Shown here piece after piece: positions 1 through 64,000 of a DNA stretch of 64,000 nucleotides. Made by a program: the position numbers and the translations under genes. The notes below the pieces were generated by a model. The model searched no databases, had not been told where the DNA came from, and was given only the letters and a program-made list of their open reading frames with translations. Each line of letters opens with the position of its first letter. Within the stretch, counting starts at the first letter, position 1. Source of the stretch: Prasinococcaceae sp. CCMP 1430 (Eukaryota > Plantae > Prasinodermophyta); contig RQSC01000907.1 in the NCBI GenBank assembly GCA_013416795.1, forward strand, positions 69,144 to 133,143, read 5' to 3'.

Positions 1-208
1 CTGTGCTGTCGAGCCTGTTGAGCAAGTGCTCGCGCAATAAGTAACTTGTCGTTGCGGTTCTCAGGTCGATGACTTGCACGAGAGAGCGCTACGCGCGGAG
101 CACGCATGCCGACGATGAACTGTGCAGGCCGTCGGAAAGGATCCCAAGGACCTTGCGCGTCGGCCAGCAGGTGAGGTCGATTGGCTTGTCCCGCTTGGTG
201 AAGAGGTG
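1..208 (-). mobile_element. Fragment of non-LTR retrotransposon, C-terminal part of the restriction-like endonuclease (RLE) region
   Basis: The reverse complement of 91..208 aligns without gaps to 762..879 (18 mismatches in 118 nt by manual count). It reads HLFTKRDKPIDLTCWPTRKVLGILSDGLHSSSSACVLRA* versus HLFTNRVTQADPSRWPTGKVFRVLADGLHSSSSACVLRA in the plus-strand copy. Confidence 0.7.
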
Positions 209-332
209 CTGCAAAGGGTGCGATTACAGTGCAAGGAGACGCAAGCGCAAGGTTGCGTAGCGCGCGTGTGTAAGCCACCCCCTCGCTTGGCAGTTCTTCA
301 CCCCTCGTATTGTAATCGCACCCTTTGCAGCA
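207..332. repeat. 126-bp segment bounded by perfect 22-bp inverted repeats (TGCTGCAAAGGGTGCGATTACA ... TGTAATCGCACCCTTTGCAGCA)
   Basis: 207..228 is the exact reverse complement of 311..332. The same 22-mer recurs at 1015..1036, and 207..270 matches the reverse complement of 973..1036 at 60/64 nt. Confidence 0.9.
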
Positions 333-1036
333 CTTCACCCGCCCCGACACAGCTGGCGCAGCCCTGTACGAGGCCCTGCAATCCATGCATCAAGAACGAG
401 CTCCTCACCCTCTCGTCGCACCGGCTACCACGTGCACACCAACGGCCCCAGCTCCACCAACTCGTTCGAGTACTCGTTCGGTACTGACGAAAATGGCCAG
501 CCCACTGACCTGCGCTCGGACCTAGTCATCACCGACACCGACACAGGCTACAGACACTGCCTCGACGTCACCTTCACGGATCCGTCAGCCAAGGTCAACA
601 TGGCAGGCGCGAACCCGTCCACGGCGGCAGGCCTGGAGCACCTCTACAAGGTCCACGTCCAGCGCTACGCGAAGATCTGCGAGCACCACCGCATCCAGTT
701 CCACACGCTAGCGTTCGACACCCTGGGCCGTGCACACAGGTCCACCAGGGGGGACATCCGCCACCTCTTCACCAACCGGGTCACGCAGGCGGACCCAAGC
801 CGCTGGCCGACGGGCAAGGTCTTTCGGGTCCTTGCCGACGGCCTGCACAGTTCATCGTCGGCATGCGTTCTCCGCGCGTGCGGCGTGCACACACACGACC
901 GCCCCAGGCGCCGCTCTCGCGGCAGCGCTGCGGGCGGATAGCTAGCTTTCACTCATGCCCTTACTTCTTAGACACACGCGCGCTACGCAACCTCGCGCTT
1001 GCGTCTTCTCGTACTGTAATCGCACCCTTTGCAGCA
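333..1036 (+). mobile_element. 5'-truncated non-LTR retrotransposon (CRE/R2-like): RLE endonuclease region plus putative 3' UTR
   Basis: ORF 432..941 has the RLE pattern R-x-D (DLRSDLVI), LDVT (HCLDVTFTDP), K...Y (YKVHVQRYAKIC) and F-x-x-LAFDTLG. It is preceded in another frame by TRPDTAGAALYEALQSMH, which resembles the RHD..v...L segment that follows the CCHC knuckle, so a frameshift is implied. The segment ends in TGTAA-N15-CA at 1015..1036. Confidence 0.7.
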
Positions 1037-1324
1037 GATCCGCGGGACCTTGTCGCCATCGCAGACCGTCTCGACATTGTCGATGATGGAGAGGATCATG
1101 GCTTCGGGGTCCAGCTTGCGGATCTCGGTGACGTACTGCATCAGTGGCTCGCGAGAGACCAGGCAGTGCAGGAGGGACCCGAAGGCGCATCCTTGGGTGG
1201 CGCCGCGAGACGAGATGACCCGTTCGTTGCTGGCGCTGCCAGCGACGAAGAACGACGTCGGGCCGCCGTACAGGAGGCGCACGTAAGGCAAGAGCTCCGG
1301 CATGTCACGCTTGACCGCAGGCAA
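1037..1324 (-). mobile_element. Degenerate reverse transcriptase fragment of a non-LTR retrotransposon
   Basis: MPELLPYVRLLYG...SSRGATQGCAFGSLLHCL...ILSIIDN matches the non-LTR RT motifs GxxQG(D)xxxPxLF and a decayed YxDD. It is truncated at both ends and abuts the 22-nt terminus at 1036. Confidence 0.7.
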
Positions 1325-1431
1325 AGGGCGTGCAAAGCGATTGCCATGGCTGTTCGGCCTTGTGGCTGTGGCAGCTCGCTCGATGCCACTTTGGACCTAC
1401 GTACGCACACGCACAACGCAATGATCACTTA

Positions 1432-4400
1432 CTACATGGCCATTGCGCCATCTTCCACTTCGCAGAGCCAGCTCGAGCCGAGCTCCTGGGCGAGCACATC
1501 GCGGGACTTAGCGTTCCCGCTGCTCGCCGCATGCAGCGCCCTGAGCAGCAGGGGCTTGAGCGCCGGATCCGAGAAGAAGGGAAACGGGACGTTGCATAGC
1601 TTGGTGAGGATGGTGGGCGCCCGTCCCCACGTGAGCACCGCCTGGTTCTTAGGCGAGCCGCGTGCGAAGAAGGAAATGAGCACAATGACCTCCTCGAGGA
1701 GCTCCGCGACAATGCCGCCCTGCCGCATGCCGGGCGCCGCGGGACGCGACGTCCACGCGGCCGTACAGAAGCTCAGTAGGAAGCTCACCAGGTGGAAGAG
1801 CTCCATGCGCATGTCAGTCGAGCCTAGCAGCTGCTGCACCATGCAGTGGTCCCTCCGAGCGGCAGAGTTCAAGATGCGCATCACGGTTGTGGCAACTGGT
1901 ACAAAATTCGGAGGTAGCTTGTCCGCGTCAGCCGCAGCTGCGCCGAGCCCGGGAGCGGCGTGCAGAAGCGTTGCAGTGAGCAGGCTAGGCAGCCCACCGA
2001 GGTGCGTGTCGCCCAGCGCGCGCAGCACCGGTGCGGTGGAGCTCGTGTCGAGATGCGCATTTTCTTTGGATGCGCGGCACGGGGCCGAGCCGCACAGCGT
2101 CCCCAGCAGTCGCAAGCCCCACTCGATCGCCGAGGGAACCGGAGAGCCCTCCTCCTGCGGTCGTTCCCACACGGCGAAAAGTTCACGCAGGCGATGGACG
2201 ATGCCAAAGGACACCACGTAGTTCACCAGTGAGTTATGAACGGCGCGCGCGGGGTCCTGGCCCTCCTCGTCGGAGGACCTGCTCGACGCCTCTGCTGCGC
2301 GCGGCGCGCGAGCGAGAACGCTGTCCGATAGAGCGAGGAGGGCCTCGAGGAGTGTAGGATCTGCGTTGTTGTTGACCTTCTGCGTCGTTGGACACTCGGG
2401 CCCAGACGTTGAGCTCGACGACCTCGCGGTTGACGATGAGCGCGCGCGAATAGCCACCGGGTCGCTTCTCCTCGGCCTACACTCGACGTATGCGGCGCCA
2501 CCCTCGCACGTCGCGTCCAGTTCTGACGCCAACAAAGGTGCGATCGGAAGAAAGATGTGCTTCGCGCGGACATACGCAGCATTCTCTGGTATGCCTAAGC
2601 AGAGCACCGCTGCCTCAGCTGTGATCGCTGCTGCTCCAGCAGACCCGTCGGAGTCATCCAGGTCGCGAGCGCGCGCCCCACTCGCGGGCGCAACGGCAGC
2701 GAGAGCTGTGAATGCGGCCTCGAGGGCTCCGCATCGCCGGACAAGGTGAAGCTCATTCTCTGCGGCAGTCCTTAGCGCCGCGATGCGTCCGGGAGGCAAT
2801 TTGGATTCGCTCGACGAGCCTACCCTCTGGAACGACAGCGCTGCTGGCAGGCATCGTACGAGCTCCCTCGCGGCAGCCGTCACGGCGAAATAGTTTGCCT
2901 GCGTGGCGTTGGAGCATGTCGCCGCCGCGCGCTGCAACTCCGCCGCCGCCTTCTGGAGGCGCACCTTTGCGCCGCCGGCCGCCGCTGCGGCTGCATCTGC
3001 TGCGGGTGGTTCTACCCACGCGCATGGGATTTTCACCATGCGTTGCCTGATGCGCTTCGCCTTCTTTTTGCGCTCCTCCCTGAGACGTTTCGCAGCAGCG
3101 TCGGTGTCCTCCTCCGCCGGCTGTGCCTCGAGCGAGCACGGCGCATCGTCGAAGGGCCCCACCGCGCCACCTGTCGGCGTCGTGGGCGCCTGGCCCGACT
3201 CGGGGGTGCATGCCTCGGCGTGCTGGTGGATGAGTTCGAGGTTCTTGCGCCGCCTCCGTGTGGCCTCGGCACGCCGCGCCGCGAGCATTCGGTCGATGCG
3301 CGCCATCTCGTCCGCCGGACGGGCGGCCTGCGCAGCAGCTACTCGCCGCTCCTTAATCACTCTCACCTCCGCCGCCAGTGCAAGCATTGCACGATGCTCG
3401 TCCGCGGCCTTGGCCGCAGCCTCCTCCTTCTTTGCTTTCTTGGCTGCAAGCTTCGCCTTGCGCCCCTCTTCGAGCGCCTGCCTCTTTATCGCAGCAGCCT
3501 CAATCCTTTGGCGTGCCTCCTCCTCCCTGGATCGCCTAGCTTCCTCGCGTCTGGCTTCCGCCTTTTCCAGTTTCTGCTGGAGTGACAAACGCTTGCTGTC
3601 CACCTCCAAGGACCGCATGGAAACCACCTCGCTCACCTTCTTGGAAACCTCCCCGGCCTTCCTAGCAAGCTCCGCCAGATGCTGCTCGTGGCGCCTCTTG
3701 GCTGACGACTCCCGATGGTCAAGCTGTGCCTTGAGCCTGGATCGACGCACCTCCTGCCATTTCTCCGCCTGCCTGTGCCTGTCCGCCAATTTCGCCAGCC
3801 GAGCGCGGCGCTCGAGGTCGAGACGCTCGCGTGCCTCGCTCGCGCGTGCCTGCTTCGCAGCCGCCGCAGCTGCAGCTTCTGTCGGTGACTTCTTCTTTCG
3901 CTCGGGGCTCATCAGCTTGTCGTGGAGCGATTTGACACGCGACAAGCCCGAGGGCGTGGTCACGGCACTATCGAAGGCCACTCTGGGCGTGACGACCTCG
4001 CTCGGCTGTCTCACCCGCTTCTTCAAGGCATCGCCTGGGCGCTCGATGGGTGCCGGGGTGAGCCGTCTCTCAGGCGATGCGCCCCCACTGCTCTTCGCGC
4101 TGCCGTTGCCTGAGCTGCTGCCAGGTGAAGAGCCACTGGAGCCCCCGCGCACAATCTTGCCCTGCTCCTTGGGAAATATGGTCCCCCAGTTTTTCTTCAC
4201 CTTCCACGCCGCCGCGCCCAAGTCGGACGCGCTCTTTCCACATCCGTGCGTGTCGTCTGGGCCGACTGCGCCCGGCGTGTTCGATGAGTTCGTGCGATTC
4301 TTGAGCGCTTCGTCCCCGCCGGGCACGCACGCCTCGGAGTGAGCGGCGCTGGCAACTGCCTTTGTCAGGCCAGACCTGCCCGGCGTGGGGGTGTCGCCGT

Positions 4401-5467
4401 CCGGGAGGCTTCCAAGCTCGAGTTTTCTGTTTGTCTTGCGGGCTGATGGTGGGTGCGCCACGCGCTTCGTGGGTGTCGGAGTCAGCATCGCGTCCTCGGC
4501 CTGTGTTTGCTGCCTGCTGCCGTCAGCCTTTTCTGATGGCGCAGCAGCGCTCCCTGCAACAAGAGGTGCGGAGCCGACGCTCCCTGCCTCGCCGCAAGCC
4601 ACAACGTTGCGCCCGAAGAGTGGTGCTACCTTCGGCGCAGCGAGGGATGCCAGTATCTCTCCCGGGTTGAAATCTCCGCTCGCCAGCCCTTCCCTGGGCA
4701 GCGCTGCCAGCGCGCTGGCCATGACAAGCTCCGTCGACCTTCGCGGCCTGACTTCCCACGCGACGCTCGCACCGGTCTCAGTCGCTTTCTCCTGCTGCTC
4801 GTGGCGACGCATAAGCCCGCGGAAATCGTCCGCCGCCTCGGACAGCAGCGTTGTCACACGCCGCAGCTTCTCCTGCGAACTGTCCACCTCTGCATGCGAC
4901 GCGCATTGATGCGTCAGTCAGCACGAGCGCTCCACTGATCAGTTCCTGCGCGCGTTGCTGCGCAGGGCGCGGCGCGTGCACATCGCACGCACCGCACAGG
5001 CAGTAGAGCTCGTCCACTGAGCGGTTGAGCGACTCGAGCAGATAGCGGAACAGCTGCCGCCGGAACGAGTCGGGGTTGCCACCCTCGCAGCCAGGCGTCG
5101 ACGGCGTCGGCGGCGTCAACGCGCCGTCCACGCGCCCGGCTGCAGAACGCACGGACGGCGGTTCGCCTGCCGCAGCATCAATACCGGCGGGACGGAGACG
5201 CTCGCCTGCGCCAGCCCGCGCGACACCGGGCGCGCCCTCCAGCTCCTCCTCCTCCCCCTCCCCCTCCCCCTCCTCCTCCTCCTGCTGCTGCTGCTGCCGC
5301 TGCTGCAACTGCCGCCGCTGTTGAAGCTGCTGCGGCTGCTGCCGCTGGTGCTGTTCCGCGCTGCGCGGGTCAGGCGCGGGTTTGTGCGCAGACCTCGGCG
5401 AGGCCGCCGCTCTACCCCCTTCGTCTTCGTCGTCGTCGCTCCACATCCCCAGGGACGACGAGGCCAT
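1432..5467 (-). CDS. SCAPER: SCAPER-like protein (S-phase cyclin A-associated protein in the ER)
   Basis: Model: exons 5467..4993 and 4889..1432, with intron 4992..4890 (GT...CAG and a CTGAC branch point). SCAPER motifs are present: N-terminal LLESLNRSVDELYCLCE...DFRGL, SVAWEV, LHDKLMSPERKK, a long coiled coil, KKKAKRIRQRM, and C-terminal GRAPTILTKLCNVPFPFFSDP. The N-terminus has polyQ and polyE tracts. Confidence 0.85.
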
Positions 5468-6054
5468 GGCCGCGGACGCCACAGGAGGCCGCGCGCACAC
5501 GGCGCGCGCTGTGGCAGTGCCCGCTCGCATCCGCGTGCGCGCGTGTGTTTTTGAATATCGCTCCGGTGACGCAGGTCTCAATCAAAGCACTTTTTGTTTG
5601 CTATGCATTTTTGCAAAATTTGGCATGCTTTGCAAACCCTCTTCGAGGGATTCAATCCCAAAGTTCGAGCTCGGTCCGACCCTCAGCATTTCCGTGCGCT
5701 CTTTTTCTTGCGCGCCGCGCGGCGCACGCGGCGCCACAGCGGAGTGCGCGAGGGCGGTGTCGCTCGGCGCACCGCCCGACCCTGGCGGCGTGCCAGGGCA
5801 GGCCGGGGCCGGACGGACCCCGGCAGAGAGGGAGGAGCGTGCGGGGAGAGGCGCCGCCGGCGCACCACGCACCACGCGCCGCCGCCGCGCGCCGTGCGCC
5901 GCGCACAGTGGGTGGCAAAAAAGAGGGGAGGCAGACTTCCTCGTCCGTCTCCCTCGGGTGGGCGTGTTCTCCCGCGTGCCAGCGTGCGGCGGAGCTGACA
6001 CCCGCGGCCGCCTAGGCCAGAAGGACCGCCTGGGGTCTTTAGGCCGCGCGCGAA

Positions 6055-9000
6055 ATGGCGGGCTCGCCAGAGTATGTCGAGCTCACTGGCTCGAGCGACG
6101 ATAGCGACGGCAATGCAGCGGACGCGCAGGGTGGGCGCGTGGCGCGCATGGCTCTCACGCCGCCGCCGCGCGGACAGAAGCCCACAGGATCCGAGCATGC
6201 CCCCGAGGGCCTTGGCAATGCGCAGAGGGGAGGCAAGGACACTCCCCCGCTTGTAGTATGTTCAGACACCCCCCCATCCCCCGACATCGACGGCCAACAG
6301 GAGGATGCGCCGGCCCTTATGGTGCAGCTGAGCGACGGGGGGCGCAGCAGGGATGCTTCGGGCAGCGACGCGAGCGGCAGCGGGAGTAGGCGCGCGTCAG
6401 ATGACGATGACGCCGCTGCCAGCGGTGACGGCCACCTTGCCACTGCGCGAGCGCAGATGGCGCTCGCGCTCGCGCGGCAGCGCTCTCCGGGGCAAGTGCG
6501 CCGCAAGCGCACCAGGGCAGTGCCAGTGTTTCCGCAGGACGCATTCGAGACGGTCGGCGAGGGCCTCCTGCGCTTCCCATGGATGGTGTATCCGAAGCAC
6601 CTCGCCACCTGCCTCATTGCAGCTGCGAAAGTTGCCAGGCGCGAACGAGGGAGGGTGATGAGGGGCCGACTCGAGGGCGAGGAACCGCCGCCGCCACAGC
6701 GGACCGACGCGAGCGGCAATCTAGAGGGCATCCCGGCCGCCCTGAGGCGACTCTGCATCGATTTGGCACCCGACTCATTCGAAAAGTGCTTTGACGACAG
6801 CGCGCTCAAAAACTGGGACGACAATATCCAGTGCAACATATTGGAGGCTGCTATCGGGCTTGGAGAGCTCGTTGTCGCTCGGCTCGCTCTCCATTCTGCG
6901 AGAAACGAGGCCATCGAGGACGAGGAAGGTGGCGAGGTGCCGCCTTGGTCCGCGCCTGACGAAGGCGAAGACCTTGCAGCTCTTCTTGGTGCCCTTGCGC
7001 GCACGTTCGACGTGGGCAGCCTCTTTCACCGGCACCATCGTCATGACCCCACCTTTCCAGGCGCGGCATCGCTGGCCGCGCAGGACGCTGTGTACCGCTC
7101 TGCCGAAATATCTGCCGCGGTCGGTATCGTGCGAGGTGCTGGCAATCCTGGCACTCCTTACGAAGGTGGCATTGGGTGCTTTGCCAGACCCGCTGCGGCG
7201 GGCGGGCCAGGAAGCCTTGTGCGGATGCGCAGCCGGACTGCATCGGGTCTGGAGGGTAGCGGAACAAGGTTGTTCTCCCCATCGAAACGACCTCAGGTCG
7301 GGGATGTGGGTTCCTTGGGGCTCTCAAGCGATGAGGAGGACAGCTACGAGGAGGACAGCCTAGGGGGTGCATCAATGGGCAAAGTTGGCCGCCCATTGGC
7401 CGAGAATACCATGGCAGCGCACCTTGTGGAAGTATTTTGTAGCTGCGGGGGGCTGAAGCTCATCGTGGAGTGGCTAGACCAACTCCCACCTGTACAGGAG
7501 CTCGAGCCACTTTTGCACGTGCTGGCGTCCGCCTCTTCCCTGTGGACCGACGCTGCGGTGCACTCATTCGACGCCCAGTGCTTCAAAGTCCTCGAGCGTG
7601 TCATGCACGCGTTCACCGAAATAATGGACGCAGAGGGCCCGGCGGATAGCGCTGACGGCGACAGTCTCTTCGTGGCCTCTCTTGCGGACGCAAACGACGG
7701 CTCCCTCGCAACTGTCAGCCAGGCACTCGAGCACCTCGAACGCATCATCGCACTGAGCGTTGGTGAAAAGAATGCAGGGGCGCAGGTGGCCCGTGTGCGC
7801 TGTGGGTTGGTAGAGATGCTGCTCGCTGGCGCGCCATCGTTTCGCAAGCAGCTCACCGCTGTTCGCGAGCTGTCGAAGCTTCTCGGGCGCGTGAGCGCGC
7901 TCAATGTTGTGGAGAGCGGCCCTGCGAGCGAGCACGCGCAGGGCGCGAGCGTGCCCAGCGTCCTCGAATGGCTAGAGAGCAAAGGTGTTCTCAAAACGAT
8001 TCTGCGGTCCAACTTTCACCATAGGCAATACGTGGAGCAGGTGGCCAATGTGATGCTTTTCCTAGTTCAGGAGGGTGCACTTCGTGAGGAACACCTCGCG
8101 GACATTTGGGGCGTAGTCGAGGACCCTGAGCAGCACGACTCGGTGAAGACGACCACGCTTGGACTGCTTACCACACTGGCATGGCATTTCAACACCGCCC
8201 AGCTCGACGCGCTCTTCGCACGCTTCGAGAGCATCCTTGTCCGCGGCGATTCTCGCAGCGCGCTGCGCGCAGTCGACGCTATGGAGGCGCTGGTGGGTGA
8301 CCGTGACAGCTCGGGCCTCATGACGGATCGCGTTGTCGAGCTGCTGTGGCGCGCTCTCGTCGGCAACGGCCAGCACTGTGGTACATCCGATGACGACGTT
8401 GCCGCTGCGCTCATCGACGCGCTTTCTGGTGCTACGCTCAAGGCGGGGCAGCCGTCCAAAGACACGAGCGGCGTGGTTAGCATTCACACCTGCGGCGTCC
8501 GAGAGAAGCTGATCAATAGAGCTGTTGCCGTGCTGGCTCGACCGGGAGCAACGGCACGTTGCCTTGGCCTCCTGCGCGCGCTACTGCGCCTGTATCCGTC
8601 CTCAATAGCGTGCTCTGGGTCGGTGGTGAACCTGCAGGCATTCGAGGACACGCGCGCAGAGCGGCTACAGGTCTTACAAGAGAACCTGCAGCTGACGGAG
8701 CGCCTGGTTGACCTGGTGTGCAGGCGGCCTCTGACCGGCGGAGTGGAGACGCGGGACTGCGAGTTGCTTCTTGAGTTTTTGGACTTCGTCCTCACCTCTG
8801 CTGACGGCAGGATCCTACTCTCGGAAGAATGCACTTCACGCCTTTGGGATGTGCTTGTCGGTGATGGTGCCGCTGGCCCGCTGGCGGACTATGGGCTGCA
8901 ATGGGTATCAAAGCTACTGAAGGGCAAACCACTGCTCGATGCCTCCGCGCTGCGTGCTCTCTTACGTGCACTTGAGGGGCTGCGTTCTTCTGCGTTGGCG

Positions 9001-12000
9001 GAGAGCGCACTGTACTGTGTGTTGGCCTCCTTTGTTTGGGCGAACGTACAAGGCTCGCAGAAGCTTCGAATGGGCGATGATATCAACCTGGTAGGTGGGG
9101 ATATGACTGAATTTGCGTCGGCAGCGGCCATCCTGACGGAGGTCAGCGGCGCGGCGTGTGGCGCACCCCCGAGCCAGGCCTCGGCGGGGCTCCCTTCACA
9201 CGACAGTCTCTCAGCAGACGACGTCGCGCTGGACGGCTTCGAGGTCGTCTGGCGTGCGGCACTGGAGGCGCCGCACACCGAACTCGTGGTGTACTGCCAA
9301 CGCCTCATCTGTCACCTGTACATGTCCGCTGCGTGCAGTGCTGCAGCCGACGACTGTTCAGGCTTCGCCGAAATCTGCGCTCGTTTTATTTCTGTGTGCA
9401 CGGGCGAGTTGCGCGGAAAGTCACCCAGCAACGACGCTGTCACAGCACTCCGCACCGAGCGTGCCCTGCAGATGCTCCGCATCTTCCTCGACATGTGTGA
9501 GCTCCAGCGATGGGAGGTACGACCGACAGCACACGGCACCTCGTTCGCGGCCCCGCCCTTTCGCGTCCAGGTGACGCACATGAACACCCCAGAGGCCTTC
9601 AGTGTGCCATCCAATGTGTCTCTGGCGCACTTCAGCGAGGCTGTACTCGCTCGCTTCAAGATTGACCGGACGGGTGTCAGGGCTGTGCTCTCTCAGCATG
9701 GGATTCGCATCGCCGGCGACGGCCTCCCGCTCTCTGCGCTCGGGGTCAATCGCGAGGCCTCCCTACAGCTAGCAGTGGAGCCTGCCCCGAGCGCACAAGA
9801 GGCCGCATGCCTGCCTGCGAGCGCTCATCCTGGGGCAATCGTGGCAGGAGATGCGAGTGTTTTCGACCTCCTGTACAACCTGGACGCATGTGGCTCTGCA
9901 TCTGTGCGCTCAAGTGCGAGTCTCCTCCTGGGACGGCTGCCCACGGATCCGCGTCTCTTGCGCGTCTGCGATGAGCTTGCGCAATCCTCCGCCAATGTCG
10001 GGGAAGACTTGTTCGGCCGTCTCTTTCGTGAAGGGGTGCCACTGTTGTACGCTTTGCAGGTGCTGCATGCCGCGCTCAGCCCTGACGCATCGCAAGATTT
10101 TGGTAGGCGAGCTCAGTTGCTGAATGCGCTCACTCGCTGCAACGCCCGGGCCAAGCTGATTGAAGTCCTCGAGACAATCGGAGGAAATGCGACTGCCGCC
10201 CATCGCGATGCCTTGCGCGTGCAGACGGCTGTTTATTCCGCAGCTAGCGTTCTAGACGTTCTCATGCACCACAGCGAGACAACGCGAGGGGATCCCAATG
10301 CCTCTGAGGAACTCCAGTGTGACCGTGACGCAGAGGATACAGCGGCAGCTCTGGCGTATTTGAGCGTGTCTAGACGACTGCCGGTCGTGACTGGAACTCC
10401 TTCGGCCACCGACGCGCTCGCATCGGTCGGTGCGGGGATCATGCACTCAGTAGAAGGCTGTGGGGAGTGCAGCGTTGTGCAGGCATTTCTGTACAAAACG
10501 TGCTTCGAGGGCGTCATGCGTCGCGCTCACGGCAGAGGCCGACTCCCAAATGTGCTGAGACAGTTGCTCGACGCTGACAAGACCGGTGAGCTCATCGCCT
10601 CGCTGCTGCTCGAAACAGAATCAGGGACGAGTCGAAGGGCCTTGACGCGCGCTCTGCATGCTGCACTCTCGCAGGAATTCAAAGATTGTGCATCGGCAAC
10701 GAAAACAGCCGGCCAAGGGACCGAGAATGTGGAGGGTGCGTCCATCGACTCGGGGGCCGAGCCGATATTGCGGCGGGAGGTGCTCGAGGTGTTGAAACTC
10801 TTGGCCCCATTTCGCCAGCAAGCTAGCGACTACAGGGTTTCATGCAATGAGTATTTCTGGCTTCTGTCCTGGGCATGCGAGAATGTCCCTTTTGAAGGCG
10901 ACGGCTCGGCGGTGGCGAGAGATGCTGGGCGGCTGCTTTGTGCCATTGCCAACGATGAGTCCAAATTCTTGATGCAAGAACCAACTGAAAATGGGGAGGA
11001 AGACGCCTATGTGAGAGGCAGGCTGCACTTGATGTCGAAGGTGTGCAAGCAACTCTATCGACGGCGCCTTCTCTCGGGCAGCCTCGCTGCGCACGCTGCC
11101 ACTCTATTGGTCGCCCGCTGGCTCTTTCCCGAGGGCCTGCTGTTGTCGCCCGAGGCGATGGAGAGCATAACTGGTGACGGCTGCGGGGGCGTGCCTGCAA
11201 CCGTGCCGGGGACGCGTCTCTGCGACCTGACCCGAGCAAATGCGTATCAGCTGCTCAGTGGCCTGTGCCAGGACTCGCCCGAGGCGCTCCGCACGACCCT
11301 CGTCTGCCTGCGTTGCGTGCATTTTCATGGTGGTGCCGACATTGTCGGCTGGGAGAAGCTGCCGGCGCAATGCTCACGATCGCACAGCACTCGTGTAGGC
11401 CTCCAAAACGCTGGCGCAACATGCTACATGAATTCTGTCATCCAACAGCTCTTCATGCAGCCGCAGGTGCGGGCGCGCGTGCAGGCTGTTCCCGAGCCCG
11501 CCTGCCATGACGAGCGCACCGAGAGCGTCCTGTACCAGTTGCAGTCTGTGTTCGGAGCGCTGCAGGGGACTTCCGCAGACTTTCACCAACCGCAGGGGTT
11601 CTGGAACGCCTTCAGGGACTACGATGGCACCCCCGTGGACCTGCGTGAGCATCAGGACGCAGTCGAATTCTTTACGCGCCTCGTGGACCAGGTTGATGAG
11701 GAGGCGCGTCGCAAGGACGGGAAGAGCGAGGGCTTCGTGCCGCCTATCTCGGGCGTGCTCGGTGGCACGTTCGCGCAGCAAGTGTTTGGCAGGACTTGCC
11801 CGCACCGCAGCGAGCGCGAGGAGCCCTTCCAAGCGATCACGCTCGAAGTGCAGGGGTTCGACTCCCTCCATGAGAGCCTCGCCGCTTACGTTCGTGGGGA
11901 GTTGCTTGAGGGTGACAATGCGTACAATTGCGACAAGTGCGGTGCGAAGGTGTCTGCACTCAAGCGCGTCTGCGTCCGACGCGCGCCGCGGACGCTCTTG

Positions 12001-14571
12001 TTGCACTTGAGACGCTTCGATTTCGACTACGAGACTATGCAACGCCTCAAACTTCGCGACCACTTTGCTTTTCCCATGGAGCTCGATCTCGAACCATACA
12101 CGGTCGAGGGCCTCGAGGCAGAAGATATGGACCAAGAGGGGGACGCTCGCAGGGCACACCTCTCTGGGAAATACCGATACGAGCTCGCTGGTGTGGTTGT
12201 GCATAGCGGCACTGCATTTGCAGGGCACTACTACTCGATTGCCCGTGACCGCGAGTCCGGGCAGTGGCTGTGCTTCGATGACACGCGCGTGACGCCGTAC
12301 GACGTCTCGCAGCTGGAGGCTGACTGCTTTGGCGGCAAGATCGAGAGCGTGGGGCAGGATGGCAACCCGATTGAGTACGACCGGCCGAACAGTGCGTACA
12401 TGCTCGTGTATGAGAAGTGCCAGAGAGTCGAGAGCGAGGCCATGGTGCTTGAGGCGCCTGCCCATCGTTCTGCCTCTCAGGGCGTATTTCTGCAGGGCGG
12501 TGCGTCTGCTGCGAATGCCGCGGCGAAGGCCGGTGCGGCTGCGGGGCCTGCACCAACGCCTGCCCCTACGCCCTCCAAGCCAGATCCACGTGCGAAGGGA
12601 GGACTTGCCCCAGTTGAGGCCGCTATCGCTGCGGCAGCAGCGGTCATTGGGACTGAGGGAGGTGAGCTCGGCAATGGTCAGTCAGACGACCACCTCAGAA
12701 AGCAGCTCCTACGCCTGGCACGCCCGCCCGTGTCAGCGAAAGATATGGGCGTGGCCATGCCCAAGTCGGTTCACCGCTGTGTGGTGGAGCGCAACCTGCG
12801 CTTAATGCATGAGCGACAGGTGCTGAATGAGTGGTACTTCAACTTTGTCCGCGACCTGCTGCATGGGGTGTTTGAGCAGGCGCGTGTCCTCAGGCAGCGC
12901 CAGCTCACAGATGACGAGGGGCGAGTCGACACTGCCTCAACAGCCGCCGAGGAGGGCGCATGGAAGCGCGTGGCTGTGGTAGCCTCCCAGGTGGCTGCCG
13001 AATTCACGTTCTCCATATGCTTGAAATCCAGCCCGACGCTTCGCTCGCCTCCTTTCTTGCAACGCTGGGGCGAGGTTTTGAACGCTCTGATCACCAATTC
13101 ACCTGCGAACATCAAGGCCATGGGGAATCGCATTGGAGCGAAGCCGGCCATGCTGCGCCAGTATGTCATGCGCTGCCAAGTGCAAGACGTGCGGGCGTAC
13201 GCCCTCAATGTGCTGCGGAGCCTGCTCTTTTGCAGCGGGCAGTTCAATGACCGGGCACTCGCGGTCGGTGCCGAGGGCGCCAGCGCCGGCCCATCTGTGG
13301 GCACCGCGCCCAGTACCGAAGTTGATGCGCGCTGCCACGCCGTCCCCCTATGGGACGCTGTGCTGGGCCTTCGCAGCGAACTCGGGGCGCCGAAGCTGCA
13401 GCAGCAGCACTTTCTCGAGCTGGCAGCCTCTGGTGTGGAGTGCAGCACATATTTGGCGTCGGTGGCCCTGGAGACCGACCTGCTCACGCGCTGCCTGCTT
13501 GTCTTTGGAAACACGCGCAGCAGCGGGAATGTGATGCCGAGCATCAAACACCAAGCCCTGCCATTGTTGCTCCGCCTGATCAAAGAGCTTGTGCGGGCGG
13601 GCATGCAGCAGGGCGCCGCTTGCGTGGATGCTGCCGGCGGAGGCCGCGGTGCGCTATCTGCATGCGATGCTGTCGCACTGGGCGCGATGCACCCTTCGCT
13701 AGAGGCACCGCGACCTGCCTACACCCCCTTTATCAGGGATGTGGCCGTGCACCTCGCCTCAAATGAGGACGTGAAGCTCACGGTGAAGCTACTATGTTGG
13801 AACAACGCGTACGCCAGCGCGCACGCCGTCAAGGGCATTCTCGCCTACATTGAGATGGCGGAGCAGACGCCGCAGGTGACTTTGGCTGCTGACGCTCTGT
13901 TCGAGCTCGTCGGGCCGAGCATGTGCAACGATTCCGCGAGGGCAACGCGCACTGCACTGGCGCTCGTCGGCGAGCGCGGTAGCGACCCCCTCGTGATCTC
14001 GCGCCGATCACTTCTGGGGTTTCTGCTCGGCGAGTCTGCGTGCGGCACTGTAGTCTATCGCGGAAGCGCCGACGCGAACGCTGCTGCAGCGGGACAGTCA
14101 GCCGGTGCCGAGCTCAACGACGCCGACACGGATGGCTCGTCACAGTTTGACAGGGAGCTGGTCCGCGAGCACCGCGCGGAGATCCTGAAGATGCTGGCGC
14201 GCCTAGTAGACTCACAGGAGTGCGAGTGCGCCAGGCAGCTCATGTCGGGACCATTGCGTGGCGCGTGGGAGCTCGCGGTCTCGTATTGCGAGACGGATCT
14301 GACAGACCTCGCGGCAGAGAGCACCCCTTTCGACGTGCAGCCGCAAGCAAGCATCGGCAGCGACGCGGCGAGCGCTCTGGACGCCATTCGCGCGTTCCTC
14401 GACGTGCAGCCTGTGGGCATCGCCCGGCAGGCGAGTGGGGCGGCCGAGCGACGACACGTGCGAGCGGCGGGTGGGTCACCGAACACCCAACCAGCCCACC
14501 CACCTGTCGGCGATTTGGACGAGCTCCTCGACGAAGATGACGAGGAAGCTGAGGACGGGGACAGCGGCTGA
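6055..14571 (+). CDS. Ubiquitin carboxyl-terminal hydrolase (peptidase C19), USP9X/USP24/USP34-like, 2838 aa, apparently intronless
   Basis: Cys box VGLQNAGATCYMNSVIQQLF (Cys codon 11422..11424), QDAVEF, C-x2-C zinc-finger ribbon and His box VVVHSGTAFAGHYYS (His codon 12226..12228). The helical N-terminal region includes WLESKGVLKTILRSNFHHRQYVEQV, and there is an internal ubiquitin-like segment. Confidence 0.93.
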   Translation: MAGSPEYVELTGSSDDSDGNAADAQGGRVARMALTPPPRGQKPTGSEHAPEGLGNAQRGGKDTPPLVVCSDTPPSPDIDGQQEDAPALMVQLSDGGRSRDASGSDASGSGSRRASDDDDAAASGDGHLATARAQMALALARQRSPGQVRRKRTRAVPVFPQDAFETVGEGLLRFPWMVYPKHLATCLIAAAKVARRERGRVMRGRLEGEEPPPPQRTDASGNLEGIPAALRRLCIDLAPDSFEKCFDDSALKNWDDNIQCNILEAAIGLGELVVARLALHSARNEAIEDEEGGEVPPWSAPDEGEDLAALLGALARTFDVGSLFHRHHRHDPTFPGAASLAAQDAVYRSAEISAAVGIVRGAGNPGTPYEGGIGCFARPAAAGGPGSLVRMRSRTASGLEGSGTRLFSPSKRPQVGDVGSLGLSSDEEDSYEEDSLGGASMGKVGRPLAENTMAAHLVEVFCSCGGLKLIVEWLDQLPPVQELEPLLHVLASASSLWTDAAVHSFDAQCFKVLERVMHAFTEIMDAEGPADSADGDSLFVASLADANDGSLATVSQALEHLERIIALSVGEKNAGAQVARVRCGLVEMLLAGAPSFRKQLTAVRELSKLLGRVSALNVVESGPASEHAQGASVPSVLEWLESKGVLKTILRSNFHHRQYVEQVANVMLFLVQEGALREEHLADIWGVVEDPEQHDSVKTTTLGLLTTLAWHFNTAQLDALFARFESILVRGDSRSALRAVDAMEALVGDRDSSGLMTDRVVELLWRALVGNGQHCGTSDDDVAAALIDALSGATLKAGQPSKDTSGVVSIHTCGVREKLINRAVAVLARPGATARCLGLLRALLRLYPSSIACSGSVVNLQAFEDTRAERLQVLQENLQLTERLVDLVCRRPLTGGVETRDCELLLEFLDFVLTSADGRILLSEECTSRLWDVLVGDGAAGPLADYGLQWVSKLLKGKPLLDASALRALLRALEGLRSSALAESALYCVLASFVWANVQGSQKLRMGDDINLVGGDMTEFASAAAILTEVSGAACGAPPSQASAGLPSHDSLSADDVALDGFEVVWRAALEAPHTELVVYCQRLICHLYMSAACSAAADDCSGFAEICARFISVCTGELRGKSPSNDAVTALRTERALQMLRIFLDMCELQRWEVRPTAHGTSFAAPPFRVQVTHMNTPEAFSVPSNVSLAHFSEAVLARFKIDRTGVRAVLSQHGIRIAGDGLPLSALGVNREASLQLAVEPAPSAQEAACLPASAHPGAIVAGDASVFDLLYNLDACGSASVRSSASLLLGRLPTDPRLLRVCDELAQSSANVGEDLFGRLFREGVPLLYALQVLHAALSPDASQDFGRRAQLLNALTRCNARAKLIEVLETIGGNATAAHRDALRVQTAVYSAASVLDVLMHHSETTRGDPNASEELQCDRDAEDTAAALAYLSVSRRLPVVTGTPSATDALASVGAGIMHSVEGCGECSVVQAFLYKTCFEGVMRRAHGRGRLPNVLRQLLDADKTGELIASLLLETESGTSRRALTRALHAALSQEFKDCASATKTAGQGTENVEGASIDSGAEPILRREVLEVLKLLAPFRQQASDYRVSCNEYFWLLSWACENVPFEGDGSAVARDAGRLLCAIANDESKFLMQEPTENGEEDAYVRGRLHLMSKVCKQLYRRRLLSGSLAAHAATLLVARWLFPEGLLLSPEAMESITGDGCGGVPATVPGTRLCDLTRANAYQLLSGLCQDSPEALRTTLVCLRCVHFHGGADIVGWEKLPAQCSRSHSTRVGLQNAGATCYMNSVIQQLFMQPQVRARVQAVPEPACHDERTESVLYQLQSVFGALQGTSADFHQPQGFWNAFRDYDGTPVDLREHQDAVEFFTRLVDQVDEEARRKDGKSEGFVPPISGVLGGTFAQQVFGRTCPHRSEREEPFQAITLEVQGFDSLHESLAAYVRGELLEGDNAYNCDKCGAKVSALKRVCVRRAPRTLLLHLRRFDFDYETMQRLKLRDHFAFPMELDLEPYTVEGLEAEDMDQEGDARRAHLSGKYRYELAGVVVHSGTAFAGHYYSIARDRESGQWLCFDDTRVTPYDVSQLEADCFGGKIESVGQDGNPIEYDRPNSAYMLVYEKCQRVESEAMVLEAPAHRSASQGVFLQGGASAANAAAKAGAAAGPAPTPAPTPSKPDPRAKGGLAPVEAAIAAAAAVIGTEGGELGNGQSDDHLRKQLLRLARPPVSAKDMGVAMPKSVHRCVVERNLRLMHERQVLNEWYFNFVRDLLHGVFEQARVLRQRQLTDDEGRVDTASTAAEEGAWKRVAVVASQVAAEFTFSICLKSSPTLRSPPFLQRWGEVLNALITNSPANIKAMGNRIGAKPAMLRQYVMRCQVQDVRAYALNVLRSLLFCSGQFNDRALAVGAEGASAGPSVGTAPSTEVDARCHAVPLWDAVLGLRSELGAPKLQQQHFLELAASGVECSTYLASVALETDLLTRCLLVFGNTRSSGNVMPSIKHQALPLLLRLIKELVRAGMQQGAACVDAAGGGRGALSACDAVALGAMHPSLEAPRPAYTPFIRDVAVHLASNEDVKLTVKLLCWNNAYASAHAVKGILAYIEMAEQTPQVTLAADALFELVGPSMCNDSARATRTALALVGERGSDPLVISRRSLLGFLLGESACGTVVYRGSADANAAAAGQSAGAELNDADTDGSSQFDRELVREHRAEILKMLARLVDSQECECARQLMSGPLRGAWELAVSYCETDLTDLAAESTPFDVQPQASIGSDAASALDAIRAFLDVQPVGIARQASGAAERRHVRAAGGSPNTQPAHPPVGDLDELLDEDDEEAEDGDSG

Positions 14572-14605
14572 CAAAATCGGGAGGGACTTATCATGTGTAC
14601 ATGCT

Positions 14606-14617
14606 TGTAAAATTACA
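14606..14617. terminator. Back-to-back UGUAA polyadenylation signals (TGTAAAATTACA) between the convergent USP and TAF1 genes
   Basis: TGTAA lies on + at 14606..14610, 35 nt after the USP stop. TGTAA lies on - at 14617..14613, about 50 nt after the TAF1 stop. UGUAA is the established green-algal poly(A) signal. Confidence 0.65.
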
Positions 14618-14665
14618 AAGGCCCGGGGTTTGCCCCCACAAGGGGCTCGCAAAGCATGGCAGTCA

Positions 14666-17600
14666 TCACGGTGCCGGTGCTTTGGGCTTGAACTTGAACT
14701 TCAGTTTAGCCTTGGGGCCCGGCGGGTCCTGCTGCTGCGTAGCAGGGAGTGAGGCCGTGGGCGCCTCCGGCGCTGAAGGCTGGGCTGAGGGTGCCGCCAG
14801 CGCCTGCCCTGCGGCCGCCGCCTCCCTGCGCAGGTCTTCCCTGCCGGTATGAAGCATTTCTTCGGCTGAGTTGCGCAGCCACTCGAGCGCGGGTAGCGAG
14901 TTGTACTGAAAGCAGTTGTCACGGACAAGCTGCAGGTCATCCAGCGCAGCATCCAATGAGGTATACCCACGCGAGCGGTTGCGTGCGGACATGGTCGACA
15001 GGTCCATGGGTTGACTGATCACCGCGCTATAACCCGGCGCAATGTCATCGGTCACAGGGTTCAAGAAGGCTTGGAAGCGTGCATGGGGGGCCTGCACGAG
15101 ACCGAAAAGCACGCGTGCGATCGCGTCGGTCACCGCGTCCCCAGACCCGCCGCCGTGGTCCTCGACGGTCGCCGCCTGCGGCGCAGCCACTGCCTGCGCA
15201 CGCGCGCGCTTTGAGCTCAAACCGCTATCGCCATCAGAAGGCCTCTCGCGCTTCTTGCCCTTGGGCGCGGCGGAGAGCTTCGCGGAGAAAGAGAATTTGG
15301 TGCCTGCAGTCTTGATGGGCCCGTCCTTCTTCTCCCCACCACCGCGCAACTTTTGCTGCGCCTGTTCGACCTCCCTGCGAAACTTTGGGTCTGCCGCCAT
15401 TTTGGCCTCAAGTTCCTGCTGCTGTTTGATTTTTTTGTCGATCTGCGCTTGCGTACGCCTCTTCTTCTCCTTGAGCTTGCGCCTATCCTTGACGGCGAGT
15501 TTGCGGGCGAGCAGGTCGTCCGCCAGAGCGCCTGCGTCGGCCTCTTCGAGGTCAACGTCGCCTTCTATCTTTGCCGCGGCGTTCGCCTTGGTGAGCCCGG
15601 CCTTCGCCCGCTTCTTCACCCCCGCCACCCGCGCCATCCACTCGCGGACTTTGGACGGGTCGCGAATCTCCACGACCTTCTGAGAGGGCGCATCGTTCGC
15701 GCCCTCCTTGGCGGGGACGTTGTATGTAAGCCGAACGAAGCGCTGCTTCTTGACGCGGCGTGGGGCCGTGTCGTCCGCGTCAGCGCCCTCGCCGTCTGCG
15801 CCAGCAGTGCCAGCCGCCCCCGCGCCGGCGGCGCCTGTGATGAGGCCACCCTTGCGCATCTCCTCGAGCAGCTTCGCCTCCTCGGCTTCCTTCTCGGCCT
15901 CATCACGTTGGTCCTCCTTCTTGGCCTCCTTGTCAAGCAGCTCCTCGAGGTCATCGGCAAAAGATTCGAGGTCCGAGCCGCTATCTTCGCCCTCGCTGTC
16001 GCCGCGTACGCCCTTAAGGAACGCATATTGGCCATCAAAGAGCTCCTGGCACTTGCGCGTGTGCTGGCGCTGCTGGCGAACGACATTGACGTCCGAGCCA
16101 CGAGCGAAGTGGTGTGTACCCGCAGCGCCGGCCTCCACTGCGGCGGTACTGAGCTGGCGCACCAGATTGATGCGGTCCCACCGGGCCAGCTGCAGGATCT
16201 CCGCGTCGGAGACGCCGTAGCGACGCAGGATGGCTCGAGCGGCATCCATGGTCAGACGGCGCAGGTCGTTGTTGGTGCCTGTGATGGCCTGGCGCTTCGA
16301 CCCACGCCTCGTTTTCTTGCCGCGCTCGTCAACCGCCGGTTTCTTTGGCTCGGCCTTCGTCTTCTTGATGCCGTCCGGATCTTCGCCGGGCGCGAGCTTG
16401 CGCAGATAGCTGATGCCCTTGCCGCGGCCGGTGGGGTCACCGGCGCCCCCGAGCTGCATTTGGCCGTTGCCCCCAACTGTGCTCAGGAAGTTGGCGCTGA
16501 TGTTCCAGGGAGTCAGCTGAAGCTCGCGAAGGATATTGATGGCCACTTGCCGCGCCTCGCTGTCCTCGGGTAGCTGCGCGATCGCGTCTCGCAGGCCGTC
16601 GGGTGTCACACCCTCCTCGCTCGTGTCTACGCCGACGGCCTCGAGCCGCGCGCACGCCGAAAGCATCGCCTCCTGAGCGCACGCCATCTCCGGCGTGCAC
16701 ATGCGGCGAATCTCGGCCTCAGCCGGGATGACGAACCCCGGCTTGAGCCGGAAGAACATGGGTCCCCCATCGCGAATCAGATCAGTGCAGTGGCGCACGC
16801 GCCTGCGAATGTGTTCGTCTTTCAGCGGTTTGAACGTGCTGTACACGTCGGTGCACTTGATCTGCGGAGGTGCCACGCCAGGAGGCACCACGGCGGGGCC
16901 CGGTTTCTTGTCTGCCTTGAGCAGCTTCCGGAATTCGCGATACATGTACGCGAGAAGACGCGTCTCTTCAAACTGCTGTGCCGCCTTCGATGCTGGCTTG
17001 AAGACCTCCAGTTTGGGCTCTTGCTGTCCGACGGCGTGTGCGCGATCGATGAGACGCAGTGACAGATGACCGTCGGTGTGACGCACTAGCAAGAAGTCGC
17101 TCGGGCGAGGATCTTGGCCCGCCGCGGGCGCGCGCGCAAGCGAAGTCTCCAGCGAGCACATTGCATGACCCGGATGGACATCGGCAATGAAGGGGGAGTC
17201 CTCTTCTTTGTCGAGGAACTGCCAACTAGCGAGCGAGCCGGCGTCTTGCCTCTGCTTGAGGGAAGGCATGTCTGCCCCGCCCTTGCGACGGTACCATGCG
17301 TTGTACCGCCCACCCATGCCTCGCCCCGAGAGCATCAATGGGAACTCCTCCGTGTACTCGAAGAGCACCACCCTGCCGTCCTCCGCGCTGAGATTCTTCT
17401 CGCGTTGGAACGCTGCTGGCGGGCACACGGGCCGGTCGTCGTCGGGAACGCGGCGATCGGGTAGCAGGGTAAGCTGCGTCGCGCTGGCCACCAGCTTCGA
17501 GTTGTCAACAATTCCCTGGGCGCCGAGGGTGAGGTCAGGCCGCAGCTCCGTGCCGCGGTAGTACAGGCGTAGTGGCGGTGCCGCTAGCGACGCCACAGCG

Positions 17601-19501
17601 GCTTGGCCATTCCACCAATGTTGTGCCAGCGATTCAATGAACACAGAGGTTGGCGAATTGAGATCACAGGCGGCCCTCGTCGAGCGGCCAGCCAGCGTGC
17701 GCACGAGCACCTTTGTCCCCGTGCCTTTGGCCTGCGCACCCTTCTTGTTCGGAGCCTCTCTCGTCGAGGCAGCTGCCGCATCCCAAGTGGACCTCGGCCG
17801 GTGGGCGCGCTCCAGCCTGCGCATCTGCTCCCCAGTGCCAAAAGCCGGCGGCATCGTGAGGAGCTTGAGGGCCGGGATTGCGTGGGCCACACGCGTACGC
17901 GCGCTGCCGCCAGGGTTCTGGCTCTTGTCCTTTTTCTTCTTCGCAGTGTACACCAGATCCGACGACACATTGAACGCATCGTCCGGCAGGTCCTCGGCCG
18001 CCAGCACTTGATTCGCCGGCGGGGGGGGCGCCAGTACGACCGTGGCCCCTCCGAGCCTGACCTCTCCTATCGCATCGTGCGTGGTCGCCTCAAATGACAG
18101 CCAAGGGTCATTTAGGTCTGGCATGCACGGGTCGTCTGCCTGCGCGTCGCCTTCGACGGCACGCTCGACCGCCTGGTCCAGCCACTCCTCGCTGCGCAGT
18201 GCTGCGTTGCATCGGTACGGATCGCTACTGCCTGTCAATCTCACGGCCGCTTTCTCCTCCGTCTCGCCCCACAGCGTAGTTGCTCCCGCCTGGCCGGCGA
18301 GGTGGCGCCGCAGCTCGAGTTCTACGCGCACTGCTTCTGCCTCAGCCTCGCTGTCTCCATCATCGTCAGCGTCGTAGTCGAAGTCGTTGGCATTTTCGCG
18401 GATCCTGCCCTTGCGTCCGTCGCCCCGCGAGCCGAGCGCCTCACACGTGACCACAGTGGGGGGCACGGTTCTGTGGGTGAGCGCCCGCTCTTTCTGCCGC
18501 TCTTTGGGAGCGGCATCAGGGCGCTCGTCCATTGCCGCGTCCCACGCCCCGTCAGCTTGCTCGCCTGTTCTTCCACCGTCAGCAGGACACACGGGGCGAT
18601 CAGACAGGGCGAGTCCGCCGGCCTCCCCATCTTGCTGCATCATGTCGGCCTCGTCGCTGTCAAATTCCTGGCTGTCGGCCACAGTCGACCGTGACCCGTC
18701 GCCATCGCTGCCCCACGCGATGTTGTCCTCCCAGCGGCTCTGATCCAGGAGCGAGTACCCCGCTGCGAGGGCCACCATCGAGCCGGGGGGGGCGGGCGCC
18801 CCCGCCCCCGACGACCAACGTTCTGCCGTAGCGGGGCGCGGCGTCGCCTGCATGAGCGCCTCAGCCAGCACCAGCGGTCTCGCGCCCGGCTTGCGCTTGC
18901 TGCGACCGGCGTCTTTGGCCTTGTGCTGGCTACCATCGTCCTTGGGTGGCTGCTCCTCCTCGGCGGCGTTCGCGGCGTTCTTCTCGCGTCGGCGCCGCGC
19001 CCCTCCTCCGCCCCCACCGACGAGCGCGGGGACATCATCGTCGCTCTCGTCCCCGCTCTGCTTGGCTCGCTGAGTCGCCTCGTCGGCCGCCGTGCGCGCG
19101 AGCGCACGAGCGCGCTTCGCCGCCTTCCGGTGCTTCTTCGTGTTGAGGGCGCCGCGCATCGACGCGTCGCGCGGTGCCGACAGCGCGTCCTGCAGCGCCG
19201 TGTACTGCAGGATCTGTGTGCCACCGCTCCCGCGGAAGAGGACCGGCAGTGCTTTTGTCACGCCGCCCACAGTCAAGTGCGCCTTGTTCGCGCCTGCGCC
19301 GCTGGCGATCGCGCCAAGGGCGGACGGACCTGCGGGCGCCATCAACGACACGAGCGGTGCGCCTGCTGCGGTGGCTTCTGGTGCCGCCAGCGACACCAAC
19401 GGCTGCTGCCCCTGCGCGCTCGGAGGTGGCTCCGTCTCATCGACGCGCATCGCGCCCTCGTCCTCCATGAGCGCCATGAAACCACCGCCATTGTCCTCCA
19501 T
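14666..19501 (-). CDS. TAF1: Transcription initiation factor TFIID subunit 1
   Basis: 1611-aa ORF with a plant-type inserted ubiquitin-like domain (TKVLVRTLAG...LYYRGTELRPDLTLGAQGI), the TAF1 core (LSAEDGRVVLFEYTEEFPLMLSGRGMG; CTPEMACAQEAM; TPWNISANF) and a single C-terminal bromodomain (FLNPV...APGY...PMDLSTM...NCFQYN). Confidence 0.93.
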   Translation of the reverse strand: MEDNGGGFMALMEDEGAMRVDETEPPPSAQGQQPLVSLAAPEATAAGAPLVSLMAPAGPSALGAIASGAGANKAHLTVGGVTKALPVLFRGSGGTQILQYTALQDALSAPRDASMRGALNTKKHRKAAKRARALARTAADEATQRAKQSGDESDDDVPALVGGGGGGARRRREKNAANAAEEEQPPKDDGSQHKAKDAGRSKRKPGARPLVLAEALMQATPRPATAERWSSGAGAPAPPGSMVALAAGYSLLDQSRWEDNIAWGSDGDGSRSTVADSQEFDSDEADMMQQDGEAGGLALSDRPVCPADGGRTGEQADGAWDAAMDERPDAAPKERQKERALTHRTVPPTVVTCEALGSRGDGRKGRIRENANDFDYDADDDGDSEAEAEAVRVELELRRHLAGQAGATTLWGETEEKAAVRLTGSSDPYRCNAALRSEEWLDQAVERAVEGDAQADDPCMPDLNDPWLSFEATTHDAIGEVRLGGATVVLAPPPPANQVLAAEDLPDDAFNVSSDLVYTAKKKKDKSQNPGGSARTRVAHAIPALKLLTMPPAFGTGEQMRRLERAHRPRSTWDAAAASTREAPNKKGAQAKGTGTKVLVRTLAGRSTRAACDLNSPTSVFIESLAQHWWNGQAAVASLAAPPLRLYYRGTELRPDLTLGAQGIVDNSKLVASATQLTLLPDRRVPDDDRPVCPPAAFQREKNLSAEDGRVVLFEYTEEFPLMLSGRGMGGRYNAWYRRKGGADMPSLKQRQDAGSLASWQFLDKEEDSPFIADVHPGHAMCSLETSLARAPAAGQDPRPSDFLLVRHTDGHLSLRLIDRAHAVGQQEPKLEVFKPASKAAQQFEETRLLAYMYREFRKLLKADKKPGPAVVPPGVAPPQIKCTDVYSTFKPLKDEHIRRRVRHCTDLIRDGGPMFFRLKPGFVIPAEAEIRRMCTPEMACAQEAMLSACARLEAVGVDTSEEGVTPDGLRDAIAQLPEDSEARQVAINILRELQLTPWNISANFLSTVGGNGQMQLGGAGDPTGRGKGISYLRKLAPGEDPDGIKKTKAEPKKPAVDERGKKTRRGSKRQAITGTNNDLRRLTMDAARAILRRYGVSDAEILQLARWDRINLVRQLSTAAVEAGAAGTHHFARGSDVNVVRQQRQHTRKCQELFDGQYAFLKGVRGDSEGEDSGSDLESFADDLEELLDKEAKKEDQRDEAEKEAEEAKLLEEMRKGGLITGAAGAGAAGTAGADGEGADADDTAPRRVKKQRFVRLTYNVPAKEGANDAPSQKVVEIRDPSKVREWMARVAGVKKRAKAGLTKANAAAKIEGDVDLEEADAGALADDLLARKLAVKDRRKLKEKKRRTQAQIDKKIKQQQELEAKMAADPKFRREVEQAQQKLRGGGEKKDGPIKTAGTKFSFSAKLSAAPKGKKRERPSDGDSGLSSKRARAQAVAAPQAATVEDHGGGSGDAVTDAIARVLFGLVQAPHARFQAFLNPVTDDIAPGYSAVISQPMDLSTMSARNRSRGYTSLDAALDDLQLVRDNCFQYNSLPALEWLRNSAEEMLHTGREDLRREAAAAGQALAAPSAQPSAPEAPTASLPATQQQDPPGPKAKLKFKFKPKAPAP

Positions 19502-19910
19502 TGCTGCCGGGCCGGCCGCGCTTGCGCTGCGCGCTTAGGGCACCGCGAGGACGAGCCGGGCGGCCGCGGGCCGCCGGCCTCAACCTCTCGCCGCCCTGCC
19601 CCCTCCCCCCCACACACACGCACGCACACACAAACGCCCCCACCCCGCAAAGCACCGCCACCACCACCGGACTCGACTCGTGCGGGCGGGACGGGATCGA
19701 CGAGCGATCTGATCCGGTCCGGGCCTGGCCTCCGCCCCCTCCGTAGCGCCCTGCCGCCGCGCCTCCGCGCGCCGCGCCGCCCGCCCAGCCCGCGGCGGGC
19801 GCGCCAGCGACTCGGAGTGGCGCGCGGCGCAGCGCGCACAACGCGCGGGAGGGGACAGGGCACCGACCGGATGGGCGGCAGGCCATACAAAGCCAAACGC
19901 GGCCGGGACG

Positions 19911-19935
19911 AAAAAAAAAAAAAAAAAAAAAAAAA
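19911..19935. repeat. A25 homopolymer in the TAF1/SnRK1 divergent intergenic region
   Basis: 25 consecutive A. A G21 run lies at 20438..20458 in the same intergenic region. Confidence 0.9.
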
Positions 19936-20822
19936 GCCGATCCCGATCCCGATCCCGCCGACCGGCCGGCCGGTCGTGCGCGCATCCGCATCACCGACCG
20001 GCCGACCGGCCCATGTTTTCCCAGGCGGTGGATAGGGACTGCCCACCAACCAACCCACCAACGCGAGGCCCGCGGGGCGGCTCGCTGTCTGCGGCGGGGC
20101 ATCCGACCGAACCCCCGCGCGACCCTGACTGACCGACCGACGAGCGAGGGGATGGATGGCCGCCATCGGACGGGCGGGTGGGAAAAGTTTTCGTCGGAGA
20201 CGCACGCGCCTGGCTCCATCGATCTGCGCCCGGGCACGATGGGTCGGTCGGTCGGTGGGCGGGAGCAGGTTGGCGAGCGACGAGCTGGGCGAGGCTTGGC
20301 GCCCCGCCCCGTCCGTCCGTCCGACGTGTCAGGCGCCTCCTTTGGTTTTGATGGGTGGCGCCGCGCGCGCGCGGGCGGGGCGGCCGCCACGTCACGGGGG
20401 CGAGGGCGCGCGTTTCGCGTTTCGCAGGCGCTGGCGCCGGGGGGGGGGGGGGGGGGGGAAGAGGGAGAGCGGCGCTCGCCACACCGCAGGCTTCAAGCGC
20501 GAAGAGCGCGCCTGGCGGGTACACACGCGCGCCGCAGGCACGAGGCAGAGGGAGGGCAGGAAGGGGAGGGGGGGGGTCGCCGGGAGCGCGGCGCGGCGGC
20601 GCACTCCGCCCTCCGCGCTCGCTCGCTCCGCGATTTGTACCGCCTGGCGCAGGTGGGGCGCAGGCGCCTCGGCGCCCGGGTGGCCGGGGGGTGGGAGGTT
20701 GGTCGCGAGCGCGCTGCGCGCCACGCGGCGCGGCGGCAGAGCAAGGAAGGCGAGAGAGGGGCGAGGGAGGGAAAGGCGCCGCGCCCGCGCCGCGTGCCTC
20801 GCGGACGGCGGCGCGAGCGGCC

Positions 20823-22596
20823 ATGGCGGACGCCGCGGGCGGCGGCGGCGCGGGTGACGGCAGCGAGGCCTACCTTGCGAACTACCGCCTCGCCAGGACG
20901 CTGGGCATCGGCTCGTTCGGCAAGGTCAAGGTCGCCGAGCACATCATCACGGGGCAAAAGGTCCGCGCGCGCATGCGAGAGGGCGCCGCTGAGATCTTCT
21001 CGAGCTCGCGCCCCCGTCGTCGCATGGCCGATGTGTGCGCGGCGGCTGTGTGTGCGTGCGCCGTCCGCGGCGGAGGGCAGAGCAGCGTGCGCGTCCAGAC
21101 CTCTCCCTCCGCGGCGCGGCGCTGACAAGTGCCGGCTCGTGAACTGCGCGAAACGCGGCGCCGTGCGCTCGCAGGTGGCCGTCAAGATCCTCAACCGCAA
21201 GAAGATCAAGCAGATGGACATGGAGGAGAAGGTCAACCGGGAGATTAAGATTCTGAAGCTCTTCATGCACCCGCACATCATCCGGCTCTACGAGGTCGTG
21301 GCCACGCCCACGGACATCTTCGTGGTGATGGAGTACGTCAAGTCGGGCGAGCTCTTCGACTACATCGTCGAGAAGGGCCGGCTGCCTGAGGACGAGGCGC
21401 GGAGGTTCTTCCAGCAGATCGTGGGCGGCGTCGAATACTGCCACAGAAACATGGTCGTCCACAGAGACCTGAAGCCGGAGAATCTGCTTTTGGACTCAAA
21501 CTACAACGTCAAAATCGCCGACTTTGGCCTGTCCAACATGATGTCCGACGGCCACTTCCTGCGGACGTCGTGCGGGAGCCCGAACTACGCGGCGCCGGAG
21601 GTGATCTCCGGCCGCATGTACGCGGGCCCGGAGGTGGATGTGTGGTCGTGCGGCGTCATCCTGTATGCGCTCCTCTGCGGCTCGCTGCCGTTCGACGACG
21701 AGAACATCCCGAACCTCTTCAAGAAGATCAAGGGCGGCATCTACATGCTCCCCAGCCACCTCTCGCCTGGCGCGCGCGACCTCATCCCGCGCTTGCTGCT
21801 CGTCGACCCGATGAAGCGCATCACGGTCCCCGAGATTCGGCAGCACCCGTGGTTCCAGGTGAGCCTACCACCATACCTCTCGGTGCCGCCTATGGACACG
21901 CTGGCGCAGACCCAGATCATGGACGACGCTGTGATCGCGGACGTGGTGAAGATGGGCTTTGACAAGCAGGAGCTCCTCGGTGACCTGTACTCGCACGCCA
22001 CGACCAAGGCGACCGTGAGCTACTACCTCATGTACGACCAGGTGCGGCTGCGTGGCGATCTCAACTCGACCCTGCCAGCGCCGGCCAGCCCGGCAATGGG
22101 CGGGATGATGTTGGCGAACGCGCCGGGCGGCGCGGGGCAGCAGGGGCAGCAAGGGGGCGCCCGGGGGGGGCACGGTCACCACCAACGCCTGGTCGCCGAG
22201 CGACGATGGGAGCTCGGCGTGACCACGCGGCGAAACGCGAGCGACGTCATGGCGGCGCTGTGCAACTGGATGCGAATGCATCAGATAGGGTGGAAAAAGC
22301 TGGGGCCGTACGCGCTGCGCTGCCGCAGGGAGCTTCCGCCCCCCGCCGCGGTAGCCCAGTCGCGCGAGCTCGCGTGCCAGGACACCGCAGCCAAGAACGC
22401 CACTGCGGCCGCGCTCGCGATGGCGCGCGGGGGCATCCCGTGCCTACGCTTCGAGCTGCAAATGTTCAGTCGCAAGGACGGCACGTGTGTAGTCGACATG
22501 CAGCGCGTCGACGGGCCCGTCTTCGTCTTCCTCGAGCTGGGCGGACTGCTGCAGCGGGAACTGCAGCTCGCGGGCGTGGCCGCGCCCGCCACGTAA
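20823..22596 (+). CDS. SnRK1: SNF1-related protein kinase 1 catalytic subunit alpha (AMPK alpha/KIN10)
   Basis: Model: exons 20823..20960 and 21175..22596. Motifs include LGIGSFGKVK, VAVK, HRDLKPEN, DFGLSN and the activation loop LRTSCGSPNYAAPE, followed by a UBA-like segment and a C-terminal KA1/CTD (LRFELQMF...VVDMQRVDG). Confidence 0.95.
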
Positions 22597-22872
22597 GAGC
22601 GACGTCGGAAGTATGGTGTCCGCGCGCACCGACGAGCAGCGCGAGCTAGCGCGAGCTAGCGCGAGCGCTGCTGCGAGCGGCCCGTGCCATCCAACTTTCG
22701 CAATTAGCCTACATGATTGCTAGAGCGCTATGTGCTACGAGCCGCCTGCGGGCAGGGCTCGGCACGCGCTCGCGCGTTTGACCTTGGGCGACGGGAGCTG
22801 CACTTGCCATCCCGTGCGCTTCCCATCCCGCCGCAACCACCACCCCACACACCTCCCTTGCTCAGCCAATCT

Positions 22873-24177
22873 TCAGGGCTTGACGATCATGGCGTCGCGG
22901 CCCGGGCCGACGCCGATGTACGTGCACGGCACGCCGACCAGCTCCTCCACCTTGAGCACGTAGGCCTGTGCCTTTTCGGGCAGCTCGCTCCACTCGCGTG
23001 CGCCAGAGATGTCCTCGAGCCAGCCGTCGACCTCCTCGTAGACGGGCACCACGCGCTCGAGGTCGCTCACGCTCGCCGGCAGCGACGGGCAGGGCGTGCC
23101 GTCCGCGTACTCGTACCCCACGCAGATCTGCAGCTTCTCAAGCTTGGAGAGCACATCGAGCTTGGTGATGTTGATGGCCGTGAAGCCGTTGATGTCGCAG
23201 GCGTACTTGAGCGCAGGCACGTCGAGCCAGCCGATGCGGCGCGGCCGGCCGGTGGTCGTGCCGTACTCGAAGCCCTCCGCGCGCAGATCGTCCGCCAGAT
23301 CGCCGAACACCTCGGTGGGGTACGGCCCCGCGCCCACGCGCGTGGTGTACGCCTTGGCCACGCCCACCAGACAGCTGATCTTGTTGGGCGCGAGCCCGAG
23401 CCCCGAGATGACGCCGCCCACGCTCGGGTTGGAGGACGTCACGAACGGGTAGGTGCCGAAGTCCACGTCGAGCATGGTGGCGTTGGCGCCCTCGACGAGG
23501 ATGCGCTTGCCCTCCTTGTGCGCGTTGTTGACGTATGCGACGGTGTCGGTGATGTAGGGCGCGATGCGCTCCGCCAGGCGCTCGTAGTTCGCGAGCTCGG
23601 CCTCCGTGTCGTACTCGAGCGCGTCGCCGAAGCGCGCGCGCGCGTCCGCCACGAGCGCCTCGAACTTTGCCTTGAAGGCGTCCATGTCGGCCAGGTCGCA
23701 CACGCGCAGGCCGTTGCGCGTCGACTTGGACGCGTACGCCGGCCCGATGCCGCGCTTCGTGGTGCCGATCTTGCCGCCCTTGAGCTCGGCCTCGCGCAGT
23801 CCGTCGATCTCCTTGTGCAGGTCGAAGAGCAGGTGCGCGCGGTCCGACACCAGCAGGCGCCCCTGCGTCTTGACGCCCGCCTCCTCGAGCTTCTCGATCT
23901 CCTCGAAGAAGCCCGGCAGGTGGACCACCACGCCGTTGCCCACCAGGCAGGTGGCCTCGGGGTTGAGGATGCCGCTGGGCACCAGGTGGAGCGCGTACTT
24001 GTTGCCCTCGGAGTCGTAGATGGTGTGGCCGGCGTTGGCGCCGCCCTGCGCGCGGCACACGAGGTCGTACTCCTGCGCGAGGATGTCGACGAGCTTGCCC
24101 TTGCCCTCGTCGCCCCACTGCGAGCCGAGCACGGCCGCGACCTGCGGGAGCGAGCTCCACGCGTCGGCCGCCCGCAC
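22873..24177 (-). CDS. purA: Adenylosuccinate synthetase (5' end and transit peptide unresolved)
   Basis: [73 protein letters not shown] and IGVGPGR are all present. The start lies upstream, across an N at 24305. Confidence 0.95.
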
Positions 24178-25238
24178 GCACCAGCGAGTACGCCGCGACG
24201 GCTCCCGAAAACCGCAGCAACCCCGCGGCGAGCATGAGCGCGCCGTGCGCCGCGTGCGCCAGCGCGGCGTGCTCGCCCGACTGGTGCTGGCTGTGCACCG
24301 CCATNCGCTGCCGCGCGCCGCCCATCAGCGCGCATGCGGACGGCGCAGCAGCCGCGGGCGGCCAAAAGAAAAGGGCGACGGGGCAGCCGCCGGCCGACGA
24401 CCACGGCCGGCCGGCACCGCTTGGCCCCGCCGGTAAGAGGCACAGCACTTAGTTAGACAGCGGCTGGGCACGGCGCTGCACGGCTCTCGTCCTCGTCGTC
24501 GCCCTCGGCTGGCTGGGAGCATATGCCGTCGATATGTGCCGCGGTGCGTTGCGGCGACGGGCCACGCCATTCCAGTCCCAGCCTGGCCTGGCCTGACCGA
24601 CTGGTCTCAGCACGGGAGGAACCAACAAACCACACGGGCACGCTGTCAAAAAACCCTCACCGCGAAGAGGAAGCGCGAGCGGAAACGGCGCGAAGAGACT
24701 GCGCCTCCGGATCCGGATGGAAAGGACGCTCGATCCGATCCGATCCGACCGACCGACGGATCGATCGATCGATCACACGAAGAGCGAGCGAGGGACAGAT
24801 GACCCCGGTCAGGCCGGTCGGACCCGGGGGGGAACGGGCGAAAGCCAGACGCAGACCGACCCGAGCGCTCGATTGATTGCCGAACGAACGTCGTTTGGTT
24901 GGTTTTTTCTGGTGTGGGACTGCGGGGCGGGGGGTGTGGCGCGTTCGAATGTCGTGTGGGCGGGTTTGGGGCGCGGTGTGCCCCGCAATTTCGGCGACTC
25001 CCGAGGTCGCGCGGCATTGGCGCCGGTGCGGGAGTGGCGCGATTTGACCCGAGCGCGGCCGGAAGTTTCGGACCGCCGCAGCAGCAGCACCAGCCCCCAC
25101 GCCCCCCCTTGGGGAGGAGGAGGGGAGCGCACGCGCGCCAGCCACACCAGGCGCGGCAGGCAGAAGATGTTGGCGCTGCGGGTGCCTTCAGATTAGATCC
25201 CGCGGGCTCAGGCGGCGCGGGTGGGGGCCTTGGGGGGG

Positions 25239-25967
25239 ATGGCAGCCGATATGGCCGCCGCCGCGTCGAGCGCCGCCGCTGACTGGGCGGCGGCGCGCGC
25301 GGCGCAGATCGAGCGCGCGAGGCTGCTGCGCGAGGCGCGGGCGCACGCCGCAGCGGGCGGCGCGCCAGCAACCCCTCCCCATCCTCGACCACCAGCGGTT
25401 GCGCCGCCGCAGGCCAAGAGCGCGGGACTCAGCGGCCTGCCGTCTCCAGGGTCGAACGCGCTGATGGCGGAGTGTGGCGGAGTGTCAGCCACCGCGCAGA
25501 GTGTGGCGCACCCCTCGGGGGTGGCGCGTGGCAGCCCGATGGTGCCGCGAAGGGCGCCGGCCACCGCGCCCGCGCCTGCGCCCGCACCGCAGACGAGCGC
25601 GCACGCCGAGGTAGCGTTGCTCGCCGACCTTGAGATAATAGTGACGGACCTACAGAGCGAGGTGCGCCGCCTCGCGGAGGAGCTCGAGGGCGAGCGCGCC
25701 GACAAGCGGGCGCTGCTGCGCGAGGTCAGCGCGCTCCGCGCTGCAGCGGCGGGTGCCGGCAGCGCCACGCAGGAAGCGTTCGCCACCGTGCCGCGCTCGC
25801 GCACCAAGGGCCGCCGCAGGCCCGAATGGAACGCCGACAGCGCCGTGATCCGCGCCGACGATGCTGAAGTGCGCTCCAGCCTCGACGCGGCCGGGTCAAC
25901 AGGAGCCGAGCGGCGAGTGTGCTCGCAGCGCCAAACCAACGCACAGACCACACACACACAAACATGA
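25239..25967 (+). CDS. Hypothetical coiled-coil protein
   Basis: ATG at 25239 with GC3-rich codons and a heptad segment LLADLEIIVTDLQSEVRRLAEELEGERADKRALLREVSAL. No family was recognised and the 3' end may be spliced. Confidence 0.5.
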   Translation: MAADMAAAASSAAADWAAARAAQIERARLLREARAHAAAGGAPATPPHPRPPAVAPPQAKSAGLSGLPSPGSNALMAECGGVSATAQSVAHPSGVARGSPMVPRRAPATAPAPAPAPQTSAHAEVALLADLEIIVTDLQSEVRRLAEELEGERADKRALLREVSALRAAAAGAGSATQEAFATVPRSRTKGRRRPEWNADSAVIRADDAEVRSSLDAAGSTGAERRVCSQRQTNAQTTHTQT

Positions 25968-25989
25968 ACACAAACACAAACACAAACAC
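25946..25989. repeat. CA/CACAAA microsatellite
   Basis: The sequence reads cacacacacaaacatgaacacaaacacaaacacaaacac. Confidence 0.7.
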
Positions 25990-26114
25990 GCGCCAACGCA
26001 TCGCACGGCAGTCGTCTCAAAAATAATCATTTACTTGCAGATTGCTCGACAGCGTGCACATACGCTCGCGGCGTCGTTGCGCCGGGTGCCTCGAATGCCA
26101 CGTGCGACACCTGC

Positions 26115-27580
26115 TCACTTCTTGCCGTAGATTTCGTCGAGCTCTTCGGCAACAGCGTCGACAAACTGCTCGGTGGTCAACCCCGAGGGGCCGCACAGGT
26201 CACGAGTGCCCTTGCCCTGCGAGGCGAGGAGTCGGCGCAGCAGAAAACGCGCGGGCCCCGACGCGCAGTCAGCATGGGGGCTCGCCAGAGGTCAGGCGTG
26301 CGGATGGAGAAGCACGTCTCGCGCGCACTCACCTCCCTGAAGAGCTTGTGCATGGCGCGGCGCATGTCATTGGTAAAGGTGACGATGCGATCGGCATCGT
26401 CATTGGTGCTGCTGTTGAGCGTGGCGGCGTGCTGCATGGCGCCGATGAGCGCCTCTACCATGCCCAGAGGGTTGAAGGAGGTCTCCTTGCCCTCAAGGCG
26501 AGCGTCCTCCATATCAGCGGCCGTGCCGTGGCTCGCCTCGAACTCCTTGATGAGGGAGCCGTCGGCGGCCTTGCCCACGAGGTTGGAGGTGATGAAACCG
26601 GGCGACTTGTGCACCTGTGCCACCTCGTCCGTGAGCATGTCACCGTCGTAGTTGTGCGCGGCCATGCCGAAGCCACCATCTGTCCACTTGACAATCTGCA
26701 TGGTCGCGGCGTCCGATATGAGGTGCTGCAGTTCGCCACCACTGGCGTCCAGCAGGCCTGCCTCGTTGAAGGCATCCTTGAACTCGGCATCAAAAACCTC
26801 CCTCATCTTTGTCCAGTAGGTCTCCTGCCACTTGAAGACGGTCTTCTTGGTCACCACGTACGGCGTGCAGTTGTGCAGCAGGCAGCGGTCGAAGAAGATC
26901 CGGCCGAGCTCTGTGACGTTGTCGTACGGGTTGTGATACGTCACCACGGCGTTCGACTGATCGGTCAGCTCGGCTTCGACGATGGTGACGGGCGCAGAGC
27001 CATCCGCGGGTGAGAAGGTGGTCGTCACCTTGCCCGGGCCGACAGTGGCGTGGCCGGCCGAGTATTCACCGCCGACGGCGTGGCGCTCGAAAAGCACGGG
27101 GCGCTTGAAGCCGAGCTCAATGCCATCGATGTGGATGGTGTCGCGCGAAATGGTGACGCCGTTCCACCCCCTGCGCATGGCACCGTTCGGGGAGCCCCAT
27201 GCCTGCGCAGCGGAGCGCGCCCACGACCGTAGGAGTGAGGGAGCGAGCAAATCGAGTCAGCGCTGCCGCGCGCACGCGAGCTCCAAGGGGGCGCCTCCGG
27301 TCCCAAGCACCGTACGCACCTTCTTGAGGCCGAGGCGCTTCTTCTGCACCTCGGTGGGCGTGATGGTGGGCTCCTTGAAGATGGCTCCCAGGCGCGCACC
27401 CGCGGCCACGGCGTCGTGCAGCACCTTGTCCTCGGTGTCGTCGCGCGAGCGGCAGCTGAGATCGAAGCGTTCCCACGAGGAGGTGTCGACGTACGGCGAG
27501 ACCCAGCGCTCCATGACCAGGTCCATGACGTACTTGGTCATTTCCTCGCCGGCGATGTACACCATCGGTGACGCCGCCAT
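26115..27580 (-). CDS. IDH: Isocitrate dehydrogenase, type II homodimeric, NAD-type cofactor signature
   Basis: Model: exons 27580..27320, 27202..26333 and 26216..26115 (410 aa). Motifs are MVYIAGEEMT, KEPTITP, WGSPNGAMRRGWNG, ERHAVGGEY, VTKKTVFK, HLISDA, HNYDGDMLTDE, EASHGTAADM and GKGTRDLCG. Confidence 0.92.
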
Positions 27581-30500
27581 CTTGGCGCCGCCCGCGGCGG
27601 GCGCAGCAGCCGCCAAGCCTGCGCGACGGCGCGGCAACAAGGAGCTGGCCAAGCAGAAGCGCGGCGTGTTCAGCAGCGGAGCCGCGGGGGGCGGCAAGGG
27701 AGAGGCGCTCCCAAAGAAGAACGACGGCAACCCGCTCCAGTGCCCGTACTGCGAGAAGATCTACAAGCAGGATGGCAGGCTCAAGGTGGGGGCGCGCCCG
27801 CGAGGACGCGCGATGGGGTGCGCGCGCCTGCCGGAGCGCTCCCGCCCGCCCGTCCGCCCGCCCGCCCGCCCGTCTGAGGCGGGCCGCTCGCGGGGGCGCG
27901 TGACGCGCGACTGACCACCTTACCCCCGCGCGAACGCACGCGTGCCGACCGCGATGACCGCGCCCACTGCGCCGGTCGCACGCGCAGGAGCATCTCAAGC
28001 GCCAGCACGCCGACGAGGTCGCCGCGGCGAACAAGGAAGCCGAGGCCAAGGCTGAAGAGGTCGCTGCCGCCAAGGCGGCCGAGGACGCCAGGAGGGCCAA
28101 GGAGCCGCCAAGAGCGGCGCGCGGCGAGAAGCTGCCCAAGGTGCTCCTGCGCGAGGCGTGCGACAAGGCCAAGCGAATACCCCCGAGGTACCGCGAGACC
28201 CGCTGCAACGACCCCCCCGACACGTGGCATTCCAAATGCGTGCTCGCCGACAAGAAGGTCGCCAACAACGACATCGTGTGCTTCACCAAGGGCAAGTGCG
28301 AGCCGCAGCCGAGCGCGATGGAGGCCAGCCAGATGGCCGCAGTGGTCGCGCTGCACCGGCTGTGCGCGGGCCTGCAGATGCACCGCGTGCTGCCCAAACG
28401 CTACCGCCCGCTGTGGGAGGTCCTCGACGAGGGCCGCGAGGAGCGCGAGGAGAAGGCGGCGCTGCGCGCGAAGCGCGAGGAGAAGCGAAAGGAGCGCGAG
28501 GCGCGCCAGCAGCAGCGCGAGGAGCGTGAGAGGAGGCAGGTCACAAGCGTGTACATGTCGCCGGACAGGCTCGAGGTCATCAAGGGCCTGCTTGACGGCG
28601 TCGCGGGCGCGGGCGCCGGCGCGGGCGCGGGCCGTCCCGGCCTCGACGATGGTAAGCGCTCGACCGAGGGCGACTGGGACGACAGCGACGGCGAGGGCGG
28701 CGACGGTGGCGACGCGAGGCCTGACGTCGATGATCTGGCCACGCAGCTCTCGTCGATGGGTTTCGACGCGAATGACGCGTCCACGGCCGCGCGGCGGCAC
28801 CCCGGCGAGCTGTCGGCCGCTCTGGACTGGCTGCTGCTGACGCTCGACGACGAGTCCCTCCCAGCGCGCTTCGCGGCGAGGGGCAGCGCCAAACACATCG
28901 ACGTGCGCGTGATGCGCCCCGCGCGTGCACAGGGCGCGGCGATGGACGCTGAGGCGGACCCTTCGCCCGCGCTCGAAGACCCCGGCTGGCCAACCGACGC
29001 CGGCGCGGCGCCATCGACCCAGTTGCCCGACGCCGCGGCGGAGGAGCTCGAGGCGCTGGGTGCAATTTACGCCGATGAGCTCGCCGCGGGCGACGGAGGC
29101 AGCGCCGACACGCCCGAGGGATGCTACGCCCTGACCCTCGCTGAGGGCGACGCGAGCGTGCAAATGCGCTGGCGATTCCCGGAGGGATACCCGGAGCGTG
29201 CGCCACTGCACCTGCGCGTGGCCGCCATCGCCGGCGTTGGACCGAACGCTCTGGCAGAGATGGGCGCGGCTGCGTCTGCGCGCGCGAGCGCGCTGCAAGC
29301 TGACGGCGAGGTGGCAGTGTTCGAGCTGGCAGAGATGCTGAAGGAACAGCTGCGAAGGCCGACGCGCGAGCTCACGAGCAAGACGAAAGCGAGCACGGCG
29401 GACGACGTGCGGGAGGAGCGGGACGTCCGGCGAGGAGCGGAGGATGCCCCGCCCCAAAAGCCGCCAAAGCCGCCCCGACGGCACTCGCCGCGGCAACCGC
29501 AGCAGCGCCGCGAGGCCGGCCCGCGCGTGAGCGAATCCGAGCGACGCGCGGAGAACGAGAGGCTGCGCGCTCTTGAGGAGGACCGCCGGGCTGGGCGCGG
29601 TCCGGGCGCCGCGCTGGCGGCCGTGCGCGCGCGCCTCCCCGCCGCTGGCAGCCGCGACGAGGTCTTGACAGCGCTCGCCAGAGCGCGCGTGCTCATCATT
29701 CACGGCGCGACGGGATGTGGCAAGTCGACGCAGGTGCCGCAGTTCATCCTGGAGGCGGAGGCCGCCGCCGGGCGCGGTGGTGCGGCGAGCGTCGTCGTCA
29801 CCCAGCCACGACGCATTAGCGCCGTTGGCGTCGCGGAGCGTGTCGCTGCCGAGCGCGGGGAGCCCTGCGGTGACGTCGTTGGATACACGGTCCGCCTCGA
29901 CCGGAAGGCGTCGCGCCGCACGCGCCTCATGTTCTGCACGACGGGTGTGTTGCTGCGTCGGCTGCAGTCCGACCCGCTCCTCCGCGACGTGACCCACGTG
30001 GTGGTGGACGAAGTGCACGAGCGCAGTGTTGAGTGCGACCTGCTGTTGCTGCTGTTGCGGCAGGCGCTCACCCGCAACGACGCTCTCAAGGTGGTGCTCA
30101 TGTCCGCAACGCTCGACGCGGAGGCATTTGCAGAGTACTTTGCAAGGCCGACGGGCGGGAGCGCCGACGGCGACGACAAGGGCATCGGGTCGCGCCCCGT
30201 GCCCCTGCCACCTGTGGTGACCATCCCTGGATTTACCCACCCCGTGCGCGACCTCTATCTCGAGGACGTGCTCGAGCTCACGCGCTTTCGCATCGGTGCA
30301 AAGAACAGATACACCAAGCGCACCACCTCGGCCATGCCTTCCGCCTCGAGAGACCAAGTGGGCGGCGGCCGGAGCACGACAGACGCCGCGTCGCGCCAGG
30401 GCGCTGCCCAGCAGCGCCTGTCCACGCTCGCCGACAAGAGCGCCGCCGCAGCCGCGGAAGCCAAGCCGGCGGTGTTGCGATTGCCTGGCGCGGAGCTGGA

Positions 30501-32809
30501 CAGCTGGGAAGACGATGACGGGGACGTGGGGGCAGACAGCGATGTCGAGGAGGCCTCCACCGCTGCTGAGCGAGAACGCGCCGAGGCCGCCGCCGCCGCC
30601 GCACGCGGCGAGGCTGCACTCGCCGAGGCCTCGCAGCGCGCCGCCGAGCGCGCAGCGCTGGCGGACCACGCCGAGTCGAAGGAACGCGCCCTGATCGTGC
30701 GAGAGATCGATCGCCAGCTGGCGTCGTACAGCGCCGACACGCAGCGCTCGCTGGCGCACGTCGACGAATCGGTGATCAACTACGACCTGATCGAGGCGCT
30801 GGTGGCGTGCATCCTGGATGGGACCGCTCCGCTGCCCGAGGGACCGGCCAAGGGGGTCAATCGCGGCGGAGCCATCTTGGTCTTCCTTCCCGGCATGGCG
30901 GAGATTCGCACGCTTCAGCGCGCGCTCGAAGGCAGCGACCGCCTGCGTGGTGAGGCGTGGGTGGTGCCGCTGCACGGCTCGCTGCCACCGAAGGACCAGC
31001 GGCGCGTCTTTGACCGACCGCCTGCCGGCCAGCGCAAGATCGTCCTCTCGACCAACGTGGCCGAGACTTCAATCACCATAGACGACGTGACGACGGTCAT
31101 CGACACTGGAAGGGCGCGCGAAGTGCAGTACGATCCAGAGAGGCGCCTGAGCGCGCTAACCGACGCCTGGTGCTCGCGCAACGCTGCCAAGCAGCGCCGC
31201 GGTCGCGCTGGCCGCGCCCAACCTGGCGTGTGCTTCAGGACGTACTCGAGCCGCACTTTTGCTCTGGAGATGGCGGAGGCCAACCCACCGGAGGTGCTGC
31301 GTGTTCCGCTGGAGAGGCTCTGCCTTCAGATCATGTCCACCATGCAAGGGCAGCGGCCGCGCACCCGCGCGGACGGCGGGGGGCAGCAGCAGACGATGCG
31401 CGCGCCTTCCGTGGGCGAGATTTTGGCGGGCCTGCTGACCCCTCCTCCTCCCGACTCGGTTCGCTCCGCGATGGACTCCCTGCGGGGGCTGAGCGCGGTC
31501 GCCGCCCCGGAGTCACTGACGCCGCTGGGCCGCCAGCTAAGCGCGATGCCCCTCGACGCGCCCATCGGGAAGATGCTCATATTCGGCGCATTGCTGCGCT
31601 GCCTCGATCCTCTCCTCAAGGTCGCCGCGGCGCTCGGTGCCGGACGCTCGCTCTTCGTGAGCCCGCGCGAGTCGCGCGACGAGGCCGATGCTGCGAAGCG
31701 CAAGTTCGCCGCCAAGGCTTCAAAGTCAGACCACATTGCTGTGGTGGTCGCATTCAATGGCTGGCTGGCGGCGCGCAGGCTTGGGGCGCGCGAGGAGCGC
31801 GAGTACGTCGCCGTCAACTTTCTCTCGCCGCAGGTGCTGCGCGAGATGGACGCGGCGCGCTTCGACCTCTTGGATTCTCTGTGCGACTTGGGTTTTGTCC
31901 CGCGTGGGGCCGCACAGGCGTTGCGGAGGCACGAACGCAGCAGCGACGTCGTCCCGGGTGCCGGCGCCGAGCCAAACGCCAACATCGGCGTGCTCGAGGT
32001 GCTGCTGCGCAACGCGGGGAGCGCACGCGTGGTCAAAGCGGCGCTGTGCGCGGGGTTGTATCCGCATGTTGTGCGCGTTGAGCACCCAAAGCAGCAGTAC
32101 ACGGCCACCCTGAGCGGCGCCGTCGACAAGGCGTCCGACGCAAAGCAGCTCAAGCTGTTCACGCGCGAGGACGGGCGCGTCTTTTTGCACCCGTCGAGCG
32201 TGCAGTTCAACACGGGGAGATTCGAGTCCAACTGGCTCGTGTACTCAAAACGCATGAAGACGAGCAAGGTGAGGAGGATGCACATTGCGCGCTCACCCTG
32301 CGGCCCGCGTCGCGCTGACTCGTGCACCTGCGCGCGCTGACCCTCGACGCGCTCGCGTGTGCCGGCCCCATCCGTTTTGCAGGTCTTCCTGCACGAGGTG
32401 CGCGCGCACGCTCCGCCGCGCGCCCGCACCCGCGTCCCAGCACCCGCGTCTGCCTGCTCCTCCTCTCGCCGCCCTGCGTCGCTCCCACGTGCGCCGGTGC
32501 GCGGGTACGTGCTAACACACGCGCCCCCTCGCCCCCGACGACGTGCCACGGCAGGTGACGATGGTCCCTCCGTACGCTCTCCTCATCTTCGGTGGCGAAC
32601 TGAAGGTACAATACGAGGAGGGCCGCATCGTGGTCGACGACTGGGCGAAATTCGAGGCGCCTGCGCGCATCGGCGTGCTCGTGCGCGAACTGCGCACACG
32701 CGTGGACGAGGCGCTCGGCGCGAAGCTCGCGAATCCTGACGGCTCGGACCTCGGTTCGGAGAAGCTCTGTGAGGCGCTTTGCGCGCTGTTGGACTCGGAC
32801 GGCTTCTGA
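27555..32809 (+). CDS. DExH-box RNA helicase, DHX57/DHX29-like, with N-terminal C2H2 finger, dsRBD-like, UBA and RWD domains
   Basis: Model: exons 27555(start uncertain)..27785, 27988..32268, 32383..32397 and 32555..32809. Motifs are GATGCGKSTQVPQF, TQPRRISA, DEVHER, MSAT, ILVFLPG, STNVAETSITI, QRRGRAGR, HA2 (LTPLGRQLSAMPLD) and an OB-fold end. The C2H2 finger CPYCEKIYKQDGRLK|EHLKRQH is split by intron 1. Confidence 0.9.
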
Positions 32810-32946
32810 GTGTGGCGCGACTCGCCAGCGTGGCCCGCTGGCCCGCATATGTGTGTACAGTAACGATTGAAACAAACCCCGCAGTATGACGTACACGTGT
32901 ACAGTACAGTAGTATTAGTCGGGCGCTCGCGCGCACCACCGGCGCC

Positions 32947-34304
32947 TCATATCGAGCGCCCTTGCGTGGGCTTGGTGGCGAACACGCGGCAGCACGCACC
33001 ACAGAAGTAGCTGCTCACGCGCACGCCCTCGCAGCCCATCGCACGCAGCTCGGCGGCCACCGCGCTCGCGGGGCGCGTGCCCTGCACACTCGCGGCCAGG
33101 TACCTATAAGCCTTCTCCTCGGTGCCAAGACAGTGCGCTATCATGGGCACCACGCTGCCGAGCCACACCTGCGGAAACAGGGCGCGGCGGGCGTCAGACG
33201 GGCGCCCGTGCGTACTATCAGGGGGCGCGCGCCGCCGCAACCGCGCGAGGATGGGGTGGGGTGGGGGGGGGTCGGCGGGGGTGTGTAGTCAAGGGGCGCG
33301 GAGGGCATCGGGAGCCGCCGAATACCCATGGGAGGGATAGGATGGGATGTCTCTGAAGGCAGTGGGGAGTGGGGGGCGGGGGTTGAACGCACCCTGAGCA
33401 ACGCCGTCAAGATGCGCCCTATGACATCTCCCTCCTCTGGAGGGAAGGCATCGAGCAGGATGAGCGTCCCACCTGGCTTCAGCGCGGCCAGCATCTGCTC
33501 GTTGGCTTGCGTGGCATCGCTAAAGTTGCGCAAAGTGTACACTGTGACGACCGTGTCGTACGCGCCCATGCAGTCGCTGCCGACACAGGAGGAGAGATCG
33601 CCCACGTCCTTGGCGTCGGCGAGCGGCACGGCGCGAGGTGTCGGTGTGCGCGCGCGGTCGGCAGTCAGTGCGAGCGGGCGTTATCCTATCCATTCCCGTC
33701 CCCACCCAACCCTCCATGTGCTCGCTCGAGGGCGCGCGCGCTCGCACGCCACCGCGGCCTCGCCCACTCACCCCTCTGAGGTACCTGTTGCCTTCCTGCG
33801 TGTCGAGCTCCCTCGCGCGCTGCAGCATGAGTGGGGAGCAATCCATTGCGTCCACGCGCACACGCCTGTTCGGGTACCGCCAGTGCAGGAGCCGAGGCAC
33901 TGCGCCCGTGCCCGTGCCAACGTCGAGCACGCGCGCGCCGCGCGGCAGCGCGCTGCAGGAGGCGCGATGACGAGCGGTCCAGGGAAGCGAGGGGGGTCGG
34001 GGCGGGCGGGCAGGGGGAGGTCAGGATGGATCCGACGAGAGCGGCGCGAGCGGCGCGCGCCCTCGCCTGTGCCCGAGGACGACACGCAGGCCGGCCCTTA
34101 CCTAAGCGGAAGCATGGTGAGCGCCATCCACCTCCACACTGTGGTCTGGCCCAGGGAGAGCAACAGGTTCAGCGTGTCGTACTGCGCGGCGATGGCGTCA
34201 AACATGGCCGTCACGAAGCGCAGCTTGGGCGTGCCGCCCAGCTGGAAGCCTCCCGCAGGCGTCGCCGTCGTCCACGGCTCGGAGGCGGCGGCGGAGTCGG
34301 ACAT
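32947..34304 (-). CDS. UbiE/COQ5/MenG-family SAM-dependent methyltransferase
   Basis: Model: exons 34304..34102, 33952..33772, 33608..33393 and 33168..32947 (273 aa). Motifs are VTAMFDAIAAQYDTLNLLLSLG...WR, VLDVGTGTG, D-x-S-x-x-ML, YTLRNF, LKPGG and AYRYLAASV. Confidence 0.85.
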
Positions 34305-34741
34305 GATGGCGACGCGAGCGCGGGCAGCAACGAGCCCCTGGACAGAACGCGGCGGTGCCCGGCGCCCCCCCTGCGCCGCGGCGCGAACGACAGCACGCTC
34401 CGCTGTGGCGCACGCGCCAACTCCGAGTCCTCGTCCCGTCAGTCGGCCGGTTCGCCATGGGTCTCGGCTGCGCCTGATCTGGCGCGGCGCCACAGCGGCG
34501 CAGCGCGCGCGTCCCGCTGTCGTGCCAGGGGGGAGGGGGGCGGAGTCGGAAGGGGCGACGCCGCGGTGTGCAGTCGCGGGAGGGCGCGACAGGGGTGGGG
34601 AGACCGGGGCGTCGGCCGCAGCCTGCCGGCAGTGGAAGCGCGTCGGCGCGCCACGGACGCGCCAGGGGCGTCCACCGGAGCGCGCCGCGTCGGGCGGGTC
34701 GAGCGCGGCGCCCGGTGGCTGCGTGCGGCAGCGCGCTCGAG

Positions 34742-35414
34742 ATGGCCGCTGATGACGCCATCTTCGTGCGCGTGGCCGAGGACATGTCCTCGCTGCAGTG
34801 GCATGCCGACCGCGTGTCGTCTGCGCAGGCGGGCGCCGTCGCGACTTTCAGCGGCGTCACGCGCGACTCCTTCGAGGCCAAGACGGTCGTTCGCCTCGAG
34901 TACGAGGCGTACGTGCCCATGGCGGAGGCGAAGCTTCGCCAGATCGCAGAGGAGTGCGTCAAGAGGGGAGCGCTGAAGTGCGCCATCAGTCACAAGGTAC
35001 GCGTGCAGCTGCTCTCCGCCGGGCGCTTGGCGCGCCTCGGAAGGCCGCGCCACAGATGCTCCCTCGTGCAAAGCCGCTGGTGCTCGTGCGCCCGCTGCTC
35101 ACACGGCTCACGCGCGACGCGCGCGCGACCTCTCGCCGCCCGCGCGGCGGCGCGCCTCATCCCGTCGACGCCGTTGGCTGCGCCGCCAAGCTCGGGGTCG
35201 TGCCCGTCTCAGAGGCATCCGTCATCATCGCACTGAGCAGCGCGCACCGCAAGGAGGGCATCGAGGCACTGCACTGGGCCATCGACGAGCTCAAGGTACG
35301 GAGGCGAGGACTGACACTTCGATTGAGAGCCAGGAGTATGCCCGGTGGGGAAGGTGGGGGCGCAATGCTCGCATTTCCTCTGGTGGTCCACTGTGGCGAC
35401 GATGGCGGCGAGAA

Positions 35415-35448
<34 letters not shown>

Positions 35449-35701
35449 GCGGGGGGCGTGAAAGGCTGACGGGGAAAGGTCGGGGTTGGGGGAAGGGGGG
35501 GAGGGAGTGGGGGGGCAAGCGGAGGGAAGACGCGGAGCGCGCGCTCCAAGAGCTTCGAGCGCACCCTGTACGCGACACGCGCGCGCTGACAGATTGTGCT
35601 GCGCGCCACAGGCACGCGTCCCAATCTGGAAGAAGGAGTGCTACGAGGACGGCTCCGTGTGGAAGGAGAACGCCGAGCAGCGCCGGGACGAGAGGGAGTG
35701 A
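34742..35701 (+). CDS. MOCS2B: Molybdopterin synthase catalytic (large) subunit, MoaE/CNX6
   Basis: Model: exons 34742..34996, 35191..35295 and 35612..35701. Motifs are [50 protein letters not shown]|ARVPIWKKE and WKEN. Confidence 0.92.
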
Positions 35702-36027
35702 TGCATGGCGCGAGCGCGCTTCGGCAGGTCGCGCCGTGCACGCCTTCATCATCCCTCCTCTTGGAGAGTGAAAGGCGCGGGCGCGGAGAGCGGCGCGAGC
35801 GCGCGGCGCCGCCGCTCGCGCGCCGCGTACGGCGCCCTGCGAAGAAGGAATGAATGAGATGAGTTGCGAATCAGGGCGCCCACGCGCGCGCGCGCGCACG
35901 AGCAGAGGCGCCTCGTGCGGCCGATCGCAGCCAGTGGCGGGTGCGTCGCTTCTATTTCGGGGGCGTCGACGCGGAAGCGGAAGCCCCGGTTGGGCGGGCG
36001 CCGCCCGCGGCTCCTGAGCGCGGACGC

Positions 36028-38943
36028 CTACGTGCGAGCGGTCCCGCCGTCGCCCGGGCCGCCGCCCCCCTCGCGCGCGCCAGCGGCGGTCGGCTGTTTG
36101 TAGCCTCCCTGCAGCCAATGCCGGTCCACGCCGTGCTCGAGAGGAGCGCGCGCATCGCCGGTGCCATCGTGCTTGGCGGGGCGGCGCACCGGCGTGTTCC
36201 CGAGCTGGCGGACGTACGGGTTGGCCGCGTTCAGCTTGGCGGTCATGTGGGCGGGCAGCGCGAGCAGCATTTGCATTTCCTCGTGGGCGATGTCGACAGC
36301 GCCGGGGTCGGCCACGGCGTCGATGCCGTTCGTCGCCGCGAGGTAGGACGCCATCGCGCTGTCGGTGGCCTGCCTGGACTGCGCGGCGTCGCGCGAGCGC
36401 GCGAGCCGCGCCATCGGGCACGCCGTCATGTTTTCGAAGGGTCCGCGCTCGCCGGACATGGCCCACCACGCGAAGTTCATGCCGTCGGCGTTCGGATGGA
36501 ACGAGTGGCCGTCCATGTCTACGGGCACGTCGTCATCGTAGCGGTTCTGGCGCACCATTCGGTAGTCCTCGAAGAAGGACGCGCAGCGCGTGAGCCGCAG
36601 CGCGTCGAACACGACCTTCTCGGGGTCGTAGCCCAGCGCGGCGCGCACGTCGGCCAGCGAGTGGTCGCCGGGCATGAAGCGCCGCCAGCGGCGCGAGTAC
36701 GCCCTGAGATCGCCCGGCAGGCGAAACTGCGCCTTGTCGCCGTAGTTCGTGTGGAAGAACAGGGCGGACGACGCGTAGTCCAGCGCCGAGTGACCCTCCG
36801 CGAGCGCGGGCGCGTCGGGGTCGAACTGCACCATGGTGTTGCCGCGGAACATGCACGCGGACAGCTCGGGGCTCAGGCGCTGCGCAGGTATCATGCCCGC
36901 GACGATGCCCGCGTTCTGGGTGCCGGCGCTGCCCACCGGGGTGGGCGCCAGCGAGTAGCGCTTGCCCACCGTGGCGGCGCCCCACGCGAACGTCTCCTTG
37001 TCGCCCATGCCCATGAAGTCGGTGAGCAGCGGGTAGAACAGGTGCGGCTGCAGGTTGAAGAAGAGCGCCGCCAGCAGCGAGTCCCAGTGGCGCGACTTGT
37101 CGACGGCCACCTGCCCGCTCTCGTGCGTGACGGCCGGCGCCTCGTCCTCGCTGAGCCCCAGCACGCCCAGCAGGTCGGGCGCCCACGACGGCGCCCAGTA
37201 GTCGGGCCACAGGACCATGCCCGTCTCGGCGAAGGCCTCGCTCCCGAAGACGGCGCCCTCCGGGTCGCGGAGGGCAAAGTTGTCCGAGTCCAGCCACAGG
37301 AGCCTCTCGAAGCGGCTGAAGAGCATGGCTGCGGGCTTCATGGCGTACTTCCTGAAGGGCCCGCGCGTGATCGCGCCCTGGAGCTCCGCGTCCGGCGAGC
37401 GCGCCACCACCCCGAGCGCGAGCAGCTCGCGCTCGAAATCGGCGGTGAGCGCCTCCGCCTCGGGCACCCACAGCTCGACCGGCAGCTGGCAGCCCGAGCG
37501 GCGCAGCAGCGCTATGGACGCCACCGCGGGCGCCATCCACTTCAGGCCCCCGCCGCCCACCACCACGCCCGCGCCCTCGAACTTGCGCGCGGGGTAGGCC
37601 GGGGCGAGCGCCAGGAAGGATTCCAGCTGCGCGTTGGCGCGCTCCACGTCGGCGGTGTTCAGCCGCATGCCCTTGCTCACGAAGTCGAAGCCCTCGTCGC
37701 GGCGCATCGCCCACGGCGGCCGCACCTCGCCGAGGCCGCCCGCGGCCACGAAGGCCGCGTCGATCGCGCGCCACAGGCCGTGGAGCGACGCCTCCTCTCC
37801 GCCTGGCGAGCGAGCGCCCGCGCGAGGCGCCGGCTCGTCGTCCTCGGCGGCGCGCTCGAGCGCGTGCCGCCGCCGCTCGTCGCGGGCGGCCGCCGCGACG
37901 TCCAGCACGCGCGCCTCCAGCGCCTCCGTCATCTCCCATTCGAGCAGGTCGGGAAGGGCGGCCGAGAAGCTGAGGCCGGCGGCCGGGGGGGCGCGCCCCC
38001 CTTCCCTCCCGGGGGCGCCGCCGTGCGGCGAGCGCGCCGCGCAGGTGGCCGCCGGCGGGATCTGCATGGCGCGCGGCGCCTCGGCGGCCGCGCCCAGCCC
38101 GCCCCCGTCGAGCCCCGCGATGTACGCGTGGGTGCGCCGCAGGAGCGATCCCGAGGTGGCGTTGAGCTGCTGGCACTCGTGCTCGCACCGGAAGGGGCGA
38201 CGCGCGTTGGTGCACGTCATGGGCATCGCGACGGCGCCGCCCGAGCACTCGCAGTAGCCGCTGCCCTGCGTCACCATCTGCTGGCAGGTCAGGTCGGCCT
38301 CGGGGCGGCGCGCGCCGAGCGGCAGGCAGTCCGCGGTGCCGCGCCAGCCGAAGCACGAGCGGCGGGTCGGGTGGGAGGCCTCCGAGCGCATCCGCGTGAC
38401 GGTGGAGCGGATCGACGAGGTGCGCTCGACGTCGGTCCTTTCGACGTCGAAGGCGCCCGTGTGGTGCGAGACGGCGGGGCGGAGTTCTGAGGGGGGGCGT
38501 TCGGCATCGGTCCCTTCGACGTCGAAGGCGCCCGTGTGGTGCGAGACGGCGGGGCGGAGTTCTGAGGGGGGGGCTTCGGCATCTGTTCGTTCGACGTCGA
38601 AGGCGGCCGTGTGGTGCGAGACGGCGGGGCGGAGTTTTGAGGGGGAGGATTCGGCATCTGTTCGTTCGACGTCGAAGGCGCCCGTGTGGTGCTCCGTCGC
38701 TTGTTGGCGGTGCCTCTGGTTTCGCTGCCGCTGCTCTGGGAGGAGGAGGGTTTCTGCTGCTGCTTCGGCTCCTTCCTCACCGTAATGTTCTCCTTCCGAG
38801 GGGACTGTGGGGGGGGTGGCGAGCGCCGAGGGTCGCTGCTGCCGCTGCCGTGCGCGCTGCCGGGAGGACAGCGGCGCCTCGCTCGCCAGCGCCGCGCCGA
38901 CGGCGGCGCCGCCCACGGCGGAGGAGAACGACACCGACGCCAT
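36028..38943 (-). CDS. Alpha-mannosyltransferase-like glycosyltransferase (GT71, MNN2/MNN1 family) with N-terminal repeats and a Cys-rich module
   Basis: GVVVGGG, LRRSGCQLPVELW, KPAAMLFSRFERLLWLDSDN, LWPDYW, HESGQVAVDK, FFN and GDKETF are the characteristic Mannosyl_trans3 motifs. The ATG is at 38943. Confidence 0.8.
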   Translation of the reverse strand: MASVSFSSAVGGAAVGAALASEAPLSSRQRARQRQQRPSALATPPTVPSEGEHYGEEGAEAAAETLLLPEQRQRNQRHRQQATEHHTGAFDVERTDAESSPSKLRPAVSHHTAAFDVERTDAEAPPSELRPAVSHHTGAFDVEGTDAERPPSELRPAVSHHTGAFDVERTDVERTSSIRSTVTRMRSEASHPTRRSCFGWRGTADCLPLGARRPEADLTCQQMVTQGSGYCECSGGAVAMPMTCTNARRPFRCEHECQQLNATSGSLLRRTHAYIAGLDGGGLGAAAEAPRAMQIPPAATCAARSPHGGAPGREGGRAPPAAGLSFSAALPDLLEWEMTEALEARVLDVAAAARDERRRHALERAAEDDEPAPRAGARSPGGEEASLHGLWRAIDAAFVAAGGLGEVRPPWAMRRDEGFDFVSKGMRLNTADVERANAQLESFLALAPAYPARKFEGAGVVVGGGGLKWMAPAVASIALLRRSGCQLPVELWVPEAEALTADFERELLALGVVARSPDAELQGAITRGPFRKYAMKPAAMLFSRFERLLWLDSDNFALRDPEGAVFGSEAFAETGMVLWPDYWAPSWAPDLLGVLGLSEDEAPAVTHESGQVAVDKSRHWDSLLAALFFNLQPHLFYPLLTDFMGMGDKETFAWGAATVGKRYSLAPTPVGSAGTQNAGIVAGMIPAQRLSPELSACMFRGNTMVQFDPDAPALAEGHSALDYASSALFFHTNYGDKAQFRLPGDLRAYSRRWRRFMPGDHSLADVRAALGYDPEKVVFDALRLTRCASFFEDYRMVRQNRYDDDVPVDMDGHSFHPNADGMNFAWWAMSGERGPFENMTACPMARLARSRDAAQSRQATDSAMASYLAATNGIDAVADPGAVDIAHEEMQMLLALPAHMTAKLNAANPYVRQLGNTPVRRPAKHDGTGDARAPLEHGVDRHWLQGGYKQPTAAGAREGGGGPGDGGTART
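38431..38693 (-). repeat. Coding tandem repeat, 75-bp (25-aa) unit, about 3.5 copies
   Basis: GTCGAAGGC occurs at 38446, 38521, 38596 and 38671 (period 75). The unit encodes HHTGAFDVERTDAExxPSELRPAVS. Confidence 0.92.
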
Positions 38944-40418
38944 GGCTGGCGGGGGCGGGAGGTGCGCTCGGGTGGCGCACGGTTCGCGCGGTGTGCCCCT
39001 CACCGCCCACGCGCGCAGCCCGGCCCCTCAAACCCCCGCCACCGAAGGGGGGGGGCACTGGGCAGCAGTCCGACGGAGCACGCTCACAAATACCACTTCC
39101 GTGAAAAAGTGATATCAGAATACGTTCACTCTTCGGAACTGCGGGGACGGAACCGCCACGCGCCGCGCCGCGCGCCCGCCGCCGCAGATAGGATTCCCAA
39201 CTCTCCCTGCCGACTTTAGCGAATCCTGATCGGAACCTTCATATCATAATGCAATATAATAAATGGAATCCATTTAGGTGCGGTTGAGAGGGTTCCATCC
39301 CGCCACTGACGTGGCGACGCGACGCACGGGGAGGGCTGTGTGGGCGGGTGGGGATGGTTACGGAGGCGCCGCTTCCCCGAGCTCCTGCGCGGCTCCGGCC
39401 GGTCCGGGGAGTGGCTCGGCGACCCGAGCAGGAGTCCCGCGGGCGACGAGGCGGTGCTCGGGCTCGGCCCCGGGGTGGGAACGCCGGGAGGGAGAGGAGG
39501 GCTTTGCTCGGCGCCGCCACGCTCCCCCTTGCGGGCGGGCCTCAGACCGAGGGCGCGCCACGCGTGCGCGTGTGCAGACACCAGCGCAGACTCCACACGC
39601 TGCTGCCGCGCACGAGGCTCCGCGCCGCGCACCTACACGTGCATTCAAACCTCATTCGCAAACCCTGTCTCACACGTGCGTGCCTACGGACGGTAAACAA
39701 CCAACCACCTTGTACCCTAACCCTCGAATGGACCTGCGCCGGCTGCCCGTCCCTCTCCAATCAATGAACCCTACACCCCAACCTTTTCCGAGTACGAATT
39801 CAAAATGATATATCTCCGCTTGGTCAAGTTCCTACCCTAACCATCTCCGAGCCCGCGCGTTCAAAATGACGTGGGTGTTGCGCGCCTTTGTTCGGGGCCA
39901 TCAGCGGCGGGTGCGCGCGCCTGTTCGCGGCCGAGCGGGCGCGCGCCGAAGGGGCGCGCTGATGAGCGCGGGGATGGCGCCGGGCTGTGGGCGCGGAGCC
40001 AGCGCTGCGCCCGGCCGCGAGTGCGCGCGCGCTCGAGGACCGCTCGGGAGCGGTGCGCGCGTTCTTTCTTGGCGCGCGTGTGGCATGCGCGCGCCTCTGC
40101 CAGCGAGTTTGCTGGCCCGAGGCACACTCTCGCGGGGGCTGAGCGGGCAGCGCGCCAACCGCGCCCGGCCAAAGCGCGGCCAGTTGAGCCGCGGTGGCAG
40201 CGGCGCGGTGCCGCCAGCTGGCAGGAGCGGCGTGCGCCCGGCAGTCCTCTTGCTGACTGGCGCGCCTTCGCCATCAATGTGCGCGCCCCCTGCGCAAAAA
40301 AAGCTCGTCTAGGCAGAATCGTCAACGCCGCGCGGGTGGTTGCGCCCGATACCCCTGTCCGCGCCAGGCCGGGGGGCGCTGTCTGCCAGCACAGCTCGCC
40401 GCTCTTCGCGGCCGCACG

Positions 40419-41636
40419 ATGGCGGGCGTGCGCACGCGCGCGTCCAAGCGGCGCATCGATATGGAGGACACCTCGCGCGACGCGAGGAGCAAGAAGCGTC
40501 GCATCGAGGCGGAAGATGCACCTCGCGATGCGAAGGGCAAGTCGAAGGCCAAGCGCAAGCTCGAGTTCGGGGAAGGGGCCGAGCGTGCCGCGTGCGCTCC
40601 CACGTCGCTGCCGCGTGAGATAGCCGAAATGGTGCTCTGGAAGCTCGACGCCACCGACCTCGCGTCGCTCGCGGCAGTCGACAGGGGATGCCGCTCGCTC
40701 GCGGCGAACGAGCACATGTGGCAGCTGCACGTCGAGCACAAGTGGGGTGCCGCTTCGGCGCTCATGAAGCGCGCCGCCGCTCTCGCGGGCGGCTGGCAGC
40801 AGCTGTACGCCGCCAAGAGCGCGAGCGACGCTTACGGCGGCGACTGGACCATTCCGTCCCACTTTGAGACTGAGGCGCTGCTCGACGAACTCGTGGAGCC
40901 CGCGGTGACTGGCGACTGCGACTGCCTTGACGTGGTGTTCCTCCTCGACGGCTCCGGCAGCGTGAGCCACGACGACTTCGTCGCCATGACGGGCTTTGTG
41001 CAGGGCGCCGCGCGCGTGCTCACCGGCACGCGCGGCACTGGCGGAGGTGGCCGCAGCGGCGGCAGCGGTGGCGCCGATCGGCCACTCGTGTGCCCCGTCC
41101 AGACCGCAATCGTGCAGTTCTCGAACGACACCCAGGTGGAGTTGGAGCTCGGCCCGCACGACTTTGACACCATCCAAGAGGCAACGGTCGCGATGGAGCG
41201 CATGAGCGGAGGCACCAACATCGCGCAGCCACTCATGCTCGCTCAGACCATGATGGAGGACGAGTCTCGGCACCCGGCCTCGCTCGCACCCTCGCGCGCC
41301 GTCGTGCTGCTCACGGATGGCCGAGTGGATTCGTATTCGGCGCGCCAGTCCGTCGAGCGCGCGCAGACGATGGCGGGCAGCCTCAAAGGGCTGCGCCTGT
41401 ACACGCTCGGCGTCGGGAGGGGTGTGGATTGCTCCCACATGCTCGAGCTGGTCGCCGCCGGGGACGCGGCAGGCGCGTGCGCTGGCCCGTCGTCGCAGCA
41501 TCGCTCCTCAAACCCCTACCAGGACGCCATGCAACCGTGCTGGTCCCGCAAGAAGGAGCTCGAGGAGCACAAGTCCATGCTCATGAAGACGTGCAGGTAC
41601 CTGGCGCTCAGGACGCTCGACGACGTTCACTGGTGA
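40419..41636 (+). CDS. F-box plus von Willebrand factor A domain protein
   Basis: Basic NLS-like N-terminus (SKKRR, KAKRK), F-box LPREIAEMVLWKLDATDLASLAAVDRGCRSLA...W, and vWA with an intact MIDAS motif (LDVVFLLDGSGSV, GGTNIA, VLLTDG). Confidence 0.82.
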   Translation: MAGVRTRASKRRIDMEDTSRDARSKKRRIEAEDAPRDAKGKSKAKRKLEFGEGAERAACAPTSLPREIAEMVLWKLDATDLASLAAVDRGCRSLAANEHMWQLHVEHKWGAASALMKRAAALAGGWQQLYAAKSASDAYGGDWTIPSHFETEALLDELVEPAVTGDCDCLDVVFLLDGSGSVSHDDFVAMTGFVQGAARVLTGTRGTGGGGRSGGSGGADRPLVCPVQTAIVQFSNDTQVELELGPHDFDTIQEATVAMERMSGGTNIAQPLMLAQTMMEDESRHPASLAPSRAVVLLTDGRVDSYSARQSVERAQTMAGSLKGLRLYTLGVGRGVDCSHMLELVAAGDAAGACAGPSSQHRSSNPYQDAMQPCWSRKKELEEHKSMLMKTCRYLALRTLDDVHW

Positions 41637-42311
41637 CGCGACGCTGCGCGGAATGGACCAATCTCGCATGCGCACCGCATCCGTGACACCATTGATATCA
41701 TCGCCCCACCCCCACCCCACCCACCCCATCCCCCCACCCCCTTCCCCGCCCGCGGGCATCTGTGGGTGACCCCGTCGTACCCCAAGTACCAAACGCATCG
41801 AGGCATCAAGAAAAGCCACCGTCATGTCAGAGGCGAAGGACCGCCCCAAGAAGATTGGAGCGACAGAGAGAGAAGCGAGGACGTGCGCGAGAGAGGCCAG
41901 CTACAGACTGGCTGGCATCTCCACACTGTACATGATTCACTACGCGCGCAACTATTGTAGATTGCTTGCCGGGCGCGGGCCGCCCGAGGCACTGTATCGC
42001 CGTGGCAGGCACAGCTGTGAAATAACTTTTCCAAACCATCCTCATGGCAAGCGCGAGCGAGATGAGCGGCGCATTGGACTCGTCAGAGGCACGCGGTGTC
42101 TTTATCGAATGAGGTAGGTTTTCGAAGTTTACAAAAGCGCACATGTGGTACAGACATGTCATGGCGCGCGTCGCGCGCAGCATGGCGGGCGCGCCGCTCC
42201 AGCTGGAACAGCGGGCAGCCGCCGGTGCGCAACGGCCAGGGTTGAGAGCTCCGCGGGCCCACGGCGCGACGGTTGTCCGACAACGAGAACCTCAGTCGTC
42301 AAAGAGTGGAC

Positions 42312-44629
42312 TCATTGCGGTACCGGCATACCGGGGGCCGAGGGCGCCACGGGTTGTCCTTGCGAGACCGCCTGCGCGGCGGCCTGCGCCGCTGCCGAGG
42401 GCCTCACCTCGACCGCGTCATACTGCAGCACGAAGTTGTCCTTGCGAACGCGCTGCCACGACGTCAGGTCGAACACCCAGAAGCTGCCGCGCTCGAACTG
42501 AGCCGTTTTCTCAGCAACGGCGGCGTCCTGTACGCGCGCCAGCCACAGTTTCAGCTCCTTGTGGTACAGCCAGCCACGGCTGTAAAGCTCCTCCGCTGCG
42601 TACAACTGGCCCTCGTCGCCCGGCATGGAGTAGAACGCATACAGCAGCGTTTCGAGCTGGAAGCGCTGGAGAAGCTGCGGCTGCAGACGCGGCGGCTGCT
42701 GCGACACGAAGCAATCCGGCAAAGAAAGCTCGGGCTCGCCGGCAGACGGCGCGTCAGCCCACGGGGACGCGAACGTCTTCCACAGGCTGTCCGCCGAGTT
42801 AAGATTCAGGCCCAGCGTCGTCAGGTCCGTGCCAAGGGCGAGCGTGGTCAGATCAGGATCGCTCATGCGGATGACGCTGAGGAGACCTAGCAGCCCGAAA
42901 CGATCTGGGTTTGCGTCACCCACCGGCTTGCTACCCTTCGTGCTCGCATTGGGATCGACGAAAGCACCCCCCTGCGCACCCCCCAAGCCGGGAAACTGCT
43001 GCTGCTGCTGCTGCTGCTGCGCCTGCTGCTGCTGCTGCGGCTGCTGCCCGCGAAGCCCACCGGGGAAACCCGGCGCGCCGCCGCGGTCGGGCATCAACTG
43101 CTGCTGCATGACGTTTCCCATGCCCAGGCCACCGCCGCCCATACCACCCTGCATGCCGCCATGCATCGCCGCCATGCCGTGCCCGTCCTCGCCACCGTTG
43201 CCCGACTGGGACCGCGGGGCCGCGCCGGGAAGCTCGGGGAAGTCCTCGCTTTGGATGCTGAACTCACTCTGCGGCTGCTTGGGCATCATCGGGGCCATAT
43301 GCGGGCCACCGGGCACGCCAGGCCCCAGCCCGGCGCCGCCCGGCCCCGCGCGCGGGCCGCCGCCAAGGCTGGGGAAGTCACTCATGTCAAACGCGGGCAT
43401 GTCCGGCATGAGCCCATCGCCGCCCATCATGCCCGGCGCGCCCTGCCCCCCGCCCGGGCCCATTTGCTGCGGCAAGACGCCGCCGCCCATGCCTGGCCCC
43501 TTCATCATACCTCCCATGCCCGGCGCCATGCCCGGGTGAACCTGACCCTGCTTGCGCATGGCCATGGCAAGCATATCACCCTGCTGCGCGTACCCCGGTT
43601 GCGGAGCGCCTGGCATGCCCGGGTGCTGCGCGTTGCCCCCACCAGGCGCCATGCCCATGCCACCGCGCCCACCGGCACTGGGCGCCGCGCCCACACCGCC
43701 CGGCATGCCACCCGCGCTGTTCATCCCCACCGGCGCACTGTACTGTCGCATCTGTTGCGGCATCATCGCTGCAGACGAGGCCATGCCACCGTTCATTGCG
43801 CTCGGCGGCATGCTGCCCATTGACTGTTGCCTGGCGCCCATCGCCTGCTGCGGCTGCTGCTGCTGCTATGGCGGCGCGCCGGGAGTGCGGTGCCGCCGCG
43901 CGGCAGCGTCAGGACGTCGCGCTCCTCCCTACTGAGCGAGAGCGCGCAGCTGGGTGATCCTGCGCGCCGCCGCGCCCGCTTTCCCCACCATCCTCGCCTT
44001 GCCCCCACGCCCGCATCGCAGCGATCGCGCGCGTGATCGCGCCCGAGAGGGCGCTCCGGCGCGCACACGGGCACGCGCGCGAGCGCGCGGCGCACGCACC
44101 TGCGAGAGCCCCTGCATGCCACCCCCCATCGCGCGGCCCTGCACGCCGTACCCAGGCGCAGGCATGCCTGGCACACTCCCTGTCGAGACGGCGGTGGCGC
44201 CGGCGGCAGCGGCGTCAGGGCGCAGGTGTTAGGGTTGCTACCGTCACAAGGGCGCGCAACGCGACGCGGGAAAACGCCCTTTTTTTTCCTCCGCCGGATC
44301 AAACCGACGGCGCGCCCCAGGCGAGTGAGGCGGCGGCGCGCGGGCAGAGGGGAGGACGCGGGGCGCGCGACGGGAGAGGGGCGAGTTGGGGGAGAGCGGG
44401 GAGGAGGCAAGGGGCGCGCGGCGCGCACCTCCGCCCATGGCGTAGCCCTGCCCGTCCTGCATAGGCTGCCCGTTGTTGGAGAACTGCGGTGCACGCGCGC
44501 TCGTGTCAGAGCAGGTCAAAATGCACTGGAAATGAGGTTTGGGGAGGCGAAGCGCACGCGCGAAAGACGACGAGCAGCGCGCCGCGGCGCCGCGCGGCGC
44601 ACCTCCTGCCCCTGCTGGAACTGATACAT
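42312..44629 (-). CDS. NOT2: CCR4-NOT transcription complex subunit 2
   Basis: Model: exons 44629..44603, 44483..44429, 44179..44100 and 43865..42312 (571 aa, phases compatible). A low-complexity G/M/P/Q N-terminus is followed by the NOT box DRFGLLGLL...DLTTLALGTDLTTLGLNLNS...LETLLYAFYSMP...AAEELYSRGW. Confidence 0.9.
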
Positions 44630-45634
44630 CGCGGCGGCCGCGGCGGTCACCACCGCGCCGCGATCACCTGCGGCGCGCGCGTCGGCGTCGACGTCGGCGA
44701 CGGCGACGGCGACAGCGACGTCAGCGTCGGCGCCACAAGCGCGCTCCGGTCATGAAACGGAGGCAAAAAAAAGAGAGAGAGAGGCTCGCGATGGCGGTGA
44801 GAGGGGTCGGACACTAGCCGAGCAATCACACCAACGACAGATCCAGCGGCGAAACGATCCAAGAAGAGCGCGGGCGCGCGCCGGCGGCGCGTCGTTGGGA
44901 AGACTCGCTCGCGCAGCACCCGACGACGAAAAGGGGCACGCAAAAAAAAAAAAGTATTGGGGGGGGCGCGCCGCGGGCGGGAGCGCGCACACGCGCGCCA
45001 GACTTCCCCTCATGCGCGCGCGCGCGCCGCGCGCGCGCCGCTCGGGGCAAGGCGCGAGCGAGCAAAGCGCGCGCGTCGCCGCCCCCTCCCGTGAAAAGCC
45101 GCGCTGTTGGGCTCTCAAATGCGACCGAACGCGAAATCATCCATATCTTTGGCAGCCGCGCGCGGACCCGCGCCGTCGCACGAAACGCGCGCCCCTTTTC
45201 CGCTAAGGGGTTCGGGAGCTGATCGGGGGCCCGGACGCGCGAGGTTTTCGCGGAACGCCGCGACGCGCACGTAGCGCAGCGCATACTACGCGCGCCGCAT
45301 TGTCACGCGGGGATGCTCACCCGCGCGCCTGGGCGCGGGGGCGCACGCGAAATCCGCTCCGCTGTTTGGCCGCCGGCCTCGAGGCTCCCAGTTTTCTTTT
45401 TTTTCGGGGGGGGAGGGGGGGAGTGGAGGGAGGTCAGATGCTCTTCCTTCCTTCTTTGATTTCAAGCAAGCAAGACAAAATCAATCAAAATCCAGATCAA
45501 AATCCGCAGTCCACGCGCAGGTCGCAAAAAAAAAAATCAAAATCCCGTTGCAAGCGGCGGCGAGCGCCGCGGGCCACACGCCGTGCGCGCGGCGCGAGCG
45601 CATCGCGCGCGGCGCGGCGGCGGGACTCGCCGCG

Positions 45635-47452
45635 ATGGGCGCCAAGGCGAAGCGCAAGTCGACGGGCGGCGGCGGCGGCGGCAAGGGCACTCCTGCCAGG
45701 CAGAAGGTGGAAAACACGAGCCAGAGCGGGAGCACGGGTAGCGAAGGGGGCAATGCCGCCACGACCGGCGGATCCAGCGCCGTCGAGGCAGACGCGCAGG
45801 ACGGCGCCGAGGGCGGCGGTGCGTCGGGCCGACATAGCGGTCGTCCCTCGGGCGCCTGGGGCGGCGTGGGCCCGAGCAGCGGCGCGCAGCGGCAGGCGCT
45901 CGTGGCGGCAAGCGTCGCGCTCGTGGCGGCGCTCGCGGGCGGTGCGCTCCGGCTGCTTCTTGGGAGCGTGCCGATGGATCGGCTCGCGAAGCTGGAGTTT
46001 CTCTCCAACGGATCGGTCGTGGACGCCGTCGATCCGTGCCGTGGCGCCGACCTGAGCCCGGGCGGACACGCGACGCAGTGCGAGGTGCCCATGGTGACAT
46101 CCAAGCCTAGGTGGGCGCAAGGGTCGGCGCGCACGCGCGTGAATCAGTCGCAGGCGTGGACGTCCTACTCGCAGCTTTGGCACAACGCGGGAAGCTGGTA
46201 TGCGCTCGTCGAGGGCGGGCCAGACAAGGCAATCAAGGCAGACTGGAAGATGAGCCGCAACACGCGCATCCAGGCGATGCACGTGTCGTCGGCGAACGCG
46301 TTCGCGAAAAACACGGACGTTGCCTTCGTGCCGGGCACGACGCTGCTGCTGGACTACTCGTATTGGAGACACCCCGGAGCGATCGGCCACTGGGGCGGCG
46401 ACGTGCTGTACCCGCTGTACTCAACGCTTCGCGAGCTAGGCCGGCCGACGATCGACCGCGTGATCATCCTGCACATCAAACACAGGCACCTCATCCCCTG
46501 GGTGCGGCATACGATGGCGGTCGCACTGGACCTCGAGCTGGACAATCTCCCGCCGATCACGCTCATGCGGACCGCGGAGCCTGTGGGCATCGGACCGGGC
46601 CCAGGCACGCCGCTGTTCGGCCTCGACGATGAGAAGTGGTACGTCTTCGAGCACGGGCTTCATGTGCACGACACGTTCTCGGGTGGCAAGCGCGGCTTCA
46701 AGCGCGCGGCGGATCACAACGCATGGCGCGACGAGATGTACCGGCGCGCGGGCGTCGGGCCGGGCTGGTCGGAGGGCAATCAGATCACCTTCCACCTGAG
46801 CCCGCCACGGCCGCTCTCGAATGGCAGGCGCGTGGTAAACGAGGGCGCCTTGCTTGAGCTGCTCGCAAAGTACGGCCCCGTGCAGACGGTGCAGTTCCGC
46901 TCGGATACGTCCTTCGAAGAGCAGGTGCAGACTATGGCGAATTCGTCCATCTTCGTCGCCGTGCACACATCCGTGCTCACTAACGCAGTGCTGCTGCGAC
47001 CCGGCGCGGCTGTGTTCGAGATCACGCCGTGCATGCTGCAATGGGGTCAACTCGAGGAATTCATGAAGACGCTGACGAGCGCCGCGGGGGATATCCACCA
47101 CTTCGCTTGGCGCTGCATGGACAACAAGTACACTCACCACCACGACCCCGCCGACACGCGCAAATTCGCTCACTGGACAAAGGAGGAGTGCATGGGCTCC
47201 GAGTGTGTTGAGGCGGCTATACGCGTTGATGTCGAGCTCAACCTTGAAGAGTTCGAGCGCCTGCTGGATGCGCGTGTCCCGCAAATTCTTGCCGGGCAGA
47301 GCGCTCAGTCACTCGATGTCAAGTGGGAGGACATGCCTGACCTGTACACGGCCAAACAGCTCGAGGAGAACGCGGAGCCGTCCGAGGCAGACGAGGAGCC
47401 GGAGATCGTCGGGGCGAGGGCCGCGCCGTCGACCCCACCCAAGACAAAGTGA
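45635..47452 (+). CDS. Glycosyltransferase family 61 (DUF563), type II membrane protein
   Basis: A single TM anchor ALVAASVALVAALAGGALRLLLG and the GT61 C-terminal motif EQVQTMANSSIFVAVHTSVLTNAVLLRPGAAVFEI. Confidence 0.75.
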   Translation: MGAKAKRKSTGGGGGGKGTPARQKVENTSQSGSTGSEGGNAATTGGSSAVEADAQDGAEGGGASGRHSGRPSGAWGGVGPSSGAQRQALVAASVALVAALAGGALRLLLGSVPMDRLAKLEFLSNGSVVDAVDPCRGADLSPGGHATQCEVPMVTSKPRWAQGSARTRVNQSQAWTSYSQLWHNAGSWYALVEGGPDKAIKADWKMSRNTRIQAMHVSSANAFAKNTDVAFVPGTTLLLDYSYWRHPGAIGHWGGDVLYPLYSTLRELGRPTIDRVIILHIKHRHLIPWVRHTMAVALDLELDNLPPITLMRTAEPVGIGPGPGTPLFGLDDEKWYVFEHGLHVHDTFSGGKRGFKRAADHNAWRDEMYRRAGVGPGWSEGNQITFHLSPPRPLSNGRRVVNEGALLELLAKYGPVQTVQFRSDTSFEEQVQTMANSSIFVAVHTSVLTNAVLLRPGAAVFEITPCMLQWGQLEEFMKTLTSAAGDIHHFAWRCMDNKYTHHHDPADTRKFAHWTKEECMGSECVEAAIRVDVELNLEEFERLLDARVPQILAGQSAQSLDVKWEDMPDLYTAKQLEENAEPSEADEEPEIVGARAAPSTPPKTK

Positions 47453-47484
47453 GCCCCCGTGGGCGCACAGACACTGTTGCGCAT

Positions 47485-47489
47485 CTGTA
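47485..47489 (+). terminator. UGUAA polyadenylation signal of the GT61 gene
   Basis: TGTAA lies 33 nt after the stop. Similar signals occur at 50382 (+), 53750 (-) and 42133 (-). Confidence 0.5.
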
Positions 47490-47542
47490 ATGCAATCTCA
47501 TGGCGGCGATCCTGCAACTTATCTCAACAAGACCCACGCAAC

Positions 47543-48502
47543 TTACGCCTGCCACTCGAGGCCCTTGGTGGCGAGCGCAAGCGCTCCTTCGTACGTCTTG
47601 CAGCCACCGATGAAGCCCGCGGCGTGCACGAAGATGCACCCCTCAACACCGGTCAGCTCCGAAAGGGCATCGTCACGCACGCCACGCCACGGCTCGGGCA
47701 GCGCCTTGCGGCAAGCAAACGAGGAGGCCGAGGGGGGCACGGCCTGCACGCGCCAGCCTCCCTTGGAATCCTGGTAGAGGCAGTAGATTATCTCCCCAAC
47801 AATCTCAAGCTCCTCCTCGACGGCGAACAGGTGCTCCTTCCACGGCGCGAACTGACCCATGACCATAATCTTTCCGCTGGGGTGCACCTCGGTTCGCTTG
47901 GAGACGGCCTCCTCGACGATGTTGCGCGCGGGCAGCCACGAGCGCGCAAGGTAGCTCACGCAGTCCGTGAAATCGGCAGCAGCGAGCTCCATGCCGCGCT
48001 CGAACCTCTTCATCTGCTCCTCTGGCCCCGCCTCCTCGTTCCACGAGGGGTTGAGCGAGCCAATGCGAGAAGAGAGGTCAGTGCGGTTCGCATAGCGCGC
48101 TGGCGCGTCTGTGTCGTACTGCGACACGCCGTTGTCGATAGCGTCGACGGCCTCGACGAACTTGTTGTATACCAGCGGGTACAGCGTGTCCACGATGGCG
48201 TCGGACTCCGACACGCCGTCGCCCAGCGTCGCGGCGATGATCTCACGGCCGTGGTGCATGTACACCAGCCCCGCCGAGCTCAGCTTGGTCGTATCCTTCC
48301 CCGGGAACTTCGTGCCGAAGGTGCGCTGGTGGTGGTCGTAGCGAAGTTTCTCGGGTACGTACTCACCGCCGACGTCGATCACGATGTCACACTGCGCGAG
48401 GCGTTCCGGGTCGCGTGTGCGCACGATCTCGGCGCCGGCAAAGCGCGCTGTGCGTCGCAGCATTGCGCAACCCACTACCTCGTCGCAATGGAAGGTGCCA
48501 TC
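47543..48502 (-). CDS. MYG1: MYG1 exonuclease (UPF0160), main exon; first exon not identified
   Basis: After the acceptor at 48503 the exon reads DGTFHCDEVVGCAML...VRTRD...DIVIDVGG.Y...YDHHQR...KLSSAGLVYMHHG...VEAVDAIDNG...GCIFVHAAGFIGG. An in-frame TGA just upstream shows that an intron is required. Confidence 0.9.
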   Translation of the reverse strand, partial: DGTFHCDEVVGCAMLRRTARFAGAEIVRTRDPERLAQCDIVIDVGGEYVPEKLRYDHHQRTFGTKFPGKDTTKLSSAGLVYMHHGREIIAATLGDGVSESDAIVDTLYPLVYNKFVEAVDAIDNGVSQYDTDAPARYANRTDLSSRIGSLNPSWNEEAGPEEQMKRFERGMELAAADFTDCVSYLARSWLPARNIVEEAVSKRTEVHPSGKIMVMGQFAPWKEHLFAVEEELEIVGEIIYCLYQDSKGGWRVQAVPPSASSFACRKALPEPWRGVRDDALSELTGVEGCIFVHAAGFIGGCKTYEGALALATKGLEWQA

Positions 48503-48772
48503 CTGCGAGGCGCAGAACGCGCCCGCCGCATCCCGCCCGCCACAGTGTCAGATGCCATGCGCACGACCGGTGGGCAGCGCCCCACGCCGCGCGCGGCCCG
48601 CGCGGCGCGCGCTGGGGGGCGCAGGGATTGGCGGCCGCACACGCGAGGACCGCCGCCGCCAGGCGCAGCATGCGCGCGCCGTGTGGCGGGCAGCCGCCGC
48701 CGCAGCCCCAATCCCGCCGCGCTCGCTCGCTCCTGCCGTCAGAGCTGGAACGCGCACACTGAGGCACCTTTA

Positions 48773-48790
48773 TTAGGGTTTAGGGTTTAG
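48773..48790. promoter_or_regulatory. Telo-box / short plant-type telomeric repeat TTAGGGTTTAGGGTTTAG
   Basis: About 2.5 copies of TTTAGGG in the divergent MYG1/epimerase region. AAACCCTA telo-boxes are established plant promoter elements. Confidence 0.55.
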
Positions 48791-49194
48791 AAAAGAGAGT
48801 CGCGATCACGGCGGCTGTGTCCCCATTTGAGGTTGGGAAACAACTCTGTCCTGCCCACGCATATTTTTTTTTAAAAAAGGTTTTTGGTGCTTTTTGCGCC
48901 GCGCGCGAGGGCGCAGGCGCACCAGTCAATTGTCAGGAAATCAGGGTGTGAAGCGCCGGGGGGAAGCGCCGGAGGGAGCACGGACCGGGTCTGCCCCTGG
49001 GTTCGGCCAAACGGCAAAAAAAAAAAGGGGACGCTCACTCTGGCTGGCGGGTCGGTGCTGCGGCGTCCTCCTTCGGCAGAGGCAGACTGTGCGGCCGCGG
49101 CGGGGTGGGTGGAGGGGGGGCACAGGGAGGGGGAAGGTGGTGGTGGAGGAGCAGGGCTCCAGGGAAGAGATGGTCGAAAAGGAGATCGTCTGCC

Positions 49195-50304
49195 ATGGCC
49201 GCGGCGCGCGCGCCGCGCAGTACGCGCTCTCCCTCCCTCGCGCACGCGAGCGAGGCCGGGCTCCACGCGGCGCGCGTGCTAGTGCTCGGAGGGGGCTTCC
49301 TCGGCGCGCGCGTGGCAGCCGCGCTGCCTACTGGCACCGCTTATGCCACCGTGCTCTCGCCCTCCGAGCGTGCCGACGCCGAGCGAGCGGGAGCGCCGCC
49401 TGAGAGCCTCGTGGGCTTCGCAGACGCTGCCGAGCTGCTCGCTGAGGATGAGTACACGCATGTGCTCTCCACAATCCCCCCAGACGCCTCCGGTCGAGAC
49501 GCGGGACTTGAGGCCACACAGTGCATGCTGGCGTGCGGGCACGCAGCCGCGTGCGTGCGTTGGGTGGGTTACTGCTCAAGCACGAGCGTGTACGGTGGCG
49601 CGGGCGGCAGGTTGGTCGACGAATGCTCTGTGCCTGCGCCCGCGTCGGAGCGCGGTGAGAAGCGGCTCGCAGCCGAGCGTGCATGGGTGGCGGCGTTCCC
49701 AGAGGAGAATCTGCCCGAGTCAGCGGATGTGGGGAGGACACAGGTCCCCTGTTTGCGCGTCTTCCGCCTGGGTGCGCTGTATGGGCCTGGCCGCTCGGCA
49801 CTGAGCGCGCTACAACGCATGCACGCGGACGGTGGCTCCAATGCCGCCGCGCAGAGGCGCTCGGCGGCTCCGCGCACACCGCGCATTCATGTCGACGATG
49901 CCGTGGCGGCAATAATCGCGTCAATGGCGCAAGCATGCACCGCCGCGTCAACGCGCGTCGCCATTTACAATCTCGTCGATGACGACGACTCGCCGCGGGC
50001 CGACGCTCTGCGCTTTGCCGCAGAGCTCGCTGGAATGCCATCTCTTGTCGAGGCCGACCGGGGAAGCGACGCGAACGGCTTCAGCTGCGGCAGCGCTAAG
50101 GACGCAGCGGATGTCGGCCCTACTGTGCGCGATGCAGAAAAGGACAAGCGCGTGAGCAACACGCGCATGAAAGCTGACCTTGGCGTGGCGCTGCGATACC
50201 CGACGTTCAGGGAGGGTCTAAGGGCGATCGCCAAGGTGGAGGTGGGGTCTGCAGGGACACCGTCGACGGGGGTGGCGTCAGCAGCAGGCACGAGCTCGGC
50301 ATAG
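49195..50304 (+). CDS. NAD-dependent epimerase/dehydratase (atypical SDR, YeeZ-like), probably organellar
   Basis: VLVLGGGFLGARVA, YCSSTSVYG...VDE, RLGALYGPGRS, RIHVDD, YNLVDD and KRVSNTRMK...LRYPTFREGL. Confidence 0.85.
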   Translation: MAAARAPRSTRSPSLAHASEAGLHAARVLVLGGGFLGARVAAALPTGTAYATVLSPSERADAERAGAPPESLVGFADAAELLAEDEYTHVLSTIPPDASGRDAGLEATQCMLACGHAAACVRWVGYCSSTSVYGGAGGRLVDECSVPAPASERGEKRLAAERAWVAAFPEENLPESADVGRTQVPCLRVFRLGALYGPGRSALSALQRMHADGGSNAAAQRRSAAPRTPRIHVDDAVAAIIASMAQACTAASTRVAIYNLVDDDDSPRADALRFAAELAGMPSLVEADRGSDANGFSCGSAKDAADVGPTVRDAEKDKRVSNTRMKADLGVALRYPTFREGLRAIAKVEVGSAGTPSTGVASAAGTSSA

Positions 50305-50471
50305 AGTGCGCTCTGGTGGTCCTGATCGTACTCATGTTTCGCCTTTGCCCGCCAAAGTTGGCCGTCCAACACCAGCTTTGTTGTAAAAATGTATGTTGAC
50401 AAAGTATATATACGTATGCTAGCGGTGGTGTACACAAGCCAGGGTGGCAAGCTTGGTGGGTCGACAACCCC

Positions 50472-51542
50472 TCAATCGTCCAGCCACGCGTCATCATCTG
50501 ATCCATCATCATCGCCTGCGGGCGGTGCTACCGCCGCAGCCGCCGGAGGAGGCTCGGGCGTGTCCGCGCTGGCAGCGCCAGGCGCATCCTGCTCGGGCAC
50601 GGCACCAGAATGTTCGAGCTCGGGAGCAGCTGGAACCTGCGCGAGCTCGGGTCGATCAGCCTCGCTTGGCTCACCCGGCGGGTGCACCGGCTCGGGCACG
50701 CTTAGCGCGGCGATTTCATCGCCCACGCCGATGGGGTTACTGCTGAGCTCGACGTTCACCAGCGGATCCTCAGGCAAGGGCGCCGCGTGCGCCTGAACCT
50801 CGCGCAGCACAGACTTCCCCCACGAGCTGAAAGTGCGCCAGCCAGCAGCGAGCGCCGCGCCAGGCGCCGGCTCCGCTGTGTGCTCAGCACCCTCCGCCAC
50901 ACCGTCGTCGCCTGCGCTCGCAGCGTGCTCTGCTTCGTTGCGGGCTTGCACGTCGCCGCTTTGCTCCCCGCCTGCCTGCAGCGCGAGCTCTTGCGACTGC
51001 GAGGCGATGGTCTTGCTCACGTTGGCCACGATTCCGAAGCCAGCGCCCACCGCCGCTTTGGCGCGGTCCTGCAGCTTCAGCGTCGACAGCATCTTTCCCG
51101 CATTGGCTGCGGCCTCCACTGCCCCGCGCGCTGCGTCGTCCAAGCGATCGCCGAATAGTGCGCTGTCTACTTCCGCAGGTCCTGTATTGTCGTAGATGCC
51201 GTCGTCCGCAATCACGTGCATCTGGCACTTAGCGGCTGGCGCCACGTTGCCGACCGAGGCCTCGACGTGCGCAGCGACCTGCTCAAGCGCCGCAGCGGAG
51301 TCCTCGGCTTCTAGCGCCTCAAACAGAGCAAACGACGACGTCGCCGACGGCAGGACCATCACGGTGCGAAGGGCTGGCGCTGCATGTTGCGCATGCGCAT
51401 GCGCGCCGTCGCCGCCGCCTCCTCCGCCCCCTCCGCCCCCTTCGCCTCCGCCGCCCCCCGGCCCGCAGCCCAATGGTTGAGGAGCACGAGCGTGCGCTGC
51501 GTGCCGCGTGGCTGCCCTACGCGGCCGTGTATTCGCTACCAT
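50472..51542 (-). CDS. Hypothetical protein (start uncertain)
   Basis: Open frame with GC3-rich helical segments (LFEALEAEDSAAALEQVAAHVEAS; GWRTFSSWGKSVLREV) and an acidic tail. No family was recognised, and there is an N at 51608 upstream. Confidence 0.5.
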   Translation of the reverse strand: MVANTRPRRAATRHAAHARAPQPLGCGPGGGGGEGGGGGGGGGGDGAHAHAQHAAPALRTVMVLPSATSSFALFEALEAEDSAAALEQVAAHVEASVGNVAPAAKCQMHVIADDGIYDNTGPAEVDSALFGDRLDDAARGAVEAAANAGKMLSTLKLQDRAKAAVGAGFGIVANVSKTIASQSQELALQAGGEQSGDVQARNEAEHAASAGDDGVAEGAEHTAEPAPGAALAAGWRTFSSWGKSVLREVQAHAAPLPEDPLVNVELSSNPIGVGDEIAALSVPEPVHPPGEPSEADRPELAQVPAAPELEHSGAVPEQDAPGAASADTPEPPPAAAAVAPPAGDDDGSDDDAWLDD

Positions 51543-51922
51543 GGTGGGAGGTGCTGCCGCTTTCCGATGCTGAGTGCATCCGCGCCAGGGAGTGCGCGCA
51601 GGACTACNGGGGGGGAGGGGCGGGGCAAGCGGGGTGAGCAGGCACCCGCGGCGCCACACTGCCGCACCTGCGGGCGACGCGGGGCGGGGCGAGTGGCGCC
51701 GCTCCCCCCTCGATCTCTCCCCCCGCGTTCCCTTCTCGCGCGCCGAGCGCACGTCGTCGGGGAGGAGAGAGTGCCACAGGGCGGCGCGGCCGCGTGTGCC
51801 AGCCCCGCGCCGGCTGGGGCGCGCTCCCTTCGCCGCGCAAGCCTGGGCGGGTGGGCGCGAGCGCACTCGCTGGGGGAAGATTCGCGGGGCAGTCGAGTGC
51901 GGGCCCCTCCCTGCGGCGGTCC

Positions 51923-53731
51923 ATGTTGGCCTCGCCGCGGCGGTCCATATCGTCAGCTTCCGCGTACGAGGGGTTTGTCGATGTCGACACGCTGGATGAC
52001 GGGGGTCTGGACGCTGAGCTCGCTCCGGCCGCAGAGGGAGGCGAGGTGTTCCAGCAGCAGCTTGGCGCTGGTAGGGATGAGGCCGAAGGCCGGGGCGGCG
52101 AACGAGCGCAAGACGAAGACACCGCCATGGTCACACCCGGCCTCAGGCTGAGCCCGGATGGCGCGCGAGGAACTAGGCGGCAAGGGAGGCGCGCCGGGGC
52201 TGCGTATTCACCGAGCACGGGCATAGGTAGCAACCGCGTCGGACTGCAGGCCGGTGACGTGCTCGAGCCGCCCGACGACGGGGCAGGGCTCGTGTACCTC
52301 GACAGGACGGGGCGCAGCGGCCGAGCTGGTCACATCGAAATGGATGAGGCGGGCGGCCACGGCGTGGCCGCTGGGCCCGACCGTGGGCGGAGCGCGCGCA
52401 GGGGGAGCCCCTCCAAGAACGCGGGCGGCGTCGGAGCAGGCAGCATCAAAGTCCTTCGGGGTCCTTGCTGCCCGGCCAAAGCTCTGAACGACCGCCGTCG
52501 GCGTCCGCGGTACTGGGGGCAGGCTCCGCCGTGGGCGATCGGCACGGTTGTGACGGTCGTGGCCGCGCTTGGCCACAGCATTGCGATTGAATCGATGGAG
52601 CTGCGTTGGGCACGCGCCGTCGCGCACGTGCTGGGTGTGCTGTGCGCCGCGCTGTCGCTGGCGAACCTGTACATGGTGTGGTACACAGACCCTGGTGTGA
52701 TCGCGCCAGGGCCGCGCTGCAAGGACGTCGTGGACGTTTGCGCACCGCCGCTGCTTCCACCTGGGCTCGGCGAGGATCCGACCATTCAGGCGGACAGCGC
52801 AGGCGCCTTCACGCGCGCCGTTGAGGTCAAGCGGCGGGATGGGGGCACTACGAAGGTCACGTACCGCTGGTGCCACACGTGCGACACCTGGCGAGGGCCG
52901 CGCGCTCACCACTGCTCCGTGTGTGGATTCTGCATCGATCGCTTCGACCATCACTGCCCTGTGGTGGGGAACTGCGTCGCCAAGGGCACACACAGGTTTT
53001 TCACCGCGTTTCTGCTCATCGACGCGCTCGGCTGCCTCGTATACGCCGTCGCCGCCTCGGTTGCGCTGCACGAGATACGCTTCAACTTGGAGCTTGGCAA
53101 GACCTACGTGCTGCTGCTGATAGCTGTCGTCTGTTTCTATTTGTTCTTCGCGCTGCTGGTGTTTGGCTTCTCGCACGCATGGATGTTGTGTGTGTCTGAC
53201 ACGACCACGAAGGACATCATCAAGGGCAACAGGAATATGGGCGAACTCCTCCCGCGCCAGCCGCTCAGGGAGCTCCTGTGTGCACCCGTGCGTTCGAAGC
53301 GACGATGGCCGGTGCGGGAGTCGCCCTTTGGGCGCCCGGCCGACGGTCTGGAGCATGGCAGCGGCGCCCCCTCGCTGCCGTCCGAGGACACTGCGGACCC
53401 GCTCGCAGCCGCTGAGCTGGGCATGGCCATAGGCGACGCCGGTAGCGGCGGGCAAACTGTCGGGGACGCCGACATCGGCATCGGCTCTTCGCCGGGCCCC
53501 TCCACACCTCGGCGAAGCTCAGGCGGGATAGAATTGAACCCGTTCCTGCGCACGCTGACGCCTGGCAGGGCCCAAGGGCTTGACGAGCCTGCACTCACAC
53601 GCGGGGGCCTGACCTCACCCCGCTCTTCCAAGTCGAGCATGTCTGTCATCCTAGACGACCACGCAGCCGCCGCCGAAGGCGACGTGGAGGGGCTTGTCGA
53701 GATCGACCCAGATGCAATGGCAGGATACTAA
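51923..53731 (+). CDS. DHHC-type protein S-acyltransferase (palmitoyltransferase)
   Basis: DHHC-CRD RWCHTCDTWRGPRAHHCSVCGFCIDRFDHHCPVVGNCV, with TDPG upstream, flanking TM helices and the TTxE-like TTKD motif. Confidence 0.92.
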   Translation: MLASPRRSISSASAYEGFVDVDTLDDGGLDAELAPAAEGGEVFQQQLGAGRDEAEGRGGERAQDEDTAMVTPGLRLSPDGARGTRRQGRRAGAAYSPSTGIGSNRVGLQAGDVLEPPDDGAGLVYLDRTGRSGRAGHIEMDEAGGHGVAAGPDRGRSARRGSPSKNAGGVGAGSIKVLRGPCCPAKALNDRRRRPRYWGQAPPWAIGTVVTVVAALGHSIAIESMELRWARAVAHVLGVLCAALSLANLYMVWYTDPGVIAPGPRCKDVVDVCAPPLLPPGLGEDPTIQADSAGAFTRAVEVKRRDGGTTKVTYRWCHTCDTWRGPRAHHCSVCGFCIDRFDHHCPVVGNCVAKGTHRFFTAFLLIDALGCLVYAVAASVALHEIRFNLELGKTYVLLLIAVVCFYLFFALLVFGFSHAWMLCVSDTTTKDIIKGNRNMGELLPRQPLRELLCAPVRSKRRWPVRESPFGRPADGLEHGSGAPSLPSEDTADPLAAAELGMAIGDAGSGGQTVGDADIGIGSSPGPSTPRRSSGGIELNPFLRTLTPGRAQGLDEPALTRGGLTSPRSSKSSMSVILDDHAAAAEGDVEGLVEIDPDAMAGY

Positions 53732-53789
53732 ACAATCACGCAATCTTACAATGTGGCGACACCAGGGCGCGCGGGCGCGCTGAGCGGGG

Positions 53790-54956
53790 CTAGGTCGACG
53801 CGACCCCGTACGCGCCCACGCCTGACACCGCCTCCGGCGCCATCATCCCGTACGCATCCACATGTGTGCTCGCACGCAGGCTCACTCCATTGAAGTACTC
53901 CACCACAGTCGTGACGTCAGCGGCCACCGCTATGTTGTAGTCAGGTCTGAATGGTTGCTGCTTCGGCACTTGGCCAAAGGGGCTCAAGGCGCTCATCCAG
54001 CCGCTCTTTGCCGCACTGCGCGCGCTCGTCGGAGCTGCCGATGGCCCGACGCGCACAGTGAGGCACCCGGCCTGTCTAGCAGCAAAAAGCACGCCGCCCG
54101 CGCTGCCAGCGCCGCCCTTGCCACCCTGTTGTGCATCCCTTCCGACCACCAGAATGCTTTTCGGCTCCTTGCCCCAGCGCACGCACACGCTCGTTATGAC
54201 ATCTGAGGCGAGCGAGGGGTCATCTGGGAGCTCCGTAATGTGCGAGTCGAATGCGAAGCCGCCCAATTGTGAGAGCAGCTGCGCCGAGGGAAAGTGCTCT
54301 TGTGCCGCGGCAAACGACAGAAGGCCTTGCTTCAGGCGGCGCTCGCGCAAGTGCGCGAGAGCGACCTTGGCACCTGGTGACGCGTTCCAGCTCGCCGGTG
54401 TACCTCCTGATTCCGCAGTACCTGCGCTGGCCCTTGGAGCAATGCCCGTGCTCTTGCCGGCGGCCGCGCGCATCTTGATCTGCTGAAGGCGCGCAGCGTA
54501 CTTGCCGCGCACTGCAGCGGACTCATCGGCGGCTGGAAGCGAGGGCGCGCCCGCGACGCTACTGGGCGTCTGGCGATGCGCACCACCATTTGAGAACGCA
54601 TTCGGAGCCATCACCATGCCGTCCCTGCCCCCGTCCGGCCCGTCCTCCAATGGATGCAACACGTCCATCCAAGTCGGTCCGTCCACCTTGTTCGCTTCGA
54701 GCGTCGCGGCGAGCTCCGCCTCAGCCTGAGCGAACGACCCCACCGGAAGGCCCCCATCCTCGCTGCCCCCCCTTGCGACGCAGCCGCCGCCATGCGCGCG
54801 CTCCACCTCGGCTGGCGTGCCCTCGGGCGGCCGCAGCATCAAAGCGTCGCTAGTGTAGATCACCCCCGCGATGAGACCGCGCGCGCCGCGATTGCAGCGA
54901 GGCGCGCGCAGCGCGCGCAACAGCGCCCCTCGCGCCGCCGCCGCCGCCGCCGCCAT
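53790..54956 (-). CDS. HAD-like fold protein with degenerate catalytic motifs, probable mitochondrial presequence
   Basis: N-terminus MAAAAAAARGALLRALRAPRCNRGARG. IAGVIYTSDALM resembles HAD motif I, and the C-terminal KEPKSILVVGRD...AARQAGCLTVRV...PDYNI resembles the HAD motif III/IV region. Confidence 0.55.
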   Translation of the reverse strand: MAAAAAAARGALLRALRAPRCNRGARGLIAGVIYTSDALMLRPPEGTPAEVERAHGGGCVARGGSEDGGLPVGSFAQAEAELAATLEANKVDGPTWMDVLHPLEDGPDGGRDGMVMAPNAFSNGGAHRQTPSSVAGAPSLPAADESAAVRGKYAARLQQIKMRAAAGKSTGIAPRASAGTAESGGTPASWNASPGAKVALAHLRERRLKQGLLSFAAAQEHFPSAQLLSQLGGFAFDSHITELPDDPSLASDVITSVCVRWGKEPKSILVVGRDAQQGGKGGAGSAGGVLFAARQAGCLTVRVGPSAAPTSARSAAKSGWMSALSPFGQVPKQQPFRPDYNIAVAADVTTVVEYFNGVSLRASTHVDAYGMMAPEAVSGVGAYGVAST

Positions 54957-55453
54957 GGCCAGCGGAGCGGCGCGCGCCTGCGCGCGACGCACGGCGCCGC
55001 GACTGGGCCCGAGATCGGTGGGTCGCCCGCCTACGTCACGGTGGACGAGGGCGAGCCAGCCACGCTCACCCGTGGCGCGCCCCGCGCGCTCTGTGGGGTG
55101 CCGCCGCTGCCCTTGAAAGCTGCTCGGAGCGAATAAACCCTCTTTGGGTTCAGCCCTGAAGTAACCGTAAAGATCCCTTCTGGGCAGGCCTGCGACAGAC
55201 AGACACACCCGTTTGGACATTCAATCATCAATGTTGCGGATTCGTGTGCAGATAAAAGTGCGTAATCCGCAATTTGTGATTTCATTAGGTTATCAAATTT
55301 GCGCGCGGTGACCATTTCGGCATTAGTGAAATGCGAACCCTATCCGCTCGCGCTCGGGCGCGCGCGCACGGCGCGCAGGCGCGGCACGGCGGCGAGCGCA
55401 GCGAGCGCGCATGGGTGCGTGGTGTGGCGTCTGACGCCGCCAGCGGGGAAGCG

Positions 55454-56186
55454 ATGGCCACGCTCGCTGCCGCTGCCGCGCAGCGCCGCGCAGCGCCAGC
55501 GCGGCGCGTGGTCTGCCGCTGCAGGGTACGCCGGCGCGCAGCGCGAGGCTGTGGCAGCAGTGGCGACACGGGCGCGCAGGTGGGGGGGAACTCCGCGGAG
55601 AGCGTGGTTGCGCTTGCAGGGCGTGCTGCGGCAGCAGCACTTGCGATCTCATTTGCGCTCGGGCCGGTTGCGCCCGCGGATGCCGTCGTGCGCCGCTCGG
55701 TGCGCGGCGGTGGCACGATCAGCTCGGCCAGCGGCGCGACAGACACCGAGCTCTATTCGACGCGCACGTCGAGCGGGCCGTCGATGGAAGACAAGAGGAA
55801 AGATGTGCCGCAGTCTTTGGGCGCTGATGATGGAGCGAAGGTGCGCGCGCACGGCCCATGCCCTCGCGCGAGCGAGCGCCCGGCGTGCGTGTGACACCCC
55901 CGCTGACCCGCCGGGCGCCACGTTGGCGACGCGGTGACATGCTGCACCCCGACGAAAATGCGCGCCCGAGCAGCCCTTCCGCATCGAGCGGCCGGTGTCG
56001 CCCGCCGCGGAAAACTGCACGCGCAAGTGCGTCGCGACGTGCACGCGCGGCACGCAGAGCTCCTTTAACGTGCGCAAGGGCCCGGCTGACATCGTCTTCC
56101 AGGAAGGCTTTCGCCCACGAGAGTATTGCCTCTCGGAGTGCTCCCAGGTGTGCAACATTCTCTCTGAGAAGGGAAAGTTGCGCTGA
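55454..56186 (+). CDS. Cys-rich plastid protein with bipartite (thylakoid-lumen-type) targeting sequence
   Basis: Model: exons 55454..55840 and 55974..56186 (199 aa). An R/A-rich transit peptide, a hydrophobic stretch ending in A-x-A (LAISFALGPVAPADA), and a C-terminal CTRKCVATC...YCLSECSQVC. Confidence 0.7.
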
Positions 56187-56220
56187 ATAGTCTACCATAG
56201 TAGTAATAATTACGTGTAGT

Positions 56221-56834
56221 CTAGCTTATATAGGCCTTTGCGCGCGCGTCTCTGAGCTCAGCTTCTAGAGCCGCGACGCGAGCTCGCGAGTCGCTCAGCG
56301 CTTTGACCAGCATTGCTTGCTCGACGTCTTGTGCCGTGGCGACCACTGCCAGCGAGCGAGCGTCGACATCGGCAGCGGCCTGCGCGTGCGATGACGCGGC
56401 CGCGTTAAGTGTGCGATGATGCCACGCTCGCCGAGAGCCATCGCGGTGTTAGCCAAGGGACCGCTTCGCAAGCAAGCGATGCGCGCGTCCTGCCACGCGC
56501 ACGAATCCGGCACAGCCAGCAGCCGCACCTTGAGCGCTCTCATCTCTCCCAGCGCCGCCGCCGCAATTTCCTTCACCCTTCGACCTTCTGCGATCGCACT
56601 CTCCGCCTCGGCCGCTGCTGCCCGCACGGCATCCAATTCTGTGTCCAGCTCGAGCACGGCACGCGCGAGCGCCTTCGTCTCGAACTCGGCGCGCGTCGCC
56701 TTGCTGACTGCGGCGAGGCGACGCCAATCGCAAAACGCACCGCGTCGCGCACGCTGCCCGCAGCGCGCCCGCGCAGCGGACGACGCGCCACCCGTCGCTC
56801 CACTGCCGCCCGCACTCCCGCGCGGGGCCACCAT
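56221..56834 (-). CDS. Small coiled-coil hypothetical protein
   Basis: Model: exons 56834..56529 and 56379..56221 (phase 0 intron GTGCGG...CGCAG). Heptad-rich in both exons. Confidence 0.55.
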
Positions 56835-57258
56835 TCCTGCCCCTTAGCTTTCCCCCGCGCGCTGGCTCTGTCCGTCTTCGTGCGCTCGCTTCACTCTCTC
56901 ACTCGCGCCACCGCCTCGGTCTCAGACACACACGCCCGCGCCCCCGCGCACCGTCAACGTCCCTCTTCCCCCCCCAAACACACCAAAACCACTAAGCCAC
57001 TAAGCCCTCCGCACCCCGCGTGCCTGCCCGCCCCCCGGCCGCGCCGCTGGGGGGGGCTCTCACGGGCGCGGCTGTGTGCCACCGCGGCGTGCGCGCGCGC
57101 GCCCGCAGTGCCCGGAGCAACAGTCACAATAGCGCTTTGGGGAACCGCCGCCCGCATTCGGGTTCAGGTCGGAATTTTCGGCACAACAATTGGGGGTGCA
57201 ATGTAGGGTTAGAATGGTTGGAGCTTGAGCGCCCTCCTGCCGGCGAGCGGTACCGCCT

Positions 57259-58023
57259 CTACCTGGCCGCACCGGCGCCACTAGCACGCGGCTCTACGCC
57301 ACGAATGCGCAGGAGGTTGTCCAGGCGCTTGCCAACGAGCATGTCGGGCAGGGCGCGCCGATTCACGTCGACGAGCTCGCAGAGCCAGCGCGGGTGGACG
57401 TCGGCGACGCACAGTATGCCCACCCCCCAGAAGAGCAGCGGCGCGGCCGCGTGACCGAGCACCGCGGCGGCACCGAGCGGCGTGAGGCGGAGCGCCCTTC
57501 TCATGACGTAGGCGCCGAGCACGTGCTGGGCGCTGCCAGTCGTGAGGATGCCCATTCCGAGCGCCATGAGGGCGAATCCGCCCAGAGGGGGCGTGTCGTT
57601 CTCCATGCACTCGTCAGCATCGTTCGACGCGCGCCGGAAGTGCACGAACGACATGCCCAGCCCGGAGGTTGCCAGGCCGTTGCGCACCCAGTTGAGCTGC
57701 TGATTCTCAAGTGCCATCCACTTCTCCCACGCGGCCTCTGCCGCCTGCTCCGCAGCCGCGCCGCCGCCATCCGCCGCCGACGACGCGTGCCCGCGCCCGC
57801 GAGCGCCGCCCATCTCCGCCTTGGCGGCGCTCTTGCTCTTGCGGCCGCGCGGCGCAGCATGCCCCCGCCGTCGAACCCCGCGCGCGAGGGTCAGCGGCCC
57901 AGGACCGTCTGGGGCGCGCGCGGAGGGGCGCACCCCGGACAGGGCCCAAGGAGGCGCAGCAGCCGCGCCTCCAGCGCTCTGTGGCACGCAAGCAGCGAGT
58001 CCCCCTACCCCACACCGTGTCAT
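57259..58023 (-). CDS. DUF202 (YidH/VTC1-like) membrane protein with N-terminal extension
   Basis: WMALENQQLNWVRNGLATSGLGMSFVHF resembles the DUF202 motif LANERTFLAWxRTxLxxxxxG and is followed by two more hydrophobic helices. The start is uncertain. Confidence 0.65.
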   Translation of the reverse strand: MTRCGVGGLAACVPQSAGGAAAAPPWALSGVRPSARAPDGPGPLTLARGVRRRGHAAPRGRKSKSAAKAEMGGARGRGHASSAADGGGAAAEQAAEAAWEKWMALENQQLNWVRNGLATSGLGMSFVHFRRASNDADECMENDTPPLGGFALMALGMGILTTGSAQHVLGAYVMRRALRLTPLGAAAVLGHAAAPLLFWGVGILCVADVHPRWLCELVDVNRRALPDMLVGKRLDNLLRIRGVEPRASGAGAAR

Positions 58024-58210
58024 CAAGACGCCTCTGAGTGCACCAACCAACTTTCGTGTCCGTTTCGTTGCAAGTCAAAATGAACGTATCAATGCGAGAG
58101 ATCAAAAAAAGTGCGCGCTCTCGCGCGCGCGTGGCGGATCACTCGCCGGTGCGGCCGCGACGCGGCACACAGCGCGCACGCGCTCGCGGGCGGGCCGGGG
58201 AGAAGAGGGG

Positions 58211-59148
58211 ATGGCTCGGGCGGCGCGGGCGGTCTTGGCGCGCGGCGTCGCGCCGGAAGTCACGCGCCGCGCGCGCGCGCGCGCCTGCGGCGGCGGCGAG
58301 CGCGCGACGCCGTGGGAGGGACCACAGGTCGCCGTGCCGCGCAACGTGCTCGGCGGAGAGCTGGAGTGCTGCTGCGCGAACGTGCGCGGGACAGGGATAG
58401 GCACCGGGTTTTACCGCGACGGCTTCTGCAGCACGGGCGCCGACGACGTGGGCAGGTGCGCTGTGCATCCCGCCCCGGCGCGTGCCCCTGCACCTATGCC
58501 TATGCCTCCGCCCGATCGCTCACGCACCAACCCTCGTACGCACACGTGCGCGCACGCAGGCACACCGTGTGCATCGTGGCAACCGCCGAGTTTCTGGCTT
58601 TCAGTGCGTCCGTCGGCAATCCGCTCCACGCTCCTGTGAAAGAGTACATGGTGCGTTGCTCCAGGCGCTTGCCAGTGCGTCAGTGGCAAAAGCGTGCCCA
58701 AGCGCCCCAAGCTGAAAGTACTAGTGCAAAGTTCATCGTACGTGTCTGACCGCGCGCTTGCCAAGTTCCCCGGAGTGGCTCCGGGCGACCGCTGGTGCCT
58801 TTGCGCGTCGCGCTGGGCGCAGGTGCGTCGCGCTGCATGCATGCGTGCGCGAATGGCAGCCCGAATGCATGTTAGCCTCGGCGCATTTGCTGGAGCGCTC
58901 GCTAGGGGTGCTGCTGTTGACGAGGCGGCGCGTGCATGTTGCGCTTGCGTCGCGAAATGTAGGCACACGCGGCGGGAGCCGCCCCCCCTCTTATCTTGCG
59001 TGCCACACACGAGGCTACGCTTCGCCATGCGCGCCTCGAGGACATAATGGCCTTCGCTGTCGACAGTGAGGAAGCGAAGGCGGATGTGGAGAGACTCGAT
59101 GCGATGCGAGAGAAGCTGGCGCGCTCCGTCGACATGAGCGATGAGTAG
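58211..59148 (+). CDS. DUF2237 family protein with organellar presequence
   Basis: Model: exons 58211..58455, 58560..58650, 58766..58822 and 58963..59148. Splicing restores NVLGGELECC...TGFYRDGFCSTG.DD.GRHTVC...EFL.FS..VGN...FPGVAPGDRWCLCASRWAQA..AG.APPLIL.ATHE.TL. Confidence 0.88.
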
Positions 59149-59325
59149 CCAGGCGACGGGAGCCCATGCGCACAGAATGCGTGGAGTGGACGTGCTTAAC
59201 TCGCCAATGTACGCAGACTTGCACAGCCCGCACGCACAGACACACCACGCGCATACACACGGACACATGCACAACACGTTGTGTTGCAGGTCGGGGCCTG
59301 TGAGAATTCGTATTAGCTCAGCGCT

Positions 59326-62300
59326 CTAGTCGGCTGCCCCCCGCGACTGCTCACAACTGGGCTCTGCACCCTGGTCTCCGCTGTTGCGCTGCACGACCTT
59401 GTGCCACCGGCTCGGCGTGCGCACCAATCTTGCCATCTGTACCCTCTCCACACGCACGCGGGCGTCGCGGGCGAGGCCCATTGTCTCGGCGACGCCTTGC
59501 GCTGCGAGAGCGACCGCCCCAAACACTCCGCTCAGCGGCTTCAAAAAGACGCCCGCGATGCCCGCCTGACCCGTCACACCTCGCTCGACAGCTTCACCGA
59601 GATGGTCGATTCCAGCCGCGAGCCCAAGCGCAAAGCTCTCAACCTTCACTGTCTGCTCCTGTGGCCGCTGCGACGACAGCAGTGCCCTGCTCGTGCTTTC
59701 TGTCCCGACGTCGTCTTGCACCTGCCGTCCTTTTTTCTTCAACTGGAGTGTGTGGTCGATAATGCGAGCGACAGCGCCGGCGAAGCCTCCCACGGCATCG
59801 ACGCCCCACGCGCTGGTGTTTCGAACCAAACCCACCCCCCCAGCAGCGGCGCCGGCGATGGCAGCCGCCGGATCCAAATTGATCAAACTCTGCAGAGGCG
59901 TAGTGACCATGTCCTGGACGCCAGAGCCCATGCTGCGCGTGCGATTGATACAAGCAAAAGCGGCGTCACATGCGACTAGCGTTAGCAACGACACTATGCC
60001 GCGGCGAGGAGCAGAACGGGGAGCGCTTGGCGACGGTTGCGCGCGCGCACCTGGAAAACAAACGCGCCGGATTGCCAAGAACATTCAGGCTCGCAAGCAG
60101 CGTCGGTGCGGCCATGATTGCGCCAGCCATGTAGTGTTGTCCGAAGGTACGTGCGACGGTGTTGGGGCTCTCAACAAGGTGGGCCAGGTGCACCGCGCCC
60201 AGCGCCAGAGGCATGCCATCAACGTCGACCGGCGCTGCCGAGGTCGATACTCGCAGGTACAGCAGCGCACGGATTTCCGACACCTCGATCTTGCGCAAAA
60301 AGAGCGCGTGGGGGTCTGAAAGCGATTCGCACTCTTCCGAATCGCCAGCGTCAGCATGGGGAGGGTGCTGTCCGTTTGTGCCGTCAATCGCATGAGCATC
60401 TGCTCGATCGTCGCCACGCAGCATATCCATGAGGCACTTTAGCAGTGCCACCGTTTCGTCGTCGACGTTGGCTGTAAAAGCTAGCGGCATGCTCACTCTC
60501 GCACAGCGCACCCACGTGCGTTGCAGCGCATCCCATCTCAGTCGCTGCTCCTCTCGCCTCCATAGGACACGACAGAGGCCGAGCGTCGCGCGAACGGAAG
60601 GTGCAGCGCCGGGCCGCGACGCCAGTCCAAGCATCGGCGCAGGGGCGTTGCTCCGCAATACAACAGGGAATTGGCAACACCTATCGCTCTCTACCTGCAC
60701 TGCGGTGACCTCGAGGTCGAACGTGTTCTCCTCCATTGCCGCGAACACGCCCCTGTCCTCTCGGCGTTGCACGAAACCGACGCGCAAGCCCGTGAGGGCA
60801 ACGGTGAGAAGCTCTCCTGCGGACCTGCCTTTGCCTTCGCACCGCGATCCTCCCTCAACAACAAGGACCAGCACCAGAGACGGCACGGACACCTGCACGT
60901 CGTAGCAGGAAACGTCGGTGCGCTGCGAGCCTGAGCTGAGCACGACCACACGCGTGCCACAGCCCGTCTGAAGCACATCTGCATGCATGCCTGCTCCTAT
61001 TTCTACTCGCTCGCCGTCCTCGAGCACAATCGGAGCGCTGAATGGAGCACTGCCGGGTGAGCTTGAGGCGTCCGCGCCTGCTGCATCCGCAGCAGCCGCC
61101 TCGCGTACGACTAAAGCTGCTCGTCGTTGTGTATTGAGCTCAGCAAGCAAGCAGTCCTCGCTGTCCACATGCGGACACAAGCGCGCCGCGGTTTCTTTCC
61201 CTGAGATGCACACTGTGCCACGCGCAGGTATCCTAGCCACGGCCTCGCAGTCGGCATCTTTGGGCCGCCAGTGGGCAACCTCGAGCGTTCTTGTGCCGTC
61301 GTTAAGCACGACCACATCCGGGGATGCATCTGAGCCGCCCCTGCCCGCATTGCCAGATTTCCTGCGGGTCGTACCCAAAGCGATGATGTCAGCGAGCCCC
61401 TCCGGGGACGCGTGGATTTCGGCCTTGCCCGTCGCTGCGGCCTTCACAGTGATCGGCTTGCCTCGATGCCGTAGTACTGTGAGCGATGCTGCGCAAGGCA
61501 GTAGCAGCGGCGAGCTTTCGTTGTGCGCATTGTTGTGCTCGGCGGACCACTCACGCGCGCGCACGTCCACCGTTTGACCATAAGAAAACATGCTCAGCTC
61601 GACCGACAGATCCGCCGCGTCGACGGACAATACCACGCCAGGCACCTGCGAGTCCACCGTGCGGCACAGCAGCACGGACATCCCAGCCGGCGCGAAACGC
61701 AGGTGGAGGTATGGCGCCTCTGTGCACTCTTCTTTATCGCGTGGTTTGGCCTCCTGGGTTTTCGACCCCCTCACGATGCGATACGCACATATGAGGTCCC
61801 AGATCACGTTGCGGTAGGCACCGAAGTGAGACATGCTCCACCGGACGTCGACATGTGAAGGAGAGGTAATCTCAACGTGCGTAGTGGGATCATTGCACGG
61901 CGTCGAGATAACGACGTCGAAATCAGCCCTGTGTAGCAGAGGCAGCCTTGCGCGCGCGCCCGGCACCCATGCAAACGCATCAAGACCGCGAAACGACAGC
62001 AACGTGCCCACGGGGCTCGAGGCGGCGTCGGTGCCAGCCTCCACAGCTTGTGCATCGCTCGACACCGTCAGACGTGCACGCTCAGCAGACTGCAGGAAAA
62101 GGCCATACAATGACGACCTTGGCACCTGGCCGTGCGTGGATTCGGCGCATATGTCGGCCAAGTCCAGCACGAATTGCAAGGGGGTGCGGTGCAAGGCAAG
62201 GCCGGAGGCCTTGAGGCGAGTCTCGATGGCGCCATCGACATCCGCATGGGTCACAGAGAAATTCACGAATTCGGCGCTGACGGTCACCTCGACCAGGCTG

Positions 62301-63496
62301 AAGGTCACCTGCATCAGCGAGGAGCTAACAAGCTCGTTCTCGAGCTCACTTGGCAGACTGAAGCCTTGTGAAGCAGCGTACGCGCCCTCATTCGTCATGA
62401 AGGACCACGTCTTCGAGAGCATGCTCCTGCGTCTCTGCGACCTCTGGACAATCAGCTCGGAAGCGCGCGAGCCAGGACGCATGCTTTCAGCGCCATCTTC
62501 ACCGTTCTCTGTGCCCACGCTGTGTGGCTGCTGCAGCGCGTGCGAGGAAGGCGACGGCGATGGGGCAGAGGCGGCCTGCTTGGAGGCTCGCCAGGACGCT
62601 ACGGCGCCACCCACCGACGCTATCAGCCCCCGCAGCGCCTCCGCTTGCGTGCCTGCGAGGTGTACGCGCAGCTCCTTCATCGCGCTCTCGACACGAATGT
62701 CGCACTGACCATGTGGCAGCCCATTCACCAAAGGAACGGTGACGAGGACGTTGCCCGAAGGGATACTCAGAATCGGCGAGGCCTTCCCAGCACCGCCCCC
62801 CCCCGTCGAGTCGACAGCCAGCATCACATCTCGCGCCAGGTGCTCTTTTCGCACGATGTCGTCCCCGTTGATTGCGGGTGCGCCACCTTCGTCCACGTTG
62901 AACGCGGCGAATTCGCCGAGACTTAGCGTAGCCACCACGCCGTCGGCCGCTACGAGGCGCACAGTGAGGTTCTGATATCGCACTGTGGCATTGCGAAAGA
63001 TGCGCGAAACCAGCGATATGAGCCATCCCTTTGGTCGCTGCTTCTGCTGCTTCTCCTGTTGCTGCTCCTCGCCGGTGGCATCATGAGGGGCAGCGTCCAC
63101 ATCTTCGGAAGGAATGTGAGGGCTCTGAGCCTCCGGCTCGACATTGCGAGGGGCGTCCGGCTGGACGCCTTCCGCGTCCTCGCGGCTGTTGACGCCATCG
63201 CAGTCGAGTTCAAGAAGCACGTCGCTGAGTGTGACGACCATAGGCGCGCTTTCTAGCCTCCCCCATGGCACACGCACAGCTGTCTCTCGCGCCTTGGCGC
63301 GCGTGACGCGAACAGGGAGCTTCGCGACGACCTCAGCGAGCAGGGCCTCGCCAAGGTTGATCTCGGCGTTGTGCAGCACCACCTCGCCACCTCTGAACGA
63401 CGCGCTGAGTTTCTCGACATCTTCGTCAACGTGCACGAAGCGCGTGAGCAGCGTGCGCGCCAGCAGCGCCACGGCGGGCCCTATTAGCGCGTCCAT
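59326..63496 (-). CDS. Compact VPS13-like bridge lipid-transfer protein (about 1350 aa)
   Basis: Model: exons 63496..60051 and 59932..59326. The N-terminal Chorein motif is LLTRFV...LSASFRGGEVVLHNAEIN. The C-terminal VPS13_C motif is LFLRKIEVSEI...QHYMAGAIMAAPTLLASLNVLGNPARLFS|SMGSGVQDMVTTP, followed by ATG2_C-like glycine-rich amphipathic helices. Confidence 0.8.
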
Positions 63497-63780
63497 CGCC
63501 CGCGATTTCCCCAGGTAGCTCCCGGTACAGCCGCCCCCTTCCCCCCCTCCCCGGGCAGAGCGCGCCCGCCTCCGCCGTCCTCACCGCCCGCAGCGCGCGC
63601 ACGCCGCCATCCGCAGGGTGCCTTGTACTACCCCTGACTCGCCAGCCGCGCCCAACAGCCCCAACCCGCGCCCACCCGCGCCCAACACCTCCGGAGCGGG
63701 GCGCCCGCCCGCCTGGCGCCCGCTGTGTGGCTCGCGCTCGCAGGCGGGGTTTATGAAAACGAATTCGTCGGGTCATCATG

Positions 63781-63897
63781 CTCCGGCGCACGGCGACTGG
63801 GGGCCACACGGCCTCGGTAGAGCGGGCGAGCGCCCAACCGCACTCCGGCGCACGGCGCCTGGGGGCCACACGGCCTCGGTAGAGCGGGCGAGCGCCC
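63781..63897. repeat. Tandem duplication, 62-bp period, 2 copies
   Basis: 63781..63835 and 63843..63897 are identical except for one substitution (cggcgactgg versus cggcgcctgg). Confidence 0.88.
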
Positions 63898-64000
63898 GCC
63901 TGCGGCCGGGCGCACGCGCCGCGCATCGCAAGGACAGGCCACGCCATGCTGTCGCTGCGTGCGCCCTTGGTGCGGCCGCGCGCGCCCGCAGCTCGCGCGC

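Follow-up and report, generated by a model that had tools for sequence, protein, structure and literature searches.

A small nest of R2-like retrotransposon pieces, probably built by insertion in or beside its own copies, between two convergent genes of a marine green alga

How a gap between two genes came to be packed with broken pieces of one retroelement family, lying in both orientations and sharing one short terminal sequence, is the question raised by this locus. The window, the 64-kb stretch of DNA that was analyzed, comes from a GC-rich marine green alga, and two convergent host genes enclose the locus. The left gene, which lies outside the element and sets its left limit, ends at positions 1 to 40 on the plus strand (TAA stop at 38 to 40, translation CAVEPVEQVLAQ*), while the right gene sets the right limit with a 1151-aa ORF at 1432 to 4887 on the minus strand (stop at 1432 to 1434). 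Some 1.26 kb of the gap of about 1.3 kb is a nest of at least five broken pieces of one R2-like family, and without it the genes would stand roughly 140 bp apart; gene density here is high. The spacer at 41 to 90 is host intergenic or 3′ UTR sequence and has no family similarity, as a search with the RLE profile gave no match and Smith-Waterman alignment to the end of the ORF and UTR of piece B (below) was no better than shuffles (354/1000). An RLE fragment suggested at 2 to 49 on the minus strand by weak blastx matches to P0020 and P0025 was rejected because the profile signal was absent. Moreover, no family similarity was found beyond position 1500, and no further family copy was found elsewhere in the 64 kb. 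The flanks are protein-coding genes with no rRNA match in positions 1 to 2000, and no rDNA, snRNA, spliced-leader, tRNA or microsatellite target was found at the locus. We favor, at a probability of about 0.65, a history in which truncated R2-like pieces (RT, zinc knuckle and PD-(D/E)XK RLE) were laid down by TPRT in or beside the element's own copies.

The pieces are tied together by their 3′ end. The 22-mer TGTAATCGCACCCTTTGCAGCA is present exactly at three sites, 207 to 228 on the minus strand and 311 to 332 and 1015 to 1036 on the plus strand, as the initial annotation had reported; there were 0 matches in 100 shuffles, and none is expected by chance. The 22-mer forms the final 22 nt of the element's 3′ UTR, which is 95 nt long and ends in ...CCCTTTGCAGCA, and in pieces B and C and in the metagenome contig L001 it runs on from 43 to 95 nt of the same UTR, 3′ of the RLE stop. 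L001, which is 1 kb long and carries the same UTR and tail, was the single contig recovered by a metagenome scan with a 20-mer of the tail. Copies B, C, D and L001 share this 3′ end, range in length from 29 nt to more than 600 nt and have no LTRs. The 3′ UTR has no significant RNA fold (z = -0.86), and an Rfam match to MIR1858 (28 bits against a gathering score of 137) was set aside, as it reflects only the inverted tails.

A weak fourth tail had been proposed at about 1320 to 1345 on the minus strand, and we take piece F (1321 to 1347, minus strand; TGGCAATCGCtttgcacgCCCTTTGC) to be a real, if degenerate, tail. F lies directly 5′ of piece E, exactly where RT homology starts. Plain local alignment of F to the 22-mer is no better than at about 25 other places in the window and is not significant alone; the compound pattern AATCGC..(0-12)..CCCTTTGC, however, occurs only at the three tails and at 1321 to 1342 on the minus strand, with 0 occurrences in shuffles. 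Likewise, all four occurrences of the 8-mer CCCTTTGC in the window fall inside the cluster. Four 3′ termini therefore lie within 1.14 kb while the other 62 kb has none, and four sites scattered randomly across 64 kb would all come to lie inside 1.14 kb with a probability of about 2e-5.

The coding pieces come in both orientations and from at least two subfamilies. Piece A (91 to 208, minus strand) is an RLE C-terminal fragment (HLFTKRDK...ACVLRA*) that is truncated at both ends and has no proper 3′ end. It scores 37.5 bits to the RLE profile, is 80% identical in amino acids to P0005, which ends at the same place, and is 84.7% identical over 118 nt to positions 762 to 879 on the plus strand. 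The claim that the two RLE copies differ by some 15% and stem from more than one subfamily thus holds, A being of a second subfamily. Piece C (207 to 271, minus strand) comprises the final 65 nt of the 3′ UTR, with the 22-mer at 207 to 228; it is 94% identical to 972 to 1036, and at their joint C and A overlap by 1 to 2 nt (CA). Piece B is the longest. Its coding part (411 to 941, plus strand) runs from the RLE core at RRTGYHV to the stop at 939 to 941, lacks the zinc knuckle and RHN helix, scores 265.9 bits over nodes 12 to 188 of the RLE profile and is 94% identical in amino acids to P0001. The 95-nt 3′ UTR follows (942 to 1036, plus strand) and ends in the tail at 1015 to 1036, the same UTR and tail as in L001. 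Finally, piece E (1037 to 1320, minus strand) is an RT fragment from AVKRDM to GDKVP(RI) that scores 181.9 bits to P0037; it retains motif B (RGATQGCAFGSLL), and its motif C is mutated to IIDN where P0035 and P0037 have an intact IIDD.

Between C and B lies the trace of a further insertion. Piece D (304 to 332, plus strand) is an extremely 5′-truncated 3′ end of 29 nt, consisting of 7 nt of UTR and the 22-mer, 97% identical to 1008 to 1036. An 8-bp direct repeat flanks it, which the earlier reading had missed: CTTCACCC is read directly at 296 to 303 and again at 333 to 340 (both plus strand), the left copy identical to the right and abutting D exactly, and the 8-mer has only 15 occurrences in 128 kb (both strands). 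A clean 8-bp TSD around D means that at least one separate nick-and-insert event took place in the patch. The target struck by D is segment U (272 to 410, plus strand), which D splits into 272 to 303 and 341 to 410 and which is possibly an RT stretch, 'PPPPLSTILHPPSY', in frame with B. When D and one repeat copy were removed, PPPRLAVLHPPRH of U aligned to residues 133 to 146 of P0038, a match equaled in 2 of 2000 shuffles, and in phmmer U scored only 5.7 bits to P0038. On this weak match, U may be family derived. A minus-strand, RT-like reading of U (GS..ERV..QGCA) with an 'IKNEL' match to P0035 was rejected, being not significant and in conflict with the firm RLE reading.

Two earlier claims about these joints need qualification. 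Each tail was said to be followed directly by internal coding sequence of a related copy. Read on their own strands, the tail at 207 does run straight into RLE coding and the tail at 1036 into antisense RT, but the tail at 311 to 332 is followed by about 70 nt (341 to 410) of weak family similarity, and firm RLE homology begins only at about 411. Self-insertion, in turn, stands insofar as copies lie in or against one another and D has its TSD, while U as family sequence is the weakly supported part.

What sort of element left these pieces can be judged from its two enzymatic regions, and the evidence supports fragments of an RLE-type non-LTR retroelement with a common 3′ terminus. An AF2 model of P0001 has a core pLDDT of 70 to 85, with a mean of only 55.6. 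Its top five Foldseek matches are all R2 proteins (E of 2.6e-3 to 1.8e-2), and VIA-align places it on R2 residues 872 to 1107 at a Z of 7.7 over 147 to 154 residues, followed by Hjc resolvases at 7.0. Moreover, RHN, RSD, LDV and the helix-2 K are present in the family RLE, and RHN, D, D and a helix-2 K are the motifs given for R2 (PMC4838377). We predict with moderate confidence, the Z score being below 8, that the family has a Cys/His knuckle followed by a C-terminal PD-(D/E)XK RLE. At the sequence level, neither E nor the RLE profile nor P0037 matched any PDB chain, those of R2 included. R2 proper is defined by insertion at a conserved 28S rDNA site, and no such insertion is seen here. The initial annotation suggested a CRE-like element; members of the CRE clade insert in spliced-leader RNA genes and have RTs that group with CRE1/2, SLACS and CZAR. 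No RNA gene of this or another kind was found at the locus, and the structural match is to R2.

The RT call comes from motifs and a language-model match. In P0037, motifs A (HTADAANAF), B (RGATQGCAFGSLL), C (IIDD) and D (GLDSDKAVTF) can be read by eye, and 25 of the 30 named atlas neighbours of the RT carry RVT_1. Pfam found no relevant family in B, E, P0001, P0035, P0037 to P0039 or P0018 and did not call the RT, and an AF2 model of the RT fragment family had a pLDDT of 34 and was unusable. RT and RLE occur side by side in mosaic loci only (the window, L001, P0009 and P0011), not in one intact ORF. The family is rare: 1.8 billion representative proteins yielded only 25 relatives, and searches of prokaryote genomes and IMG/VR with P0001 and P0038 yielded none.

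How the nest was assembled can be proposed in about three events, although their sequence in time is an inference, and parts of the map agree just as well with inversion in place or with one event of several jumps. The intergenic gap would first have received an old copy on the minus strand (F|E...A), whose short tail F at the 5′ joint probably stems from a jump of the RT onto the 3′ end of a second RNA. A break inside the old copy may then have primed reverse transcription outward from both DNA ends. C on the minus strand and U-B on the plus strand would in this way have come to lie head to head, and the same event would have deleted the old copy between 'GDKVP' of the RT and 'HLFT' of the RLE. 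Later, an abortive insertion, D, would have struck U at CTTCACCC. If so, the element lands in or beside its own earlier copies far above chance and builds local nests of small size rather than an array on the scale of a chromosome. The nuclease may be the cause, if it prefers short sites in the element's own sequence (CTTCACC in the HLFT codons and the stretch of 25 codons that follows RT motif C). That the family is truly site specific for itself, with an RLE that prefers ^CTTCACC(C)^ in those codons and the 25-codon stretch following motif C, is a tentative and rather doubtful extension.

Joints in relatives bear on these proposals, and we note that at the DNA level joints were read in one window and one contig, L001, the rest being read from protein fragments. 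In L001, a tail is followed by a 21-nt second tail and then by RT sequence in sense orientation, and in P0039 a 22-nt tail precedes a 5′-truncated RT. In P0036, the only protein recovered when UTR and tail were searched in antisense reading, an antisense tail joins the RT at a point about 13 codons past the one seen here, and P0035 and L001 also break within the 25-codon stretch after RT motif C. P0034, from separate metagenome assemblies, repeats the joint between E and the tail; thus, an assembly artifact is unlikely for that joint. The joint between C and A is found 3 nt 5′ of CTCTTCACC, and the break in P0008 comes directly after the same codons (HLFT). The CTTCACC motif is absent, however, from the joints B|E and L001, and thus no single target site explains everything. 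Moreover, family pieces in P0018 and P0039 adjoin what resembles other TE genes (gag-like), and the preference may therefore be for TE DNA in general. The 9-mer GACAAGGTC near two joints was also considered as a target motif and set aside, as the double 'DKV' of the RT (GDKVP, SDKVV) may explain it.

Could the whole nest instead have been made at once? One TPRT in a host intergenic site with repeated RNA-to-RNA jumps and no homing would account for short tails directly 5′ of truncated copies, of which there are four independent cases (F|E, 21 nt in L001, 22 nt in P0039 and 65 nt at C|A), and tails that served only as targets would not be expected to leave upstream "copies" as short as these. 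Serial template jumps are indeed made by R2-type RTs in vitro (PMC8857657, PMC8594491). RNA-to-RNA jumps, however, do not give both orientations, the clean 8-bp TSD of D marks a separate nick and insertion, and P0036 is an independent instance of an antisense tail joined within this RT stretch. We consider a single complex integration unlikely.

Alternatively, insertion may be random, with no self preference, and only hits in dead TE DNA escape selection. The high gene density, the 140 bp or so that would separate these genes without the nest and the repeat content reported for the host (6.51% of a genome of 25.3 Mb; PMC7455551) all suit such survivorship, as do P0018 and P0039, in which family pieces join sequence resembling the gag of another TE. 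But a patch of about 1 kb, in some 1.6 Mb of repeat DNA, would have been struck at least two more times by a very rare family, and certain short stretches of the element carry joints repeatedly. We regard survivorship as quite unlikely to be the explanation.

A rearrangement would dispense with B as a separate insertion. A single minus-strand chain (F|E..U..B-tail|C|A) might have had its part from 272 to 1036 inverted in place; E ends at 'GDKVP' of the RT and U, if its weak match holds, starts about 45 codons on in the opposite orientation, which is the arrangement that an inversion with little loss at the breakpoint would give. The break would, however, have had to coincide precisely with the final base of B's tail, the assignment of U is weak, and P0036 has an independent antisense tail on the same RT region, as expected from insertion. 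Inversion is therefore very improbable.

Almost no credence is left for the remaining explanations. The locus was thought to be the edge of a large self-targeting array marking a centromere or subtelomere, as self-nesting LINEs (Zepp, ZeppL) mark centromeres in other green algae (PMC3446292, PMC8226300), but the host stop at 38 to 40, the unrelated sequence at 41 to 90, the convergent genes closing 1.26 kb of nest on both sides in gene-dense DNA and the lack of another copy in 64 kb all oppose an array, and we found no support for a centromere or telomere role. As little can be said for the 22-mer being an independent unit (a MITE end or host target site) or for misassembly of the cluster, since the 20-mer shared with two phage contigs in an IMG/VR search is a chance match in a very large collection (44% GC coding sequence of one homologous gene), the 22-mer of B, C and L001 adjoins 43 to 95 nt of the shared UTR without a break, and P0034 has the E|tail joint in separate assemblies.

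Insertion by TPRT in or beside own copies, the reading that we prefer, has partial counterparts in known systems. The family resembles R2, R4/Dong, NeSL, CRE, HERO and Utopia in its C-terminal zinc-knuckle-like segment and PD-(D/E)XK nuclease, and the RHN helix, the acidic residues on strands 2 and 3 and the helix 2 lysine are like those of R2 (PMC4838377). The copies here also have the defined 3′ UTR, the 5′ truncation and, in one case, the short TSD of RLE elements. RLE elements typically target repeated sequences (PMC4640811), but where others use RNA genes or microsatellites, the recurrent target here is the element's own sequence. Moreover, in its relatives L001 and P0038, unlike the R2 group, the RT motifs are followed by a J-like HPD stretch. 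Template-jump concatemers, documented for R2-type RTs mainly in vitro (PMC8857657, PMC8594491), likewise have a tail abutting the 5′ end of a truncated copy, the two overlapping by 0 to 2 nt; jumping does not, however, explain the opposite orientations or the 8-bp duplication of D.

Self-nesting itself has precedents in green algae. Zepp of Chlorella and Coccomyxa and ZeppL of Chlamydomonas insert into existing copies, and frequent 5′ truncation leaves clusters made mostly of 3′ ends (PMC8226300, citing Higashiyama 1997; PMC3446292). The nested 3′ ends here, four tails in 1.14 kb, are alike at small scale only. Clusters of Coccomyxa Zepp span 1.5 to 42 kb, occur strictly once per chromosome and lie at putative centromeres (PMC3446292), and ZeppL clusters are likewise centromeric (PMC8226300), whereas this is a 1.26-kb nest between genes. 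As the initial annotation held, Zepp and ZeppL are not RLE-type elements; both belong to the L1 clade (PMC8226300, PMC3446292), unlike the family here, whose nuclease, read from the C-terminal part, has the RLE fold, although a second nuclease may be encoded at the 5′ end. Dualen/RandI of Chlamydomonas, reportedly described by Kojima and Fujiwara in 2005, is a green-algal LINE group with an RLE; Dualen has an AP endonuclease besides. The group is cited in PMC8226300.

We conclude that a retrotransposon has in all likelihood nested in copies of itself at this locus and that the nest is small and of ordinary size, with no sign of a chromosomal role. RLE-type LINEs specialize in multicopy targets of the host, among them microsatellites, rDNA and the genes for snRNA and the spliced leader. 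The L1-type Zepp is known to nest in itself; an RLE-type family with a preference for its own sequence would represent another way in which a retroelement can settle in a gene-dense genome without doing harm. If the family were site specific for itself, each copy would be a landing pad for the next, and an RLE-type LINE in a very compact algal genome would have a safe-haven strategy of separate origin from that of Zepp, in a host phylum that is the deepest branching among green plants. Ultimately, if the reading is true, the many short abortive and chimeric joints of this family would offer a natural system for how R2-like integration starts and finishes.

The nest at 91-1347 probably consists of fragments of one R2-like non-LTR retrotransposon family, and most of its joints fall at a shared 22-base tail. 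As the initial annotation had claimed, TGTAATCGCACCCTTTGCAGCA is exact at three junctions, 207-228 on the minus strand and 311-332 and 1015-1036 on the plus strand (0 in 100 shuffles). In piece B, a plus-strand fragment of restriction-like endonuclease (RLE) at 411-1036, a stop codon at 939-941 is followed by a 95-nt 3' UTR that has the 22-mer as its end, and the same UTR stretch runs unbroken into the 22-mer in piece C (207-271, minus strand) and in L001, a JGI metagenome contig of about 1 kb. This continuity in all three marks the 22-mer as the element's 3' terminus rather than an independent unit such as a MITE. Its last bases are GCAGCA, and RNA folding of the 3' UTR gave no significant structure. 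Two IMG/VR contigs of related phages (L002, 4194-4216; L003, 3796-3818; 43-44% GC) share 20 exact bases (22/23) with the tail in a conserved coding region; we regard this as coincidence, which in so large a collection can extend to 20 bases.

The proposed stitching of RLE and reverse transcriptase (RT) fragments at a common terminus held at three joints. On the minus strand, the tail of C passes straight into the RLE codons of piece A (91-208) with an overlap of CA, 3 nt ahead of CTCTTCACC (HLFT codons); the tail of B adjoins the antisense RT of piece E (1037-1320, minus strand) just past GDKVP; and E, a 5'-truncated RT, is preceded by a short tail piece, F (1321-1347, minus strand). By repeat finding and self-BLAST, A is 84.7% identical to 762-879 of B, in line with the roughly 85% claimed for the two RLE copies, C is 94% identical to 972-1036, and piece D, a 29-nt tail copy at 304-332 on the plus strand, is 97% identical to 1008-1036. 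A weak fourth 22-mer had been placed at about 1320-1345 on the minus strand. Plain alignment to the 22-mer did not set it apart, since about 25 other places in the window scored as well as 1310-1360 on that strand. The compound pattern AATCGC..CCCTTTGC, however, occurred only in the three tails and at 1321-1342 (0 in shuffles), CCCTTTGC alone occurred four times in 64 kb, always inside the cluster, and the site coincides exactly with the start of E's RT homology (AVKRDM). We take F to be a tail, either degenerate or variant.

Piece D lies between exact repeats of CTTCACCC at 296-303 and 333-340, a classic target-site duplication by which a separate nick-and-insert event is proved. D landed in segment U (272-303 and 341-410, plus strand). 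U shares the reading frame of B and has a weak likeness to an RT stretch of the metagenome protein P0038, PPPPLSTILHPPSY; only 2 of 2,000 shuffles score as well, but phmmer gives just 5.7 bits. U is probably derived from the family. The motif CTTCACC is rare (15 times in 128 kb, both strands), yet two independent joints carry it, and perhaps a third. It is absent from the B/E and L001 joints; it is a lead toward a candidate nick-site preference.

An exhaustive HMMER search of 1.8 billion representative proteins with B as the query returned only 25 matches, all short fragments except one weak, repetitive match of 1164 aa, and the ten looked up were from assemblies of ENA, JGI or Logan. P0001, P0010 and P0022, the more complete relatives, share the motif order C..H...C, RHN, RSDL, LDVT, YK.HV..Y, LGR.H. 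With an AF2 model of P0001 (94% aa identical to B), the top five Foldseek matches were all R2 retrotransposon proteins, and VIA-align placed the model on R2 872-1107, the zinc knuckle and endonuclease (Z 7.7, about 150 residues), with archaeal Hjc resolvases next. The R2 endonuclease occupies the same structural neighbourhood, with motifs RH, PD..D and K..KY (PMC4838377). We assign A and B to RLE with moderate confidence. Firm profile homology in B starts at about 411, and thus B is without the knuckle and RHN helix.

Two metagenome fragments, P0034 and P0035, match piece E at 94-97% identity. In P0037 and P0038, which are longer, the RT motifs HTADAANAF (A), RGATQGCAFGSLL (B), IIDD (C) and GLDSDKAVTF (D) stand at R2-like spacing; after motif D, L001 (711-790) and P0038 (C-terminal part) enter the stretch AAKVVALAKSQQRKLRMHVHPDR, which contains a J-domain-like "HPD." Since motif C is IIDN rather than IIDD in both E (1052-1063, minus strand) and P0034, the metagenome counterpart of this locus, the RT of E was probably dead, and natural populations share the locus. 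Pfam made no RT call, PDB sequence searches gave no match, and the sole independent RT support was a protein-language-model search (RVT_1 in 25 of 30 named neighbours); E is thus likely an RT.

Similar joints recur in relatives. L001 reads RLE end, UTR, tail, a second 21-nt tail, and RT from (D)SDKVVTF, and later switches suddenly to RLE "VVITDT." In P0039 an unrelated N-terminal part leads, by way of a 22-nt tail (CNRTLCS), to an RT that is truncated ahead of motif A. P0036 has an antisense tail on RT about 13 codons past the joint of this locus, and P0035 breaks between the two; counting L001, four independent breakpoints thus lie in a stretch of about 25 codons that follows motif C. In P0008 the break comes directly after HLFT. 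Moreover, P0034 has the exact E/tail joint of this locus in separate assemblies, which argues against misassembly. The ENA metagenome ORFs P0018 and P0039 are chimeras of family pieces with an unrelated N-terminal part, which suggests that the family also inserts into other transposons. P0018 has a knuckle, C-x2-C-x4-H-x4-C, like the gag of an LTR element, on which Pfam is silent. Abrupt jumps from the RT side to the RLE core occur in L001 (950-960), P0009 and the window (about 400-411), and RLE restarts at nearly the same point in L001 (VVITDT) and P0009 (ITDTDTG); the U-B joint of this locus is at RRTGY. The jumps have the appearance of favoured switch points or of internal-deletion variants that recur.

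It had been suggested that the nest may be the edge of a CRE-like element that inserts into itself and forms a chromosomal landmark. On its left a plus-strand frame stops at TAA 38-40 and 41-90 shows no family similarity; on its right lies a minus-strand ORF of 1151 codons (1432-4887, stop 1432-1434). By these limits the nest fills the gap between two convergent genes and is not the edge of a larger structure. The rest of the 64-kb window (67% GC; the published Prasinoderma coloniale genome has 69.8% [PMC7455551]) shows no likeness to its first 1450 bases in DNA or protein. The right ORF matches no Pfam family and is rich in coiled-coil-like stretches of Ala/Glu/Arg/Lys; its stop is about 85 nt from the nest, and its 3' UTR may reach into retroelement sequence.

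How the nest arose is most likely explained by three events, the fewest that fit. First, a copy running from F/E to A would have entered the intergenic gap on the minus strand, F probably arising when the RT reached the end of its template and jumped to the 3' terminus of a second element RNA; R2-type enzymes are known to jump between templates (PMC8857657). Second, after a break within the old copy, reverse transcription would have been primed from each of the two DNA ends, leaving C and U-B in a head-to-head arrangement, tails outward, and losing the old GDKVP-HLFT part. Third, D would be an abortive 29-nt insertion into U. An in-place inversion of 272-1036 is an alternative. That insertions into dead DNA merely persist is plausible as a contributing factor but does not suffice alone, given that the family is rare and yet inserted repeatedly in one 1-kb patch, with breakpoints at recurring places of the element. 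The duplication around D and the mixed orientations speak against a single multi-jump event.

Under the three-event reading, the element resembles R2-type LINEs in target-primed reverse transcription, RLE, a defined 3' UTR, 5' truncation and template jumps, and resembles Zepp and ZeppL in clustering. Zepp and ZeppL belong to the L1 LINEs and build large clusters at putative centromeres; in Coccomyxa each chromosome has strictly one (PMC3446292, PMC8226300). The target of the present element is not that of R2 proper or Utopia, as no rRNA, snRNA, SL RNA, tRNA or microsatellite was found at the locus. C and D have their tails in opposite orientations (203-236 and 303-336), giving a 34-nt inverted repeat, 88% complementary with a 66-nt spacer, that weakly matches the miRNA-precursor-like Rfam family MIR1858 (28 bits versus a gathering score of 137). 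The repeat is probably a mere by-product of the nest; if transcribed, however, it could give a hairpin RNA against the element's own 3' end.
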